Assembly (NCBI GenBank): GCA_039586365.1
Contig: JBDHKN010000030.1
Coordinates: forward strand, 1 to 63,273
Length of the DNA stretch: 63,273 bases
Source of the DNA: Gemmatimonadota bacterium
Lineage (GTDB): Bacteria; Gemmatimonadota; Gemmatimonadetes; Gemmatimonadales; GWC2-71-9
Direction: 5' to 3'
In this document: one piece after another, positions 1 to 63,273 of the stretch
Layout: each line of letters opens with the position of its first letter
How positions within the stretch are numbered: the stretch's first letter is position 1
Notes under the pieces: model-generated
Database searches by the model: none
The model's input: only the letters and a program-made list of their open reading frames with translations
What the model was told of the DNA's origin: nothing
Made by a program: the position numbers and the translations under genes

Positions 1-83
1 GCCTAACGCATGTTGAGAGCACGCCCCAAGCTGCTACCATGGAGTTGTCGAAGACCCATGGGTCACAGCAAGGAGCGGCTCTC

Positions 84-1148
84 ATGAAATGCATGACCAA
101 GTATGTGGCTTTAGATGTTCACCAGGCAACCACGGCGGCATCGGTGCGGGCCGAGGGTGGTCGGGTGCTGGCGCGGACGATTCTGCCTACCGAGGAAGCA
201 GCGATCGGGGAGTTGTTTCGGGGTCTGCGTGGTGCGATTCACGTTGCTTTCGAGGAAGGCACCCAAGCGCAGTGGCTGCACGATTTACTGGCCCCATTAG
301 TCGATCGGGTAGTCGTTTGCGACCGGCGCGGTGAGAAGCGTCAGGGCAACAAGGCTGATCGGGTCGACGCCGACGAGTTGTCGGAGTTGTTGCGTCGTGG
401 TGGACTGCGTGCGGTGTATCACGGCAGTTCCCAGCGTGCCGCTCTGAAGGAGTTGACCCGATCCTACCAGAACCTGGTGGAGGATTCCACGCGTGTGATG
501 CAGCGGTTGAAGGCGTTGTTTGGTGCCCGGGGCATCAAGACGCCCGGCACGCGCGTCTACCACCCTACTGAGCGGCTGCAATGGCTCGAGAAGTTACCGG
601 AGCGTGGGGCACGGTTTAGAGCGGAGACGTTGTACGCCGAACTGGACGTGTTGCGCGAGCTGCGTCCCAAGGCGAAGGCTGCGATGGTCGCCGAGGCGCG
701 GCGCGATCCGGCGTGGGCTCTGTTGCAGACGATACCGTTCTTTGGGCCGGTGCGTGTTGCATTGCTTCTGGCCACGATGCAGACACCCTGGCGGTTTAGG
801 ACGAAGCGGAATCTGTGGGCCTTCGCAGGGCTGGCGGTGGTGACCAAGACCAGCGCCGAGTACGAGTTCGTCGCTGGGAGGCCGGTGCGCCGACGGCGTG
901 CTCCGATGACTCGTGGTCTCAATCGCAATTACAACTGCGTGCTCAAAGACGTGTTCAAGGGTGGAGCTACAGCCGCCACGGCACAGCCTGGGCCGCTGCA
1001 GGACTTCTACCACGGTATGGTTGCGCGCGGCATGCGTGAGGAGCTGGCGCGGCTGACGCTCACCCGCAAGATCGCAGCCATCACGCTGCGCCTATGGAAG
1101 AGAGGAGAAAAGTACGATCCGACGAAGTTGACGACACAAGCGTTCTAG
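84..1148 (+). CDS. IS110 family transposase / bridge recombinase
   Basis: RuvC-like DEDD motifs YVALDVH, AFEEG and KADRVDA; C-terminal Transposase_20-like region (LQTIPFFG, WAFAGL..T.TS with candidate catalytic Ser). AAGGAG at 70-75 supports the ATG at 84 (ORF track starts at 39). Confidence 0.95.
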   Translation: MKCMTKYVALDVHQATTAASVRAEGGRVLARTILPTEEAAIGELFRGLRGAIHVAFEEGTQAQWLHDLLAPLVDRVVVCDRRGEKRQGNKADRVDADELSELLRRGGLRAVYHGSSQRAALKELTRSYQNLVEDSTRVMQRLKALFGARGIKTPGTRVYHPTERLQWLEKLPERGARFRAETLYAELDVLRELRPKAKAAMVAEARRDPAWALLQTIPFFGPVRVALLLATMQTPWRFRTKRNLWAFAGLAVVTKTSAEYEFVAGRPVRRRRAPMTRGLNRNYNCVLKDVFKGGATAATAQPGPLQDFYHGMVARGMREELARLTLTRKIAAITLRLWKRGEKYDPTKLTTQAF

Positions 1149-1150
1149 CA

Positions 1151-1356
1151 CCGGGACACGCGAGTCAGCGGCGTAGGCCGAGTTATCCCGCCAAGGCTCC
1201 GCGTTCCGGGACGATGGTGCGAGGGGCAGTCTCCACAGGGTCGTTGGCCCGGCCAGCAGTCAGTCGAGGCACTCGCCTAACTCTAGGCCCTCTCGCTGAA
1301 CCAAAGGAAGCGTCAGGCCGGCTCCGTGCCGAGTCTCAGATAGAACCATGGTTCGC
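1151..1356 (+). ncRNA. putative bridge RNA / seekRNA (5' stem-loop, target-binding loop, donor-binding loop)
   Basis: Hand-folded stems: 1151-1209; 1219-1227 with 1287-1296; 1298-1303 with 1349-1354. The internal loops contain CAGGGTCGTT and GCCTAAC (target matches) and AAGCGT and ATAGAAC (donor matches). Confidence 0.8.
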
Positions 1357-1535
1357 AGTTTGAGAACACACAGCCTGCAAACGTCCAGTCGGATCGAGAG
1401 TCGAAGCGAGGTGACCAATGCAAAAAAAGACTGCGAAGCAGGCCACACAGCGCCGGACTGACTCGCCCGCTAAGAAGTCGGGGCTGATTGCAAAGGGGAA
1501 AAACTCTCAGAGATCAGCAACGACGAAGTCTGCCC

Positions 1536-1557
1536 TTGACAATCGCTCTCATAGAAC
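1536..1557 (+). promoter_or_regulatory. -35 half of the IS circle-junction promoter
   Basis: Perfect TTGACA at 1536-1541. Joining the ends at the AAC core places CATGTT (9-14) 17 nt downstream as a -10 element. Confidence 0.65.
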
Positions 1558-1572
1558 GACTCTGCGCATAAG
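1555..1572 (-). other. remnant of an attC-like site (R'/L' arm) interrupted by the IS; the other part is at 1-7
   Basis: Removing the IS gives gcctaac-gactct-gcgcataag, which parallels gtctaac-ggatcg-gcgcctaag of the intact attC at 2357. Confidence 0.65.
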
Positions 1573-1585
1573 AATGGGATGAGAA

Positions 1586-1674
1586 GGGCCAACCTCTGGT
1601 GGCGGGCTTACCATAGAATGGCGTTCCAAAGTGATTAACGGACTCGAAGTCCAATCAGACCCAGAGGTTGGCCC
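1586..1674. repeat. perfect 14-bp inverted repeat GGGCCAACCTCTGG / CCAGAGGTTGGCCC
   Basis: Arms at 1586-1599 and 1661-1674; the right arm contains GAGG just before an ATG at 1676. Confidence 0.8.
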
Positions 1675-1725
1675 CATGACAGATGCACAGGTGATTTCCG
1701 CAAGAATGACGGAGTGGTTGTCGAA

Positions 1726-2241
1726 CTACATGGCGTCATCGAATTCATCCCTGTATCGCGCTATGCCGCCAGCCTTGGGCAAGACAGCGCTATCAAACAC
1801 GACAACCATGAATGCCTCATCCTCATCCGGAATCCCCTCCCATTGACTGATGAGCTGATACTTCGATGCAAGCTCGAAGCCAAAGCGTGGGTAGTAATCA
1901 GGATGTCCCAAAACAATGACGAATGGACAACCAGACCGACGTAGGTGCTCGAGCCCGTGGCGGACAAGTTGAGATCCAATTCCCTTTCGCTGGTGAGATG
2001 GCAAAACCGCCATCGGCGCCAGACCCATGCCAGCTACACCGCAACCTTCAACGGTCACCTGGGTGAACAATATGTGCCCGACAACGGTGTAATCTTCGAC
2101 GGCGACAAAGGCAAGGTAATCCTTGCAGCTGAGTCGGAGCTTATCCACGACAGTGGCTTCCGGACCGTTGTCAAATGCAGCCAGGTTCAGCTGGTGCACG
2201 GCATCCCGATCCTTCGATTCTTCTCTGCGGATTTCGATCAT
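1726..2241 (-). CDS. GNAT family N-acetyltransferase (YhbS-like), cassette-like gene
   Basis: MIEIRREE start, GLAPMAVLPSHQRKGIGSQL acetyl-CoA motif A, VLGHPDYYPRFGF. Lies between two attC-like sequences in the same orientation. Confidence 0.92.
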   Translation of the reverse strand: MIEIRREESKDRDAVHQLNLAAFDNGPEATVVDKLRLSCKDYLAFVAVEDYTVVGHILFTQVTVEGCGVAGMGLAPMAVLPSHQRKGIGSQLVRHGLEHLRRSGCPFVIVLGHPDYYPRFGFELASKYQLISQWEGIPDEDEAFMVVVFDSAVLPKAGGIARYRDEFDDAM

Positions 2242-2356
2242 CAGTAGGTGCTCAGCATAAAAGCGGATAGCGACCCTGCGCACCGGCGTCGCCACCGCAG
2301 ATCGCTAGAAGCCACTGCATCGGACACTGGCGTTTGGCTCTGCTGATCCCTGCGCG

Positions 2357-2489
2357 GTCTAACGGATCGGCGCCTAAGCTGCAGGCGACTCAGCACCAGC
2401 TGCTGCAAACTCAGTCGTTCTATTGATTCCACCATACGATCAAACCAATCAAATCACCACCGCCTGGCAGCTTCAGCCGCCTGTTAGCC
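2357..2489 (-). other. attC-like integron cassette recombination site (133 bp)
   Basis: On the minus strand: R'' GGCTAAC, L'' GCTGAAGC ... L' GCTTAGG, R' GTTAGAC. Arms CT(G)AAGCTGC(C)AGGCG and CGCCTGCAGCTTAG pair with two extrahelical bases. Confidence 0.8.
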
Positions 2490-2670
2490 TGCTACCTACA
2501 GGATTATCTTCGTTATCGAACGCGACGCGGACACTGGCCTCTTCGTAGGGTACGTACCTGGCTGGAAAGGTGCCCATTCCCAGGGAGCTTCCGTCGACGA
2601 GCTCCTCGCGAACTTGGCCGAAGTCGTCAAGATGCTTCTGGAGGATGGTGAACCAGCACGAGAGACGCAC
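2488..2670 (+). pseudogene. HicB-like (UPF0150) antitoxin lacking a start codon
   Basis: Frame reads ATYRIIFVIERDADTGLFVGYVPGWKGAHSQGASVDELLANLAEVVKMLLEDGEP; in-frame TAG at 2485 and no ATG before the domain. Confidence 0.75.
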
Positions 2671-2677
2671 GACAGCA

Positions 2678-2727
2678 AACTCGCTGCAATCACGCTGCGA
2701 CTGTGGAAGAAAGGAGAGCGCTACAAT
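2678..2727 (+). pseudogene. C-terminal relic of a second IS110 transposase
   Basis: KLAAITLRLWKKGERY versus KIAAITLRLWKRGEKY in the intact transposase (~1068-1116). Confidence 0.75.
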
Positions 2728-2877
2728 TCACCCTATAGCAGGGCCTTGCAGCAGTTCGAGGGACGACGCAAAACCCCACTCCAGCCGCTCGACTACCCCG
2801 ATGACACCGCACATACTTGGGTTGGGTGGATTCAAATTCCTATGCGGATCGGTCTGAGCGCAGTCAGACCAAACGTT

Positions 2878-5376
2878 TTAGCCCTTCGGCCTCAGCAGTT
2901 CCTGAAACGGCGGGTAATCTCGCACCGACTCGAAGTCCATATCTTTGTGTAGCCAAATCCCATACGCGAGGCCATCCCGAAACGCGTCACGCAACAGGCG
3001 TACAGCTTCCTCACGTTCTCCAAGCACAACTGCAATTCGCGCGCGCCAACGCGTGTGGTTCCCGAACAGGTAGGGGCGATCGAGCGAAGCGAGGTCCGCA
3101 CTGATTCGTTGCGCCGCCTCACGGTTGCCGAGCCGCGCCTCGGTAACGCCGAGGAATCCCACCAGGCCCAGCCTGTCCGGGTACTTAGTAACCAGTATCT
3201 CCAGCAGAGCATGCGCCTCGGACCAACGTTCTGCCCAGTACAGAGTCTGCGCTTCATTGAACCCGCGGCTTCTGCCCGGGACTCCTTCGTTTGGATGCGC
3301 TTCGAACCACGTCAATGCGCGGTCTATCGCGTCCCTGTACGCTCCCAAGTGGCCGTGCGCTCGCAGCTCGGAAGCCGCCAACACGGGCCGCATCGCGTAG
3401 GAGAAACCAGGCGTGAGTGGGTGTGTGAGGCTCTCGTCGAGGAGCGCAAATACTTCATCGACTCGCCCGAGGGCTGCGAGGGCTCGCAACTCGTAGTCCA
3501 ATACCCCCAAGTGCGCCGGAAAGATCGCGCGCGCGCGTCGAGCCTCTCGCAACTCGCCGCGGTGATCGCCCAACATGTGGAGTGCTTCGGTCAGGTACGT
3601 CCAGTAGTACGGCCACTCCGCCAGCCATCCACTTTCGGGGTCCAAGCGATTCAATGCCTCCACCGCTTCTCGGGGACGGTTGGCGGAACGAGCGTCCAAG
3701 CCGTGTTGGTATTCCCACATCGATTTCGGCGCCTGCACCGCCAAGTCCCGCACGGTTTGGAGGGCCGCTTGCCGATTCCCGCGCAGCGTTGCTCGTAGCC
3801 AGTCCAACCAGAGCCGGTCATGGCCCGAGAGATGATCGCGCGACCTCGCGATCACACGAACCAACGAATCGGCTGCCGAGTGCTCTCCCAGGTTGAGGTA
3901 GGTCAGAGCCGCCCACAACAGGGACTGCACGAAGGCACTGTCGAGTGAATGCGCAGTGAAGTAGTAGTCCAACGCCTCCCGGAACTCGCCGCGCAGACGA
4001 CGCTCGCCACCTTCCATGTAGTTGCGGTAGGCCTCGAACGTGGGCACTGCACTCGATGAGCTGATTATGTCGGACAAATACGGATCGAATCTAGCGGCCA
4101 GGGACCCTGAAACTCGTGCCCGCAGCAACTCGAAAGCGCGCTCCGGCTCCGCCACCGGAGCACTCACCTGGCCAATACTGAACAGGATCTCCATGCGATC
4201 CGCGTCGGTCACCTCTGCACGGTACAGAAGACTGTCGCCCGAAAGCTGGTAGTCACCAGCAACGACAATGCCCGCACCCGTCGCCTCGGCGAGCACGCGT
4301 ATCGGGTTGGCACTCCCGACCGAGTTCATTTCGAATCGCACCGCCAACGTCGGTACCACGCTCACCAGCCCGGTCTCCTGAAGGCCGAGAGCTATCAAGT
4401 CCGCGGCCGCGAGTCCGTGCGCGTCGAGTGTGGAATCGCCCGTCAAGTTCGAGAACGGGGCAACAACCGCTCGGCGGGCATCCAGGGCAGTCCCCCGCGC
4501 GGCAATCACGACCCATATCATGGCAGCGAGGACCACGAACACCGACGTTGCCCAGGCGAAAGTAGATCGCCTCCTCGTTGAGCCGTAACCGCCGGGCTGC
4601 TCGCACCAGGCGTCCCCCGCCGTAGGCGGAGCCACTCGTGTCGACGGATACGGCGCCTTGCGGTCGCGTACGGCATCGACAACCGCCTTGGTCTCTGCCG
4701 CCGGTTCGAGTTCGTATTCGTCGGCCAACCTGCGCGCGAACTTCTCAAAGAACCCCACGGCCGCCGCCCGATCGCCCGCATCCGCAATGGCCTCGACGAA
4801 ACGCCGGACCTCGCTCTCGTCTGTCGGAACCAGCGCCAGCGCCTTCTGTGCCGTGCGCTCCGCATCCACCAAACGCCGATCCTCCAAGTGGCGGTGTGCC
4901 AAAACCCACGCTGCGCCCGCCGCAAGCTCCTTGAGGCGGGCGCGCTCGTCTTCCATCCACCGCTCGAACTGCGGCGATTCGGAGAGGTGAAATCCTGTCA
5001 ACAAATCGCCGCGATACAGTTCGAGGGCCTCGACCAGATTCCCGCTCTCGACCGCGTCCGCAAATGCCACAGCGTCACAGCTCACTAGCGCTGCATTCAG
5101 GGCGATCTCCTCATCGCCTCGCACCTCGACGACGCCCTCACCCAACTCCTGCCTGAGCCCGTACAACACCTGCCGAAGCGCATGCCGTGCACGGGCTTGA
5201 TCCAACTCGGGCCACAAAAGTGCAGCCACGGTGTCGCGCCGGTGGAATCCTATCGGAGAGGCGGTCGCAAGGAAGGTGAGCAATGCCGTCCATTTGGGGC
5301 GGGTGAGCGGCGCCGCCACCGATTTGCCATCGGACCCTAAAAGATCCAATGAACCCAGAACGCGGAATTCGATCAT
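2878..5376 (-). CDS. SARP/BTAD-domain transcriptional regulator with TM, TolB-like and TPR regions
   Basis: MIEFRVLGSLDL, RRDTVAALLWPELDQARARHALRQ, LYRGDLLTGF (wHTH+BTAD); TM helix; VVAPFSNLTGD TolB-like motif; TPR C-terminus ending PPFQELLRPKG. Confidence 0.88.
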   Translation of the reverse strand: MIEFRVLGSLDLLGSDGKSVAAPLTRPKWTALLTFLATASPIGFHRRDTVAALLWPELDQARARHALRQVLYGLRQELGEGVVEVRGDEEIALNAALVSCDAVAFADAVESGNLVEALELYRGDLLTGFHLSESPQFERWMEDERARLKELAAGAAWVLAHRHLEDRRLVDAERTAQKALALVPTDESEVRRFVEAIADAGDRAAAVGFFEKFARRLADEYELEPAAETKAVVDAVRDRKAPYPSTRVAPPTAGDAWCEQPGGYGSTRRRSTFAWATSVFVVLAAMIWVVIAARGTALDARRAVVAPFSNLTGDSTLDAHGLAAADLIALGLQETGLVSVVPTLAVRFEMNSVGSANPIRVLAEATGAGIVVAGDYQLSGDSLLYRAEVTDADRMEILFSIGQVSAPVAEPERAFELLRARVSGSLAARFDPYLSDIISSSSAVPTFEAYRNYMEGGERRLRGEFREALDYYFTAHSLDSAFVQSLLWAALTYLNLGEHSAADSLVRVIARSRDHLSGHDRLWLDWLRATLRGNRQAALQTVRDLAVQAPKSMWEYQHGLDARSANRPREAVEALNRLDPESGWLAEWPYYWTYLTEALHMLGDHRGELREARRARAIFPAHLGVLDYELRALAALGRVDEVFALLDESLTHPLTPGFSYAMRPVLAASELRAHGHLGAYRDAIDRALTWFEAHPNEGVPGRSRGFNEAQTLYWAERWSEAHALLEILVTKYPDRLGLVGFLGVTEARLGNREAAQRISADLASLDRPYLFGNHTRWRARIAVVLGEREEAVRLLRDAFRDGLAYGIWLHKDMDFESVRDYPPFQELLRPKG

Positions 5377-5643
5377 CGCATTTGGCCCCTCATGGCCACG
5401 TGAGCAGCAGATGACGCCACAGGGACGGCAGGAGGACGCTCGAAATCTATTGTCTCAAGCTACGGACGGCAGCACAGCGCTGCAACCTGGCTTCCCCTGC
5501 GTTTAAACGCGGGCTCGGCACTTCGTACGCGTCATGGAAGACGCTCCGAACGTCCTTCAGGACGCATCGTGCCTGCTTCAGCTGGCGCGCCGAGCCTGGA
5601 GTTTACTCCAGGGATCGAATCGAACACGAGGTACGGAGATATC

Positions 5644-6327
5644 ATGAACAAGACGAGTTTGTGGCTGCGGTGGGTCGCAGCCAACGGATTGGCTGAGGTT
5701 GTTGCTTTGGGCATCGGCAGCATCGGCGCCACGATTGCTGTCAATCAAGCAATAGTCGACCCAACCATCATTTCGGTCGCTGTCGCCGGTGTAGCGGTCT
5801 CCTTGGTCGGAGCCGTAGCTGGCTTCGTGCTGGGTTGGGCTCAATGGATCGTGCTGCGGGGGTCTCTGCCAACGATCGGGGCTCGTAGATGGGTCGCGGC
5901 CACGACGATCGGCGGCATCGTATCATGGCTGCTCGCGATGACGCCGAACACGGTCATCGGACTCACGGCCTCCAACACAGGCTCGCCACCTGCTCTCGGC
6001 ATTGCGGGCCTGCTCGCTATCGCCGTGGCCGCGGGAGCCGCCTCCGGAGTCGGGTTGAGCACACCACAGTTCTTCGTGCTGCGTTCGCACGTGAAGAATG
6101 CAGGATGGTGGCTTGCTGTAAACGCGCTTGCGTGGATGACTGCCACCCCGCTGTTTCTCGCAGTGGTTGAGTCGTCAGCCCAGACTACCTCGCTCCTATT
6201 CGCACTAATCGTCACGCTGGTGGCGGCGGGCATCACTGGTGCGATAGCCGCGGCTATACACGGCGGGGTCCTGGTGTGGCTCTTGGCCTCACACGCCAAG
6301 AACGATACGCATCACCTGGAAGGTTAA
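5644..6327 (+). CDS. hypothetical membrane protein (about 6 TM, internally duplicated)
   Basis: Hydrophobic Gly/Ala-rich ORF with repeated QW.VLR......WV/QF.VLR......WW units; GGAG before the ATG at 5644. Confidence 0.8.
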   Translation: MNKTSLWLRWVAANGLAEVVALGIGSIGATIAVNQAIVDPTIISVAVAGVAVSLVGAVAGFVLGWAQWIVLRGSLPTIGARRWVAATTIGGIVSWLLAMTPNTVIGLTASNTGSPPALGIAGLLAIAVAAGAASGVGLSTPQFFVLRSHVKNAGWWLAVNALAWMTATPLFLAVVESSAQTTSLLFALIVTLVAAGITGAIAAAIHGGVLVWLLASHAKNDTHHLEG

Positions 6328-6368
6328 TGACGCCCTGCGAAACATAATTGATGTAGCGAGGTTCTCGT

Positions 6369-6746
6369 ATGAGCGGAGCGATGCGAATAGTCGGGGTCTC
6401 TGTTGTAGTAGTAGTCCTCCTGCTCACTGGGGTGGCGGGCATCGTGGAGTCGGTGGACGATATTCCTCAGGCGGATACTCCGGGCAAGATGGTCTACACG
6501 GTCCTTCTTGCGGCCTTCGGGTGCTTGGGGTTAGGGGCAGGAGCGGCTGTGCTTGCACGAAAGCCTTGGGCCGAGGTTCTCATCCTGGGATGGGCCGTCA
6601 CCGTGCTAGCGGCCGCCCTCATCTCTCCTTTCGTGTGGCCGTGGCCAGGCATAGTACCCACTCTGGGCGCGATCTCTCTAGTGCTCCTCCTCACCGGCCT
6701 CACCTATTGCGTGTGGAAGGCCGCCGCGAGATCTCGAGAGCCATAA
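6369..6746 (+). CDS. small hypothetical membrane protein (4 TM)
   Basis: Four hydrophobic segments; GAGG upstream. Confidence 0.7.
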   Translation: MSGAMRIVGVSVVVVVLLLTGVAGIVESVDDIPQADTPGKMVYTVLLAAFGCLGLGAGAAVLARKPWAEVLILGWAVTVLAAALISPFVWPWPGIVPTLGAISLVLLLTGLTYCVWKAAARSREP

Positions 6747-7382
6747 ACGCCGAAGCGGCCGCTGAGAGATGCGAATTCGAACCCAGCTGCTTTGCTGCCT
6801 GCACAGGAGTGCTCACAGCTTCGTCTGCTGCCTTCGTCAGGAGGCGCTCGTGGAACCCGATCGGCAGATCTCGACCAACTATACCTCGGCCGGGATTTTG
6901 AACTCACACCTAGAAACGACAGAGTGCGGCGAGATGTTGTAGGTCTCCGCCTGCTAGCCTGGCTTGCCCCCGCAATGGCGCTTGGCCAACGCAAAGCACA
7001 TCAGTTTGGGTGAGGCCACACCGCAGTGGATACAGTGACCGAACTTCTGCTGATAGTGGCAGTCATGCTTGTCGTTGCCGCATGGAGACTCAGCTAGAAG
7101 CACGGCGCATGAGGCCACAGCTCGCCCATCCCACACAAATATCCCACCAGCGCACCCTGCTATCCGACTCACCAGGAGTGGCGTGGGCTGTGAACAGCTA
7201 CGGTCACGTGGTCGGCTACCGCGAAAAGAAAGGGCTGATGCAGCCCACCCTGTGGGTGAAGTGACGGCGGACTATCGATTGTAGATCGGCTAGTAACGAT
7301 TTGAGATTGGCCCTGGGGAACGATCCGCAATCTCACCTCGCCGATCGCCGTTCTGCAATCTGATATCCGGTGCCGACGGAGT

Positions 7383-7796
7383 TCACCTCACGCCATCTCG
7401 CCAAACCACGAGCTGTGAGTGCCGTGCCACAGCAGCGAAATCTGCGTCGGTAGTGAGCATCACGAGTCCGTGTCGAATGCAGAGCTGAGCGACGAGCGCG
7501 TCGATCGTCCCGACCTGGATTCCCTTGCGCCGGCACTTGTTCCTGAGTGCGGCTGCCTCCACGTGATCGCCGCGGTCCGGCAGCAGGAAAGGAAGGGCGC
7601 TGAATCGCTTCAGGATGAGACCGCGGGCCCTGGGGCCGGCGAATCCCTGCAGCAACTCCTGTAGCACCAGGCCGGCCGTGAACACCGATCCGCCGGATTC
7701 GAGCTGAACAGCCAGAGCGTCGACCTCCGGACTCCGGCGCGGTACATCCCTCCTCAGCGCGAGCGACCACACGCTCGTGTCTACGAACAGGTTCAC
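7383..7796 (-). CDS. vapC: PIN-domain toxin VapC
   Basis: LFVDTSVW, LQELLQG, TIDALVA and LTTDADF acidic PIN motifs; GTG start overlaps the vapB stop (GTGA). Confidence 0.92.
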   Translation of the reverse strand: MNLFVDTSVWSLALRRDVPRRSPEVDALAVQLESGGSVFTAGLVLQELLQGFAGPRARGLILKRFSALPFLLPDRGDHVEAAALRNKCRRKGIQVGTIDALVAQLCIRHGLVMLTTDADFAAVARHSQLVVWRDGVR

Positions 7797-7993
7797 CGCC
7801 GCGACCGCTCGGCTTTGTAGTCGTATCCGGGGTCCCACTCAAGGCTGCCAAACAACTCGACCAGGCGCCGCTGCTGCCGTCTCGCGATGAACTCCTCCAG
7901 CGCCTTGGTGACGGCGGCCTTCTTGGTCTTCTCTCCGCTCACAGCAAACGCCAGATCGAGCAAGTCCGGGTCGAGTGCCAGGTTCGTAGCCAT
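7793..7993 (-). CDS. vapB: VapB family antitoxin
   Basis: MATNLALDPDLLD...TKKAAVTKALEEFI RHH-type antitoxin; GGAGG RBS; coupled to vapC. Confidence 0.92.
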   Translation of the reverse strand: MATNLALDPDLLDLAFAVSGEKTKKAAVTKALEEFIARRQQRRLVELFGSLEWDPGYDYKAERSRR

Positions 7994-8976
7994 GTGTTGC
8001 CTCCTACACATAACTTTACACACCAGTCGATCGTGAGGCAACGAAATGTCGGCGCAATAGCGCGATCGGCCCGCGCTACCACAATGCCACTCAGCTCTTT
8101 CCGAGGCGTGACCAAACCTTGCGACGATGGGCGAAGCTACGCACCGCCGACAGCAGCTACTGGCTCGGCACCGACTCCGGCCGACCCCGTTACGGGCCGA
8201 GCGATACAACGCCTCAAGACCGTGACCGATTCGCTGCTGCAGGTGTCCAATGGCTACTAAACTGCTGGCCAAGGTCTCGTCGAAGAGATCGCGCGCGTCA
8301 AGCTCGAGGCCGAGCGGCTCGCGGCCGCCAGGGACTCGATCGCGAGCATCGTCACGGCAACCAGGTAATCCAGGCGCGGCTCCGCCGCGAGCGGGCTCTC
8401 CTCGCTACGGGTGATTGTGCAAGAGCCCGATCAGGCGCGTCGCAACACCCAATCAGCCGGCGCTTCTGGGGACACTCTTTTCAGCCGAGGTGCCCCAGGC
8501 CTCGCCTCGTAGGGCCCTCCAACGAACGGAACCTATCTCGGAAGCGGTGCTGGAGGATTTCTGGCCTCGGTTTCTGAAATTCTGTCTCCCAATGTGACTA
8601 GTACGGGATTGTTGAAGGCGGCTGCCCTTCTCTGGGGCAGCTGCCTAGCCCCCGGGCATCGGCGCACAAACGTGGAAATGACGTTCAGTGAGTTCAGTTG
8701 GGTGGACCAAGCGACCTCAGCAACCAAGGTGTTAGAATCGGGGGCAACTTCATAGGCACTGATGTCACAGGCAGTGTAGCTGTCCCCAGCGGGATCGGTG
8801 TACAAATCAACCACGATGCGGCGACCAATGACGTGAATTACGTGGGCCAGGAGGAGTCCCGGGCATCTCAGCTGCCTGGGCCCTCGTTGGCCTTTGACGT
8901 GGCGCGATCTTTTTTGCATTCTTCAGATCAGGAGTGAAAAGGTCCACGACCAGAGGTGAATCGTACCTAAACAGCC

Positions 8977-9552
8977 ATGGCGCGCCATAATCCAGATTTC
9001 GACTACGACGAAGAGGAGTTCCTTTACGAGTCCGGGGAGCTGTTCGACTCGGGGGACGAGGAACAGCTCACAGACGGTGAGGCGGACCTTGACGACATCC
9101 TGGATGACGACTACTCCTCGAGCGACAGAGGGGTGGAGGTCTCAATGGAGGTGGATGCGGAAGGTCGCGAGATCTGGTATGCGGCCGACCCGCGGGTTCC
9201 CGGTAGCGCATCGATTGGCCACAGCGCAGAGGAGGCGGTAGAGGGGGTTGACGAACGGCGCCGGGAATATCGGGAAACTCTGAGAAGGTCCCGGGAAGAT
9301 CTCTCGGAGGACGAGGCCGAGCCCATTCCGCCTCCAGAGCACGTGAGCGGGGAACACGACGTGGAGATTTCACTCGAGGTGGACGAGGCCGGCCGCGAGT
9401 TGTGGTACGCTAAAGACCCTCGTGTCCCTGGAAGTAACTCGATCGGTCACAGCGCCGAGGAGGCGGTAGACGGGTTGGAACAACGCCGGCGCGAATACCG
9501 GGAGATGCTCAAAAAATCGCGCGCGAAGCGTAAAAACAGACCGAAAGAATGA
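8977..9552 (+). CDS. acidic protein with two tandem HicB-like domains
   Basis: Asp/Glu-rich N-terminus, then two ~52-aa repeats (VE.S.EVD..GRE.WYA.DPRVPGS.SIGHSAEEAV.G...RRREYRE) starting at 9133 and 9361. Confidence 0.75.
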   Translation: MARHNPDFDYDEEEFLYESGELFDSGDEEQLTDGEADLDDILDDDYSSSDRGVEVSMEVDAEGREIWYAADPRVPGSASIGHSAEEAVEGVDERRREYRETLRRSREDLSEDEAEPIPPPEHVSGEHDVEISLEVDEAGRELWYAKDPRVPGSNSIGHSAEEAVDGLEQRRREYREMLKKSRAKRKNRPKE

Positions 9553-9691
9553 AGGCCTGAAAGCGGAACGGTTCACGCATTCCTCCAAGTCATCTGCGCG
9601 CCCACTATTGCAGTTGTCTTCTCCAGCACATATCCTCCCCCAAGCTGCGTCACCCGAACGACTGGTTCACCTCCTTCTAGAGGTTTAGAAG

Positions 9692-10546
9692 ATGTCTTGC
9701 TTCAAGCGCTTGGTGTTGCTGGTGCCCGCATTGTGCCTCAAGATCGGTGTTGCCTCAGCGGTCGCTCAACAGACTGAGCCGTCCGACTGGGACATGCCCC
9801 GACCGATCGAAGCGCACGAATCCGTGTTTCTCGAAGAACTAACCTGGCTCGAGGTGCGAGATGCCCTAAGGTCTGGCATGACCACTGTCATTGTCCCAAC
9901 CGGTGGCATAGAACCGAACGGACCATACCTTGCGCTTGGCAAGCACAACTACATCTTGCGCGCCACCACGGATCGGATCGCCCGAAAGCTACGGAATGCC
10001 CTGGTTTCCCCGATTGTCCCGTTCGTACCGGAAGGAGATATCGATCCGCCCACCGGGCACATGCGATACCCTGGTACCATCTCTGTTAGCAACGAGACCT
10101 TCATGGCCCTGTTGGTGGACATCGCTTCGAGCCTCCGCGCCCACGGTTTCCAGCACATCATACTGATAGGTGATAGCGGGCCCAACCAGGAAGGCATGAA
10201 GCAGGTAGCTGAACACCTCGCCACACGGTGGACGGATGGCCAGGCAACGATTCACTACATCCCAGAGTACTATGACAATCCTCGCTGGAACACGTGGCTG
10301 GCGGAACGGGGGGTGAAGGAGGTAAATGAAGGATTGCACGACGACGTGCGCCATTCATCAATCATGATGACGATCGATCCGCTGACGGTTCGCATGCCCC
10401 AGCGCGTCGCGGCAGGCTGTTTCTCGATCAACGGGGTGGAGCTAGCGCCAGCTGCCAAGACGATCGCGCTCGGTAACGAGTTGGTAGACTACCAGGCCGA
10501 CGTCACCGTTGCAGCAATCTTGAGAGCGATCGCCAATAGACCCTGA
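9692..10546 (+). CDS. creatininase family protein, secreted
   Basis: Signal peptide; LEELTW.EV, PTGGIEPNGPYLALGKH, HGF.HIILIGDSG motifs. Confidence 0.88.
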   Translation: MSCFKRLVLLVPALCLKIGVASAVAQQTEPSDWDMPRPIEAHESVFLEELTWLEVRDALRSGMTTVIVPTGGIEPNGPYLALGKHNYILRATTDRIARKLRNALVSPIVPFVPEGDIDPPTGHMRYPGTISVSNETFMALLVDIASSLRAHGFQHIILIGDSGPNQEGMKQVAEHLATRWTDGQATIHYIPEYYDNPRWNTWLAERGVKEVNEGLHDDVRHSSIMMTIDPLTVRMPQRVAAGCFSINGVELAPAAKTIALGNELVDYQADVTVAAILRAIANRP

Positions 10547-10613
10547 AGGCATATGCCCCAGCCGAGGAATCCTCGATGGCTCAGGGGGATTCCGATATCC
10601 CTCGGAGGTTACA

Positions 10614-12158
10614 GTGAGTTCAATCCGCTACGCGGTGCTCGGCGTTGCATGGGCGGCCCTCTGCGGCCCCACGCTAAACGCCCAAGAGGTGGTCCATTGG
10701 GACATGGTCGCGAGGATGAGAGAAGAGGGGTTCAGGAACTCACAAGTAACGGAGTGGGTCGGCCACCTCGGCGACGTGATCGGTCCTCGGATCACTGCTT
10801 CGCCCAACATGAGAGAGGCTCAAAGCTGGGCGAAGGCGAGGATGGAAGAGATCGGACTAGTCAACGTAGGACTGGAGCCCTGGGGTGACCGCACCGTTGG
10901 CTGGGAAGTCCAACACTGCTCTATTCATATGCTCGAACCGGACTACCAGATGGTTATCGGCTATCCGTTGGCGTTCACCCCTGGAACGCCCAGGAAACTG
11001 GTCGAGCGGGCGATCATCGTCGATATAGGCAGTGCAGATGACCTGGCTGAGTATCGCGGCAGTCTTCATAACTCGATCGTACTCGCCACTCCCATGATGC
11101 CGGTTGATCCCAGATTCACCCAAGACGCTTTTCGCCATACGGATGAGTCCCTCAACGCATTCGCCACCGAAGGGATTGACCTGCTCTACGACCGGCATCG
11201 CCGCGGCCAGCTACGACAGGCCCAAGTTGGCCCGACTGGGATTTCCGAGGAGGAACTGGAGGCCTTCTTCAAATCGGAGGGGGTAGCTGCGGTTCTGAGA
11301 GCCAGTATAGGTAGTGACGGGACCGTGTACGCCACAGGGCGGGCGGGCAGTAGGGCCGACCGGACGCGTGAGGGAGTCGAGAACTCTCTCCCGACCCTCT
11401 CGATTGCCGCTGAACATTACAACCGTATCTACCGCATCCTAGAACGCGGCATTCCGGTGACTATGGAAGTCGATGTCCGAGTGGGAATGGATGAGAGCGA
11501 TACTCAAGGATACAATCTGATTGGAGAGATGCCCGGCACGGATCTCGCGGATGAGGTGGTTGGGATCGGAGCGCACCTGGATTCATGGCACGCTGGCACC
11601 GGCGCAACCGACAATGCTGGTGGCGTGGCAGTAGTCCTGGAAGCAGTGCGTATCTTGAACACAATTGGCGCCAGGCCGCGCAGGACCATCCGAGTGATGC
11701 TGTGGAGCAACGAAGAGGGAGGTCTCAGAGGCTCGAGGGGATATGTGCGGAACCACTTCGGCAATCCAACGGACGGGACTGAACCGGAGTACGAGAAGTT
11801 CTCTGTCTACTTCAACATGGACAACGGCACAGGGCAGTTCCGTGGCGTCCACCTCCAGGGTAACTCATTGGTTGCTCCCATCTTCCAGGCCTGGATGAAA
11901 CCATTCAACGATCTCAAACTGGAGACCCTATCGCTGTTCAGCAACCGGGGCACCGACCACTTGGCCTTCGATGAGGCAGGCCTACCCGGATTTCAGTTCA
12001 TTCAGGATAGAATCGACTACCGCGCGCGGACACACCACTTCAACATGGACACGGTCGACAAGGTGCTGCCCGAAGACTTGAAGATCAACGCAGTTGTGAT
12101 GGCCAGTTTCGCCTATCACGCGGCGATGCGTGATGAGAGGATCCCACGCAAGCCCTGA
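10614..12158 (+). CDS. M28 family metallopeptidase (carboxypeptidase Q-like)
   Basis: Signal peptide; GAHLDSW, GATDNAGG, EEGGL.GS, NMD and HH motifs. Confidence 0.92.
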   Translation: MSSIRYAVLGVAWAALCGPTLNAQEVVHWDMVARMREEGFRNSQVTEWVGHLGDVIGPRITASPNMREAQSWAKARMEEIGLVNVGLEPWGDRTVGWEVQHCSIHMLEPDYQMVIGYPLAFTPGTPRKLVERAIIVDIGSADDLAEYRGSLHNSIVLATPMMPVDPRFTQDAFRHTDESLNAFATEGIDLLYDRHRRGQLRQAQVGPTGISEEELEAFFKSEGVAAVLRASIGSDGTVYATGRAGSRADRTREGVENSLPTLSIAAEHYNRIYRILERGIPVTMEVDVRVGMDESDTQGYNLIGEMPGTDLADEVVGIGAHLDSWHAGTGATDNAGGVAVVLEAVRILNTIGARPRRTIRVMLWSNEEGGLRGSRGYVRNHFGNPTDGTEPEYEKFSVYFNMDNGTGQFRGVHLQGNSLVAPIFQAWMKPFNDLKLETLSLFSNRGTDHLAFDEAGLPGFQFIQDRIDYRARTHHFNMDTVDKVLPEDLKINAVVMASFAYHAAMRDERIPRKP

Positions 12159-12169
12159 CCCACTGTTCT

Positions 12170-13888
12170 TCAGTTAGGCAGCGGCCTGTATATGAGCTTG
12201 CGGAGCAACACCTCAAGGCTGTCGGCGTCGACCCCTGCACTAGCGTTTACTAGATATCCACCGAAGCGCAGGGAGCCGACGGTCCAGTCATCCGCTGTGC
12301 TCTCGAAGGTGATCTCTTCAGCCCCCACCGTGTCCGCAGACTCCCCAGCGAGGGAGAGTAGGATCAAAGTGACGGGTTCACCGGTATCGAGCCGCTGGAC
12401 GACACGATATCCTGCCCGGCCTTCGGACGACATCCCGGTTACACTCTCGACCGGAAGTCCATCGACTACCACGATCGACGGGCCCTCGGTCAGGGTCGCG
12501 CCGGAATCCGCCGCGCGCGCGGCCGTATCCTCTGCCTCTGCTTCAGATGGGGCCGCTACCATAGTAGTCTCGACCGGCGGCGCGCTGAACGACTCCGTAC
12601 CATCGTCCGCGGTTGCGGCGGCTGAATCTGCGAGCACAGGTACGGGAGGTGTAGACTGTTCGCTTTGAGGTGAGTTCACCCCCAGACCTATTGTGCCGAT
12701 CGGGATGATTCTAAACCAGATCAGTGCCGCACCGCCCACCACGACCACTGCCACCGCCAACCCGACCCACAATCCTCTCGAACGCCTCTGCCTCTGCATC
12801 TCACCGAACAGGACCTTGCGCGACCCTGCGACAGCGGCCGCCTGGCCTCTCACTGCGGCTCCTCCAGACTCTTGATCCACAGTTTCAGGCTCCCGCATCC
12901 AGGTCGGCTTCGGAGTCTCTGCCTCCTCCGGACCAGACTGCCCATCTGCCTCCCAACCCAGTCGATCAATCTCCTGTGACCCGCTCACCTTTGGCTCAAG
13001 CATCCACGCAGGCGTCGGAGTCCGTTCGTCTTCTTCCGCAGGCTCCGTTCGCTGCATCCAAATATCCTTCGAAGAGTCTCCCGGTCCCTCAACCTCCGGC
13101 TCTGGTTCCGCCATCCACGCCGGTTTCGGTGCCTCACCCCCCTCCCCCGCTTGCGGCGCTCCAAACCCTGAGGATGATTCTTCGGGCTCCTCCTCGATTG
13201 GTGACTCCGTCACTGTCGCTTCCGAAGTGGCGCTTTCGGATGATTCCGCCGCTTCAGTCGGTCCCTCGTCAACCGTTTCATGCTGTGCCAGACCCTCCAC
13301 AACAGCACTTTCGGGTTCTGCCAGCGCCGCTGCGACCCTGGCTACCCCCGACTCTGCCTGTGGCTGCCCCCGTCGGGCCGCTGCCACCTGGAGCATGGCC
13401 TGCTCGGCGCGATCGCTCACCTCGATCAGCATCTCAAGGATCGGTCGCACTTCGTCATCCGACCGCCCGCTGAGATCTTCGAGTTCCCGGGCGGTTCGAT
13501 CGAGCTGGGCCACCTCCGCGTAGCTAGCCAACACGGCTCTGGCCTCGGAGATATGGCCCCGTTCAACCATCAACCGTGCTAGGCGGGGGTAGATCAGACT
13601 CCGGCTGGGTACAATCCGGAGAATCTTGGAACAAAGGGCTGTCACACTCTTGCTGGAGCCGTACGCTGCATAGCGCTTTGCCGCCTGCTCGTACATGCCG
13701 ATGGCCGACTTGGCGTCGCGCAGCCTCAAACTCAGGTCTCCTGCCTTCACGAAGAGCGGCAATTCCTGCCAAATGGCGGGTGTTCCCTCAATATCAGCCA
13801 GGATCTGGCGATAGATTGCTAGTGCTTCCGCGATCTGGCCCTGCTGCTCCAGCGAGCGTGCCTGCTGCTTCCTGCTTTCAGCATCCAC
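12170..13888 (-). CDS. TPR protein with long acidic linker, single TM and C-terminal domain
   Basis: N-terminal TPR-like helices, E/P/S-rich disordered region, TM LWVGLAVAVVVVGGAALIWF; GGAGG before the GTG at 13888. Confidence 0.8.
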   Translation of the reverse strand: MDAESRKQQARSLEQQGQIAEALAIYRQILADIEGTPAIWQELPLFVKAGDLSLRLRDAKSAIGMYEQAAKRYAAYGSSKSVTALCSKILRIVPSRSLIYPRLARLMVERGHISEARAVLASYAEVAQLDRTARELEDLSGRSDDEVRPILEMLIEVSDRAEQAMLQVAAARRGQPQAESGVARVAAALAEPESAVVEGLAQHETVDEGPTEAAESSESATSEATVTESPIEEEPEESSSGFGAPQAGEGGEAPKPAWMAEPEPEVEGPGDSSKDIWMQRTEPAEEDERTPTPAWMLEPKVSGSQEIDRLGWEADGQSGPEEAETPKPTWMREPETVDQESGGAAVRGQAAAVAGSRKVLFGEMQRQRRSRGLWVGLAVAVVVVGGAALIWFRIIPIGTIGLGVNSPQSEQSTPPVPVLADSAAATADDGTESFSAPPVETTMVAAPSEAEAEDTAARAADSGATLTEGPSIVVVDGLPVESVTGMSSEGRAGYRVVQRLDTGEPVTLILLSLAGESADTVGAEEITFESTADDWTVGSLRFGGYLVNASAGVDADSLEVLLRKLIYRPLPN

Positions 13889-14165
13889 TGGGGAACCTCC
13901 ACTGACGCACCTCTTAGCATCTTGCTTCTCCAGCAATCAAACTAAACGTTGCGTTTTCAGGAGCAAGAAACACATTGCATCGTTGGACCAGGAGTTGCGC
14001 TAGACCGGCCCGGATGCAGGGAATGCCCCTGATTCTGGTGGGACACATATTACCGTGGTTCCGCGTTATGCTGGAGCCCGCCACCAGCCGATTCCGGCCC
14101 TGATGAGAGCAGCGACTGAGTCTGTTCGCTGTACACTGTTCACAAATTCCCAGCGTGAGGAAAGC

Positions 14166-16442
14166 ATGAAGCGCGTTTCAGGAGGTCTTGGTGTAGCTGT
14201 CGGATTGATCGTGTCAGTCGTCGCTCCAATCCACGCACAGTGGCAGGAACAGGTAGACACCCAAATGAGACAGGTCGAGGGTGCGCTAGCCGAGCGTGGG
14301 TACCAGCGAACCGGCGAAGTCCGCACCGGATCGCTGACACAGGGCGAGCGGGAATCGATCTCGTTGACACTTGGTGCGGGGCTCGACTTCGCCATTGTGG
14401 GATTGTGTGACAACGACTGCTCTGACTTGGATCTCCGCCTGTATGACCAGAGCGGGGCAGAGGTGGATGCCGACATCGAAACGGACGATTCACCCGTCGT
14501 CGAACTGACTCCTCGCAGTTCGGGCACATACCGCGTGGAGATCGTCATGGTCAGCTGTTCGGTGAGCCCCTGTTATTACGGACTCGGCGTGTTCAGTGGC
14601 GCAACAGCACCGGCTGAGGCCGACCCGGCTGGCGCGCGGTACGAGACTGGGACTTTGTCGGTCGGTGAGGACACGCTTTCGTCCGGTGAGTACGCCGACG
14701 TATACAGTTTTGCAGGGCTCCAAGGTGAAAGCGTCGTAATCGATCTGCGCTCTAGCGACTTCGATCCGTATCTGATACTGCGCACACCCGACGGTCGGCA
14801 AGAGGAAAACGACGATCACGAAGGAGATGCAAGTCGCTCACTCCTCTCTTTGGCGTTGCCTGCCGACGGGATCTACGAAGTAACGGTGACCACCTACCGA
14901 CCCGGAGAAACGGGGTCGTACGCCCTACAGATCGATCGCCAGTTTGCCACAGAGACTGCCGCCGGCCCTCGCGTCGAACGGGGTAGTCTCTCGATTGGTG
15001 ATGACACGCTGCGCACGGGTGAATACGTGGATGTCTACGACTTCGATGGACGACCAGGTCAGCATGTGCGCCTCGATCTCACATCTGACGACTTTGACAC
15101 TTATTTGATTCTCAAAAACCCCGCTGGCGAACAAGTTGAAAACGATGACGCTGATCGGCCGGGACACAGCGTGGTAGAATCCGAGCTCACGGAACTGGGC
15201 CCTTACAGGATCATGGTGACATCGTATGAAGCTGGAGAATCTGGCGCCTATGAGCTGGTCCTAGCTCTGGAATCGGGAGGGACGCAGACGGGCCGGAGTC
15301 GCGACGTGGTCACCCTTGGAATGGGAGCGAACTCGACTGGTGAGCTGTCGCCCAATGATGGGCAACTTGAAACGGGCGAATACCGGGACATCTATGTCTT
15401 CGATGGCTCAATTGGGGACAACGTGGCTGTGGAGATGTCTTCCACAGAGTTCGATACCTACATCATTCTGCTGACGCCGACAGGAGAGACGATTGAGAAC
15501 GACGACGACGAAGGAAGCACCTCGCGTTCGCGGATCGATCTCACTCTACGCGAGACCGGCCGCTACCGCCTTGTCGCCACCAGCTACAAGGTAGGTGCCA
15601 CCGGATCCTACGAGGTGGCGCTGCAGCCCGGGACCATCCAGGTAGGGACCGAGACACCGAGTATTGCGCGCGGCGAGGCTGGACCCCCACACCAGGGCCA
15701 GGTCTTCGGTGTGTTCGCCGGAATCAGCAATTATGGTGGCAGGATGAACGATCTCGCCTACACTGCGGAGGATGCGGTGCGGGTCAGGAACGCGATGATC
15801 AGAGGTGCTGGAATGCCGTCCGCCAATGGCGTCTTGTTGACCGACAACGACGCCACTTCAGCCAATCTCCGTCGGTCGATTCAGTCGCTGGCCACGCGGG
15901 TCGGCCCCGACGACACCTTCGTGCTCTTTTTCTCAGGTCACGGCGGCCGGATGCCCAGGATTGATTTCCAGCCCTCAGATCCCGATGCCCTGGACGAGAC
16001 ACTTGAATTCTTCGATGCAGGAATCACCGATGACGAAATGCGCGAAGTCCTAGAAGCCGTTCCAGCTGGCCGAATAATCTTGCTGTTCGATGCCTGTTTC
16101 AGCGGTGGGTTCTCCAAAGACGTTATCTCCGCACCCGGTCGCATGGGCCTATTCTCGTCAGAAGAAGACGTGACGTCTTCGGTGGCAGCCAAGTTCAGGG
16201 CCGGTGGCTACCTGGCGCTCTTCGTGGCTGATGCAATCGGCGACCACCTGGCTGATGCAGATGGGGACGGACAGCTCACTGCCATCGAGCTGAGTCAATA
16301 CGTGCACGAACGTTATCGAGCCGACGTCAAGAGCGCCGACCCTACTCAAATCGTGCGAACCGGTGGTCCTCAGATGGGCCATCAACACCTGGTTGTGGAT
16401 CGTGGAAGCATAGGCCCCTACGACGTATTGCTGCGCTGGTAG
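14166..16442 (+). CDS. secreted caspase-family (peptidase C14) protein with four PPC domains
   Basis: Signal peptide; repeated FD.YLIL..P.G...ENDD PPC motifs; catalytic dyad motifs FSGHG (15933-15944) and FDACFSG (16089-16097). Confidence 0.88.
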   Translation: MKRVSGGLGVAVGLIVSVVAPIHAQWQEQVDTQMRQVEGALAERGYQRTGEVRTGSLTQGERESISLTLGAGLDFAIVGLCDNDCSDLDLRLYDQSGAEVDADIETDDSPVVELTPRSSGTYRVEIVMVSCSVSPCYYGLGVFSGATAPAEADPAGARYETGTLSVGEDTLSSGEYADVYSFAGLQGESVVIDLRSSDFDPYLILRTPDGRQEENDDHEGDASRSLLSLALPADGIYEVTVTTYRPGETGSYALQIDRQFATETAAGPRVERGSLSIGDDTLRTGEYVDVYDFDGRPGQHVRLDLTSDDFDTYLILKNPAGEQVENDDADRPGHSVVESELTELGPYRIMVTSYEAGESGAYELVLALESGGTQTGRSRDVVTLGMGANSTGELSPNDGQLETGEYRDIYVFDGSIGDNVAVEMSSTEFDTYIILLTPTGETIENDDDEGSTSRSRIDLTLRETGRYRLVATSYKVGATGSYEVALQPGTIQVGTETPSIARGEAGPPHQGQVFGVFAGISNYGGRMNDLAYTAEDAVRVRNAMIRGAGMPSANGVLLTDNDATSANLRRSIQSLATRVGPDDTFVLFFSGHGGRMPRIDFQPSDPDALDETLEFFDAGITDDEMREVLEAVPAGRIILLFDACFSGGFSKDVISAPGRMGLFSSEEDVTSSVAAKFRAGGYLALFVADAIGDHLADADGDGQLTAIELSQYVHERYRADVKSADPTQIVRTGGPQMGHQHLVVDRGSIGPYDVLLRW

Positions 16443-16620
16443 CCGGGGACGGGACGGGTGTGCAGTAACAGAATGGGGCAGCTTGTGGGCAATGCCGAAC
16501 GATCCACATGTGACGTGATGGATAGAGGGAATTGACCACCCCGGTCACACTTCAAGCGCGCGTGCTTTGCTGGCGGTGGGATCCGGTATAGCAGATCAGG
16601 TATCCAGTAAGGGGATAACC

Positions 16621-18381
16621 ATGAAACCCAAGACAGTACTCTACTCGCAGGCCGTGTTGGCGGCCACCTTGTTCTCGGTGTGTTGCAGGGGCGGGCAGGA
16701 GAACGTGAGTTACTCGTGGGCTGCGTCACTCGAATTCGGCGTGTCGTTCACCGAGGCAGTGACCACGGAGCCGCTAGACGGGCGGATCATCGTCATTATC
16801 GCCCCGGATGACCAACGCGAACCCAGGTTCCAAGTTACCGCGAGCATTGACGCTCCTCAGGTCTTCGGTGTCGATGTGGATGGTCTGGAGCCGGGGATCG
16901 AGGCGACCATAGATGCTGCCGTGTTCGGCTTCCCTCTGGAAAGCCTGGCCCAGATCCCCGCGGGTGACTATGTGGTACAGGCTGTGCTGCACAAGTACGA
17001 GACGTTCAACCTGTGGAACGGCAAGACTGTGAAGCTGCCGATGGACCGCGGCGAGGGGCAGCGGTGGAACCAAGCACCAGGAAACCTCTATAGCACCCCA
17101 CAAAGGGTCCACGTGGACCCAGCCAACGAGCAGCGTATCTCGCTTGCACTCGACCGGGTCATACCATCGATCGAGGAGCCGGAGGACACGAAGTACATCA
17201 GACACGTGAAGATCCAGAGCGATCTGCTGACGGAATTCTGGGGCCGACCCATGTACCTGGGAGCACACATCTTGTTACCCGAGGGGTTTGACGAGCACCC
17301 GGATGCCAGATACCCACTGGCGGTCTTCCACGGCCACTTCCCGGCCGACTTCGGAGGGTTCAGGACGGAGCCGCCAGATCCAAACCTGGAACCCGACTAC
17401 AGTGCCCGTTTTGACGTGCATGGGTACAATCGAATCCAACAACAGGAGGCTTACGACTTCTATAAGACCTGGACAGGTCCAGATATCCCCCGCATGCTGA
17501 TCATCGAAATCCAGCACGCTAACCCATACTATGACGACTCTTACGCCGTGAATTCGGCGAACCTGGGACCGTACGGTGACGCGATCACGTACGAATTGAT
17601 CCCCCACATCGAGCAGCAGTTTCGTGGCATAGGTGAAGGCTGGGCGAGGTTCCTCTATGGTGGTTCTACCGGCGGATGGGAAGCGCTTGCGGTACAGGTC
17701 ATGTACCCGGACGAGTACAACGGAACCTTTGCCGCCTGTCCCGATCCGATCGATTTCAGAGCCTACACACAGGTAAACATCTACGAGGATGAGAATGCCT
17801 ACTACGTGAGGGGCCCGTTCAAAACGCTCGAGCGTCCTGGTCACCGCAACTGGTTGGGTGAGATCGATCTGACTCTGAGGGAATACAACCACCTGGAGCT
17901 GGTGTTGGGCACCAATAGTCGTTCGGGTGATCAGTGGGACATTTGGGAAGCGGTGTACTCTCCTATGGGTGAAGACGGTTATCCGAGGCGCATCTGGGAC
18001 AAGCGGACCGGCGATATCGACCGGGAGGTTGCGGAGTACTGGCGTGAGAACTACGACCTGCGCTACATCATGGAGCGCGATTGGCGGACCCTAGGTCCAA
18101 AGCTCGCAGGCAAGATACACATCTACGTCGGCGACATGGACAACTACTACTTAAACAACGCCGTCTATCTGACCGAGGAGTTCCTCGAGAGTACGACCAG
18201 CCCGTACTACGCCGGCGAAGTCGACTACGGCGATCGAGCCGAGCACTGCTGGAATGGAGATCACGACAACCCGAACCACATCTCACGGCTTCGCTACAAC
18301 ACGATGTACATCCCCAAGATCCTCCAGCGGATACAGCAAGGTGCCCCTCCGGGGGCTGACTTGACGAGCTGGAGATACTAG
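16621..18381 (+). CDS. alpha/beta-hydrolase (esterase-like) exported protein
   Basis: Nucleophile elbow GGSTGG, VGDMDNY and C-terminal His (AEHCW); N-terminal signal with Cys. Confidence 0.8.
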   Translation: MKPKTVLYSQAVLAATLFSVCCRGGQENVSYSWAASLEFGVSFTEAVTTEPLDGRIIVIIAPDDQREPRFQVTASIDAPQVFGVDVDGLEPGIEATIDAAVFGFPLESLAQIPAGDYVVQAVLHKYETFNLWNGKTVKLPMDRGEGQRWNQAPGNLYSTPQRVHVDPANEQRISLALDRVIPSIEEPEDTKYIRHVKIQSDLLTEFWGRPMYLGAHILLPEGFDEHPDARYPLAVFHGHFPADFGGFRTEPPDPNLEPDYSARFDVHGYNRIQQQEAYDFYKTWTGPDIPRMLIIEIQHANPYYDDSYAVNSANLGPYGDAITYELIPHIEQQFRGIGEGWARFLYGGSTGGWEALAVQVMYPDEYNGTFAACPDPIDFRAYTQVNIYEDENAYYVRGPFKTLERPGHRNWLGEIDLTLREYNHLELVLGTNSRSGDQWDIWEAVYSPMGEDGYPRRIWDKRTGDIDREVAEYWRENYDLRYIMERDWRTLGPKLAGKIHIYVGDMDNYYLNNAVYLTEEFLESTTSPYYAGEVDYGDRAEHCWNGDHDNPNHISRLRYNTMYIPKILQRIQQGAPPGADLTSWRY

Positions 18382-18465
18382 GAGGGCGTGCACAACCGTG
18401 GTAGGGGCAGGGGGCCAGACTGAGACAAGGCAAAGGGAATGATACACCACGGACAGCAGCTGACC

Positions 18466-18515
18466 GAGTCGGGGTTGGAGTCGGACCCACGGAGCCACCG
18501 ACTCCGACCCCGCTC
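18466..18515. repeat. GC-rich hairpin, possible terminator or REP-like element
   Basis: GAGTCGGGGTTGGAGTCGG (18466-18484) pairs with CCGACTCCGACCCCGCTC (18498-18515); no clear U-tract. Confidence 0.5.
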
Positions 18516-18625
18516 AACTGCCATCCCCTGCCACTGACAATATTATATACATATATTACGTCCGGCGATTAGAACCCTCACACAGGTGCGCCCCTGTGAC
18601 CCTTGTCGACCCCAGGGAGACAAGC

Positions 18626-20551
18626 ATGGACAAGCGCAAACTAGCTGCGGCGAGGTCCACTGTCCTAGCGGTCGCCGTGATTCCTCTGGCTACAGGTATC
18701 GCCCGGCCGCAGAGTCAGTCGATCGATTTCAGTTCCGAGCGCTGGTCTCTAGTCGACGCTCAGATAGCCAACAGGTTTGGCAAGGAGTGTCTGTCGGGAA
18801 CCGCTTTTCTCAAGGACCTACAATTCCAGGATGGTGTGATCGAGGTGGACATCGCCGTCGACGGTACCCGCTCCTACCCTGGGATCATCTTCCGAATGCA
18901 GACGGAGGGGAACTACGAGCGCTTATACGTGCGGCCCCACAGGGCCGGCCTCTACCCGGACGCCATTCAGTACACGCCAGTGTTCAACCGCTTAGAAGGG
19001 TGGCAACTCTACAACGGGACGGGGTACACGGCTGCTGCTGAGCTACCGACCGGAGAGTGGATCCGTTTGAGACTGGAGGTAAAGGGGAGGCAGGCCCGTG
19101 TCTACCTGGGGACTAGAGCTTCTCCCGCCATGGTGATCACGGATCTGAAGCACGGAGTGAGCAGCGGAACCGTCGGGGTTTTAGGTCCTAAGAACGAGAC
19201 CGCCTGCTTCTCCAACTTCAGCTACACGCCGACGGCTGATCTGACATTCGGGCCGCCACCCACTCCCGAAACGCCCAGTGGAACTATCACGGACTGGGAA
19301 ATATCACGTCCATTCCCAGCCGAACGCGTCGACAGGGACTCGTATCCCGGCTTCTACACCATCTTCTTCGCGGACTGGCAAAAGGTGGACCCGGAAGCTA
19401 CTGGATTAGTCGATATAGCCAGATACACGGCGAGAAGCGGACCCGAGCCCGACCTCGTCATCGCCCGAACCGTGGTCAAGTCGGCCGAGGCGCAGAGCCT
19501 CAGGCTGTCCTTCGGCTACAGCGACGAGATCGACCTGTTCCTCAACGGCCGCAAGGTATTCGCTGGGAATAGCTCCTATCGCTCCCGAGACCCGTCGTTC
19601 CTGGGAGTTGTGGGACTGTATGACGCAATCAACCTGAGACTGGAGCGTGGTCTCAACGAAATCCTCCTAATGGTCACCGAGAGCTTCGGCGGCTGGGGCT
19701 TTATGGCGAGGGCAGACCGTGAGCTTCAGCCTCCGGTTGTGGATCACTCGCGTACCACGAGTGCGTGGGAGACACCGGATGCATTCCTCACACCAGAAAG
19801 CGTGCTGTACGATCCCGCACGGGATGTCGTCTACGTCACCAATTTCGATGCCCGGTGGTCGGAAACGACGGAATTCACGGGCTTCATCTCCAGACTCAAC
19901 TTGGACGGCGATATCGAAGAACTGCGATGGGTGGCTGACCTGAACGCCCCGACCGGGATGAGTATCCATGGCGCTAGGCTCTGGGTCGTGGAACGAGGCA
20001 ATCTGACAGAGATAGACCCGGATCGCGGCGTATTACTCCAAAGATACCCGATCTCTGGGTCGGAATTCCTCAACGATATCGCGATCGACTCGGCGGGATA
20101 CATCTACATATCAGACACCTCACCTTCATCACACACTGGAAGTCGGATCTTCCGGTTCAAGGATGGTGTGTCCGAGCTTTGGCTGGACAGTGAGCAAATC
20201 AGCAGAGCCAACGGATTGTTCATCCATGGCGACAAGCTCCTGGTCGGCAATTCAGGTGATGGTTTTCTCAAGTCGGTGGGACTGGGCGACAAGCACATCG
20301 CGGAGATAGCCTGCCTTGGTGGAGGAGTCTTGGACGGCATTAGAGTCGACAATCATGGCAGGTATCTGGTCTCTCACTGGAAAGGCCAGGTCTACGCCGT
20401 GTCGGGCTCCGGAGGAGTGGTCGAGGTCTTGGATACGATGGCGGCAGGAATGAACTCCGCGGATTTCGAGTACATTCCTGACCGAAACCTCCTGATCATA
20501 CCGACGTTCCTGGCCAACAAGGTTGCAGCGTATCGGTTGACCGAACAATAA
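18626..20551 (+). CDS. secreted protein: DUF1080/ConA-like domain fused to an SMP-30/gluconolactonase beta-propeller
   Basis: F.DG.IEVDI, NYE.LYVRPH and FSNF motifs, then PESVLYD, FLNDIAID, ANGL, DGI and SADF propeller motifs. Confidence 0.75.
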   Translation: MDKRKLAAARSTVLAVAVIPLATGIARPQSQSIDFSSERWSLVDAQIANRFGKECLSGTAFLKDLQFQDGVIEVDIAVDGTRSYPGIIFRMQTEGNYERLYVRPHRAGLYPDAIQYTPVFNRLEGWQLYNGTGYTAAAELPTGEWIRLRLEVKGRQARVYLGTRASPAMVITDLKHGVSSGTVGVLGPKNETACFSNFSYTPTADLTFGPPPTPETPSGTITDWEISRPFPAERVDRDSYPGFYTIFFADWQKVDPEATGLVDIARYTARSGPEPDLVIARTVVKSAEAQSLRLSFGYSDEIDLFLNGRKVFAGNSSYRSRDPSFLGVVGLYDAINLRLERGLNEILLMVTESFGGWGFMARADRELQPPVVDHSRTTSAWETPDAFLTPESVLYDPARDVVYVTNFDARWSETTEFTGFISRLNLDGDIEELRWVADLNAPTGMSIHGARLWVVERGNLTEIDPDRGVLLQRYPISGSEFLNDIAIDSAGYIYISDTSPSSHTGSRIFRFKDGVSELWLDSEQISRANGLFIHGDKLLVGNSGDGFLKSVGLGDKHIAEIACLGGGVLDGIRVDNHGRYLVSHWKGQVYAVSGSGGVVEVLDTMAAGMNSADFEYIPDRNLLIIPTFLANKVAAYRLTEQ

Positions 20552-20552
20552 T

Positions 20553-21224
20553 ATGGTAATGTTGAAAAGCCTCAGTTCGTTCTGGCTGGCTGCCTTCAGC
20601 CTCGTCCTCGCACCTGCTGTCGCGGCACAAACCAACCGCACCCAGCGCGATGAGTGGCAGAAAGTCGAGGAGATTTTCGCAGCAATGGACATTCAGGAAG
20701 GGGACCAGGTGGCGGATATTGGTGCTGGCTCGGGTTTCTTTACGGTGCGGCTCAGTCCCCTGTTGGGCCCCGAGGGTAGGGTGATCGCCGTAGATATCGA
20801 TCGCAGTGCGATCCGGGGGCTCGAACGGTTGGTCCAGCAATCCTCGCTGGACAATGTGGAGTTGGTACCGAGCGAGCCGGACGATCCGAAACTGCCTCCG
20901 AACTCAATCGATGCCGCCCTGATCGTGATCTCGTATCACGAGATGGAGGCGCATCAGGAGATGTTGGCCGGTATCAAGCAGGCCCTCCGACCGGGAGCTC
21001 GTCTAGTAATCGTGGACAATCCAGCTCGCGATCCGAGACGGAGCCGACAGGCCCAGATGCAACTTCATCACATTGACATCGCCTTGGTGGAGCAGGACCT
21101 GGAGGCAGCTGGGTTCGAGATCATCGAGCGGCGGCCGCATTTCGTCGATGGGGATTACAATGGGTACCGCCGGCGCAATTGGATGCTGGTGGCGACTCCC
21201 CTCCGGAGCCAGCAGACGAACTAG
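20553..21224 (+). CDS. class I SAM-dependent methyltransferase with signal peptide
   Basis: VADIGAGSGFF motif I, VIAVDID, YHEM; N-terminal AVAA-Q cleavage site. Confidence 0.88.
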   Translation: MVMLKSLSSFWLAAFSLVLAPAVAAQTNRTQRDEWQKVEEIFAAMDIQEGDQVADIGAGSGFFTVRLSPLLGPEGRVIAVDIDRSAIRGLERLVQQSSLDNVELVPSEPDDPKLPPNSIDAALIVISYHEMEAHQEMLAGIKQALRPGARLVIVDNPARDPRRSRQAQMQLHHIDIALVEQDLEAAGFEIIERRPHFVDGDYNGYRRRNWMLVATPLRSQQTN

Positions 21225-21368
21225 CCCGAGAGCCGCGCTCTCCGGACCGTTGGCCTCGCCAGCGTCCCCTGGGATAACGCCGGCCGCCTCGCGCTTCACC
21301 TGCCACGGCATGAGAACAGGATCTTCGCGCTGCATTGTAACCTGGTTCGTTTTGCAACGTATTGTACA

Positions 21369-21941
21369 ATGATGGATCCGGCCAACATCGATATCCTCCT
21401 GACGTTCCGTCACTTGGCGGATGACGCCCGTACCGGCCTTCAGCAGGTGCGGCAGGCCAAAGGGGAAGTCCGGGTCGTTGCGGGATACCTCGAGGCAGGA
21501 GACGTGCTCGAGAGCTACCGAACACTCAGCATCCCGGTCCGCAGAACCTACCGGGAATCAGACCGTGCCGCTTTCGTCCGAGTTTGCGAAATCCTCACCT
21601 CAACCGGTGTGGCGGACCTGGTAGATCGGGTTGCTCAGGTCAAGTCACGGTACGACCAGGTCATGAGGGACCTATCCTCACATACGATCTTGAACGACAA
21701 GCCGCTCGAGCACAGGCTGGTCTTCGACGCGTGGCTGGACGCCGTCATATTTGGAGGCTTTGGCGGCAAGGACAAGAAGTATCGCGTCCTATTAGAGGAA
21801 TGCGGTAAGGCAGTGGAGGGCGTTGCGGTGAGAATCACCGAGGGAATCGCTGAGCGGATGCTCGAACTGGCCCCCCTGGTATCCGAAACGCTGCAGCCAC
21901 ATCTCGGCCAAGGGGACCGTGCCACGGCTTCGGACAGCTAG
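21369..21941 (+). CDS. hypothetical protein
   Basis: 190-aa ORF filling the gap between genes with plausible helical composition; no motif recognised. Confidence 0.6.
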   Translation: MMDPANIDILLTFRHLADDARTGLQQVRQAKGEVRVVAGYLEAGDVLESYRTLSIPVRRTYRESDRAAFVRVCEILTSTGVADLVDRVAQVKSRYDQVMRDLSSHTILNDKPLEHRLVFDAWLDAVIFGGFGGKDKKYRVLLEECGKAVEGVAVRITEGIAERMLELAPLVSETLQPHLGQGDRATASDS

Positions 21942-22600
21942 TCCACTAACCAGCCGTCATGCAAGTTGATGATACGATTGCCGTACTTGGCGTATTCCTC
22001 GTTGTGCGTGACCTGGATAATTGTCGTACCACCGTCGTTCAACTTCTTCAGCAGGTCCATGATCATCCGTCCCTGAGATGAATGAAGGCTGCCGGTCGGC
22101 TCGTCAGCCAAGATCAGTCTGGGACTGGCAACCATCGCTCTTGCCACTGCCACCAGTTGCTGCTGACCACCCGAGAGTTGCCTGGGGTAGAGATCCTTCT
22201 TGGCAACGATCTGGAACTTGTCCAAGGTGTCTGCAACGATGCCTTGGCGTTCCCCTCGGGGAACGTTGCGGTAGGAAAGGGGGATATCGAGGTTCTCGTA
22301 GACGGTGAGATCGTCGAGCAGGTGATACTGCTGGAACACGAATCCTATGTATTGCTTGTGCAGTTCGTTTCTGTGCTTGGTCTTTAGTTCGTGTACCGGC
22401 CGTTCCACGAAATAGTACTCACCCGCCCAAGCACCATCGAGCATGCCCACAATGCCTAGTAGCGTGGACTTTCCGGCTCCTGACGGCCCCATGACCGTTA
22501 CGAACTCACCTTCCTCAATGTCAAGCGTTATCTGGCGTAGCACGTACTGCTTCGTATTACCCAGGAGGAAGAATTTCTCAACGTTTCTCAGTGATATCAT
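21938..22600 (-). CDS. ABC transporter ATP-binding protein (LolD/MacB type)
   Basis: Walker A GPSGAGKST, GFVFQQY, LSGGQQQ, Walker B LILADEPTG, VTH. Confidence 0.93.
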   Translation of the reverse strand: MISLRNVEKFFLLGNTKQYVLRQITLDIEEGEFVTVMGPSGAGKSTLLGIVGMLDGAWAGEYYFVERPVHELKTKHRNELHKQYIGFVFQQYHLLDDLTVYENLDIPLSYRNVPRGERQGIVADTLDKFQIVAKKDLYPRQLSGGQQQLVAVARAMVASPRLILADEPTGSLHSSQGRMIMDLLKKLNDGGTTIIQVTHNEEYAKYGNRIINLHDGWLVD

Positions 22601-22719
22601 CTCGTCCAAACCTGAAGTTGCTCGTGAGGATTCTAGCACAGTTGGCGTTTTTGGGTAGTCTACGATCGCCGTCTTGCTTACTACCGGGTCGTTTGGAGAC
22701 GGCACCAAACCAGTTGCGC

Positions 22720-23739
22720 CTACAACCGGCCCAGCTCCCTTTCCCACGCACTCAAAGCCACTTCATAATACCGTGGTGAGAACATGACCCACTCACCCAA
22801 CGACTCGGGTACACTGTAGGATTCGGCCGCCTCAGTTGCCGGTATCCCCCGTTCGTGCGCCACCCGTGCGGCCGCTTCCACGTCGTCGATCAGCTCGATG
22901 TAGCGATCGAGATCTGTCGCGTCCGCCACCGGCCCATGCCCCGGCACGTACACGGTGCCGGGGTCTCTGACCAGGGCTCGCACATCACGGGACAGCCGCG
23001 ATGGAATCGCATCTCGGTAGTTGGGGAACATTTGATTCCACACGAGATCACCACACCACACCACGCTTGGTTCGTCGATCTCCACCGTGACGTCACTCGG
23101 TGTGTGACCTTCTCGCGGCACGAGATGGACCGTACGGCCACCCAGGTCGATGCTGGTAGCTGACGACGGATTGATAATCACCACGTCCGCCAGCATACTA
23201 GAACGAGGCGAGTGGGCTGCGACGCCGCGGTCAGCATCCGCCTCACTGATCAGATCACGGGTCGTTTCGGTCGCTAGAACATCGGGCGCCTGTTCTGCCC
23301 CATACCCTTCCACACCATTGGCGTGATCTCCATGGAAGTGCGTCAACACCACATGGGTCGGCCAGCGACCCGTCAGCTCACGAGACTGTTGCGCCATCCA
23401 CGCAGCCCCGGTTGGGCTAGCGAAGCTCTCTACGACCAGGCTTCCATGGACTCCCGCAATAATGCCGCCATTACACAGGGTCGTCCGATCGCCAGTGAGC
23501 GGAGTCGAGACCAACGCCCAGAGACCCTCTCCCACGCTCTCGAGGCGTCCCCAAGGTTCCTGGACCGCACTCGGGCGGCGCCGGCCAGGAACCGAGAAGT
23601 CACGAGCCCAATTCGGGACTGCCGAGCCCACGTACAGCAAGTGAGCTCCACAGGAGGCTGTGACTCCCAGGAAAGACCGCCGCGAGACACCTTTTGTGCC
23701 GTACCCAGCGGGCCGCGCACCGCTGTTTGAATCGATCAT
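22720..23739 (-). CDS. Tat-exported metallo-beta-lactamase fold hydrolase
   Basis: SRRSFL Tat motif; THFHGDH, GHT, GDL and PGHG. Confidence 0.9.
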   Translation of the reverse strand: MIDSNSGARPAGYGTKGVSRRSFLGVTASCGAHLLYVGSAVPNWARDFSVPGRRRPSAVQEPWGRLESVGEGLWALVSTPLTGDRTTLCNGGIIAGVHGSLVVESFASPTGAAWMAQQSRELTGRWPTHVVLTHFHGDHANGVEGYGAEQAPDVLATETTRDLISEADADRGVAAHSPRSSMLADVVIINPSSATSIDLGGRTVHLVPREGHTPSDVTVEIDEPSVVWCGDLVWNQMFPNYRDAIPSRLSRDVRALVRDPGTVYVPGHGPVADATDLDRYIELIDDVEAAARVAHERGIPATEAAESYSVPESLGEWVMFSPRYYEVALSAWERELGRL

Positions 23740-26471
23740 CTCTGGTTGCCCTTCTCCGTTTCCGCTTTGGATTCCACAGCAGGGGCTTTCCAAAACGCCG
23801 AGTTATCCGGCGCAGCAGCCGCTGTGCGCGCCGAGTACAGCACCGAGTTGAACACCACGCGGAAGTTGCCGAACGGCTGCCCACGCCATTGTGGTCGCAT
23901 GCCGAGCAGGATCACGTGCCCGTCGCCGTGTCTCACATCCATGGCTGTAGCGTACCCCTGCAGGTGTTTCTCACCCAGGAGATACCCAGACAGGAGCACC
24001 GTACCGGCCTTGGGGTACTTGGCCAACACGGCACCTTCGAATTCTTCTGCAGTAGTGAACACTGGGCTACGGCTGACGAATATCTTGCCGCTCTCAGGCA
24101 TACCCGACATTACCGGGTGCGACGGATCCACCTCCATCGCCACAAGTGACCCGGCCATGAAGAACTCGCCGCGCTCAAGATCGGCCACCACGTTCTCAAC
24201 CGGGAGGTGCAGCTGCTCAATAGCGAACAAACTGCCTCCGTTCCACGTAGCGAGCGTGCCGCCAGCACGCACGAACTCATCGAGCGCCCGTACTCCCTCA
24301 CTCCCAATGCCGCCGGCGTACCGCGGCGGGACGGAGCCTTTTGCGTAGCCGTCGCGTATGGTGCCGGCCGGGATGTCGGCAATGACTACCACGTCGAAGC
24401 GGTTGCGGAGATCGCCGGCTATGATGTCGTGGTTGTAGACGCTAGTGAACTCGAACTCGTACCGCTCCAGCAGCCAGCGCGTCCAGCCCTCATCCATACT
24501 GGCACGCCAGGGACGGTACAGACCAATACGCGGCCTGTTGACGGCCGTCCCGGCGGCCCCTCCCCACTCCGCCTGCAGCGCGTAATCCCTCACTATGGCA
24601 TTGATCGAGGACTGGGAAACACCGGAAATCACGTAGCGCCCTGAAGATCCAGCAGCACCGTTCTCACCCACGCTGCCCGGGACGAAGCGAACCTGACCGC
24701 CCTCGCGCCAAGCCCGGTTGATCGCCCGGTAGGAGTTGTTCTGCGCCATGTCCAACAACAAGGCTCCGCCGCCCCCCCCGGCCCGTCCAGATCGCGGTGC
24801 TATTCCGGCAGCGACTGGGTGAGTGTCATAGCCGACTCCCGGGACCATATCGAATGGCGCAGCATCAGAAACATCTGAGTTCCACGGAAGAGCCTCCCCC
24901 TGTACTGGAGCCATAGCTCCACGTACAGCGTCAGAGAGCGGTGCCGCTGCTTCGATAACGCGAACATCGAACTGCAACGGCAAGGTCCACCCCGAGATGT
25001 CATACGGTTGATCCGGTGGACCTTCGGGATACTCCCTCAGGTCAGGGTAGTTCTGCACCGCGAACAGTTGCCGCACGAAATTCGCGTTCTCCTGATCCAT
25101 GGCTATCACCCAGGTATTGGCTGGGACACTGCGACCTTCGAACTCGACCGCTCGTTCGAGCTGATGGATGACAATGCCGTTGAAGGCAAGACGCCGCAAT
25201 AGCTCTACTGCCGCCACCGGATCGCGCTGCTCCTGCGGCACGAAATAGGCAAATGGCGGCCCGCTGCTGTACGTCTCAATTACGTCACGACCGGACTGAT
25301 ACCTGTTGTACAGCAGATCGTACTTGTACTTTGCTGCTACATCCAGCACCGACATCGATGCGGTGACGCAGTAGTCCACCGCATCCCTCAGTCTCCACCA
25401 ACCCCCGGTCCAAGGACTGGCATACAACGATTGTGGCCGCAAGTCCCGAGATTTCACGGGAAAGTCCGCCACAGTATAGAAGTGCGGCGTTGCGTAACGA
25501 TACAGCCCAGTCTCGGTGAGCAAGGACGTCACGTTATGGAAGTTGTTGGCATGGTCCAAGAAGCCCGGGTACCAGTTGTCAAATCCAGTACCCATATGCA
25601 TCGCTCCTGTTTGCCCCCGTTCCTCCAATGCCTGGGCCATCGCCATACCGATCAGGTTCACCTGCCGCCACATCAGAGGATGCACGAACTCGGACACCGG
25701 TTCCGCGAACGGAGGAATCCAAATCCGTGCCGGGAACGGCGCCGTCTGGTGATGGTTGTACAGGATCTGCGGCTCCCAGTGCCGGTCCACACGTGTTACG
25801 ACCCGCGACTCGATCATGCTGAGCATGTAGCCATCACGGTTGTTATCGTGTCCGACGTACTGTTGGTAGAGCCAGGGCATCGGAGACACCTCGTACGGTG
25901 TTCCGAGATTGGAGCTGTACCACTCCGCCACCTTGTTCTGGCCGTCGGGGTTCATCGACGTCCATAACAGCAGGATGACGTTCTCAAGGATAGACTGTAT
26001 CTCCGGATCGCCCTCCCCAACTACCAGTTCGTACGCTAGCTGCATGGTATGCTGGGCCGGCGCCACCTCTGTCGAATGGAGTCCGCCGTCGATGTGTACG
26101 ATCGCCTTTCCTTCCCCAGCCAGCTCACGCGCCATCTCGTCAGTCAGTCCCCGTGGATGTGCCAACCTCCGTGAGATTTCTCTATATCGTTCGATCTCTG
26201 CGAGGTTTTCGGCGGCCGAGATCAATGCGACGTACCAACTGCGGCCTTCTGTCGTCCTGCCGACCTCGACGAGCTGCACCTTGTCGCTGGATTCAGCGAG
26301 CCGCTGGAAGTACTCTATCGCTTGGTCGTATGATGCGAGGTGGAAGTCGGCACCCACACGGAAACCGAGAACTGACTCAGGAGTGGGTACGTTGGTCTGA
26401 GCATTGGCAGCCGCGGTGGCTACACCTGCGAAGACCAAGGTGGTCAAATACATGCGGACTGAACTCGGCAT
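23736..26471 (-). CDS. M14 family zinc carboxypeptidase
   Basis: Signal peptide; LHSTE, NPDG, HDNNRD and HHQ motifs; C-terminal MDEGWTRW region. Confidence 0.9.
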   Translation of the reverse strand: MPSSVRMYLTTLVFAGVATAAANAQTNVPTPESVLGFRVGADFHLASYDQAIEYFQRLAESSDKVQLVEVGRTTEGRSWYVALISAAENLAEIERYREISRRLAHPRGLTDEMARELAGEGKAIVHIDGGLHSTEVAPAQHTMQLAYELVVGEGDPEIQSILENVILLLWTSMNPDGQNKVAEWYSSNLGTPYEVSPMPWLYQQYVGHDNNRDGYMLSMIESRVVTRVDRHWEPQILYNHHQTAPFPARIWIPPFAEPVSEFVHPLMWRQVNLIGMAMAQALEERGQTGAMHMGTGFDNWYPGFLDHANNFHNVTSLLTETGLYRYATPHFYTVADFPVKSRDLRPQSLYASPWTGGWWRLRDAVDYCVTASMSVLDVAAKYKYDLLYNRYQSGRDVIETYSSGPPFAYFVPQEQRDPVAAVELLRRLAFNGIVIHQLERAVEFEGRSVPANTWVIAMDQENANFVRQLFAVQNYPDLREYPEGPPDQPYDISGWTLPLQFDVRVIEAAAPLSDAVRGAMAPVQGEALPWNSDVSDAAPFDMVPGVGYDTHPVAAGIAPRSGRAGGGGGALLLDMAQNNSYRAINRAWREGGQVRFVPGSVGENGAAGSSGRYVISGVSQSSINAIVRDYALQAEWGGAAGTAVNRPRIGLYRPWRASMDEGWTRWLLERYEFEFTSVYNHDIIAGDLRNRFDVVVIADIPAGTIRDGYAKGSVPPRYAGGIGSEGVRALDEFVRAGGTLATWNGGSLFAIEQLHLPVENVVADLERGEFFMAGSLVAMEVDPSHPVMSGMPESGKIFVSRSPVFTTAEEFEGAVLAKYPKAGTVLLSGYLLGEKHLQGYATAMDVRHGDGHVILLGMRPQWRGQPFGNFRVVFNSVLYSARTAAAAPDNSAFWKAPAVESKAETEKGNQR

Positions 26472-26856
26472 GGCCTCTCCGATATTACGGATATTGTGAC
26501 TGTCAAACTGGGAAAGTAGAACTCGGGCCCTCGCCCGAGAACACTGCCCGTCAATACACTCGTTCGATTGACAGGCCGAATGATAATCGGTAAGTGCGGA
26601 AACAACGTCTCACACGGACATCAAGGTACGAACTTGCAGCCCGGGCTGCCAGGACCCCGCAGTGCACTGCCGGATGCCAGCGGATCCATTCAGGTCATAC
26701 AACAAACCGGTCACCGCAAGTTTCTGACTCCCTCACAATGTGAGAATCAGCGTCTCTTGGATGGCCACCGCCTTCATGTCAACTATGGCCGCACCTGGCT
26801 GGAGAGCCAATCCCGGGGTCACTTGCCACTGCAAGACTCCATTGTACCTTAGCCAT

Positions 26857-28671
26857 ATGGACGAGTCCAAATCCAGATCAGTCGAGGAGCGGCTGCGACA
26901 GCTGGAGGATGCTGTCGCACGCATCGAGAGTACCCTCAAGCAGTTGATCGACTCGCTGGCCCGCAGGGAGCGCGAGTCGCCGGTGTCAAGGTCAACCTCA
27001 GCGCAACTGGCCACCACAAGGTCACCAAGAGGGGCCGTGCCGTCACGGCGTTCGCAAACAGCAGCGGAACCGCGAAGGCCGATCTCGGAGACTAGTCGCG
27101 CCGAGGTTACAGCCAACAAATTGTGGGCCGACTTGCAGAATCGCGGCCTCCAATTCTGGATCAGCCGGGTTGGGATAGGATTGCTCCTGCTGAGCGTCGT
27201 GTTCCTGTTTGACTACGCAGTGGACCGAGGATGGCTGACACCTCCGATCCGAGTCGCGTTCGGCCTGCTCCTAGGCACTTCCCTCGCCCTCATCTGATTC
27301 CGAGTGCGCATCGAACAGCGTTGGTTCAGCCAACTAATGCTCGGTGGGGCGGCAGCCGCCTGGTACATCACAGGTTTTGCAGCATTCCAAGTATTCCACA
27401 TCGTAGGCCATCCCGCTGCTTTCGCGTTTATGGTTGCCGTGACGGGTTTCACATTCTGGGCCGGCATAAGGGAGAGCGACGCACTGCTAGCAATACTTGG
27501 TGCGGTTGGTGCCCTGGCCACTCCTTTCTTGTTATACACCGACACGGGAACGATAGCGGGACTCATCACATACACCTGCATTGTACTCCTCGGAACGAGC
27601 GGCATCTACCTGTTCAAGGGCTGGTTGTCGCTCCTATGGACCACTGTGATCGGAGGCTGGTCGGTACTCGCCACCGGCCTTGGGGGAGGGGAGTTGGCCG
27701 ACCGATGGGCCGTGCAAATAGGTGTGCTCGTCACATGGCTCCTCTTTTGGCTGGTGCCTGTTGGCCGTACCCTATTGGAGGACTGGAATCCGGCACGCTG
27801 GCAACCCACGAAGTCGGGCTTGTTCACTCATCTCTTCGGATCTCCGGAAACCCCTGGTAGACCCGGAGACGTGGCTGTACTCACCCTAGTGACGCCACTG
27901 CTTGCCCTGTCTCTGTCTAGCATGATCTGGACACAAGCGGATACAGTGTTGGGGTGGGGCGCGCTTGGTGGGACTCTGCTGTATGCTCTGGCCGCCTGGC
28001 ATCTCAACCGACCCGGCAACCTGCAGACCTTAGTATCCGCGCATCTCGTCACCGCTGCTGTGCTCGCGGCCGCTGCATTCGCTCTGTTGCTCGATGGGCA
28101 CCCACTGATTCTGCTGTGGGCAGTTCTCGCGACTGCTCTCCATTTGTTGGCTAAGCGGCTTGAAGAAAACGCTCTGAGAGTCTGTGGGCACCTCCTGTTC
28201 GGTATCGTGGGCTTGTGGCTGATGCACCGGATTGCAGAGGAAGGCAGGCCGGACATCGCCCTCCTAAACCTACGGGCTGCAACCGATGCCGCCATAATTG
28301 GTGCCGGTCTCTTGGCAGCAACATGGATGAGTGACAGGCATGCGACGGTCTATCATGTGTCCGCTCACATTGCGATTCTCGGTTGGATCTGGAGGGAGTT
28401 ATCTCAGCTGCCTTCCGGCGAGGCAATCGTGACCGTCACATGGGGTGCGTATGGAATCGTGCTGTTGCTTGCAGCCCGGCGTACGCGGTTGGTAGGCCTT
28501 GCAACCCTGTTGCTGGTCGTCGCCAAACTCTTCCTGGTAGATCTGAGTCGAGTCGATCCATTCCTGAGGATTCTACTCTTCCTCGGTTTCGGTGGAACAT
28601 TCCTGTTGATCAGCTACTATTTCCGCGATCTGCTGCGGAACCCCATGGAGGACAGCGACTCCGGCGGCTGA
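26857..28671 (+). pseudogene. DUF2339-like membrane protein interrupted by an in-frame TGA (27295-27297)
   Basis: Two same-frame ORFs separated by one stop. WISRVGI..LL..V.FL..YA...GW..P.IR and AKLFLVDL motifs are typical of DUF2339. Confidence 0.8.
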
Positions 28672-28726
28672 ATGGGTCGTTGTCAGACGGTGTGAACCCA
28701 CAATTGGTGGGCAGCACCGAGTTCTG

Positions 28727-29206
28727 CTAACTATCCACCCAATCAACTGCGAACCCGCGCTCGTACAGCCATCGCTCGGCTCTTTCTTTCAAACAGGCCT
28801 CTTGATAGGCATTCCATGAACTGCGGGCGTGGTTTGCATCATCTGGGAAAAGCTGTGCTAGAGAATCCAGAAATCTGTAAAGAGATTCCGTATCACAAGC
28901 ACTTCTCACGTGCTCTGGCCATTCGTCGAACCATTGCCGCAGGATATCAGAGTGTTCTTCGTGTGTGAGCGGCACGATCTTCTCATACCGGTCTGGATCA
29001 GAGGTCACCACATCCATTTTGGAATCAAACGCATCGGTATCGATCGGGGTCAGCGTGGCAGTAGGATTGTCCACCCATGTGAGTTCACCTGTAACGACGT
29101 CGAAATACACATCGTACACGTAGTTGGAGGGATCTTCCCGACGCCACACATCGAACCATTCTGCGGCCCAATCTGCCTTCAGGGATCTGCTGGGTCTCGC
29201 CGACAT
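28727..29206 (-). CDS. UPF0158-like protein
   Basis: YFDVVTGE, DPDRY..I.P and W..YQ...L.ERA..WL...G motifs; GGAG upstream of the ATG at 29206. Confidence 0.65.
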   Translation of the reverse strand: MSARPSRSLKADWAAEWFDVWRREDPSNYVYDVYFDVVTGELTWVDNPTATLTPIDTDAFDSKMDVVTSDPDRYEKIVPLTHEEHSDILRQWFDEWPEHVRSACDTESLYRFLDSLAQLFPDDANHARSSWNAYQEACLKERAERWLYERGFAVDWVDS

Positions 29207-29346
29207 ACTCGTGTCTCCACGCCGCTTTGCGTTGGTTGACTTCATTCGAAAGAAAGCCCGGACTACGAGGCCCGTCCAGTACACGACCGACTGGCCGCAA
29301 CAGACGGTGTGACATTGAGCCACGTCATCAAGAGTGGATCGAATGG

Positions 29347-30429
29347 CTACACAGTTGAGGGATAGAGCAGTCGTTGCACCCAGCGTGGGACACAACGTCC
29401 TGCTAGGCCGGTTGAGCGCCCTTGCGGGGTGGACCGGTACAACCGTCGCGACCGTGATAGCGGCACTGAGACCCCGCATCTTCCGGGTTGCCGATCACAA
29501 CCGAGTAACGCACGAGTGAAACCGTCAATGCTCTCAAACCGTTCCTCTCTGTGTTTCGCAAGAGCCCGTTCCAGCACGTGCTCGAACGACTGGGGAACGT
29601 CCGGCCTCAAGATCCGGACTGACGGCGGCTGCTCCTTGGCATGACGCGACATCACAGCTTGGGGCGTTCCCGTGAACGGAGGTTCACCCGCCAGCATCTC
29701 AAATACGACACATGCAAGCGAATACTGGTCGGCGCGAGCATCGATGTCCCGCTCACCTCGGGCCTGTTCGGGGCTCATGTATGCCGGAGTGCCGGGAGAG
29801 AAGCCCGACTTAGTCAATCGTCTTTCACCAGCTTCCCCCACCGCAATAGCAACCCCAAAGTCCGTGAGCATAGGGCGTCCCCGTTGGAAGAGTATGTTCC
29901 CGGGCTTGATGTCCCGATGAACCACATTCTGTCCGTGGGCATACTGGAGTGCTAAAGCAAGCTGTTGAACAATCGCCAGTGTCTCTCCAACTGTGCTGTG
30001 CCTTCCGAGCCTCAGAGCGTCCCGCAGCGATCCACCGTCGGCAAAGGGCATCACATAGTACAGAACATCGTCGAACTCGCCCGAGTCGAGGAGAGTGAGG
30101 ATATTGGGATGTCGTAGATTGGCGGTGATCTGAATCTCGCGTAGGAAGCGGTCGGCGGCGAGTGTGCACGCCCGCTCCGGGTGCAACACTTTCACCGCGA
30201 CGTCTCGGCAGTGCCCGTAGTCGTATGCCAGATAGACGGTGGCCATCCCTCCGCTGCCGAGTGGACGTCGAATCTGGTAGCGGTGACCAATCTGGTACCC
30301 AAAGTATCGGTCCGAAAGACCAACCAATGATGGCTGGCCCCTACGCACCCGCAGTCCGGCGGACGACCTGCTGGGCCCGATACCGTACGATTCTGAGGGC
30401 ACCGTCGTGCTATAGTCATTGTCAAACAT
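29347..30429 (-). CDS. serine/threonine protein kinase (PknB-like catalytic domain only)
   Basis: LGSGGMATVY, VAVK, HRDIKPGN, DFG, GTPAYMSPEQ, DQYSL. Start uncertain. Confidence 0.9.
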   Translation of the reverse strand: MFDNDYSTTVPSESYGIGPSRSSAGLRVRRGQPSLVGLSDRYFGYQIGHRYQIRRPLGSGGMATVYLAYDYGHCRDVAVKVLHPERACTLAADRFLREIQITANLRHPNILTLLDSGEFDDVLYYVMPFADGGSLRDALRLGRHSTVGETLAIVQQLALALQYAHGQNVVHRDIKPGNILFQRGRPMLTDFGVAIAVGEAGERRLTKSGFSPGTPAYMSPEQARGERDIDARADQYSLACVVFEMLAGEPPFTGTPQAVMSRHAKEQPPSVRILRPDVPQSFEHVLERALAKHREERFESIDGFTRALLGCDRQPGRCGVSVPLSRSRRLYRSTPQGRSTGLAGRCVPRWVQRLLYPSTV

Positions 30430-30632
30430 ACCGTACTCCTCAGACCTACATCCGGATTCTCACCTGGTGCCGTCAAGAGATCGTCAAGCAGTGCACCTCC
30501 CACCAGCTCCATTCTGGTGCACCCAAGGAGTCGTCCTGGCGACCGGCCCCGCGTTTCCCTATCTTCGCGGCTTGGGACAACGGCTCGATTCGAGAGTCCA
30601 ATATTCAGACATTGGGAGGCACGAATTAGGAC

Positions 30633-31847
30633 ATGAGAAGCCCATACAAATCCCTCACGTTCTGGATATTCGTCGGCCTCTTCGGCGGTATGATCTGCGG
30701 CAGAGTCTTCGGTGAGTCCATTGTGCCCGTCGCTCAGCCACTATCCGACGTATTTCTCAGACTGCTTCGCATGGCGATCATGCCGCTCATCATCACTTCT
30801 CTCACAGCGGCCGTCATTGTTGTCGGGGGGAGGAAGAATCTGGAAATACTCGGTGTGAAGACATTTGCCTATTACATCACAAGCAGTCTAATGGCGATAC
30901 TGACTGGGCAAATCCTAGTGAATATGTTCAAGCCCGGGATTGGCTCGGCTATCAGGCTGGAGGAGACTGTCACACAGATCCCGGCAGCGCAGCAAAGCTT
31001 CACCGACCTCATCCTCAACATCATCCCTGAGAATCCGTTCCGGGCACTGGCTGACGGACAGGTTCTGCCGGTGATTTTCTTCTGCATCCTCTTTGGCTAT
31101 TTCGTCACACAGCTCAAGGACCCCTTCAAGACCCATCTTGGGGATTTCTTCCAGGCTGCGTTCCAGGCCATGATGAAGATGACCCGATTCGTCATCTGGT
31201 CGGCGCCGCTGGGCGTTTTCGGTATCAATGCGGTTATCGTTGCAACAACTGGTTTCGAGGCGTTCCGGTCGCTGGGGTTCTACTTCGGTATTGTCTTGAT
31301 CGGTCTGTTCATCCACGCTGTAATCACACTGCCACTTCTCGTGTACTTTGTGACCCGCAAGAACCCCTTCCGCCACTACAAGGGTATGCCTCCGGCGCTC
31401 GTCACTGCCTTCTCGACATGTTCAACCATAGTCACATTGCCACTCACCATGGAGGCAGTCACTGACAACTCCAAGGTCTCGGAGAAGATCTCGTCCTTCG
31501 TACTTCCGATAGGTGCTACAGTGAATATGGATGGGACGGCGCTCTACGAATGTGTTGCTGTCATATTCATTGCGCAGGTCTACGGTGTTGCCCTCTCGCT
31601 GGACCAGCAACTAGTCATTGTCTTCACGGCGTTACTTGCATCGATCGGAGCTGCAAGTGTGCCAATGTCCGGACTTGTGATGATGTCGATCATCTTGGCG
31701 GCGGTTGGATTGCCTCTGGAGGGAGTCGCGATCATTCTCGCTGTGGATCGAGTTCTCGATATGTTCCGCACCACGGTGAACGTACTCAGTGATTCCTGTG
31801 GTGCCGTGATCGTGGCCAAGTTGGACGGTGAGGACGTACTCACGTAG
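30633..31847 (+). CDS. dicarboxylate/amino acid:cation symporter (DAACS, GltP-like)
   Basis: AFSTCST, GATVNMDG, ASIGAASVP and DRVLDMFRT.VNV..D motifs. Confidence 0.93.
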   Translation: MRSPYKSLTFWIFVGLFGGMICGRVFGESIVPVAQPLSDVFLRLLRMAIMPLIITSLTAAVIVVGGRKNLEILGVKTFAYYITSSLMAILTGQILVNMFKPGIGSAIRLEETVTQIPAAQQSFTDLILNIIPENPFRALADGQVLPVIFFCILFGYFVTQLKDPFKTHLGDFFQAAFQAMMKMTRFVIWSAPLGVFGINAVIVATTGFEAFRSLGFYFGIVLIGLFIHAVITLPLLVYFVTRKNPFRHYKGMPPALVTAFSTCSTIVTLPLTMEAVTDNSKVSEKISSFVLPIGATVNMDGTALYECVAVIFIAQVYGVALSLDQQLVIVFTALLASIGAASVPMSGLVMMSIILAAVGLPLEGVAIILAVDRVLDMFRTTVNVLSDSCGAVIVAKLDGEDVLT

Positions 31848-31908
31848 CCGATTCCACATTCCATTGTCCCTGGGGCCAGGTAGCCCACGCCCGAGGCGTG
31901 ACGTATAG

Positions 31909-32412
31909 TTGACAGTGACTCAGAAAGGAGACTCCGTGCGCTTGCGTTCATGCATAGAGATATTAGCTGTTGTCGGCATCCTGACCGGATGTCAGCAGAC
32001 GGTAGGATCCCTAAACAGCCCAATGCCGTTTGACACAGAGACACATATCGCAGCTTGGATCGATCTATGGAGAACGTACGATCTCAACCGCGTCGATCAA
32101 CTCTTCCTCGAAGATTCTACTGTCACCTACTTTTCGTCTGAAAGAGAAGGTCTCATCAAGGGATTCGCAGCAGTCCGTGAGCACCATGCAGGCTTTGGCT
32201 TCAGCGAAGGGGGAGGAATACCAGAACAGGAACTCTGGGTTGAGGATCTTCACACCAGCATTTACGGACCAACAGCGCTCGTAACAGGCATTTGGCTATT
32301 TGGGAATCGTCAGGCAGCTCCCGACGGCGTACAGCGGGGCCCCATGACGGTTGTTTACGTGTGGGATCACGACGGATACAGGATCGCACATATGCATTTT
32401 GCAGGTTACTGA
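31909..32412 (+). CDS. NTF2/SnoaL-like (DUF4440) lipoprotein
   Basis: Lipobox LTGC; G.MTVVY......RIAHMHF C-terminus. Start may be the GTG at 31936. Confidence 0.78.
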   Translation: MTVTQKGDSVRLRSCIEILAVVGILTGCQQTVGSLNSPMPFDTETHIAAWIDLWRTYDLNRVDQLFLEDSTVTYFSSEREGLIKGFAAVREHHAGFGFSEGGGIPEQELWVEDLHTSIYGPTALVTGIWLFGNRQAAPDGVQRGPMTVVYVWDHDGYRIAHMHFAGY

Positions 32413-32572
32413 ATTCGTCTGTCCAGTTCTCCGAGATCTTCACACGCCAGCGTCCGTGCCATAGTAGATTTGAGATTTCGTGTCGCTTCGCTCAAGCACT
32501 GTGCCGTACACGTCGAGTAGCCCTGCATGGGCCTTTGTGTGCGGAGTTGTGTAGTCCGAAAAGGAGCCGCTG

Positions 32573-34309
32573 TTGAGTAGCTGGGAACCGACCATCTCGA
32601 GACTGTTGCTCGCTCTACGACTGGAGAGCGTCAAGGCCAAGATCATCGTGTTCGCATTACTGGCGACTCTAATCCCGTCGATGAGCACGGCCTGGATCTC
32701 CTACGGCCGTAACCGGCAGTCTCTTACTGAAAAGACAGCTGAGGAACTCCAGAGTGTGGGATCCCAGACGGCCCGAGAGATGGACCTGTGGATAAGGGAT
32801 CAGCTGCACAATCTGCGCGTATTCGCAAGTTCCTATGAGGTAACTGAAAACCTCGACCTACTGCCTGCTGCGGGGGGTGCGGATATCGTAAGTACTCAAG
32901 CCTCTGTGCGGTTGAGCGATTACCTGAGCTCGGTTCAGCAGCTGTTCCCTGACTACGATGAAATCTTGGTCATAGATCACGCGACCGCAGTTGTTGCCTC
33001 CAGCTCCGATTCGGCCGGGGCCGTGAGTCTGCCGCCCAACTGGTTAGAGGAGTTACAGGCGGATGACGCCGTGGATAAGGCTATCCTAGGCGCTCCTTAT
33101 TGGGATCAACACACAGAACATGCAGTATTGACCATCGCCGTTCCCATCGGTTCGCCTGCCGGTCCATTCCTCGGCGCCATGGCGGCGAGGCTCAAGATCA
33201 ACTCCGTCGATTCGATCCTCCAGAGCTACTCACCCGGCGAATCCGGGCAAGCCTATTTGATCACCCCGGCGGGCCACGTCATTACCAGCTCACGGATGAG
33301 TTCCGCTCAGCTGATGAACATGAAATTGCCCGAGACGGCAGTCAGAAATCTGCTCGCGATGGAGGGAACCGCCATCGAGTATACCGATTACCTTGGCACG
33401 GAGGTCGTCGGAACGCTGCGCCGCATCCCTCGATTAAGCTGGGCGCTCGTGGCGGAAATCCCAATTGAAGAGGCGTACGCTCAGGTCGCGCGACTGCGCA
33501 ACGTGACGCTGGTGGTTGTAGCTACGCTCCTGCTCGGTGTGGGCGTGATTGCGTACGTTCTTGCACTGGTCATCGTCCGGCCCCTCGATCGTCTCACCGC
33601 CGGGGCCAGAGAGGTAGCGGCAGGAGATCTTTCGGTTGGACTTCCAGTGATTGGCCGCGGTGAGGTCAGCTATCTGACCGAAGTCTTCAACGACATGGTG
33701 ACCAAGCTACGCACAGGGCGGGAGGAACTCGACGCCGCAAACGAGACTCTCACAGAGCAGAATGAGGCACTGGAGCGTCTTTCTGTCACTGATGGCCTCA
33801 CGGGACTCTTTAACCGCCGCCAGCTGATGGAAACCCTTGCTAAGGAATCCCAACGCACCCGGCGTCACAAACGTCCATTTACGGTGCTGATGCTCGATGT
33901 GGATCACTTCAAGAAATGCAACGACGACTACGGTCATCTCATCGGAGACGACGTCTTGAAGAAGTTGGGGTCAATCCTCAAAGGTATGACACGAGATGTC
34001 GATTTTGTGGCCCGGTACGGTGGAGAGGAATTCGTAGTCTTGTTGCTGGAAGCAGGCCAGGACGGAGGCACCGAAGTAGCGGAGCGTATTCGCGACCGAA
34101 TCGCCGCCGAAACTTTCACCTCTGGCAAGGAGGAGTTCAACATCACGGTGAGCATCGGTGTAGCCGAGTGTTCGGGAGTGGACCCGTCGCCGGATGCTGT
34201 CATCTCCCGGGCAGATCGTGCGTTGTATCAAGCGAAACGGCAGGGACGCAATAGAGTGGCGCGGGCCGACAGCAGGAGCGGCCAACGGGGAAAGACCAGC
34301 TCGTCATGA
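32573..34309 (+). CDS. membrane diguanylate cyclase (dCache-HAMP-GGDEF)
   Basis: Two TMs flanking a Cache-like domain, HAMP, DGLTGLFNRR, DVDHFK, RxxD I-site (RDVD) and GGEEF. Confidence 0.93.
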   Translation: MSSWEPTISRLLLALRLESVKAKIIVFALLATLIPSMSTAWISYGRNRQSLTEKTAEELQSVGSQTAREMDLWIRDQLHNLRVFASSYEVTENLDLLPAAGGADIVSTQASVRLSDYLSSVQQLFPDYDEILVIDHATAVVASSSDSAGAVSLPPNWLEELQADDAVDKAILGAPYWDQHTEHAVLTIAVPIGSPAGPFLGAMAARLKINSVDSILQSYSPGESGQAYLITPAGHVITSSRMSSAQLMNMKLPETAVRNLLAMEGTAIEYTDYLGTEVVGTLRRIPRLSWALVAEIPIEEAYAQVARLRNVTLVVVATLLLGVGVIAYVLALVIVRPLDRLTAGAREVAAGDLSVGLPVIGRGEVSYLTEVFNDMVTKLRTGREELDAANETLTEQNEALERLSVTDGLTGLFNRRQLMETLAKESQRTRRHKRPFTVLMLDVDHFKKCNDDYGHLIGDDVLKKLGSILKGMTRDVDFVARYGGEEFVVLLLEAGQDGGTEVAERIRDRIAAETFTSGKEEFNITVSIGVAECSGVDPSPDAVISRADRALYQAKRQGRNRVARADSRSGQRGKTSSS

Positions 34310-34337
34310 GACAGTACCTTCTTGACTGTTGCCTCAC

Positions 34338-35183
34338 CTATCTCCGGTTCTCCACCAGGTTATGAAAGATCCAGCCACCGCGATTGTCCTCAGTGATGAT
34401 CCGCACCCACTGCTCGGCGTAGGCCTGACCCACCACATTGGCACCCGATTCCAAAGTGAAAAGGATATCGAATCCGAGACCGGGGCCTTCCCTAACGTTG
34501 GCACGCCGCACGGCCCGCAGGGGAAGCGGTAAGGCAAACAGAATCTCACCCGGCTGCGTCGATTCACTGTTTCCACCGATCAGTCGACCTCTGCCTTCCC
34601 CAGCCAGCCGCTTCGCCTCGTTCGCCAGATAGAGAGACCCCCCGTAGTTCTGGTTGTTGAACTCCACCGTACTCTCGTCCAGAAATTGCTGGGCTCGCTC
34701 AATCTCGGGAGTCTGCCTCTGCCCCGCCACTGCCTTCAGCTGTTCCAGCGCGATCTCGGCCTCAGCCATGCCTGAGGCCGCTTCTGCCCTGCTTGCCAGA
34801 GTCTGCAGCCGGGCCATCGATCGCACGACCTCCCGCATTGCTTCATCCAACTCCGCCTGTAGCTCTTCGATTTGAGCTTCTTTCTCCAGTAGCTGGAGCT
34901 GAAGTCTGGCGATCCCTTGCTCGAGTTCCGGATCCGTGGTAGTGACAGTCACAGTAACTGTGTCCACGATGAACCGCTCCACTTCCACCGTGTCGTACAC
35001 TACCACCGGTTCCGGCATTCGTGGCGGCGGTGGATCCATACATGCGGGCAGCAATAGGATCAGTGGTGAAAGCACACGTGCCCGGGGGAATACCTGAGCG
35101 CCGAGACTGGGCAGACGGATTGCGAACATCTCAAGATCCTCCTTCGCGCGGGCTACAGCTTCCATATGACGGCGCTTCGTCAT
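34338..35183 (-). CDS. coiled-coil lipoprotein with C-terminal SH3b domain
   Basis: Lipobox LPAC, coiled coil, ANVREGPG...W.....GWI SH3b motif. True start is probably downstream (e.g. 35129). Confidence 0.8.
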   Translation of the reverse strand: MTKRRHMEAVARAKEDLEMFAIRLPSLGAQVFPRARVLSPLILLLPACMDPPPPRMPEPVVVYDTVEVERFIVDTVTVTVTTTDPELEQGIARLQLQLLEKEAQIEELQAELDEAMREVVRSMARLQTLASRAEAASGMAEAEIALEQLKAVAGQRQTPEIERAQQFLDESTVEFNNQNYGGSLYLANEAKRLAGEGRGRLIGGNSESTQPGEILFALPLPLRAVRRANVREGPGLGFDILFTLESGANVVGQAYAEQWVRIITEDNRGGWIFHNLVENRR

Positions 35184-35645
35184 CAGTTGACTACAAACTA
35201 AAAGGCTTCGATCGGATTTGCGACCGCTCCTCAGTGACGAAGACTAGTCGAGGCATCCAGGAGCTCTGCTACCAGCGCGACCCCAAGTTGGAGTCCGAAG
35301 CCGCTAGGTCTGCTGGATGTGATGGTTGTCTATCAGATCCTGTGTCCCACCGAAGACGATGTCCTGAATCGCCTGCGAGCCAAGGAAGTCATGGGGGAAT
35401 CCCAACTCGACTCGGCTTGCCTCACTGAGAATACCAGCTTTGCAGGATTTCGATCCTAACACGGCCCCGTGAATCCGCTTGAAAAATAGAGAAACCACCA
35501 CCCACCCCCACCAAGGTGACCACCGCCTCGGCAAGACTGACTCGAACCCCGTTTGCGTCTATCCCCGTCCAACCGGTTACATTAAGCCAGCCAGCTGTTC
35601 AACTCTCCACATGTCACCGATACGTTTTGCCAGGAGGCTACTTCC

Positions 35646-37049
35646 GTGGGTGGACTCTTCGGTGTGGTTTCCAGAGACGACTGTGTTCCAGATCTCTTTT
35701 ACGGAACTGACTACCACTCCCACCTCGGCACAATGCGTGGTGGGCTGGCGGTGCGTAACAGCAACGGGTTTGCCCGCTTCATACACGACATAACCAACAG
35801 CCAGTTCCGCAGCAAGTTTGAAGACGATCTCCCTAGACTCAAGGGAGCCTCTGGGATCGGCGTTATTAGCGACTACGAGGACCAGCCTCTTATCATCGGC
35901 TCACACCACGGGGTTTATGCCATTGTCACCGTCGGCAAGGTAGGTAACCTGGAGGACCTGGCTGCGGCAGCACTACGAAAGCGGACTGCCCACTTCTTGG
36001 AAATGAGTGGTAACGAGCTGAATCCCACCGAACTGGTGGCACACCTGATCGATCAGGAAGAGTCCTTCGAGAACGGCATCCAGCGGGCCCAGGAGGCAAT
36101 CGAGGGCTCGTGCTCGCTGTTGCTTCTGACTGAGCACGGGATCTACGCGGCCCGGGACCGTTTGGGGCGGACGCCGGTTGTAATCGGCCAGAAGCCAGGG
36201 GCGTTTGCGGCCACACTCGAGACCTGTGCGTTGCCAAACCTCGGCTACGAGATCACCAAGTACCTTGGACCCGGTGAGGTGGTACGCATCACTCATGACG
36301 GTGTGGAGCAGCTCTTGCAGCCTAGGGCCAGGATGCAGGTCTGCGCCTTTCTCTGGGTCTATTACGGGTACCCGGCATCAAGTTATGAGAGCATCAACGT
36401 GGAGGCAGCACGTTACCGTTGCGGGACGTTCCTGGCCCGGCGTGACGATGTCGAGGTCGACGTAGTCGCCGGCATCCCGGACTCCGGCACAGGCCACGCC
36501 ATAGGCTATGCCAGTGCTGCCGGCGTCCCTTATAGACGTCCCTTCGTCAAGTACACTCCCACGTGGCCTCGCAGCTTCATGCCGCAGGATCAGAGGGTTA
36601 GAGACCTCGTCGCGCGGATGAAGCTCATTCCGATCCGCGAGATCATCGAGGGGAATCGGTTGCTCTTCTGCGAAGACTCTATTGTCAGAGGAACTCAGCT
36701 CCAGGACATCATCAGGCGAATCTTCGACCACGGTGCCGAGGAGGTCCACATGCGGCCTGCGTGTCCGCCCCTGGTCTTCGGCTGCAAGTTCCTCAACTTC
36801 TCGCGCTCGCGATCAGAGCTGGATCTGGCAGGTCGCAGAGCTATCAAAGAGATCGGTGGTGGGGATCAGCCGGACAATCTGGACGAATTTGCCGACCACA
36901 CCTCCGCCGGCTACTGCGCCATGATCGAGAGCATTCGAAAGCGACTGGGGCTCACTTCACTGCGCTATCAGCGGCTGGACGATCTTGTGGCTGCAATCGG
37001 CCTGAGCAAAGAAGACCTCTGTACATTTTGCTGGGACGGGGCGGAGTGA
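35646..37049 (+). CDS. purF: amidophosphoribosyltransferase-like protein (no N-terminal Cys)
   Basis: RDRLGRTP, GIPDSG, RSFMP, EDSIVRGT PRPP loop and Fe-S cysteines; N-terminus is MGGLFG; GGAGG RBS. Confidence 0.88.
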   Translation: MGGLFGVVSRDDCVPDLFYGTDYHSHLGTMRGGLAVRNSNGFARFIHDITNSQFRSKFEDDLPRLKGASGIGVISDYEDQPLIIGSHHGVYAIVTVGKVGNLEDLAAAALRKRTAHFLEMSGNELNPTELVAHLIDQEESFENGIQRAQEAIEGSCSLLLLTEHGIYAARDRLGRTPVVIGQKPGAFAATLETCALPNLGYEITKYLGPGEVVRITHDGVEQLLQPRARMQVCAFLWVYYGYPASSYESINVEAARYRCGTFLARRDDVEVDVVAGIPDSGTGHAIGYASAAGVPYRRPFVKYTPTWPRSFMPQDQRVRDLVARMKLIPIREIIEGNRLLFCEDSIVRGTQLQDIIRRIFDHGAEEVHMRPACPPLVFGCKFLNFSRSRSELDLAGRRAIKEIGGGDQPDNLDEFADHTSAGYCAMIESIRKRLGLTSLRYQRLDDLVAAIGLSKEDLCTFCWDGAE

Positions 37050-37077
37050 GCTTGGCGCTCTGCGTGACACTGGCTAT

Positions 37078-38169
37078 CTAGCGGCTGCGCTGGAGCTGAA
37101 GGAACTCCAGTACTCTTATCTCATCCCGCCTCAGCGCCGTGGCCGGCCGTCCACCTCTTTTCGTCGTTGGTGGCGGAGGTGATTCCCCGACTACTTTGCC
37201 GCGCATATACCCATCGATCACGTCCGGATGGACATAGTACTTGCGACACACAGTACGCGTATTGCCCAGTCGTTCTGCGACTCGATCGATGGCCCGAACG
37301 ATGTTGCGCTTTGCTTCCCGCTTTGTTGTGGCTGGCCCCATGTCGCGTAGCGTGGTTGCCGCGTACATGGTCCCCGCCCAGGTCCGGAAGTCCTTCGCTG
37401 AGATATCCTTGCCTGTTATTTGCTTGAGGTAGTCGTTGATATCACCCGAGTCTACGTCCTGCCGTCGGCCGTTGTCATCCAAATACTGAAACAGCTCTTG
37501 CCCTGGCAAAGTCTGGCACTGCTGCACGATCCTCGCAATCCGCTTGCTGGTAATAGCGACTTTGTGGGCCACACCGCTCTTGCCACGGAACTCGAACCTG
37601 AGCTGCGAACCAGTCACCGCCACATGATGATTCTTGAGGGTGGTTAGGCCGAACGAGCGGTTCTCCTTGGCATAGACGTCGCTGCCTACTCGGATCAAGG
37701 TCTTCTCGAGCAAACGCACCACGGTGGCCAACACTTTCTCTCGTGGCAGTCCGGGCCGCAACATGTCCCGTTCAACCCGTTTTCGGATTGTGGGAAGCAA
37801 CTCACTGAACGACAGCATGCGGTCGAACTTGGTCTCGTCACGTACCTTGCGGTACCGCGAGTGATAACGGTATTGCTTGCGTCCCCTGGAATCCCGGCCG
37901 GTGACTTGGATGTGACCATTGGCCTTGGGGCAGATCCACACATCACGCCAGGCCGGAGGGATCACCAAAGACCTGATACGTGCCAGGGTCTTGGGATCCC
38001 GGATCGGCTTGCCAGCAGAGCCGGTGTAGCTGAATCCACGCCCCCTGCGCCTGCGCCGGATCCCCGGTTGGGCGTCGGTGACATATCGTAGCCCGGCGGC
38101 TTCAGCAGACTCTCTCAGTGAAAACCTCTCCGCGTTGTCAGGTGGTGGCTCCCACGGGGTCGGAGACAA
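37078..38169 (-). CDS. DNA topoisomerase IB (bacterial/poxvirus-like)
   Basis: IPPAW.DVWI, GRKQYRYH, LIRVG, SFGLTTL, FRGKSG, AKDFRTW, LGNT..VCRKYYVHP (catalytic Tyr). Confidence 0.93.
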   Translation of the reverse strand: MSPTPWEPPPDNAERFSLRESAEAAGLRYVTDAQPGIRRRRRGRGFSYTGSAGKPIRDPKTLARIRSLVIPPAWRDVWICPKANGHIQVTGRDSRGRKQYRYHSRYRKVRDETKFDRMLSFSELLPTIRKRVERDMLRPGLPREKVLATVVRLLEKTLIRVGSDVYAKENRSFGLTTLKNHHVAVTGSQLRFEFRGKSGVAHKVAITSKRIARIVQQCQTLPGQELFQYLDDNGRRQDVDSGDINDYLKQITGKDISAKDFRTWAGTMYAATTLRDMGPATTKREAKRNIVRAIDRVAERLGNTRTVCRKYYVHPDVIDGYMRGKVVGESPPPPTTKRGGRPATALRRDEIRVLEFLQLQRSR

Positions 38170-38572
38170 GATGGATAGGATAGGACGTTAGCGCAAAGGC
38201 TGGCTTCTGGTCTATTCCTTGCGCATGATGATCGATCGAGATCCTGTGTTGACGGTGAAGCCACAGGGGCTGGGCACCACCGCCAACGGCCCACCAAGCG
38301 ACTGAGATCGGTGAGGTTGACCCTGGAGTGGCAGTAGGGCCTATCTCAGATCAGGCAGGCGTCTTCTTGGGACCTCCTCACCGTGGAGCAAAACGGGCTG
38401 TGGTCTTGGAGATCACCCAAGCCCATGATACACTTAGGGTCAGCGAAATCATGTGTCAATACGTCTGTTCGTTCGGCTGCAACGAGCACCCGATTGCCGA
38501 AGTGGCCCCACGCTGCTTGAGCGGTTCATTTTAGGAACGTGATCCAGGATATGGCACTGGGGATTCATCCTG

Positions 38573-40423
38573 ATGCTCCTTCGCCGCACTAACCGCCGGT
38601 CCCAGCTGATCTCCCCGCGGTGGCTATTGGTGCTGGGCTTGTGGGGCAACCCCAACTCCTTGGCAGCACAGATCCCGGTCCGGAACCAGGTAGAGCAACC
38701 CAAGGACGCGTTGCTGATCATGCCGCCGCTTCCTCACACGGCTGCGGATTCCAGCTACAGTGTGACGGTGGCAGCTCGTCTCCGCGAGCGCTTCGGTCAT
38801 TGGCATGTTCATGAGGCCAGGCTGATCGAGTTCTGCGAAGCGACCGAGTCCTGCGACGTTCTGGTCCCGGACACGACGGCTCACCACTACGCCCGCAGCA
38901 CCGGTGCCGACTTCTACGTGATCGGGCGGTTGGGACACGACTCAACTCCTTGGGTAGAACTGCGACTGCTCGAGACAGGCCGACGAGGTGGCATCCAGCA
39001 TCAGACCGCTATGCTCACCGTTCAGGCTGATGCTGACCTGCCGCCGGACGTATTCGCCCAGCAGGTAGGCGGAGTGCTCAGCGATACGCTGGCGACCGCT
39101 CTAGGTGCAGCACGCGACGCACGGAGATGCTGGACCGACCTTGTGGACCGACATTACGAGGACGCAAGGAGCCGAGCAGAAGGTGCTTTACGGCGTTTCC
39201 CGAACCACCCGTCAGCAGCAACGTGTCTGTCATACGTATTTGCTGAACGGAACGAGCCAGACAGCCTGATATGGGCGTTGGAGCTGGCGGTGGTGGGCGA
39301 CTCGACGCTGCACCAAGCTTGGGAACGACTGGGCCTGGAATACCTCAGAAGGGGAGATACGGCACGAGCGATCGACGCTCGGGTGCGTGAGGTGCGCGCT
39401 GATCCGCAGGATGTGGAACGGCGGGTACGAATTGCGCGAATGATGGATGAACTCGGACAGCGAGAGGCTGCCGTGACGCTGGTTCGCGAGGGATTGAGTT
39501 ATCCCGGGAATACCTTGGAACTGCGTCGCATCCTGGCACGCATGTGCCTCCTATACGAGATGTGGGAATGCGCCAGGGACGCGCTTGCTGAACAGTTCGC
39601 TCTCGATTCCAGCTTGGCGAGCGACACGACGTTCTATTTCCAGATGATCGGCCTCGCACAGACATTGTCGGACACAGCCCAAGTCGCTAGGTGGACTGGG
39701 GAAGCGGTGATGCGGGTTGAGTCATTGGTGGGACAGGCGTGGGAGCGTGTGGAAACGGCGCGCCAGGAGGCCGAGCGATCGGAACAGGTGTTGACATCAC
39801 TACGGTTGGCTCAGGCGGGAGTGTATGTCGATCTCGGCGATAAGGACGCAGCGCTCGCAGTGTATCACACGATACTCGAACGCGATCCCGACAATGTCCG
39901 AGCGCCGTTGGCTGCAGCACAGCTCCTGACGGACGATCGTTTCTTCATCCTCGAGTCGGCAACACCAGTCGATTCCCACGTACTGAGTGCCGCTGATTCA
40001 CTACTCACGAGCGTTGCGCGACGGTCCGAAGACCATGATGTCTTGGAATCTATCGCCCTTACCTATCTCAACGTGGGCACCCGCCTCGTGCGCAGTCGGA
40101 GGGTACGGGCGACGGCGGTCCGATGGTTGCAGAATGCCGTACGGGTCGACCCCGACGGTACTCTGCAGGGCCGTTCCAACGCGATGCTGGCGGTGGCGAT
40201 TCTCTACCTGTTGGAGGAGGTGGACACTCAGCTTCGCGTCGAGCGAACCTGCGATCTTGCTCAGCTAGAGGCCGACCTCGTTTCTCAAGGGCGCGCTGCA
40301 ATTGGAGCGAGCGAAAGCGAGTATCCCCAGATCGCAGCCGAAGTGACGCCGGGTCTGCAGGCCATCGAGGATTTGATCCCAGAAATCCTTGCAACACTGG
40401 GCTGCAACCACACGGGACGATAG
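38573..40423 (+). CDS. exported TPR-repeat protein
   Basis: Signal peptide, TolB-like N-terminal segment, multiple TPR-like helices. Confidence 0.75.
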   Translation: MLLRRTNRRSQLISPRWLLVLGLWGNPNSLAAQIPVRNQVEQPKDALLIMPPLPHTAADSSYSVTVAARLRERFGHWHVHEARLIEFCEATESCDVLVPDTTAHHYARSTGADFYVIGRLGHDSTPWVELRLLETGRRGGIQHQTAMLTVQADADLPPDVFAQQVGGVLSDTLATALGAARDARRCWTDLVDRHYEDARSRAEGALRRFPNHPSAATCLSYVFAERNEPDSLIWALELAVVGDSTLHQAWERLGLEYLRRGDTARAIDARVREVRADPQDVERRVRIARMMDELGQREAAVTLVREGLSYPGNTLELRRILARMCLLYEMWECARDALAEQFALDSSLASDTTFYFQMIGLAQTLSDTAQVARWTGEAVMRVESLVGQAWERVETARQEAERSEQVLTSLRLAQAGVYVDLGDKDAALAVYHTILERDPDNVRAPLAAAQLLTDDRFFILESATPVDSHVLSAADSLLTSVARRSEDHDVLESIALTYLNVGTRLVRSRRVRATAVRWLQNAVRVDPDGTLQGRSNAMLAVAILYLLEEVDTQLRVERTCDLAQLEADLVSQGRAAIGASESEYPQIAAEVTPGLQAIEDLIPEILATLGCNHTGR

Positions 40424-40443
40424 GGAATCAGCTGGCGGCCGTC

Positions 40444-41058
40444 CTACCCTCGATATCTGAACTTCCCCGTTCGTCCTTCAACGGTCACGCGCGGCAATGG
40501 TGCCACACGCACCAATAGTCGCCTTGCAGTTCGAGTCACCAAGCCAGGACGGCGGCGTCTCAACGAGTCCACGCTTTCGCCCTTTAGCCAGGCAAAAACC
40601 TCATCCACGTCTTCGTCGTCCAGCGTACGGACGCTAACCACTGCACGATAGTAGAATTCACCTTCACCGTCAGGCTCCAGACCGACCTCATATACCGATC
40701 CCAATGCCCGCCGCAGATTGCTGGAATTGGTAACCACCGCTGTCCCTGCACTGTCTTCCATGGCGAACCGCTCCCGCACGGGATCGTAGAGGACGACAAA
40801 CTCCCATTCGACCCGCGCAACTGTTCGATCCCAGAGCGGTCTTGCCTCCCTCAACTCGACCGAGTATTGCAGGTGTAGCGGAAATCCAGATTCCATGGCT
40901 CTGAGATAACGATCGTCTGACAATAGGTTGTGCAGAGTCACGTATGCTTCCGGAACTTCGGCGGCACTCAACTCCACGCTGACCTTGGCCGGATCCTGAG
41001 CCAAGAATACCGGCGTCAAAGTCAGGGCGAAGCCAAACGCTACATGCGCGGGCCGCAC
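40444..41058 (-). CDS. DUF4390-like exported protein
   Basis: A..SGFPL.L.Y.VEL...R..WD......V.YDP pattern; signal peptide. Confidence 0.7.
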   Translation of the reverse strand: MRPAHVAFGFALTLTPVFLAQDPAKVSVELSAAEVPEAYVTLHNLLSDDRYLRAMESGFPLHLQYSVELREARPLWDRTVARVEWEFVVLYDPVRERFAMEDSAGTAVVTNSSNLRRALGSVYEVGLEPDGEGEFYYRAVVSVRTLDDEDVDEVFAWLKGESVDSLRRRRPGLVTRTARRLLVRVAPLPRVTVEGRTGKFRYRG

Positions 41059-41060
41059 TA

Positions 41061-42785
41061 TCAGAAGCGACGCTCGATTCTCAGAGTCCAGCGCACAGGC
41101 TCACCTTCCTGAAGGGCTTTGGCTACGTAGATGCCGGCAGCCCCGAATTCGATACCGGCACCAATGTCGAACTTGAGGGCACCGACGTCCTCCCCTTCGA
41201 GCCACCCGGCTCCGGCGTTGCTGAAGAGGACAACTGTCGGTCCATCGAACCAGAACCAGCCATCCCAATCCCAGAAGTCAGACTCTGGATGCGGCTCGGG
41301 CTGCAACCAAAAGTCGTCCTCGAACCAATCGAACCCGACATCTCCCCGGTACTCCGCTTGAAACAGCAACACATGGTCGCACAGACCCGGCAGTGACGAA
41401 TCGATAACAGCCTCGTTGCAGGCGAAGGCTCGAAAGGAGTAACCGTTCATCGGATCAGGTCCGCCCAGTGAATACCGTCGCTGAATGGGGAGCGGATCAC
41501 GACCCAGCGTCCCGGCCCAGAACCCTCGCAACCTCAACTGCCCACCCCAGTCGACACGCTGGTAAAGTCGTATATCCAACAGTCCTCGGTCCCAGGTGTA
41601 AGACTGCAGGGGGAGTGGCTCTCGCACCAACGGCGGAAGCGGTCGTGGAACGATGTCTGCGCCGATTCCACGATCCCACTGGATGCGCAACAAGACGCCT
41701 GAACGCCGCGAGCGATACAAACGTCTCGAGTCGAATTCGGCCATTGCCGATATGAGCGTGAACTCTCCCTCATCGATCGTAGGGTTGGGACGCCATTCCT
41801 CATCCCTGCGAAACAGTGTCCAAGGATCCCGGCTAGCAATTGAATGCTCTTCAACCTGGGCGACCTCTCCGGAAAGACGCACACCGGGCGCCGGTTCGAT
41901 CGTGACAAAGCCGGCCATTCCGCGCTGCAGGAAGTAGTCGCGGTAATCGCGATGCCATAGGAAGGTTGCCCAACCAACCTCGTTGAGTTGGAGCGGCCAA
42001 TCCTGCATGGGAGCGACCACATCGAAGTAGCGGCCGCCCAACGTGAGATTCCGAGTGCGGCCGAACCGGATGCTGGCATCGACGTTGTACCCGATGTCTT
42101 CACGGGACACATCGTGATCTTCGGAAAAGACCTCATCCAGTTCGCCTGCGGTCCGAAAGACTCCGTAGCCACGGATTCGCGCGCGTACGTCTCTGCTCCG
42201 CCACTCAAGCTTTGCACCTAACCTGAGTGGGAGTCCTTCCACCCGGTTGTACGTGCCCCCCGGATCGAGCAGCAATGAGAAGCGGCTGCGGACCGGATAT
42301 CGAGCTCGTCTGCGCGGTTGCTGCTCGCGAGGCGGTGGCACGACCAACGCAAGCCGATCACCCAAGAGACGCACATTCGCCCGTTCACTGTAGCGCCTGA
42401 GGCCACCGCCGACGTAGGCACCTTCTTCGTCGAGCAGCAGGCCACCTAGCACCAACACGTCTCCTGCGATCTCCGCGCCCGAGCGGATCTCGACATCCGC
42501 GTTAATCGCCACGAGATCACCCTCGATCACACCATCCACCACCAACGGGCCATTCAGCACCGCGACGTTGCCGGCGTACCGCGAGCCGCGCTCCATGGTG
42601 AGTGCGCCGATCACCCTGGTCGTCGCGGGACGGTTGAAGAAATCGACCGCCCACTGTTCGATCCACGATACCCGGGATGGTTCCTGCCCTGGACGGACTA
42701 CCACCACGGTGTCTTGGCCAGCCATACCGCGCTGGACCGAGGTGAACAGCAGGACTCCAAGGACCAGGGGGCGTAACGCCAACAT
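41061..42785 (-). CDS. outer-membrane protein: bactofilin-like beta-helix plus Omp85/BamA-like barrel
   Basis: GNVAVLNG.L.VDG.IEGDLVAINAD repeats; YNRVEGL; LGGP..M.GY lid motif; C-terminal Phe. Confidence 0.72.
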   Translation of the reverse strand: MLALRPLVLGVLLFTSVQRGMAGQDTVVVVRPGQEPSRVSWIEQWAVDFFNRPATTRVIGALTMERGSRYAGNVAVLNGPLVVDGVIEGDLVAINADVEIRSGAEIAGDVLVLGGLLLDEEGAYVGGGLRRYSERANVRLLGDRLALVVPPPREQQPRRRARYPVRSRFSLLLDPGGTYNRVEGLPLRLGAKLEWRSRDVRARIRGYGVFRTAGELDEVFSEDHDVSREDIGYNVDASIRFGRTRNLTLGGRYFDVVAPMQDWPLQLNEVGWATFLWHRDYRDYFLQRGMAGFVTIEPAPGVRLSGEVAQVEEHSIASRDPWTLFRRDEEWRPNPTIDEGEFTLISAMAEFDSRRLYRSRRSGVLLRIQWDRGIGADIVPRPLPPLVREPLPLQSYTWDRGLLDIRLYQRVDWGGQLRLRGFWAGTLGRDPLPIQRRYSLGGPDPMNGYSFRAFACNEAVIDSSLPGLCDHVLLFQAEYRGDVGFDWFEDDFWLQPEPHPESDFWDWDGWFWFDGPTVVLFSNAGAGWLEGEDVGALKFDIGAGIEFGAAGIYVAKALQEGEPVRWTLRIERRF

Positions 42786-43009
42786 CAAGGAGCCACCAGC
42801 GTGTCGCGCACGAAGAGATCCAGAGGGCCCGCGGCGACTTCGACTTCTTGTCGCTCCGCCCGCACCAACTCGAGCTTGAACTGTAACTGGAGTTCGTATC
42901 CCAGAAATCGAACAGAGTCGTCGAATTCCGCAACGACGACTCTGCGGTCGAGATGAGCTTGCGCCAACGCGCACAACACAATGAGAACAACCGCAGCCGG
43001 TCTGATCAT
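42785..43009 (-). CDS. small hypothetical exported protein (74 aa)
   Basis: GGAGGTG RBS, signal-like N-terminus, stop overlaps the next start (TGATG). Confidence 0.55.
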   Translation of the reverse strand: MIRPAAVVLIVLCALAQAHLDRRVVVAEFDDSVRFLGYELQLQFKLELVRAERQEVEVAAGPLDLFVRDTLVAP

Positions 43010-43030
43010 ATTCACCTCCGACCCGCTCAA

Positions 43031-43047
43031 TTGCACGGTATGTACCG
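43031..43047 (-). promoter_or_regulatory. sigma54 (-24/-12) promoter
   Basis: Minus strand CGGTACATACCGTGCAA = GG-N10-GC, just upstream of the 43009 start. Confidence 0.6.
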
Positions 43048-43122
43048 GCCGGAGTTGTAATCGTAAGTTGCTTTTACTCAAGGTGTTACAGACTTCAATT
43101 GGCATGGTGCACGCCGGAAAGC

Positions 43123-43156
43123 GTGTCACTTAGACACATTAGTGTCGCTTCGACTC
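43123..43156. promoter_or_regulatory. tandem palindromic candidate enhancer sites
   Basis: GTGTC-N5-GACAC (43123-43137) and GTGTC-N5-GACTC (43142-43156), about 80-110 bp upstream of the sigma54 motif. Confidence 0.5.
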
Positions 43157-44514
43157 AGGTTCAAGCGACGCATCCGCCGATAGAGATTACCGCGGTCGGT
43201 TTTCAACCGACGTGCCGCTTCCGCCACGTTACCGTCAGCCTCCCTGAGCGCACGGCTGATGAGTTCGGCTTCGTAAAGCTCCAGGGCTGCCGCCAAATCC
43301 GCGGTGCCGCCCGCGATGGGCGACCCGGGAACAGATCCTCGGGCCCTGCCAGATGGCAGCACTCCGGCCACGTCTTCGGCCGACACCGTCCCGCCAGCAC
43401 CAACGATGGTCAAGCGCTCGACCACATTGGCCAACTCACGCACGTTGCCTGGCCAGTTGTAAGCATGCATTCGATCAATAGCATCTGGCCCAAACACGAG
43501 GGCCGGGCGTGCGCACTTCGCTCCTGCCAGAATCGCGAAACGCTGAACCAACTCGGACAGGTCTTCCAACCGGTCGCGGAGTGGCGGAACGTGAATCGGA
43601 AAAACGTTCAGTCGAAAGAGGAGATCCTCGCGGAAGCTGCCGACCGCTGTATGGCGCGCGAGGTCCTTGTTGGTTGCCGCGATCACGCGCACGTCGACTA
43701 GCTTCTCCCGTTCCCCTCCCACACGTTCGATCGTTCCAGTCTCCAGTACCCGAAGCAGCTTCGCCTGCAGCTCGGGGTGCATGTCACCAACCTCATCGAG
43801 AAACAGGGTGCTGCGGTCAGCCAGTTCGAACTTACCGTGCCGGCGCGATACCGCTCCGGTGAACGCGCCTCGCTCGTGTCCGAACATCTCGCTCTCGAGC
43901 AGTTCACGGGGAACCGCTGCGCAGTTGAGGCTCACCATCGGGCGCCCAGCGCGCGGGCTGCGCAAGTGAATCGCCCTGGCCACCAACTCTTTGCCCGTCC
44001 CGGACTCGCCCGTGATCAGCACTCGTGCTGGCGTGGGCGCTACCTGTGACACTAGGTTGCGCACCTCTCCCATTACGCGGCTAGAGCCGATGATGTCAGA
44101 GGTTCCGGTCAGTTCCGCTCTGAGCGCGCGATTCTCCGCACGCGCCTGTGCCAGCTCCACGGCAGCCCTGATGGTGGTGAGTACGCCTTCTGGGGTGAGT
44201 GGCTTCTCCAAGAATTGGAAGGCCCCCAGTTTTGTCGCCCGAACGGCGTCGTCCAGCGTCGCCTTGCCACTCATCATAACGACCACGCTGTCGACCTGCC
44301 TCGCCTTCAGCTGCTCCAGAGCAGCGATCCCGTCGGGACCCGGTTCCATCACTAAGTCGAGCAAGATCACGTCGGGCTCGGCCCGTTCACAGGTGGCAAC
44401 AGCAGCGGCAGTTCCGTCCGCCTCCTCCACCTCGTATGACTCGGCCTCGAGCAGTGACCGCAACATGCTTCGCAGGTTCCTCTCGTCATCGACTATGAGC
44501 ACGCTAGCGGTCAC
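43126..44514 (-). CDS. sigma54-dependent response regulator (NtrC/NtrX/AtoC family)
   Basis: REC domain (LIVDDE, LLD), GESGTGKE, GAFTGA, FLDEVG, WPGNVREL, Fis-type HTH. Confidence 0.94.
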   Translation of the reverse strand: MTASVLIVDDERNLRSMLRSLLEAESYEVEEADGTAAAVATCERAEPDVILLDLVMEPGPDGIAALEQLKARQVDSVVVMMSGKATLDDAVRATKLGAFQFLEKPLTPEGVLTTIRAAVELAQARAENRALRAELTGTSDIIGSSRVMGEVRNLVSQVAPTPARVLITGESGTGKELVARAIHLRSPRAGRPMVSLNCAAVPRELLESEMFGHERGAFTGAVSRRHGKFELADRSTLFLDEVGDMHPELQAKLLRVLETGTIERVGGEREKLVDVRVIAATNKDLARHTAVGSFREDLLFRLNVFPIHVPPLRDRLEDLSELVQRFAILAGAKCARPALVFGPDAIDRMHAYNWPGNVRELANVVERLTIVGAGGTVSAEDVAGVLPSGRARGSVPGSPIAGGTADLAAALELYEAELISRALREADGNVAEAARRLKTDRGNLYRRMRRLNLSRSDTNVSK

Positions 44515-45683
44515 GCCAGCTCCGGAAGGGTGATCACGAATGCAGCGCCTCCTCCTGGTGCATCTTGAACCTCGATCATTCCACCGTGCGCGACTACCGT
44601 CTGGCGCACGAGCGCCAATCCAAGACCGGTTCCCCGCTCTTTGGTAGTGAAGTAAGGATCGAAGACTCTCGCTTTTTGCTCGTCGGGAACTCCAGGTCCG
44701 CAATCGGAGATTGAGAGCCTTACGTGGCCATCGGAGTGCTGCAGTTTGATCTCTATGCCGGCACCCCCGGTAACCTCCAGGGCGTTGTTCAGCAGATTCT
44801 GGACTGCACGGCGCAAGGGCTCGAAATGGCCCCTGATCATCACACCGACTGGGATTTCTGATCGAACGGGAATCCCTGGAGGCACAGTCGCGTTGACCAC
44901 ACTGGCAATCAGTTCGTCCATAGAGATCTCCGCTTCCGGCCCTTCTGGCAGTCGCCCGAATTCGGAGAATTCCTGTGCCATCCGCGAAAGCCGCTCCGTC
45001 TCTTGCCGCAACACAATGGTCACTTGCTCGTCGGCCATGGTCTTCAGTTGCCTCAGGGCAAGTTGTGAAGCTGTGAGCGGCCCCCGCATCTCGTGGGCCA
45101 CTCTACGAGCTGTCTCACGAAAGGCTCGCAGCCGTTCCTGTTCCAGTTCCTTGCGCTGTGCCTCGTCTAATGCCCCAGACATCTGGTGCAGTGCCGACTT
45201 GAGCGCGTCGAATTCCGGGGCAGCGTGGCTACCTGCAGCAGAAGGTAGTGGTTCGCGACGTTCAATGCGCCGCACCCACTCAACTAGCTCCTCTATTGGT
45301 GCAGAAACGAAGCCTGACCAGCGGCCCGCAAGCACCAGAGAAGCGACCACCAGGATTATGGCCACGATGAAGATCAGTAGGCCGAGTGCGCCCGCCGCGA
45401 AGCGAGTCAACGTTTCGGCCCTTCGCGCCAAGGTGGTCCGGCGAGCGATGACCTCGGCGTGAGCGTGCAGGGAACCCCTGACCTCCGGAGTGAGCATAGC
45501 CGTGTCCACCACACTCATCAGTCGCTGACCGCTTTCGGTGATCTCGTCTAGAGCAGCGCGAGGACCCGCGGGCGATCCCGTTGATCGAACCTGGAGTGCC
45601 AGGATTAGCAGAGCCATGGCCAGCGGGAGCGTCCCCAACCCAACCATTGTGAGGAATAGGCGGCGTCGAAAAGTCAGACGCAT
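44511..45683 (-). CDS. HAMP-domain sensor histidine kinase (NtrY-like)
   Basis: Two TMs, ARRVAHEMRGPLT H-box, NLLNNA, DCGPG, FDPYFTTK, GTGLGL. Confidence 0.92.
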   Translation of the reverse strand: MRLTFRRRLFLTMVGLGTLPLAMALLILALQVRSTGSPAGPRAALDEITESGQRLMSVVDTAMLTPEVRGSLHAHAEVIARRTTLARRAETLTRFAAGALGLLIFIVAIILVVASLVLAGRWSGFVSAPIEELVEWVRRIERREPLPSAAGSHAAPEFDALKSALHQMSGALDEAQRKELEQERLRAFRETARRVAHEMRGPLTASQLALRQLKTMADEQVTIVLRQETERLSRMAQEFSEFGRLPEGPEAEISMDELIASVVNATVPPGIPVRSEIPVGVMIRGHFEPLRRAVQNLLNNALEVTGGAGIEIKLQHSDGHVRLSISDCGPGVPDEQKARVFDPYFTTKERGTGLGLALVRQTVVAHGGMIEVQDAPGGGAAFVITLPELA

Positions 45684-45771
45684 GGTGACTGTCTTGTCGG
45701 CGGAGTGAGAGCCTGCAATTCCCCGTCACCTCTCTCAGGTACCAGACGCGGCGTGTCCTTTAGTTACGAGG

Positions 45772-47073
45772 TCACTGGAGCTGCGACGCGTCGATCCTGG
45801 TCGGTGTGGCCTCACCTGACACAATCGGCATCGCAGCTCTAGCGACGGCGCGGATTGTTGTCGTCATGAGATCGAGATCGAGTGTCTCGATCTCATCGCT
45901 CACCTGATGGTAGTCCTCCTCACTCTCGAGAGTCGTAGTGCTTATGGTATGCGCCGGCACACCCAGACGTGCCAGTGTCGCATTATCTGACCGATAGAAG
46001 AGGTTCTGATCCGGTTGCGGATCGGCATAAAAAGAAAATTCGGTGCCGTCCATTGACCGTGCGAGAATGGCTCCGAAATCTGACTTTTCATAACCAGTTA
46101 TCCACGCTGCATTGGGTCGATCCTTCGCCGGCTTTCCGATCATTTCAATATTGAACATGGCCACGATCTGATCTGGATCTAGCTGCTGGGAAAAGTACTC
46201 CGACCCGAAACCACCACTCTCCTCGGCGGTGAACGCCACGAACACTAGCGTTCTCTCCGGCCTTCCCTGTGCCTTGAAGAACTTGGCCAACTCTATCACC
46301 GCGGTCGTGCCGGTCGCATTGTCATTGGCGCCGTTCGCCACGGAGTCGCCATCGACTGCCGGGCGGACGCCAATGTGATCGTAGTGTGCTGAGAACAGGA
46401 CGATCTCGTCGCGACTGCGTCCCGGTATCGTGCCTACGACGTTGGCAAGTTCACTTTCACTCACCGCGTTGGTCAATGCGATATCGTACGAGTTGGCGCG
46501 GGTTTGGTTAGTCAACACGAAGACCGCATTGCCCCCACTGCCCAATTCCATGGTCCGTCGTGACTCCGACATGAACGACCGGAGTCGGTCGAAGAAGCCA
46601 CGATGACGCTCGTTCATCAGTACCAAGAGGTCCTCTTCACTACTTCGTATTGAAGCAAAGGTTTGCATCGCGTTGTCGCCTGGCCCCACCGTCACCACCT
46701 CCACATCGTCACCAGTGGCCCACCGAATCTCTGCAACATTCACCGAAAAGAAATAGCGATCAGTCGGCATTTCGCGCCCGTTCAACACGACCCGGTGGCT
46801 TTCCGGCGTAAGGCTGTACATGTGGAACTGCTGTCTGTAACCTTGCAGGCCGTCATACTTTTCGAGCCCAATTGAGGAAAACTCCTGCTCAATGAACGCA
46901 GCTGCCATCTCGATTCCGGGGGTGAACGTTCGCCGTCCTTCCATGGAGTCGGCACTCAGAGTGGAGAGTATCCGTTCAACCTCCGCGCGATTGATCAGTG
47001 CCTCCGGGGACCGGTCGGTGAAACACCCCGCCCCAAGACACACGATTGCTAGTCCAGTCCACACCGATCTCAT
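45772..47073 (-). CDS. M28 family peptidase lipoprotein
   Basis: Lipobox GAGC; SAHYDH, NGANDNATG, AEE, NIEMIG, RSDN, YH. Confidence 0.92.
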   Translation of the reverse strand: MRSVWTGLAIVCLGAGCFTDRSPEALINRAEVERILSTLSADSMEGRRTFTPGIEMAAAFIEQEFSSIGLEKYDGLQGYRQQFHMYSLTPESHRVVLNGREMPTDRYFFSVNVAEIRWATGDDVEVVTVGPGDNAMQTFASIRSSEEDLLVLMNERHRGFFDRLRSFMSESRRTMELGSGGNAVFVLTNQTRANSYDIALTNAVSESELANVVGTIPGRSRDEIVLFSAHYDHIGVRPAVDGDSVANGANDNATGTTAVIELAKFFKAQGRPERTLVFVAFTAEESGGFGSEYFSQQLDPDQIVAMFNIEMIGKPAKDRPNAAWITGYEKSDFGAILARSMDGTEFSFYADPQPDQNLFYRSDNATLARLGVPAHTISTTTLESEEDYHQVSDEIETLDLDLMTTTIRAVARAAMPIVSGEATPTRIDASQLQ

Positions 47074-47132
47074 TCGATGAATCTCCTATCAATCTCGCTG
47101 TTGCAGATTTGAAAGAACCTCGGGTGTTGCCG

Positions 47133-49155
47133 TCAGACCGATTCCAGCGTGAGCACTTCAAATGGAGCAAGATCAACGGTATGCCGGCTCCCCGCCTGTA
47201 AATCGATTCGTGGCCGGGTGCTGTCCTCCACCCACGGACTGTGCATGCGATAGTGTTCCGGCGCATCCTCGGGGAGTTCAAACACCTCAGCCACATCAAA
47301 AGTGTACGATTGCGGCTCGTCCTTGGGGTTCCTGAGTACTAGGGTTCCTCTGTCGTCGGCCCATGCAGCCCAACCGTACACCTCTAGGTTCTGAGGATCG
47401 CCACCCACCCAATGGGTGTCCACCAGCACATCTGAATTGCGCCGTGCCCATTTGGCCGCCTCCGCAAGCCTATCCCAATCCTCAGTCGTGAGCAGGGACG
47501 GCGTAACATACATTTCTTGTAGCTGGGTGCCGGTTCCGAAATACGAGCGGATCTCGGCAGCGAAGTCTCCCTCCGGATCAGTGTGCAGGTCGCGAGCGTG
47601 CCTTGCGTAGATCAGACCGTGCAGCATTAGCGAGTTGAGCGGAAAGAGCGGCCCCTTCTGCACGATCCCGCTGTACGTATCCCCGTCACGGTAGGTGATC
47701 CAGCGTTGGCGGTTCGACCCCACGCCTGCGAACTCGTGGTCGCGACCTCCACGCCATATTGAATCGGCGTAGCGGAGGAAGAACGGTGAAGGGTAGGTGC
47801 CTGTCGTGAGATTGACGTACAAGTCCGGCCGTTCGGAGCGGAGATCCCCTATCAAATGGATCATCGCGTCGTAGTCACTGTCGAATTGACTGCCGGGAAT
47901 GACGCGGGTAGCGTTCCCGGTTCCATCGAACTTGAATTGATTGACACCATACTCTCTGATCATTGTAAGACACGTTTCCCGGAACCGCTGGTAGTAGCTG
48001 GGACCCGACAGCGCAAAACGACCCTCAATCGTCTCGAATCCCTGCTCCCTACCGTAAGCAACTCGGTCGTGCCGCGGCCTCACGTAACTGGGTGAAACCA
48101 CGGGGAAAACCTTCATGAAAGCGCCACAGTGTCTGTGGGTCATCCCAGCCATCGTCGAACAAGAAGGAGTCGAGTTGGACGCCGCGTCGTTCTGCCAGTT
48201 CGGTACCGTACGCCACGATGACCGCTAACGCTGCCCTCTCGTCGTACTTGCTGAAGTAGCCTATGTCATACCACGAGTTGTAGTGTAGGAAAGCGCGGTG
48301 TGGGTGAGCGCGCTCTCGCTCGATGTACTCGAGGAACGTGCGTCTCCGCTGCCCGTGCGACGTCGCTCCCACCACCGAGGATACTGCGAGTGCAGTGCCG
48401 GCTCTCAAGGGTAGCTCTCTGGGCAACATTGCCGTGGCCCGGCCCTGCTCCACCCTACTCACTGAGAGTGGGTGCTCGAATCCGACAAACCAGGTATCAC
48501 CCACGATTGGTGAACCCCGCACCGCCCCCACCAACTGCGAACCTGGCAGATCCATATCGACTAATCGGATCTCTCTGATCGGCACCTCCTCTGCCACACT
48601 CTCGATTGTGATCTCTTGCCGGATGTAACGGGAGCCATCCCGCAGTATTCCACGCCAGCGCACCCGCAAACGATTGCCACGATCCCTCAAACGAACGGTG
48701 ACTTGGCGCCCACCCATCTGGGCCGACAACCGTGCCGCACCCCGTTCAGGATCGAGACTCCTTACCTCAGGTCCCCCTAGTACTTCCATTTCGCTTGAAT
48801 GGATGACGGCGGCATCTTCCATCGTGATTTGGAATGCGCTCTCATTGGGAGTAACCGTCTTTCCCGCGACACGATCGGATATCAAGAGAGCACGGAAGCG
48901 GCCATCAGCCACCGACCACTTCGCACTGAGAGTGTCGTTTGACATTGTCCAGTCAGCACCTTCCCGGAACACTCGTGCCACCCCGGCAGTGTCGCGTGAT
49001 CCGGAGTCGCATGAATCCAGCATGAGCGGTAGACTGGCGACACCCACCCCGGCGCCCAATGCGCGCCCTAAGAAGTCACGTCTGCTGATCGAGTTGTGCG
49101 GACCGTTTGGGGCCACTGAAGGCTCACGGATGGTGTGCACGGTTCTCATTCCCAT
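47133..49155 (-). pseudogene. Tat-exported alpha-galactosidase-like (GH36/GH27-like) TIM-barrel protein, frameshifted near 48070
   Basis: SRRDFL Tat motif; YNSW and FDDGWD in the upstream ORF; FKFDG and DSIWRGG in the downstream ORF in another frame. Confidence 0.72.
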
Positions 49156-49223
49156 GACGGAGCTGTGGGCACAAGAATGTGGCTGCTAGACAGAGATAGC
49201 AAGACGCGGGATGATGTGACCGG

Positions 49224-50309
49224 CTAGCGGCCGATCCTCACCGGTAGCCGCTTCCCTCCCCAGGTACCAACTGGACCGTCAAACACACCGGCGCACTGTG
49301 TCCCGCAGGCGCTGCAGTGGCCGTCGCCAGTCAGATTCCATGCGTGGATGACGTACCAGTCCCGTGCGATCAAGGTCTGGCCGCACTTGTGGCAGAACGT
49401 GCTTCCCCCCGCGATATCGTGGACGTTGCCGGTATATGCGTGCCGGACCCCGTTCTCGATCGCGATCTCACGCGCTCTGCTGAGGGTGCTGATTGGTGTG
49501 GGTGGGAGATCCAACATCTTCCAGTCAGGGTGAAACGCCGTGAAATGGAGGGGCACATCGGAACCGAGGTTCTCTACCACCCAGCGTGTCATCTCGTCGA
49601 GTTCGGCATGCGAATCGTTCTTGCCGGGAATGAGCAGTGTCGTCAATTCGAACCATACGTTTGTTTCATGCTTCAGGTAGACTAGCGTGTCGAGCACAGG
49701 CTGGAGGTGCCCGTTGGAGAGCTCCCAGTAGAACTCCTCAGTAAAGGCCTTCAGGTCGACATTTGCGGCGTCCATATGACGATAGAACTCCCGCCGAGGC
49801 TCGTCACATACGTAACCGGCCGTCACCGCAACATTCTTGATGCCACGTGCCCGACAGGCCCGTGCAACGTCAATAGCGTACTCATGAAAGATGACCGGAT
49901 CGTTGTACGTGTACGCGACGCTGCGGCATCCCAGCCGTTCGGCGGTTGCAGCAAGTGCCTCTGGAGAGGCCGCATCTGCGAGCGTATCTGTTTCGCGCGA
50001 CTTGCTGATATCCCAGTTCTGGCAGAACTTGCATGCAAGATTGCACCCAGCCGTGCCGAAGGACAGAACCGGCGTGCCCGGGAGGAAGTGATTGAGGGGT
50101 TTCTTTTCGATGGGATCGACACAGAATCCACTCGATCTGCCGTACGTGGTCAGGACCACCTGATCGTCTTGACACATGCGCACGAAACACATGCCGCGTT
50201 GGCCATCACGCAGCTTGCAGAAACGTGGGCAGAGGTCGCACTGGACCCGCCCGTCGTCGATGCGGTGCCAGTATTTGGTCGGGACTACCGATTCCGCCGT
50301 CTCCAGCAT
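49224..50309 (-). CDS. amrS: AmmeMemoRadiSam system radical SAM enzyme
   Basis: CDLCPRFC..C, DPIEKKPL.HF.PG, CNLACKFCQNWDIS, YTYNDP, FHPD and C-terminal CxxC pairs. Confidence 0.92.
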   Translation of the reverse strand: MLETAESVVPTKYWHRIDDGRVQCDLCPRFCKLRDGQRGMCFVRMCQDDQVVLTTYGRSSGFCVDPIEKKPLNHFLPGTPVLSFGTAGCNLACKFCQNWDISKSRETDTLADAASPEALAATAERLGCRSVAYTYNDPVIFHEYAIDVARACRARGIKNVAVTAGYVCDEPRREFYRHMDAANVDLKAFTEEFYWELSNGHLQPVLDTLVYLKHETNVWFELTTLLIPGKNDSHAELDEMTRWVVENLGSDVPLHFTAFHPDWKMLDLPPTPISTLSRAREIAIENGVRHAYTGNVHDIAGGSTFCHKCGQTLIARDWYVIHAWNLTGDGHCSACGTQCAGVFDGPVGTWGGKRLPVRIGR

Positions 50310-50731
50310 CTTCTCTCTCTCATCTGGTTACCTTCCTTAACCTTATGCAGGCTGACACAGGTGCGACAAGTACCAGGTTGGCGGGACCAGCAGATCCTCA
50401 ACAGACGGGGACAAACGCTCTACAACGAAGGACCCAGGTTACCCACCTCTAACGCTCCGGACCTGCTAACTGACGACCGCTGGACCTTGCGCAGGAACCA
50501 CCTGGTCACGTACATCGACGTGAAGCAGTGTAGGGTCGTTGCTACATCTTGCACTACGAGTGGGAGGCCGTATTGCTCCAGCTGAGCCCGATAGGGCATT
50601 GCCCACGATAGGAGTCGATCTCGAGTTCCGACCTACTATCCCCTTCCCCGGTGCTGGCCCCACACCCGCAATCTGCCTATTTTCTCAAACACACCATCCC
50701 ACCGATCTCCCAGGGCCGTCGCGAGGCACAC

Positions 50732-51610
50732 ATGTCACCTAAGAGAGAATCCACTGGCGGCAAGAAGAAAGCCGGCAGACGAGCGAAGAAGGGCGACAGG
50801 CCCCAGAAACCCGGTGCCAGTGCCTCATCGAGATCCACCAAGCCCGACAAGAAGAAGTACAGCTCGGAACTCAACAGGCTCCAAACCGAGCTGGTCAAGC
50901 TGCAAGAGTGGATCAAGAACGAAGGTCTCAAAGTGGTCGTCATCTTCGAGGGACGAGACGCGGCAGGAAAGGGCGGGGTCATAAAGAGGATCACACAGCG
51001 GCTGAATCCCCGGGTCTGTAGAGTAGTGGCCCTAGCCGCACCCACCGAACGAGAGAGAACGCAGTGGTACTTCCAGCGCTACGTGCCGCACCTACCAGCG
51101 GCCGGCGAGATGGTTCTGTTCGATCGCAGCTGGTACAACCGTGCCGGCGTGGAGCGAGTAATGGGATTCTGCACCAACGAGGAGTACGAGGAATTCTTGC
51201 GTACCTGCCCGTCTTTCGAGCGTATGCTTGTTCGCTCGGGGATCATTTTGATCAAGTACTGGTTTTCAGTAAGCGATGAAGAGCAGGAGAAGCGTTTCCG
51301 CGAACGTATCAGAGACACTCGGAAACGCTGGAAGCTGAGTCCAATGGACATGGAGTCGCGGGCGCGTTGGGCCGAATACTCCAAGGCAAAGGACGAGATG
51401 TTCTCTTATACCGATATCAAGCAAGCGCCCTGGTATGTTGTAGATGCTGACGATAAGAGACGAGCCCGCCTCAACTGTATCCACCATCTGCTCAGCATGA
51501 TTCCGTATAAGGACCTCACTCCCGAACCAATCAAGCTACCGCCGCGCGGTGGTGGTGGATACGTTCGGCCGCCGATATCGGACCAGACCTTCATACCGGA
51601 AGTGTACTAG
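50732..51610 (+). CDS. ppk2: polyphosphate kinase 2
   Basis: FEGRDAAGKGG, WYFQRY, FDRSWYNRAGVERVMGF, WKLSPMD. Confidence 0.95.
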   Translation: MSPKRESTGGKKKAGRRAKKGDRPQKPGASASSRSTKPDKKKYSSELNRLQTELVKLQEWIKNEGLKVVVIFEGRDAAGKGGVIKRITQRLNPRVCRVVALAAPTERERTQWYFQRYVPHLPAAGEMVLFDRSWYNRAGVERVMGFCTNEEYEEFLRTCPSFERMLVRSGIILIKYWFSVSDEEQEKRFRERIRDTRKRWKLSPMDMESRARWAEYSKAKDEMFSYTDIKQAPWYVVDADDKRRARLNCIHHLLSMIPYKDLTPEPIKLPPRGGGGYVRPPISDQTFIPEVY

Positions 51611-51659
51611 ATCTCGCCTAGGCGCTGTCTAGTTGCAGCAACCTGATAACGCCTATTCG

Positions 51660-52997
51660 ATGACAATCCCTTCCGGCTCTGAGCTGCGGCGTGTACTTCG
51701 TCTGCCGCACGCGACTGCGATGGTCGTTGGTACCATCATAGGTGCCTCGATCTTTGTCCAACCCTCTGAGATCACGGGTCAGGTCCCTTCCATAGGAGGA
51801 GTCTTCCTGGTTTGGCTGATTTCTGGCGCACTGACGCTGATAGGAGCTTTGGTGTGTGCCGAACTTGCATCAATCTTCACTCGGACTGGTGGCGTCTACA
51901 TATACCTGAAAGAGGCCTACACTCCATCCATGGGCTTCATGTGGGGTTGGGCAATGTTCTGGAGTATGCACTCCGGGATCATTGCCGCGATAGCCGTGGT
52001 GTTCTCCCGTTACGTGGCTTATTTCCTCCCAATGAACGACACTGGCACCAAGACCACTGCCATCGCGGCAATCTTGATCCTGTCGTGGATCAACTGCATC
52101 GGAGTGAAACAGGGAAGCACACTGCAGACGCTGTTCACCCTCGGCAAACTCCTTGCCATCGGTCTCATTGTGTTGCTCGGTCTTGTACTTGGATCTCGAT
52201 TGCCCGAGCATTTCGTTACCCCTGACTCATTTGGCGCAAACACATCCACCAGCGATTTCCTCAATGCACTGGTGGCTGGGCTCTTTGCATTCGGTGGTTG
52301 GCACATGGTCACCTATAGTTCGGAAGAGACGGTCAATCCACGTCACACGATCCCCCGTGCCCTGATCCTCGGTACATTGATCGTCACCGCCTGTTACATA
52401 GCGATGAATACAGTGTACATGTATATCCTCCCGCTGGACGCAGTCGCATCGTCAACACGAATCGCTGCCGACGCAGCCGATTTTGTCCTCGGTTTCGGCG
52501 GTGGAGCCACCATGTCAGCCATCGTCATGTTCTCCACCTTCGGGGCCCTCAGCGGCATCGTGCTAGCCGGGCCCCGCGTGTACTTCTCGATGGCTCGTGA
52601 TGGCCTGTTGTTCCGCTGGCTGGGCGAAATACACCCACGGTACCGAACGCCACACCGAGCCATCATGGTTCAAGCCGCGTGGTCATCGATCTTGGTCGGG
52701 ACCGGTACGTTTCGGGTACTGTTCACCAGAGTGGTCTACACTGAATGGGTTTTCTTTGCCTTGATGACCGCCGGCCTGTTCATACTCCGTCGGAGAAGCG
52801 ATCTGAGAAGGGACTACTCGGTCTGGGGATACCCCGTGCTACCGATCGTTTTCATCATCTCTTGTTTCGCCATTGTCGCGAATCAGCTTCTGTCGAACAC
52901 TCGAGAGGCCGTGTTTGGCTTGACGCTGGTACTGACTGGCATTCCTGTCTACTATATGTGGGCGCGCAATGGCCTGGCGCCGGAGAATAGGACATGA
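51660..52997 (+). CDS. APC family amino acid permease
   Basis: GTIIGASIF, AEL....TGG.YIYL, FAFGGW, EET.NP, RVYFSMARDG; about 12 TMs. Confidence 0.92.
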   Translation: MTIPSGSELRRVLRLPHATAMVVGTIIGASIFVQPSEITGQVPSIGGVFLVWLISGALTLIGALVCAELASIFTRTGGVYIYLKEAYTPSMGFMWGWAMFWSMHSGIIAAIAVVFSRYVAYFLPMNDTGTKTTAIAAILILSWINCIGVKQGSTLQTLFTLGKLLAIGLIVLLGLVLGSRLPEHFVTPDSFGANTSTSDFLNALVAGLFAFGGWHMVTYSSEETVNPRHTIPRALILGTLIVTACYIAMNTVYMYILPLDAVASSTRIAADAADFVLGFGGGATMSAIVMFSTFGALSGIVLAGPRVYFSMARDGLLFRWLGEIHPRYRTPHRAIMVQAAWSSILVGTGTFRVLFTRVVYTEWVFFALMTAGLFILRRRSDLRRDYSVWGYPVLPIVFIISCFAIVANQLLSNTREAVFGLTLVLTGIPVYYMWARNGLAPENRT

Positions 52998-53974
52998 CTG
53001 TCATCGACTTCCACAACCACTTCTACCCACCTGAATACCTGACTGCGATACAGACCGGTCCCAGCAATATCAAGGTCACGTTCGACGAGCAAGGTAATCC
53101 TGTGCTCCACTCACCGGGAGACAAGAATTACGTGGTGCCGGGCCACCGCGACATAGCCTTCAGACAGAAGGTTCTAGATGATGCGCGGGTGGACAAGCAG
53201 GTACTCACCTTCACTGCGCCTGGCACACTGACCGAACGACCTGACCGCTCTGTGATATTGGCTCAGATCGTCAACGATTGCTTGGCGCAGATCGCACACG
53301 ATAGGTCAGATCGATTCACCGCACTTGCGACCTTGCCGTTAAACGATCCGGCCGCATCAGTCAAGGAGTTCGATCGTGCGATACGAGAGCTCGGATTCAG
53401 AGGTGTCATGCTCTTTGGCAATGCCAATGGTGTTCCATTGGCCGATGAACGCTTCTGGCCCCTGTACGAACGCGCCAGTGACGCGAACGCAGTCTTGTAC
53501 ATCCACCCCACCTACCCTCTTGGGGTGGAAGCCATGACGGAGTACTGGCTGATGCCGCTCGTGGGCTTCATCTTCGACACAACACTCGCTGCTGCGGGTC
53601 TCGTGTTCAGCGGTGTCGTAGAACGGTTCCCTGCCATTCGCTGGGTGCTCGGGCATCTCGGAGGTGCCATACCGTACCTGGCAGAGCGGTTGGACCGAGG
53701 ATACTTCGCATATCCGGACTGTAGGACCAACATCGCCAAGCCTCCGACGGAGTACCTGAGGGAGTTCTATTTCGATTCGGTCAACTTCGACATCAACGCG
53801 CTAAGGTTGGCCATCGACTTCGCCGGGGTCGACCATGTCTTGGCCGGAAGCGACTATCCGCACCAAATCGGTAGTCTGCAGAGGATGGTCGAGAGCATCG
53901 AGGCGCTTGAGTTATCCGACAACGACAAGGCACGGCTGCTTGGAGAGAACACTGCTTGTCTGCTAGACTTGTGA
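52994..53974 (+). CDS. amidohydrolase-2 family protein (ACMSD-like decarboxylase)
   Basis: DFHNH, YIHP, HLGG, GSDYPH; translationally coupled to the permease (ATGA). Confidence 0.88.
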   Translation: MTVIDFHNHFYPPEYLTAIQTGPSNIKVTFDEQGNPVLHSPGDKNYVVPGHRDIAFRQKVLDDARVDKQVLTFTAPGTLTERPDRSVILAQIVNDCLAQIAHDRSDRFTALATLPLNDPAASVKEFDRAIRELGFRGVMLFGNANGVPLADERFWPLYERASDANAVLYIHPTYPLGVEAMTEYWLMPLVGFIFDTTLAAAGLVFSGVVERFPAIRWVLGHLGGAIPYLAERLDRGYFAYPDCRTNIAKPPTEYLREFYFDSVNFDINALRLAIDFAGVDHVLAGSDYPHQIGSLQRMVESIEALELSDNDKARLLGENTACLLDL

Positions 53975-54122
53975 TAGGCGCGGTCGGCGTGCGGGAGGCC
54001 CCGCTGACCACCTGATGAGCGACCGGGTCGGCGATCGGCCGACGACCGACTGGATACCGTATTGCACGACTGAGGGGCCATTTGGCCCCTCAGATACACC
54101 GTAGTGACTGGAGCTTCTACAC

Positions 54123-54371
54123 CTATTGCTCCGCCAGCCACCTGGCAACCGCCCTCTCACAGCAATCCCGCACCGCGTCATCAATATCTTCCCGGGCCCC
54201 GACTTGCTGCAGGATGGGCAGCAACTGCTCTATGAGATCGAGCATTGCTGCACCATCGCAGCCCCACCAATTCTCGGCCACGATCGTCTCAATCCGCATG
54301 AGTGAGTCACCCGACCTCGCCGCATAGTCGTCCGGGAGTCGGCGTGCAAGCCACCGATCGTCCTGCGTCAT
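54123..54371 (-). CDS. small hypothetical protein
   Basis: 82-aa ORF with protein-like helical composition; no motif recognised. Confidence 0.45.
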   Translation of the reverse strand: MTQDDRWLARRLPDDYAARSGDSLMRIETIVAENWWGCDGAAMLDLIEQLLPILQQVGAREDIDDAVRDCCERAVARWLAEQ

Positions 54372-54705
54372 TACCTGTGTCACGGTCGTACTCCCGCCGA
54401 TGGAGCCATCGCGCAATCCCGCTTCTCATGTCCCAAAGCGCTGCACTGCAAAGGAAGTGCCGCTACCAGGAAGGGCCACACCCTATCCGGAAGCCAATGT
54501 TAACCAAGCATTTAGGGAGTACTGTGATGGGCCTCACAATCTATCCCTATGTTGCACAAGGCGGTAAACCAGGCATAGTGTGGGCACGCCCCGCATCGGC
54601 TCAAGGATTCCGTCGACTCTACCACCCCTGAAGTGCTCCTTGCCCTGCACAGTGCCTGCGCCCTCATGGTATCTTTGTGCGAACCCAAAACCTGATACGA
54701 CCACT

Positions 54706-55089
54706 ATGTGTGTCTTTTGTGAAGCAATCGCCCGCAAAGCGCAATTCCTTGAGAACGAACGCGCAGTGGCCTTTCCAGACGGATTTCCACTCAGCCCCGG
54801 GCACACTCTCATAGTACCTCGGCGACACGAGACCGACTTCTTCGCCTTGTCCAGAGGGGAGCAAGCCGCACTGTGGAGTCTGATTCCTGCAGTCCGCAGT
54901 GCCATCGAGCGCACCTACAATCCGACTGGGTACAACGTGGGTGTCAATTCCGGGACCTCAGCAGGGCAGACCATCGACCACATTCACATCCACGTGATTC
55001 CGAGATATCCGGGGGATGTCAAAGACCCACGCGGAGGAGTCCGCTGGGTTATCCCGGACCGCGCTGCCTACTGGGAGGAACAGGAGTAG
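54706..55089 (+). CDS. HIT family hydrolase
   Basis: CVFC, SPGHTLIVP.RH, YNVGVN.G..AGQT..HIHIHVIPRY.GD. Confidence 0.93.
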   Translation: MCVFCEAIARKAQFLENERAVAFPDGFPLSPGHTLIVPRRHETDFFALSRGEQAALWSLIPAVRSAIERTYNPTGYNVGVNSGTSAGQTIDHIHIHVIPRYPGDVKDPRGGVRWVIPDRAAYWEEQE

Positions 55090-55246
55090 CGACGACATCG
55101 CTCCTGGGTTGCGACCATAGTCGCTGAACGTGACGTCCCTTCCGGTTCCCAATTCGCCGGTGGTGTGGTCCCGCTGCGGGCGATCTTGAGTTACAGAGCT
55201 CCAACTGGTACTATCTCCGTTCCCAATCGACAACGACGGGACTCCC

Positions 55247-57715
55247 ATGGTACGACGAATGAAGGGCAGTACAACAGAGACTTTTGAGAAGCTCGGCGCG
55301 TTCTATCTGGGACGCCGGTTCGATCCTGAGCGCGATGTGGTCACGCCTGAACTGCTGCTGTACGACGCCAAGGATTTGACAACCCACGCCGTATGTGTGG
55401 GCATGACGGGTAGCGGCAAGACCGGACTCTGCCTATCACTTCTCGAGGAAGCGGCGATTGACGGTATTCCGGCGCTTGCGGTCGATCCCAAGGGCGATCT
55501 TGGAAACTTGCTCCTCAACTTTCCAGCGTTACAGCAGGATGATTTCCGCCCCTGGATCGACGAGGCTCAAGCTACCCGGAAGGGCATGACACCGGATGAG
55601 TACGCGGCGGAAACCGCGCAAACCTGGAAAAACGGTCTAGCGGAATGGGGGCAGGACGGCCAACGACTCAAGCGATTGCGTGACGCGGCTGACATCGCCA
55701 TATACACGCCCGGGAGCAGTGCTGGTCTGCAGCTCACGCTGCTGCGTTCCTTTGCGGCCCCCGGCACGTCTCTAGTGCAGGATACCGACGCGTTCCGTGA
55801 ACGCGTTGGAGCCACAGTTGCCGGTCTGCTCGCTCTGGTCGGGATCGACGCTGATCCAGTGCGCAGCCGCGAGCATATTCTATTGTCCACCCTCTTTGAG
55901 CGCGCTTGGAAGGAGGGGCAAGACCTGGACATCACTGCGCTCATTACCCAGGTCCAATCGCCTCCTCTCGAAAAAGTCGGGATCATGGATCTCGAGACTT
56001 TCTATCCTAGCGAGGAGCGTTTCGAGCTGTCCATGACGCTGAATAACCTCCTTGCCTCGCCTGGATTCGCGGCGTGGATGGAAGGCGAGCCATTTGAGAT
56101 CCCGCGCCTCCTATGGACCGCCGATGGACAGCCTCGCATTTCGATTCTCTCGATCGCGCACCTCTCCGAAGCCGAGCGGATGTTCTTCGTGACGATCCTG
56201 CTCAACGAGGTGATCGCATGGATGCGATCGCAGGCTGGTACTGCGAGCCTGCGGGCCCTGCTGTATATGGACGAGGTGTTCGGATACTTCCCTCCGACGG
56301 CAAACCCACCTTCCAAGACCGCGATGTTGACGCTGCTCAAGCAGGCGCGCGCATATGGTATCGGCGTCGTACTCGCAACGCAAAATCCGGTCGACCTCGA
56401 CTACAAGGGCCTCTCCAACGCCGGGACGTGGTTTCTGGGCCGGCTTCAGACGGAGCGCGACAAGCTGAGAGTCATGGACGGACTTGTAGGCGCATCCGCT
56501 GTCGCCGGGGCGGCCCTCGACCCACAACGGATCGACAAAATCCTCTCCGGCCTCAAGAGCCGTGTCTTCCTGATGCACAACGTACACGAGAAGGAGCCTA
56601 CACTATTCCACACACGCTGGGCTATGTCATACCTCCGGGGGCCACTTACCCGCACACAGATCCACGCTCTCATGGCCGCTCGCAAGGCGCGGCCAGTGCC
56701 GCATGAAGACCAGCTCGCTCGACCGGCCGCTGCCAAGGCAAAACCCGGCAGGGCCGTGACCGAACGGCCCGTGCTGCCAGCCGAGATCACCGAGTCGTTC
56801 CTGCCGACGGCACGAACAGGCTCAGGCAGCGAGCGGCTAGTTTATCGCCCAGCACTGCTCGGAACGGCAGACCTACACTTTGCCAACGCGCGAGCTGGAG
56901 TTGATGGGTGGGAGACAGTGACCCTGATAACGCCACTGCGTGCCAAAGCCGGTGCCAAGGTGTGGGATGAAGCAGACGTACTAGAGGGCGGTGAGCCGGA
57001 GCTGGTGGAAGCACCCGACGAAGCAGCAGAGTTCAGCAGCCTACCGAAGGCTGCAACCCGCCCCGCGTCGTACAGGTCGTGGGAGAAATCGTTCAAGACC
57101 CACCTTTACCAGAACCACACTGTTGAATTGCTGAGCTGTCGGGAATTGAAAGTGAACTCATCACCTGAGGAGACAGACGCGGAGTTTCGGGTGCGGCTGC
57201 GAGAGGCAGCGCGCGAAAGACGCGATACTGCAGTTGAGAGGCTGAGGAAACGGTACACCCCGAAACTCGCGAGACTGCAGGATCAGATCCGTCGCGCGGA
57301 AGAGCGTGTCGGGCAAGAGAAGTCGCAATATGATCAACAGAAGATGCAGACCGCCATCTCCATGGGCGCCACCGTGCTGGGCGCTCTGCTTGGGAGAAAG
57401 GTAGCGAGCGTGGGTTCCGTCGGGCGGGCTACGACCGCAATGAGAGGTGTGGGCCGTACCGCGAGGGAGAGGCAAGATATCGCTCGAGCCAAGCGGGAAC
57501 TGAAATCATTGCACGCAAAACTAGCCGATCTCGAGTCGGAGTTCGAGAAAGAGATCACTGCTTTGGGAAAGACCATCAGTCCCGAAGCACTCGACGTGAC
57601 TAAGATCGTTATACGTCCCCGTAAGGCTGATATCGCAGTCGGCCACTTCGGTCTGGTGTGGCTCCCATGGCTTGTTAGCCAGGACGGGATCTCCGCACCT
57701 GCCTACGAAGCGTAG
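55247..57715 (+). CDS. HerA/FtsK-superfamily (DUF87/DUF853-like) ATPase with C-terminal coiled coil
   Basis: THAVCVGMTGSGKT Walker A, DPKGD, LYMDE Walker B, KQARAYG, ATQNP.DLDYK. Confidence 0.88.
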   Translation: MVRRMKGSTTETFEKLGAFYLGRRFDPERDVVTPELLLYDAKDLTTHAVCVGMTGSGKTGLCLSLLEEAAIDGIPALAVDPKGDLGNLLLNFPALQQDDFRPWIDEAQATRKGMTPDEYAAETAQTWKNGLAEWGQDGQRLKRLRDAADIAIYTPGSSAGLQLTLLRSFAAPGTSLVQDTDAFRERVGATVAGLLALVGIDADPVRSREHILLSTLFERAWKEGQDLDITALITQVQSPPLEKVGIMDLETFYPSEERFELSMTLNNLLASPGFAAWMEGEPFEIPRLLWTADGQPRISILSIAHLSEAERMFFVTILLNEVIAWMRSQAGTASLRALLYMDEVFGYFPPTANPPSKTAMLTLLKQARAYGIGVVLATQNPVDLDYKGLSNAGTWFLGRLQTERDKLRVMDGLVGASAVAGAALDPQRIDKILSGLKSRVFLMHNVHEKEPTLFHTRWAMSYLRGPLTRTQIHALMAARKARPVPHEDQLARPAAAKAKPGRAVTERPVLPAEITESFLPTARTGSGSERLVYRPALLGTADLHFANARAGVDGWETVTLITPLRAKAGAKVWDEADVLEGGEPELVEAPDEAAEFSSLPKAATRPASYRSWEKSFKTHLYQNHTVELLSCRELKVNSSPEETDAEFRVRLREAARERRDTAVERLRKRYTPKLARLQDQIRRAEERVGQEKSQYDQQKMQTAISMGATVLGALLGRKVASVGSVGRATTAMRGVGRTARERQDIARAKRELKSLHAKLADLESEFEKEITALGKTISPEALDVTKIVIRPRKADIAVGHFGLVWLPWLVSQDGISAPAYEA

Positions 57716-57767
57716 CGGTCAGCCTCTCAAGACCGGCCGCGATCAGCCTGACCTGCGCACCGCGCGG

Positions 57768-57971
57768 CTAGTCCTTTAGCACGAAGGTTACTTTTAGGTT
57801 GACGCGATACTGAACGACCTTGCCCTTCTTCACGTCTACCTTGAAGCCCTTCACCCAAGCACCCTCGATGTTGTCGAGCGTTTTCGACGCCCTATCGATG
57901 CCTTCGGCTATTGCATCCTCAAAGCTCTTGGGCGAAGAGGCGCTGATCTCGGTGACCTTTGCAACGCTCAT
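57768..57971 (-). CDS. dodecin family flavin-binding protein
   Basis: MSVAKVTEISASS..SFEDAI..GI.RA.KTL..I..AWV...YRVNLKVTF. Confidence 0.92.
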   Translation of the reverse strand: MSVAKVTEISASSPKSFEDAIAEGIDRASKTLDNIEGAWVKGFKVDVKKGKVVQYRVNLKVTFVLKD

Positions 57972-58002
57972 CTTGTCTCCCGCGTGGTTGGTTAAATGGC
58001 CA

Positions 58003-58410
58003 TCAGTAGGTAATGACCGGCGACAGCTTGGCGGCCTCCGCGACCCACTTCTCAACGGTCTTGGCGCCTGGCGTCATGCGCGACAGTTTTCTGATCTGGT
58101 TGATCTCCTGCATTTTGGCGGCCAAGTTCTGTGGGTTACGATTGCGAAGTTCCTTAACCGTATCAACTCCAGCGGCTTCGAGGAGTTCAGAGTACTCGGA
58201 GCCGATACCACGCACACGCATGAGATCAGCCAGGTTGGCCCACTTGAGCAGTTGAGTCTCGCTGACGCCGGTCTTCTCGCTGGCCGACGCTCGGCCGTGC
58301 GCATTGGCACAGATCTTCAGCAAGTCATTCGTAGTGCGGATCTTGGCCATCGATAGCTTCTGGGCATATGATGGCCCGATACCTTCGATGTCTTCGATCT
58401 TGTACGCCAT
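58003..58410 (-). CDS. DUF4332 domain (helix-hairpin-helix) protein
   Basis: IEDIEGIGP, KWAN.ADL.RV.GIG.EY.ELLEAAGVDTV.EL..RN. Confidence 0.88.
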   Translation of the reverse strand: MAYKIEDIEGIGPSYAQKLSMAKIRTTNDLLKICANAHGRASASEKTGVSETQLLKWANLADLMRVRGIGSEYSELLEAAGVDTVKELRNRNPQNLAAKMQEINQIRKLSRMTPGAKTVEKWVAEAAKLSPVITY

Positions 58411-59171
58411 ACTTCCGGTCCTCTCTGTTGTCGGTGCATTGATTGGGGAGATCGATGGTCGATCCCACTTGCCGGTCAGGCAGTCGCGTTCGGATAGGCC
58501 CAGCAACGTGGCCGAAGTCCGGCCCCTATCGTCCCAACACTGTGACGGGCGGGAACGAAAGGTCCGACACATTCAGTAACCAACCGACTGATCCAGCAGA
58601 CTACGGGGCCGTATTTGCACTTCGATCCATCAGCCGAACACTACACAAGTACCCTGAAGATCTCCCACCGGACGCCGTTGCGCCACCACCGTGGCTACCT
58701 TCCGTTCCACTACCGTAAGCCGGGCACTTGGTTGACTACCAGTCTCACGACGCTTACACAGCGTCATGCTCGCCGTGGCTGGCTGAGCACGTCACTGCGC
58801 TCACGAGTCTGAAATCGTTCGCGGATGGCGAGTTGTGGCATTCACGCTGCACGCTGATCGGCCCAAGTCCACTACCTTGAACCGACGTAGCCCATGACAA
58901 GCCCAGTGGCGTGATCGACCTGGGTACTCTCCGACGATCCGCATCGCTATCTTTGCTCAGTCGTTTCCGACTGTCACCAGCGTAACGTCTTGCTCCACAA
59001 CGAGTAAGTCAACTGGAGCAGCGATCTGGACGGGAGCTGGCGCGTCGCGTGCCAGTCAGTGCGCGAGGATTCAAGGGGCAGGAGGATTCATCGGACGAGC
59101 CCACAACGTCCTGTGCTGATCGCCCAGGGCCCTTGATGGATGACCGTCACCACCTCGATAGGAGCTGAACA

Positions 59172-59630
59172 GTGCTCAAAGAATTCAAGGAATTCGCGAT
59201 GAAGGGCAACGTGATCGACATGGCCGTCGGCATCATCATCGGCGGTGCATTCGGCACAATTGTCAAATCACTTGTTTCCGACGTACTGATGCCACCGATC
59301 GGTTTGTTGCTTGGGAACGTCAGTTTCTCTGATCTCTTCGTCACACTGAAGGCCGGTGAAGTCGCCGGCCCTTACGCGACTCTTACCCAGGCACAAGAAG
59401 CTGGGGCGGTGACCGTCAATTATGGTATCTTCATCGACAACATCATCAGCTTCCTGATCGTGGCGTTCGCCGTATTCATGCTGATACGCAGCATCAACCG
59501 GCTGAAGAGACAAGAAGAGATCGCACCACCCCCACCCGACAAGAAGGACTGCCCCTTCTGCCTGTCAACCGTGCCTATCAAGGCGACGCGGTGCCCCAAC
59601 TGTACCTCTGAACTCAAGGTGGCAGCATAG
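59172..59630 (+). CDS. mscL: large-conductance mechanosensitive channel with C-terminal zinc ribbon
   Basis: [30 protein letters not shown]; tail CPFC..CPNC. Confidence 0.95.
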
Positions 59631-59683
59631 GACGCACCGTTGCGGTATGACGTGGAGCGGGTCGCGTGACCCGCTCCACACTG

Positions 59684-60850
59684 TCATTCGATATCCTCAC
59701 GAACGCGCAGCACCAGAGCCCAAGCGCCCAGCATGACGATGGCGGCTGTGACAAACGCAGCCTCCGGTGAGATTGCGTCGTACACCTCACCGAACACAAA
59801 CGGACCCGACATTCGACCCAGTGCGGACACGGCGTGCGCGGCTCCGAGCATCGCCCCCTGCTCTCTCACATCGGAAAGTGTCGAAATCATCCCCGTGAGA
59901 GCAGGGGCGGCAATGCCGTTTCCAAAAGCGATTACAACTCCCACACCGTACAGCATCACACCGCTTGCAAGGAATGGTGTTACCCCGAGCGGAATCGCCA
60001 GGCCGAGCATGCCTACAATGATCAGCGGGCGGTCGCCGACGAGCCTAGACAACTTCCCGAAGATGTAACCCTGCACCGACACGGCTACCACACCTATCAG
60101 GGTGAAATACTTGGCGAGCTCGCGCTCGGACCATCCGAACTCGGCTCCCGCGAAAAGCGGTAGTGCAACCATGAATCCTGAGAAGGCGAACGGAACCACA
60201 CCAAAGACAACAAAGAGTCGACCCAGCCTAGGGTCCCGCAGCCCTCGGACGATGGGCTCGACATCTAGCAGTGGGCGGCGAGTGCGATGCTCTTCGTGTA
60301 GAGATTCGCGCAGCAGAATCGAGGCTGACACGAAGTTGAGGGCACAGAGCCCGGCCGCAGCGAAGCCTGCAGCTGGAGGACCGCCGAAGTGGCTGGCTAC
60401 ACCACCCAAGGCTGGGCCCACAATGAATCCCAGGCCGAACGCTGCACCTATGAGTCCCATACCTCGTGACCGTTCGGTTGGGCTGGTGACATCGGCTATG
60501 TATGCCTGCGCCACCGAGACGTTGCCTGCCGCAAATCCTGCAACCATGCGCGCCAGGAATAACACCTCATAGGACCTGGCATAAGCGAAAGTCAGATAGC
60601 CAAGTGCGGCAACGAGGATCGTACTCAGCAGTATCGGGCGTCGCCCAGTCCGATCCGACAACCGACCCAGCACCATTGTTGAGATGAACTGCATGAGCGA
60701 GAACACCCCGATCAATGCCCCGAACCCCAACCCGCTCGCGCCAAAGCTCTGAGCGTAGTACGGTATCACAGGCAGGATGATTCCGAAGCCGGCGAGATCG
60801 ATGAAAACTGTGAGGAAGATGACTCCAAATCGGGACCGCCGACCAGACAT
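59684..60850 (-). CDS. MFS transporter (TetA/DHA1-like)
   Basis: D..GFGII.P, GRLSDRTGRRP motif A, AYIADVT...R.RGMG.IGAAFGLGF..GP motif C. Confidence 0.92.
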   Translation of the reverse strand: MSGRRSRFGVIFLTVFIDLAGFGIILPVIPYYAQSFGASGLGFGALIGVFSLMQFISTMVLGRLSDRTGRRPILLSTILVAALGYLTFAYARSYEVLFLARMVAGFAAGNVSVAQAYIADVTSPTERSRGMGLIGAAFGLGFIVGPALGGVASHFGGPPAAGFAAAGLCALNFVSASILLRESLHEEHRTRRPLLDVEPIVRGLRDPRLGRLFVVFGVVPFAFSGFMVALPLFAGAEFGWSERELAKYFTLIGVVAVSVQGYIFGKLSRLVGDRPLIIVGMLGLAIPLGVTPFLASGVMLYGVGVVIAFGNGIAAPALTGMISTLSDVREQGAMLGAAHAVSALGRMSGPFVFGEVYDAISPEAAFVTAAIVMLGAWALVLRVREDIE

Positions 60851-60994
60851 ATCGGAGCTGGCGACTAGCGCCCAACCGGTTCGATACAGGCAACAGCCGG
60901 AGTGTAGACCAACCTCCGGCTGCCACAATGAAGCTTCACCATAGTTGAGCGCTCAAGGACGTGCTGCTAGCAGGACGTGGATCAGCTTGCTGAG

Positions 60995-63273
60995 CTACCT
61001 CCTGCCCGCCTGTCCACCTCCCCCTCCTCCTGTCTGCTCGCGCTGCATGTCGAGCTCCGCGATGTTGGTATTCATGCGTTCGTCGCCGAGCAGATGCTTC
61101 ACGAAGTACTCCGCTCTGAGCCAGAACCAGTAGTCGGCCCCAGCTCTATAGCCGTGGCGTTCCCCCGGGAACACGAACATGTCGAACCGTTTGTTGGCCT
61201 TGATCAGCGCATCTGCCATCCGGAACGTACCCGCATGGTGGACGTTGTTATCCACGTCTCCCGTGGTGAGCAGCAGGTGCCCCTTCAGATTCCGCGCCAG
61301 GTCCGAATTCTTCTGAATGTCGTACTCGAAGGTCACCTTTGCTGAATCATCCACTATTTCTTTGACGCCATCGTGCTTCTCCGACCAGTTAAGGTTGTAG
61401 ACGTCGTTGTTGTGGTTGCCTGACGACGAGACTGCGACCTTGAAGAAGTCGGGATACACCAACATTGCGGCAGTGGACATGAACCCACCACCCGAATGCC
61501 CGTAGATCCCCACACGGTCGATGTCGATGAAGTCGTGGCGGTCTGCGAGTTGCTCGATGCCCGCCTTTTTGTCGGCCAGACCGTAGTCACGGAGGTTACC
61601 GTACCCATAGTTGTGGTACCACTTCGACCTCGCCGGGTGGCCGCCACGGTTGCCGATCGTGATGACGATCATTCCGAACTGAGCCAGCGCCACTTCGGTG
61701 GGGCTCGTGGAGAAAGACTTGGCCACCGACTCTGTCTGCGGTCCTGGGTACACGTAGGCGACGATGGGGTATTTCTTGTTGGGATCGAAGTCGAAAGGCT
61801 TGTACATCACGCCATAAATGTCCGTTACCCCATCGGCGGCCTCCACCTTGTACGGCTCCGGGAACTGGTACCCGGCTGCCATGAGTGCGGAGAAGTCCGC
61901 CTCCTCCAGATCCATGATCTTCCCGCCGGTGGAGTTGTAAAGCGCCGAGGCAGGCACTGTGTTCACACGGGAGTAATTGTCCACGAAGTATCGGTTCGAC
62001 TCGCTCATCACTGATCGGTGATCGAAGTCACCCGGATTCTCCAGGGTCAGGCCGCTTCCGTCCAGGTTCACTCTATACTGGTGAACGAAATAGGGGTCCT
62101 CTCCCGCCTCTCGAGCGTTGGCCGTGAAGAAGACGTACCCTCGAGTCTCGTCCACGCCTGTGATCCCCATGACGTGCCAGGGGCCTTCTGTAAGCCGAGC
62201 CTTGAGGTTGCCGTCGGCCCCGTGGCGGTAGAGATGAGCCCAGCCATCCCGTTCCGACCACCAGATCAGGTCCCCGTTCTCCATGCGGCGGGGGGACTGG
62301 TGCTCCACGTAGGTGTTCAAACGCTCCTCGACAACTGGCCTCACGTCGCCTGTGGCCGGGTTGGCGACCAGGAGGTCCACTCGGTGTTGGTCCCGGCTCC
62401 TGCGGTAGAAGTAGAGCTCATTGGAGCTGTCGGAGAGCCACTTGGTGATAGGCGGTTCGTCAGATGGAGCGCCGCCGCCCCGGCCCAAGCCGAACCCTCC
62501 TCCACGGCCGGTGGGATCGTTGAAGATCCCCATCCGCTGGTCTTTCCACGGGTCATCGTCGATCCGAGTCATCTCTCGACTCTGCATGTCGAAGACCAGA
62601 AGCTCCGTCTGGGTAACTTTCTCCTCTCCCGGCATATCGTACTTGTAGGTCTCTAGCTGGGGCCGCTTGTTGCCGACGGCGTGGACGACCCAGAGGTCGT
62701 TGACTTCACGTCGGTCTTGCCGGGTCATGGCGAAGTAGCGAGAGTCGTGAGACCAAGTGATCCCGGAACGCTGCCGCTTCTCCCAGTTCTTCTCGGTCTC
62801 CTCGTCGTTTTCGCCTCGCCCGTAGGACCCATAGCAGTAGTATTTCTCCCCGTCTGTAGTGAGTTGGGTCTCCTCCGCTTCGACTTTCATCTCCGCCGAG
62901 TCGGCCTGGGCACCAGACTTGCCACGGCGAGCATCAAGGAACTTCTGGTACTCGTCGTAGCTCATCATCCAGAGGTTGCACTCGCGGGTGAACACCACTA
63001 ACGCGGTGTCGGGAGATACGCCGGCCCAACCTGGATGACTATCGGGCGCCTCGTAGTCCTCCAGCTCCCTGAGGCTGCGAGTATCAACGTCGTACTCGAA
63101 GTGGTAGACCTTCTTGCGAGTGCGGGGACGGCCTGGTGGCCCGCGCCGCTCCTCCTGCTGCTCCTCTTCAACCTCCTCCTCTTCGATCTCTTCGTCCTCA
63201 GAGGACTGAACCTCGAACTGGAGCGTGTTGTCGTCGATGAACCTGATAGCTCGGATCCCGAGGTGTTGAGCGT
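60995..63273 (-). CDS. S9 family dipeptidyl peptidase IV-like protease (5' end outside the window)
   Basis: GHSGGG nucleophile, DNNVH, ERHGY catalytic His, DPP IV N-terminal propeller; the frame appears to continue to the window edge. Confidence 0.92.
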   Translation of the reverse strand, partial: AQHLGIRAIRFIDDNTLQFEVQSSEDEEIEEEEVEEEQQEERRGPPGRPRTRKKVYHFEYDVDTRSLRELEDYEAPDSHPGWAGVSPDTALVVFTRECNLWMMSYDEYQKFLDARRGKSGAQADSAEMKVEAEETQLTTDGEKYYCYGSYGRGENDEETEKNWEKRQRSGITWSHDSRYFAMTRQDRREVNDLWVVHAVGNKRPQLETYKYDMPGEEKVTQTELLVFDMQSREMTRIDDDPWKDQRMGIFNDPTGRGGGFGLGRGGGAPSDEPPITKWLSDSSNELYFYRRSRDQHRVDLLVANPATGDVRPVVEERLNTYVEHQSPRRMENGDLIWWSERDGWAHLYRHGADGNLKARLTEGPWHVMGITGVDETRGYVFFTANAREAGEDPYFVHQYRVNLDGSGLTLENPGDFDHRSVMSESNRYFVDNYSRVNTVPASALYNSTGGKIMDLEEADFSALMAAGYQFPEPYKVEAADGVTDIYGVMYKPFDFDPNKKYPIVAYVYPGPQTESVAKSFSTSPTEVALAQFGMIVITIGNRGGHPARSKWYHNYGYGNLRDYGLADKKAGIEQLADRHDFIDIDRVGIYGHSGGGFMSTAAMLVYPDFFKVAVSSSGNHNNDVYNLNWSEKHDGVKEIVDDSAKVTFEYDIQKNSDLARNLKGHLLLTTGDVDNNVHHAGTFRMADALIKANKRFDMFVFPGERHGYRAGADYWFWLRAEYFVKHLLGDERMNTNIAELDMQREQTGGGGGGQAGRR

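Follow-up and report, generated by a model that had tools for sequence, protein, structure and literature searches.

An IS1111-type element from a Gemmatimonadota bacterium with a putative bridge RNA whose guides match the R' box of integron attC sites

The closest described counterparts of the element investigated here are insertion sequences of the IS1111 group that reside in attC sites, such as ISKpn4, ISPst6, ISPa21, ISPa25 and ISPpu25, whose original descriptions are reportedly those by Tetu and Holmes from 2008 and by Post and Hall from 2009. Guidance by a seekRNA was shown for two of them, ISKpn4 and ISPst6, in 2024 (Siddiquee et al., PMC11187229), and the proposal of a preliminary description of the present locus, that it would provide a new mechanism for attC tropism, is not borne out since RNA-guided targeting of these sites is already published in that work. 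Elements of the IS1111 group combine a short left end with a long non-coding region downstream of the gene (PMC11187229; PMC11208160) and contain subterminal repeats for which a length of 7–17 bp was described (PMC11208160). In the ISKpn4 group, insertion is antisense and close to the 5' end of attC (PMC3001079), at a position 6 bp after the AAC of the R'' box (PMC13604230, Table 1), which we also obtained by computation. A second reference is provided by IS621 and ISCro4 (Durrant et al., 2024, PMC11208160; PDB 8wt6, 8wt9, 9t56), whose RNA consists of a 5' stem-loop, a target loop and a donor loop, with two guides per loop that overlap on a core of 2 nt. Finally, group IIC-attC introns (Leon et al., 2010, PMC3001079) resemble the present element as mobile elements that land on the bottom strand of attC.

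The locus is located in the window, the entire stretch of 63,273 nucleotides that was analysed (GCA_039586365.1, contig JBDHKN010000030.1), whose positions 8–1557 constitute an intact IS110-family element of the IS1111-type layout with a putative bridge or seek RNA gene behind the transposase (Table 1). Because the contig begins at window position 1, the left flank of the element comprises only 7 nt. Its non-coding regions measure 76 bp on the left and 409 bp on the right, with the long side downstream of the gene. Besides this downstream region, it shares with the IS1111-attC group the guides to both strands, the 5' placement of the guide that would base-pair with the element's top strand, the presence of subterminal repeats and the insertion into attC antisense to the cassettes. 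With IS621 and ISCro4 it has in common the predicted fold of the recombinase, the described organization of the RNA, a left guide of 7+2 nt, a tolerated rG:dT pair and a predicted junction promoter, whereas it differs from both in the location of the RNA downstream of the gene, guide strands that are reversed relative to the gene, a GT (AC) instead of a CT core, a sequence identity of about 20%, a left donor guide that contains a conserved mismatch and an extra hairpin (residues 259–270) after the catalytic serine. We consider it highly probable that the element represents an IS1111-type RNA-guided recombinase system of a lineage that is separate from the published IS1111-attC group. Its mechanism is known, while lineage and insertion point are distinct.

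Table 1. Features of the element and its surroundings in window coordinates.
Feature	Position	Strand	Basis or remark
Left flank GCCTA (target half) and core AC (6–7)	1–7	+	reads GTTAGGC, attC R' box, on the - strand
Short left end: GCATGT 8–13 (donor half), inverted repeat TGAGAGC 14–20	8–83	+	end alignments
-10-like CATGTT of predicted circle-junction promoter	9–14	+	within left end
IS110-family DEDD recombinase, 354 aa, open frame	84–1148	+	PF01548 and PF02371 over cut-off
5' stem-loop of predicted bridge RNA; hairpin kept, sequence variable	1151–1209	+	folding z
Target-binding loop	1219–1296	+	outer stem 1219–1225/1290–1296; inner hairpin 1247–1253/1263–1270
Left target guide CAGGGTC and core GT	1236–1244	+	8/9 identical to - strand CAGAGTC-GT; ninth is a G:T wobble
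Right target guide GCCTA and core AC	1275–1281	+	identical to left flank
Donor-binding loop	1298–1354	+	outer stem 1298–1302/1350–1354; inner hairpin
Left donor guide AGGAAGC and GT	1305–1313	+	imperfect against left end: of 7 positions, 4 match and 1 is a wobble; A.A mismatch at -3 fixed across the family
Right donor guide ATAGA and core AC	1340–1346	+	identical to right end
Remainder of right non-coding end; moderate conservation, one small conserved hairpin	1355–1535	+	
Right end: -35 TTGACA 1536–1541, inverted repeat GCTCTCA 1545–1551, TAGA, core AC 1556–1557	1536–1557	+	
attC right-arm remnant, L' and spacer (...TTATGCG-CAGAGTC), other target half	1558–1572	-	motif ends C13 attC sites
138-bp segment between AAGAATG direct repeats, containing a perfect hairpin of 14 bp	1570–1707	.	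interrupts attC
GNAT acetyltransferase gene, cassette-like	1726–2295	-	
Intact-looking attC upstream of GNAT gene	2357–2489	-	z -1.82

A search for homologues with one genome per species confirmed 118 relatives, the best 80 of which were used for comparison. These best 80 of 118 show 51–87% identity to the window protein and originate mainly from Gemmatimonadota and Acidobacteriota. Together with the window they amount to 81 loci, where a left end was found in 76, a right end in 59 and a parsable target loop in 68, with one locus (L081) being excluded as a mis-called right end. The lineage is large: of 8,000 scored proteins, 5,254 reach E≤0.001, a number that includes distant IS110s.

The relationship to known systems was addressed at the level of the protein. 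The window recombinase is only 19–20% identical to the ISKpn4, ISPa21 and ISPpu25 proteins (plasmid copies), and its matches to IS5075-like proteins are either short or weak, whereas ISKpn4 shares 29–39% identity with the other listed IS110-family proteins, IS5075 among them. In a quick 29-row tree with long branches, the ISKpn4-type proteins group with IS5075 (99% SH-aLRT) and the family of the window forms its own long branch outside of this clade in a tree without IS1111A. A shared clade of the window's family and the ISKpn4 group was rejected (AU p=0.00027). Further differences from the IS1111-attC group concern the repeats of 7 bp, the hosts, which are mostly Gemmatimonadota and Acidobacteriota, and the non-coding regions, which look unrelated to those of the ISKpn4 group when compared by eye. 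A difference that matters concerns the insertion point: the ISKpn4 group enters attC at its 5' end and splits the hairpin, whereas in the lineage of the window entry occurs at the 3' end, at the AC/GT of R', with both L boxes and the crossover triplet staying in place. Whether such insertions freeze cassettes or ride with them is thus directly testable. The separate lineage and the different insertion point are, as judged from these comparisons, the more distinctive features of the element, and were overlooked in the preliminary description. It seems that the lineage arrived at integron recombination sites on its own, which suggests that RNA-guided insertion sequences have come upon attC at least twice, at different points of the site. 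Our literature search has found no IS110/IS1111 lineage inserting at R', but the original papers on the IS1111-attC group or the supplementary tables of Durrant et al. may list it. Similarly, a weak search with six short motifs of the ISfinder protein list in the supplement of Siddiquee et al. identified no clear member of the lineage, and the examined stretch of plasmid pB8, reportedly a carrier of an attC-inserted insertion sequence, contained no such insertion.

The assignment of the recombinase to the IS110 family is supported by two Pfam profiles, while its score of 113.9 bits for NF033542 is below the cut-off of 140 of this profile. In the alignment of homologues, the catalytic residues E57, D92 and D95 are invariant, D11 is found in at least 90% of the sequences and position 257 is occupied by either Ser or Thr, with Ser 257 of the window protein residing in a GL..TSA motif. 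A search of PDB chains by sequence with phmmer did not yield a match, but a predicted model with a pLDDT of 83.5 finds its best fold matches in the recombinases of IS621 (8wt9, E 5.8e-13) and ISCro4. The model also contains a β-hairpin and an Arg-rich stretch at residues 259–280, with about nine extra residues directly following the catalytic serine that are absent in ISKpn4-type proteins. For tool building, the lineage offers a large group of proteins with no solved relative that would be detectable by sequence and, as discussed below, with natural variation of the core, which bears on the constraint on this core in bridge recombinases.

The termini of the element are well defined by its homologues. 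Among the best 80 of 118 relatives, the ends align sharply as flank-AC/GCATGT-TGAGAGC on the left and GCTCTCA-TAGA-AC/flank on the right. The subterminal inverted repeat, whose 7 bp correspond to the lower limit of the range described for the IS1111 group (PMC11208160), is perfect in 44 of the 56 elements where both ends are defined, with 14 of these 44 carrying the paired change TGAAAGC/GCTTTCA, as expected for covariation. If the ends are joined, the TTGACA motif, which is present in 43 of 57 right ends, would be placed at a fixed spacing of 17 nt from a CATRTT or GATRTT box. In the linear element, a promoter scan revealed just one weak site (13–40). The sequencing runs listed for the sequence include no RNA data set, which is uninformative with respect to expression, and neither the circle junction nor an empty site was found among the contigs of 4 of the 20 listed runs. 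In three of these runs (X1, X2 and X4), contigs match the first 45 bp of the window, which include the flank and the left end, and then continue into one different sequence that perhaps belongs to a non-autonomous or variant element. We have also noticed two homologous elements (L031 and L046) that lack most or all of the guide-RNA region. Since L031 retains both ends, it could be moved in trans.

The region following the recombinase gene is predicted to fold into the three domains that had been claimed in the preliminary description, all of which appear in the fold of the single sequence, and the segments and letters identified there are exact: CAGGGTCGTT at 1236–1245, GCCTAAC at 1275–1281 repeating positions 1–7, and ATAGAAC at 1340–1346 repeating positions 1551–1557, with stems at 1219–1227/1287–1296 and 1298–1303/1349–1354. 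To these we add a helix (1229–1232/1285–1288) that closes the target loop. Also the proposed resemblance between both inner hairpins was recovered, that of the donor loop being laid out like its counterpart in the target loop. As an isolated molecule, the RNA of 212 nt shows no unusual stability (z -1.44, with 18 of 200 shuffles being equally good), and the subsequent 180 nt of the right end contain no folding signal (mean z -0.36, 5 of 59 homologues under -2), while the 5' stem-loop alone has a z of -3.1 and falls below -2 in 29 of 44 homologues. A conserved structure is present in the homologues. In an alignment of 43 sequences, hand-picked from 63 extracted regions by omission of incomplete, long-insertion and near-duplicate ones, the consensus contains 30 pairs, with 99.5% of the cells paired and compensatory changes in 15 of the 30. 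None of 500 shuffles reaches this consensus, which is not to be read as a probability because the structure was derived from the same alignment, and slid controls are paired to 32–46%. The comparison thus supports a two-loop bridge or seek RNA with target and donor loops, the strongest conservation being found in the donor loop. A search of positions 1–3000 against Rfam gave no match, which is uninformative for a new RNA.

Evidence for guidance stems from the covariation of guides and targets, which extends far above the level of shuffled pairings across homologous loci. On average, 5.71 of 7 positions of the left target guide match the right flank of the same locus, compared to 3.30 in shuffled pairings (n=56), and 4.73 of 5 positions of the right target guide match the left flank of the same locus, compared to 3.21 (n=63). 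This corresponds to a z of about 18, with none of 20,000 shuffles coming close, and the result is unchanged after collapse at 85% protein identity (n=42 and 49) and null in controls with swapped sides. Matching of the left guide spans positions -7 to -1 (39–48 of 56) and drops to chance level at -8 and -9 (11 and 9 of 56). The proposed left guide of 10 nt has to be shortened to 7 nt plus the following GT, as T1245 does not track the flank, being a C in 10 of 56 homologues. Among 35 right guides that deviate from the consensus, 25 equal their own flank exactly, and such deviating guides are scattered over a 70-row tree, which is unfinished and includes two frameshifted rows. The family offers a clean natural case of guide reprogramming that is legible in dozens of genomes. 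In four loci (L035, L036, L058 and L072), near-identical elements with one guide occupy four different sites, each matched imperfectly, which as read from these sequences shows the mismatch tolerance of the guide.

The same comparison defines the core. A core of three nucleotides (GTT/AAC), as initially proposed, is not compatible with the observation that 9 of 76 left flanks end with CAC, GAC or TAC instead of AAC and that in eight of these nine the non-A base recurs in the right target guide. The core thus consists of the two nucleotides AC/GT. All 59 right ends read ATAGAAC, whereas the invariance of AC at the left end is partly built into the analysis because the end-calling script demanded AC within two bases of the expected position; in the raw listing of left ends, AC is in register in nearly all rows.

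With respect to the donor loop, the right donor guide and the right end are both invariant in the window's family, which makes covariation impossible there. We also analysed a sister clade of about 39% protein identity (L134, corresponding to G003:C92, and L137–L216, for which 80 metagenome loci were kept of 275), whose members encode the same two-loop RNA but have other targets, which are AT-rich and unlike attC, and a longer left end of about 150 bp. In this clade, the right target guide matches at 4.17 of 5 positions compared to 2.35 (n=36), and the left target guide at 4.9 of 7 compared to 2.4 (n=30, rough register). The core can be read at the left flank, in both right guides (target and donor) and at the right end in 29 loci. 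All four places show AG in 25 of these and AA in two (L187 and L216), while the remaining two are discordant, differing at the right end only. The core thus varies naturally between AC, AG and AA among relatives, as far as sequences indicate, a feature that had previously been overlooked. The proposed assignment of the donor loop stands, with a right guide that is identical to the end in the window and covaries in the sister clade, and with a weak left guide. In the window's family, the latter ignores a GC-to-GG change at -2 (20 of 57 mismatched), its core GT is kept in 38 and varied in 19 of 57 cases, and at -3 its A faces a T of the donor in 54 of 57 loci, a mismatch that is equally fixed in the sister clade (36 of 36). 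At -5, changes in the left end of sister-clade elements are followed by the left guide (17/3/0/13; Fisher p 1e-6, uncorrected for kinship). With respect to potential handshake dinucleotides, one position of the target loop agrees with the base of the donor in 25 of 53 loci and other positions show no pattern.

The imperfect left donor guide with its varied core letters would be expected if the target loop alone (about 80 nt, 1219–1296) were the functional RNA, with the protein reading the ends by way of their subterminal repeats and the donor loop being accessory. Such a scenario is in line with the finding that short seekRNAs of 82–96 nt dominated pull-downs of ISEc11 and ISKpn4 and that the short RNA of ISEc11 was sufficient for movement (PMC11187229). 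We nevertheless regard it as rather unlikely, since the donor loop is the best-conserved part of the RNA, since its right guide changes with the right end between AC in the window's family and AG or AA in the sister clade and since its left guide follows the left end at -5 in the latter. Guidance by both loops thus remains our preferred interpretation.

What these guides select was proposed to be the R' box of attC, with the sequence GTTRRRY, which is supported across the homologues and by a cassette array of the host but applies only in half to the window's own site. Left flanks of homologues read GTTRRRY in 47 of 76 cases and right guides read RYYYAAC in 45 of 68. A complementary partner arm is detected at p<0.05 in 21 of 55 sites, where about three would be expected, with the other 34 being above this threshold. 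In the host assembly, contig C13 (1–20257) consists entirely of a cassette array, in which at least 11 attC sites were called and genes on the + strand are each followed by an attC, several of which end with ...GAAGCGCAGAGTCGTTAGRC. The array contains all four perfect 14-mer targets of the assembly (with wobble allowed), each an empty attC end, and 9 of the 26 sites with up to one mismatch. Gene direction in C13 and the asymmetry of the arms rule out R'' as target, and gene direction also fixes the orientation of these sites as R', with insertion being antisense to the cassettes. The direction of open reading frames around homologous sites weakly leans the same way (19/40 vs 11/40 and 9/16 vs 4/16). 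Since recombination by IntI takes place between A and C within the AAC of R' on the bottom strand (PMC5027507), the A-C step of its crossover coincides with the core of the element.

The preference for attC could alternatively originate from recognition of its folded single-stranded hairpin, or from the protein, with the match to the RNA being secondary, as the 7 nt of the left guide coincide exactly with the unpaired spacer of the R' arm and attC is retained as the site by most of the family across several phyla. This appears improbable in light of members whose guides do not correspond to attC and that are found in matching non-attC sites (8 of the 9 cases with a deviating base before AC). 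Moreover, no partner arm is detectable at the site of the window and at most homologous sites, so that a hairpin seems not to be needed, although such arms may have decayed after insertion. Passive matches that arose by chance or through the copying of flanking DNA into a non-functional end, for which the modest folding score of the entire region and the lack of an Rfam match might be invoked, are effectively refuted by the described covariation with its null controls, the compensatory changes in the stems and a shared architecture with different targets at 39% protein identity.

At the insertion site of the window, three tests for a full attC were negative (partner arm p 0.23–0.51). The 138-bp segment that interrupts the remnant has other flanks in contigs of three runs and is possibly the end of another mobile element. 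Close relatives in estuary and sediment contigs leave the window sequence after positions 1558 and 1564, which suggests other insertion sites. The family of the intact-looking attC upstream of the GNAT gene is repeated in four of seven same-genus genomes, and one copy (in G003) shares its contig with an integrase above the IntI cut-off, while no integron integrase above this cut-off was detected in the host assembly, which is 86% complete.

Sequence comparison has established the ends, the 2-nt core, the pairing of the guides with target and donor, the RNA stems and the class of targets, and the steps connecting them may be proposed by analogy to work on IS621 and IS1111 (PMC11208160; PMC11187229; PMC13626964). 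The ends would be joined upon excision to a circle as ...TAGA-AC-GCATGT..., creating a TTGACA-17-CATGTT promoter whose spacing is evident from the joined sequences and whose activity is presumed. This promoter would drive expression of the recombinase and of a downstream RNA of about 205 nt that binds to it. As indicated by covariation, pairing of the target loop would involve 7 bp and 5 bp on the two sides of the AC/GT core. In the donor loop, as suggested by covariation in the sister clade, pairing would be perfect with the right end (5 bp) and loose with the left end (7 bp), assisted by the subterminal repeats, which are probably read by the protein. Strand exchange at the core would follow the scheme of IS621, as judged from the fold and the catalytic residues, and involve the DEDD and Ser sites. 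Since most members are programmed for the R' box of attC and the adjoining unpaired spacer, insertion would proceed antisense at the A-C step of IntI and place the element at the very start of the next cassette, while a minority appears to be reprogrammed by guide mutation to non-attC sites.

This arrangement might be viewed as convergent parasitism of cassette boundaries, a possible but doubtful reading in which the element uses the AC of the invariant AAC triplet of IntI as its own core and rebuilds AAC/GTT by its ...AGA-AC end, so that the upstream attC would stay usable for IntI and the element would form the initial 1.55 kb of the following cassette and be excised and reshuffled together with this cassette, the wider clade then providing a natural series of bridge recombinases with AC, AG and AA cores. 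After insertion, the attC ends with GTTCTAT and the energy of its hairpin changes by at most 3.5 kcal/mol. Against this reading, the predicted pairing of AAC/GTT drops in 15 of 17 occupied sites, and by more than 0.3 in nine. The A preceding the core is also found in the sister clade, whose targets are not attC-like, and need thus not be an adaptation.

Traces of related elements are found elsewhere in the host assembly. On contig C9, a left-end stump with the same GCCTAAC flank (49249–49383) is located beside two attC-like ends and a second one is found at 42069, whereas C51 contains an internal relic (19011–19196). In the window itself, positions 2497–2717 contain a weakly matching HicB-like antitoxin fragment (E 0.0015, below the cut-off) that is fused to a 54-bp relic of the C-terminus of the same transposase.
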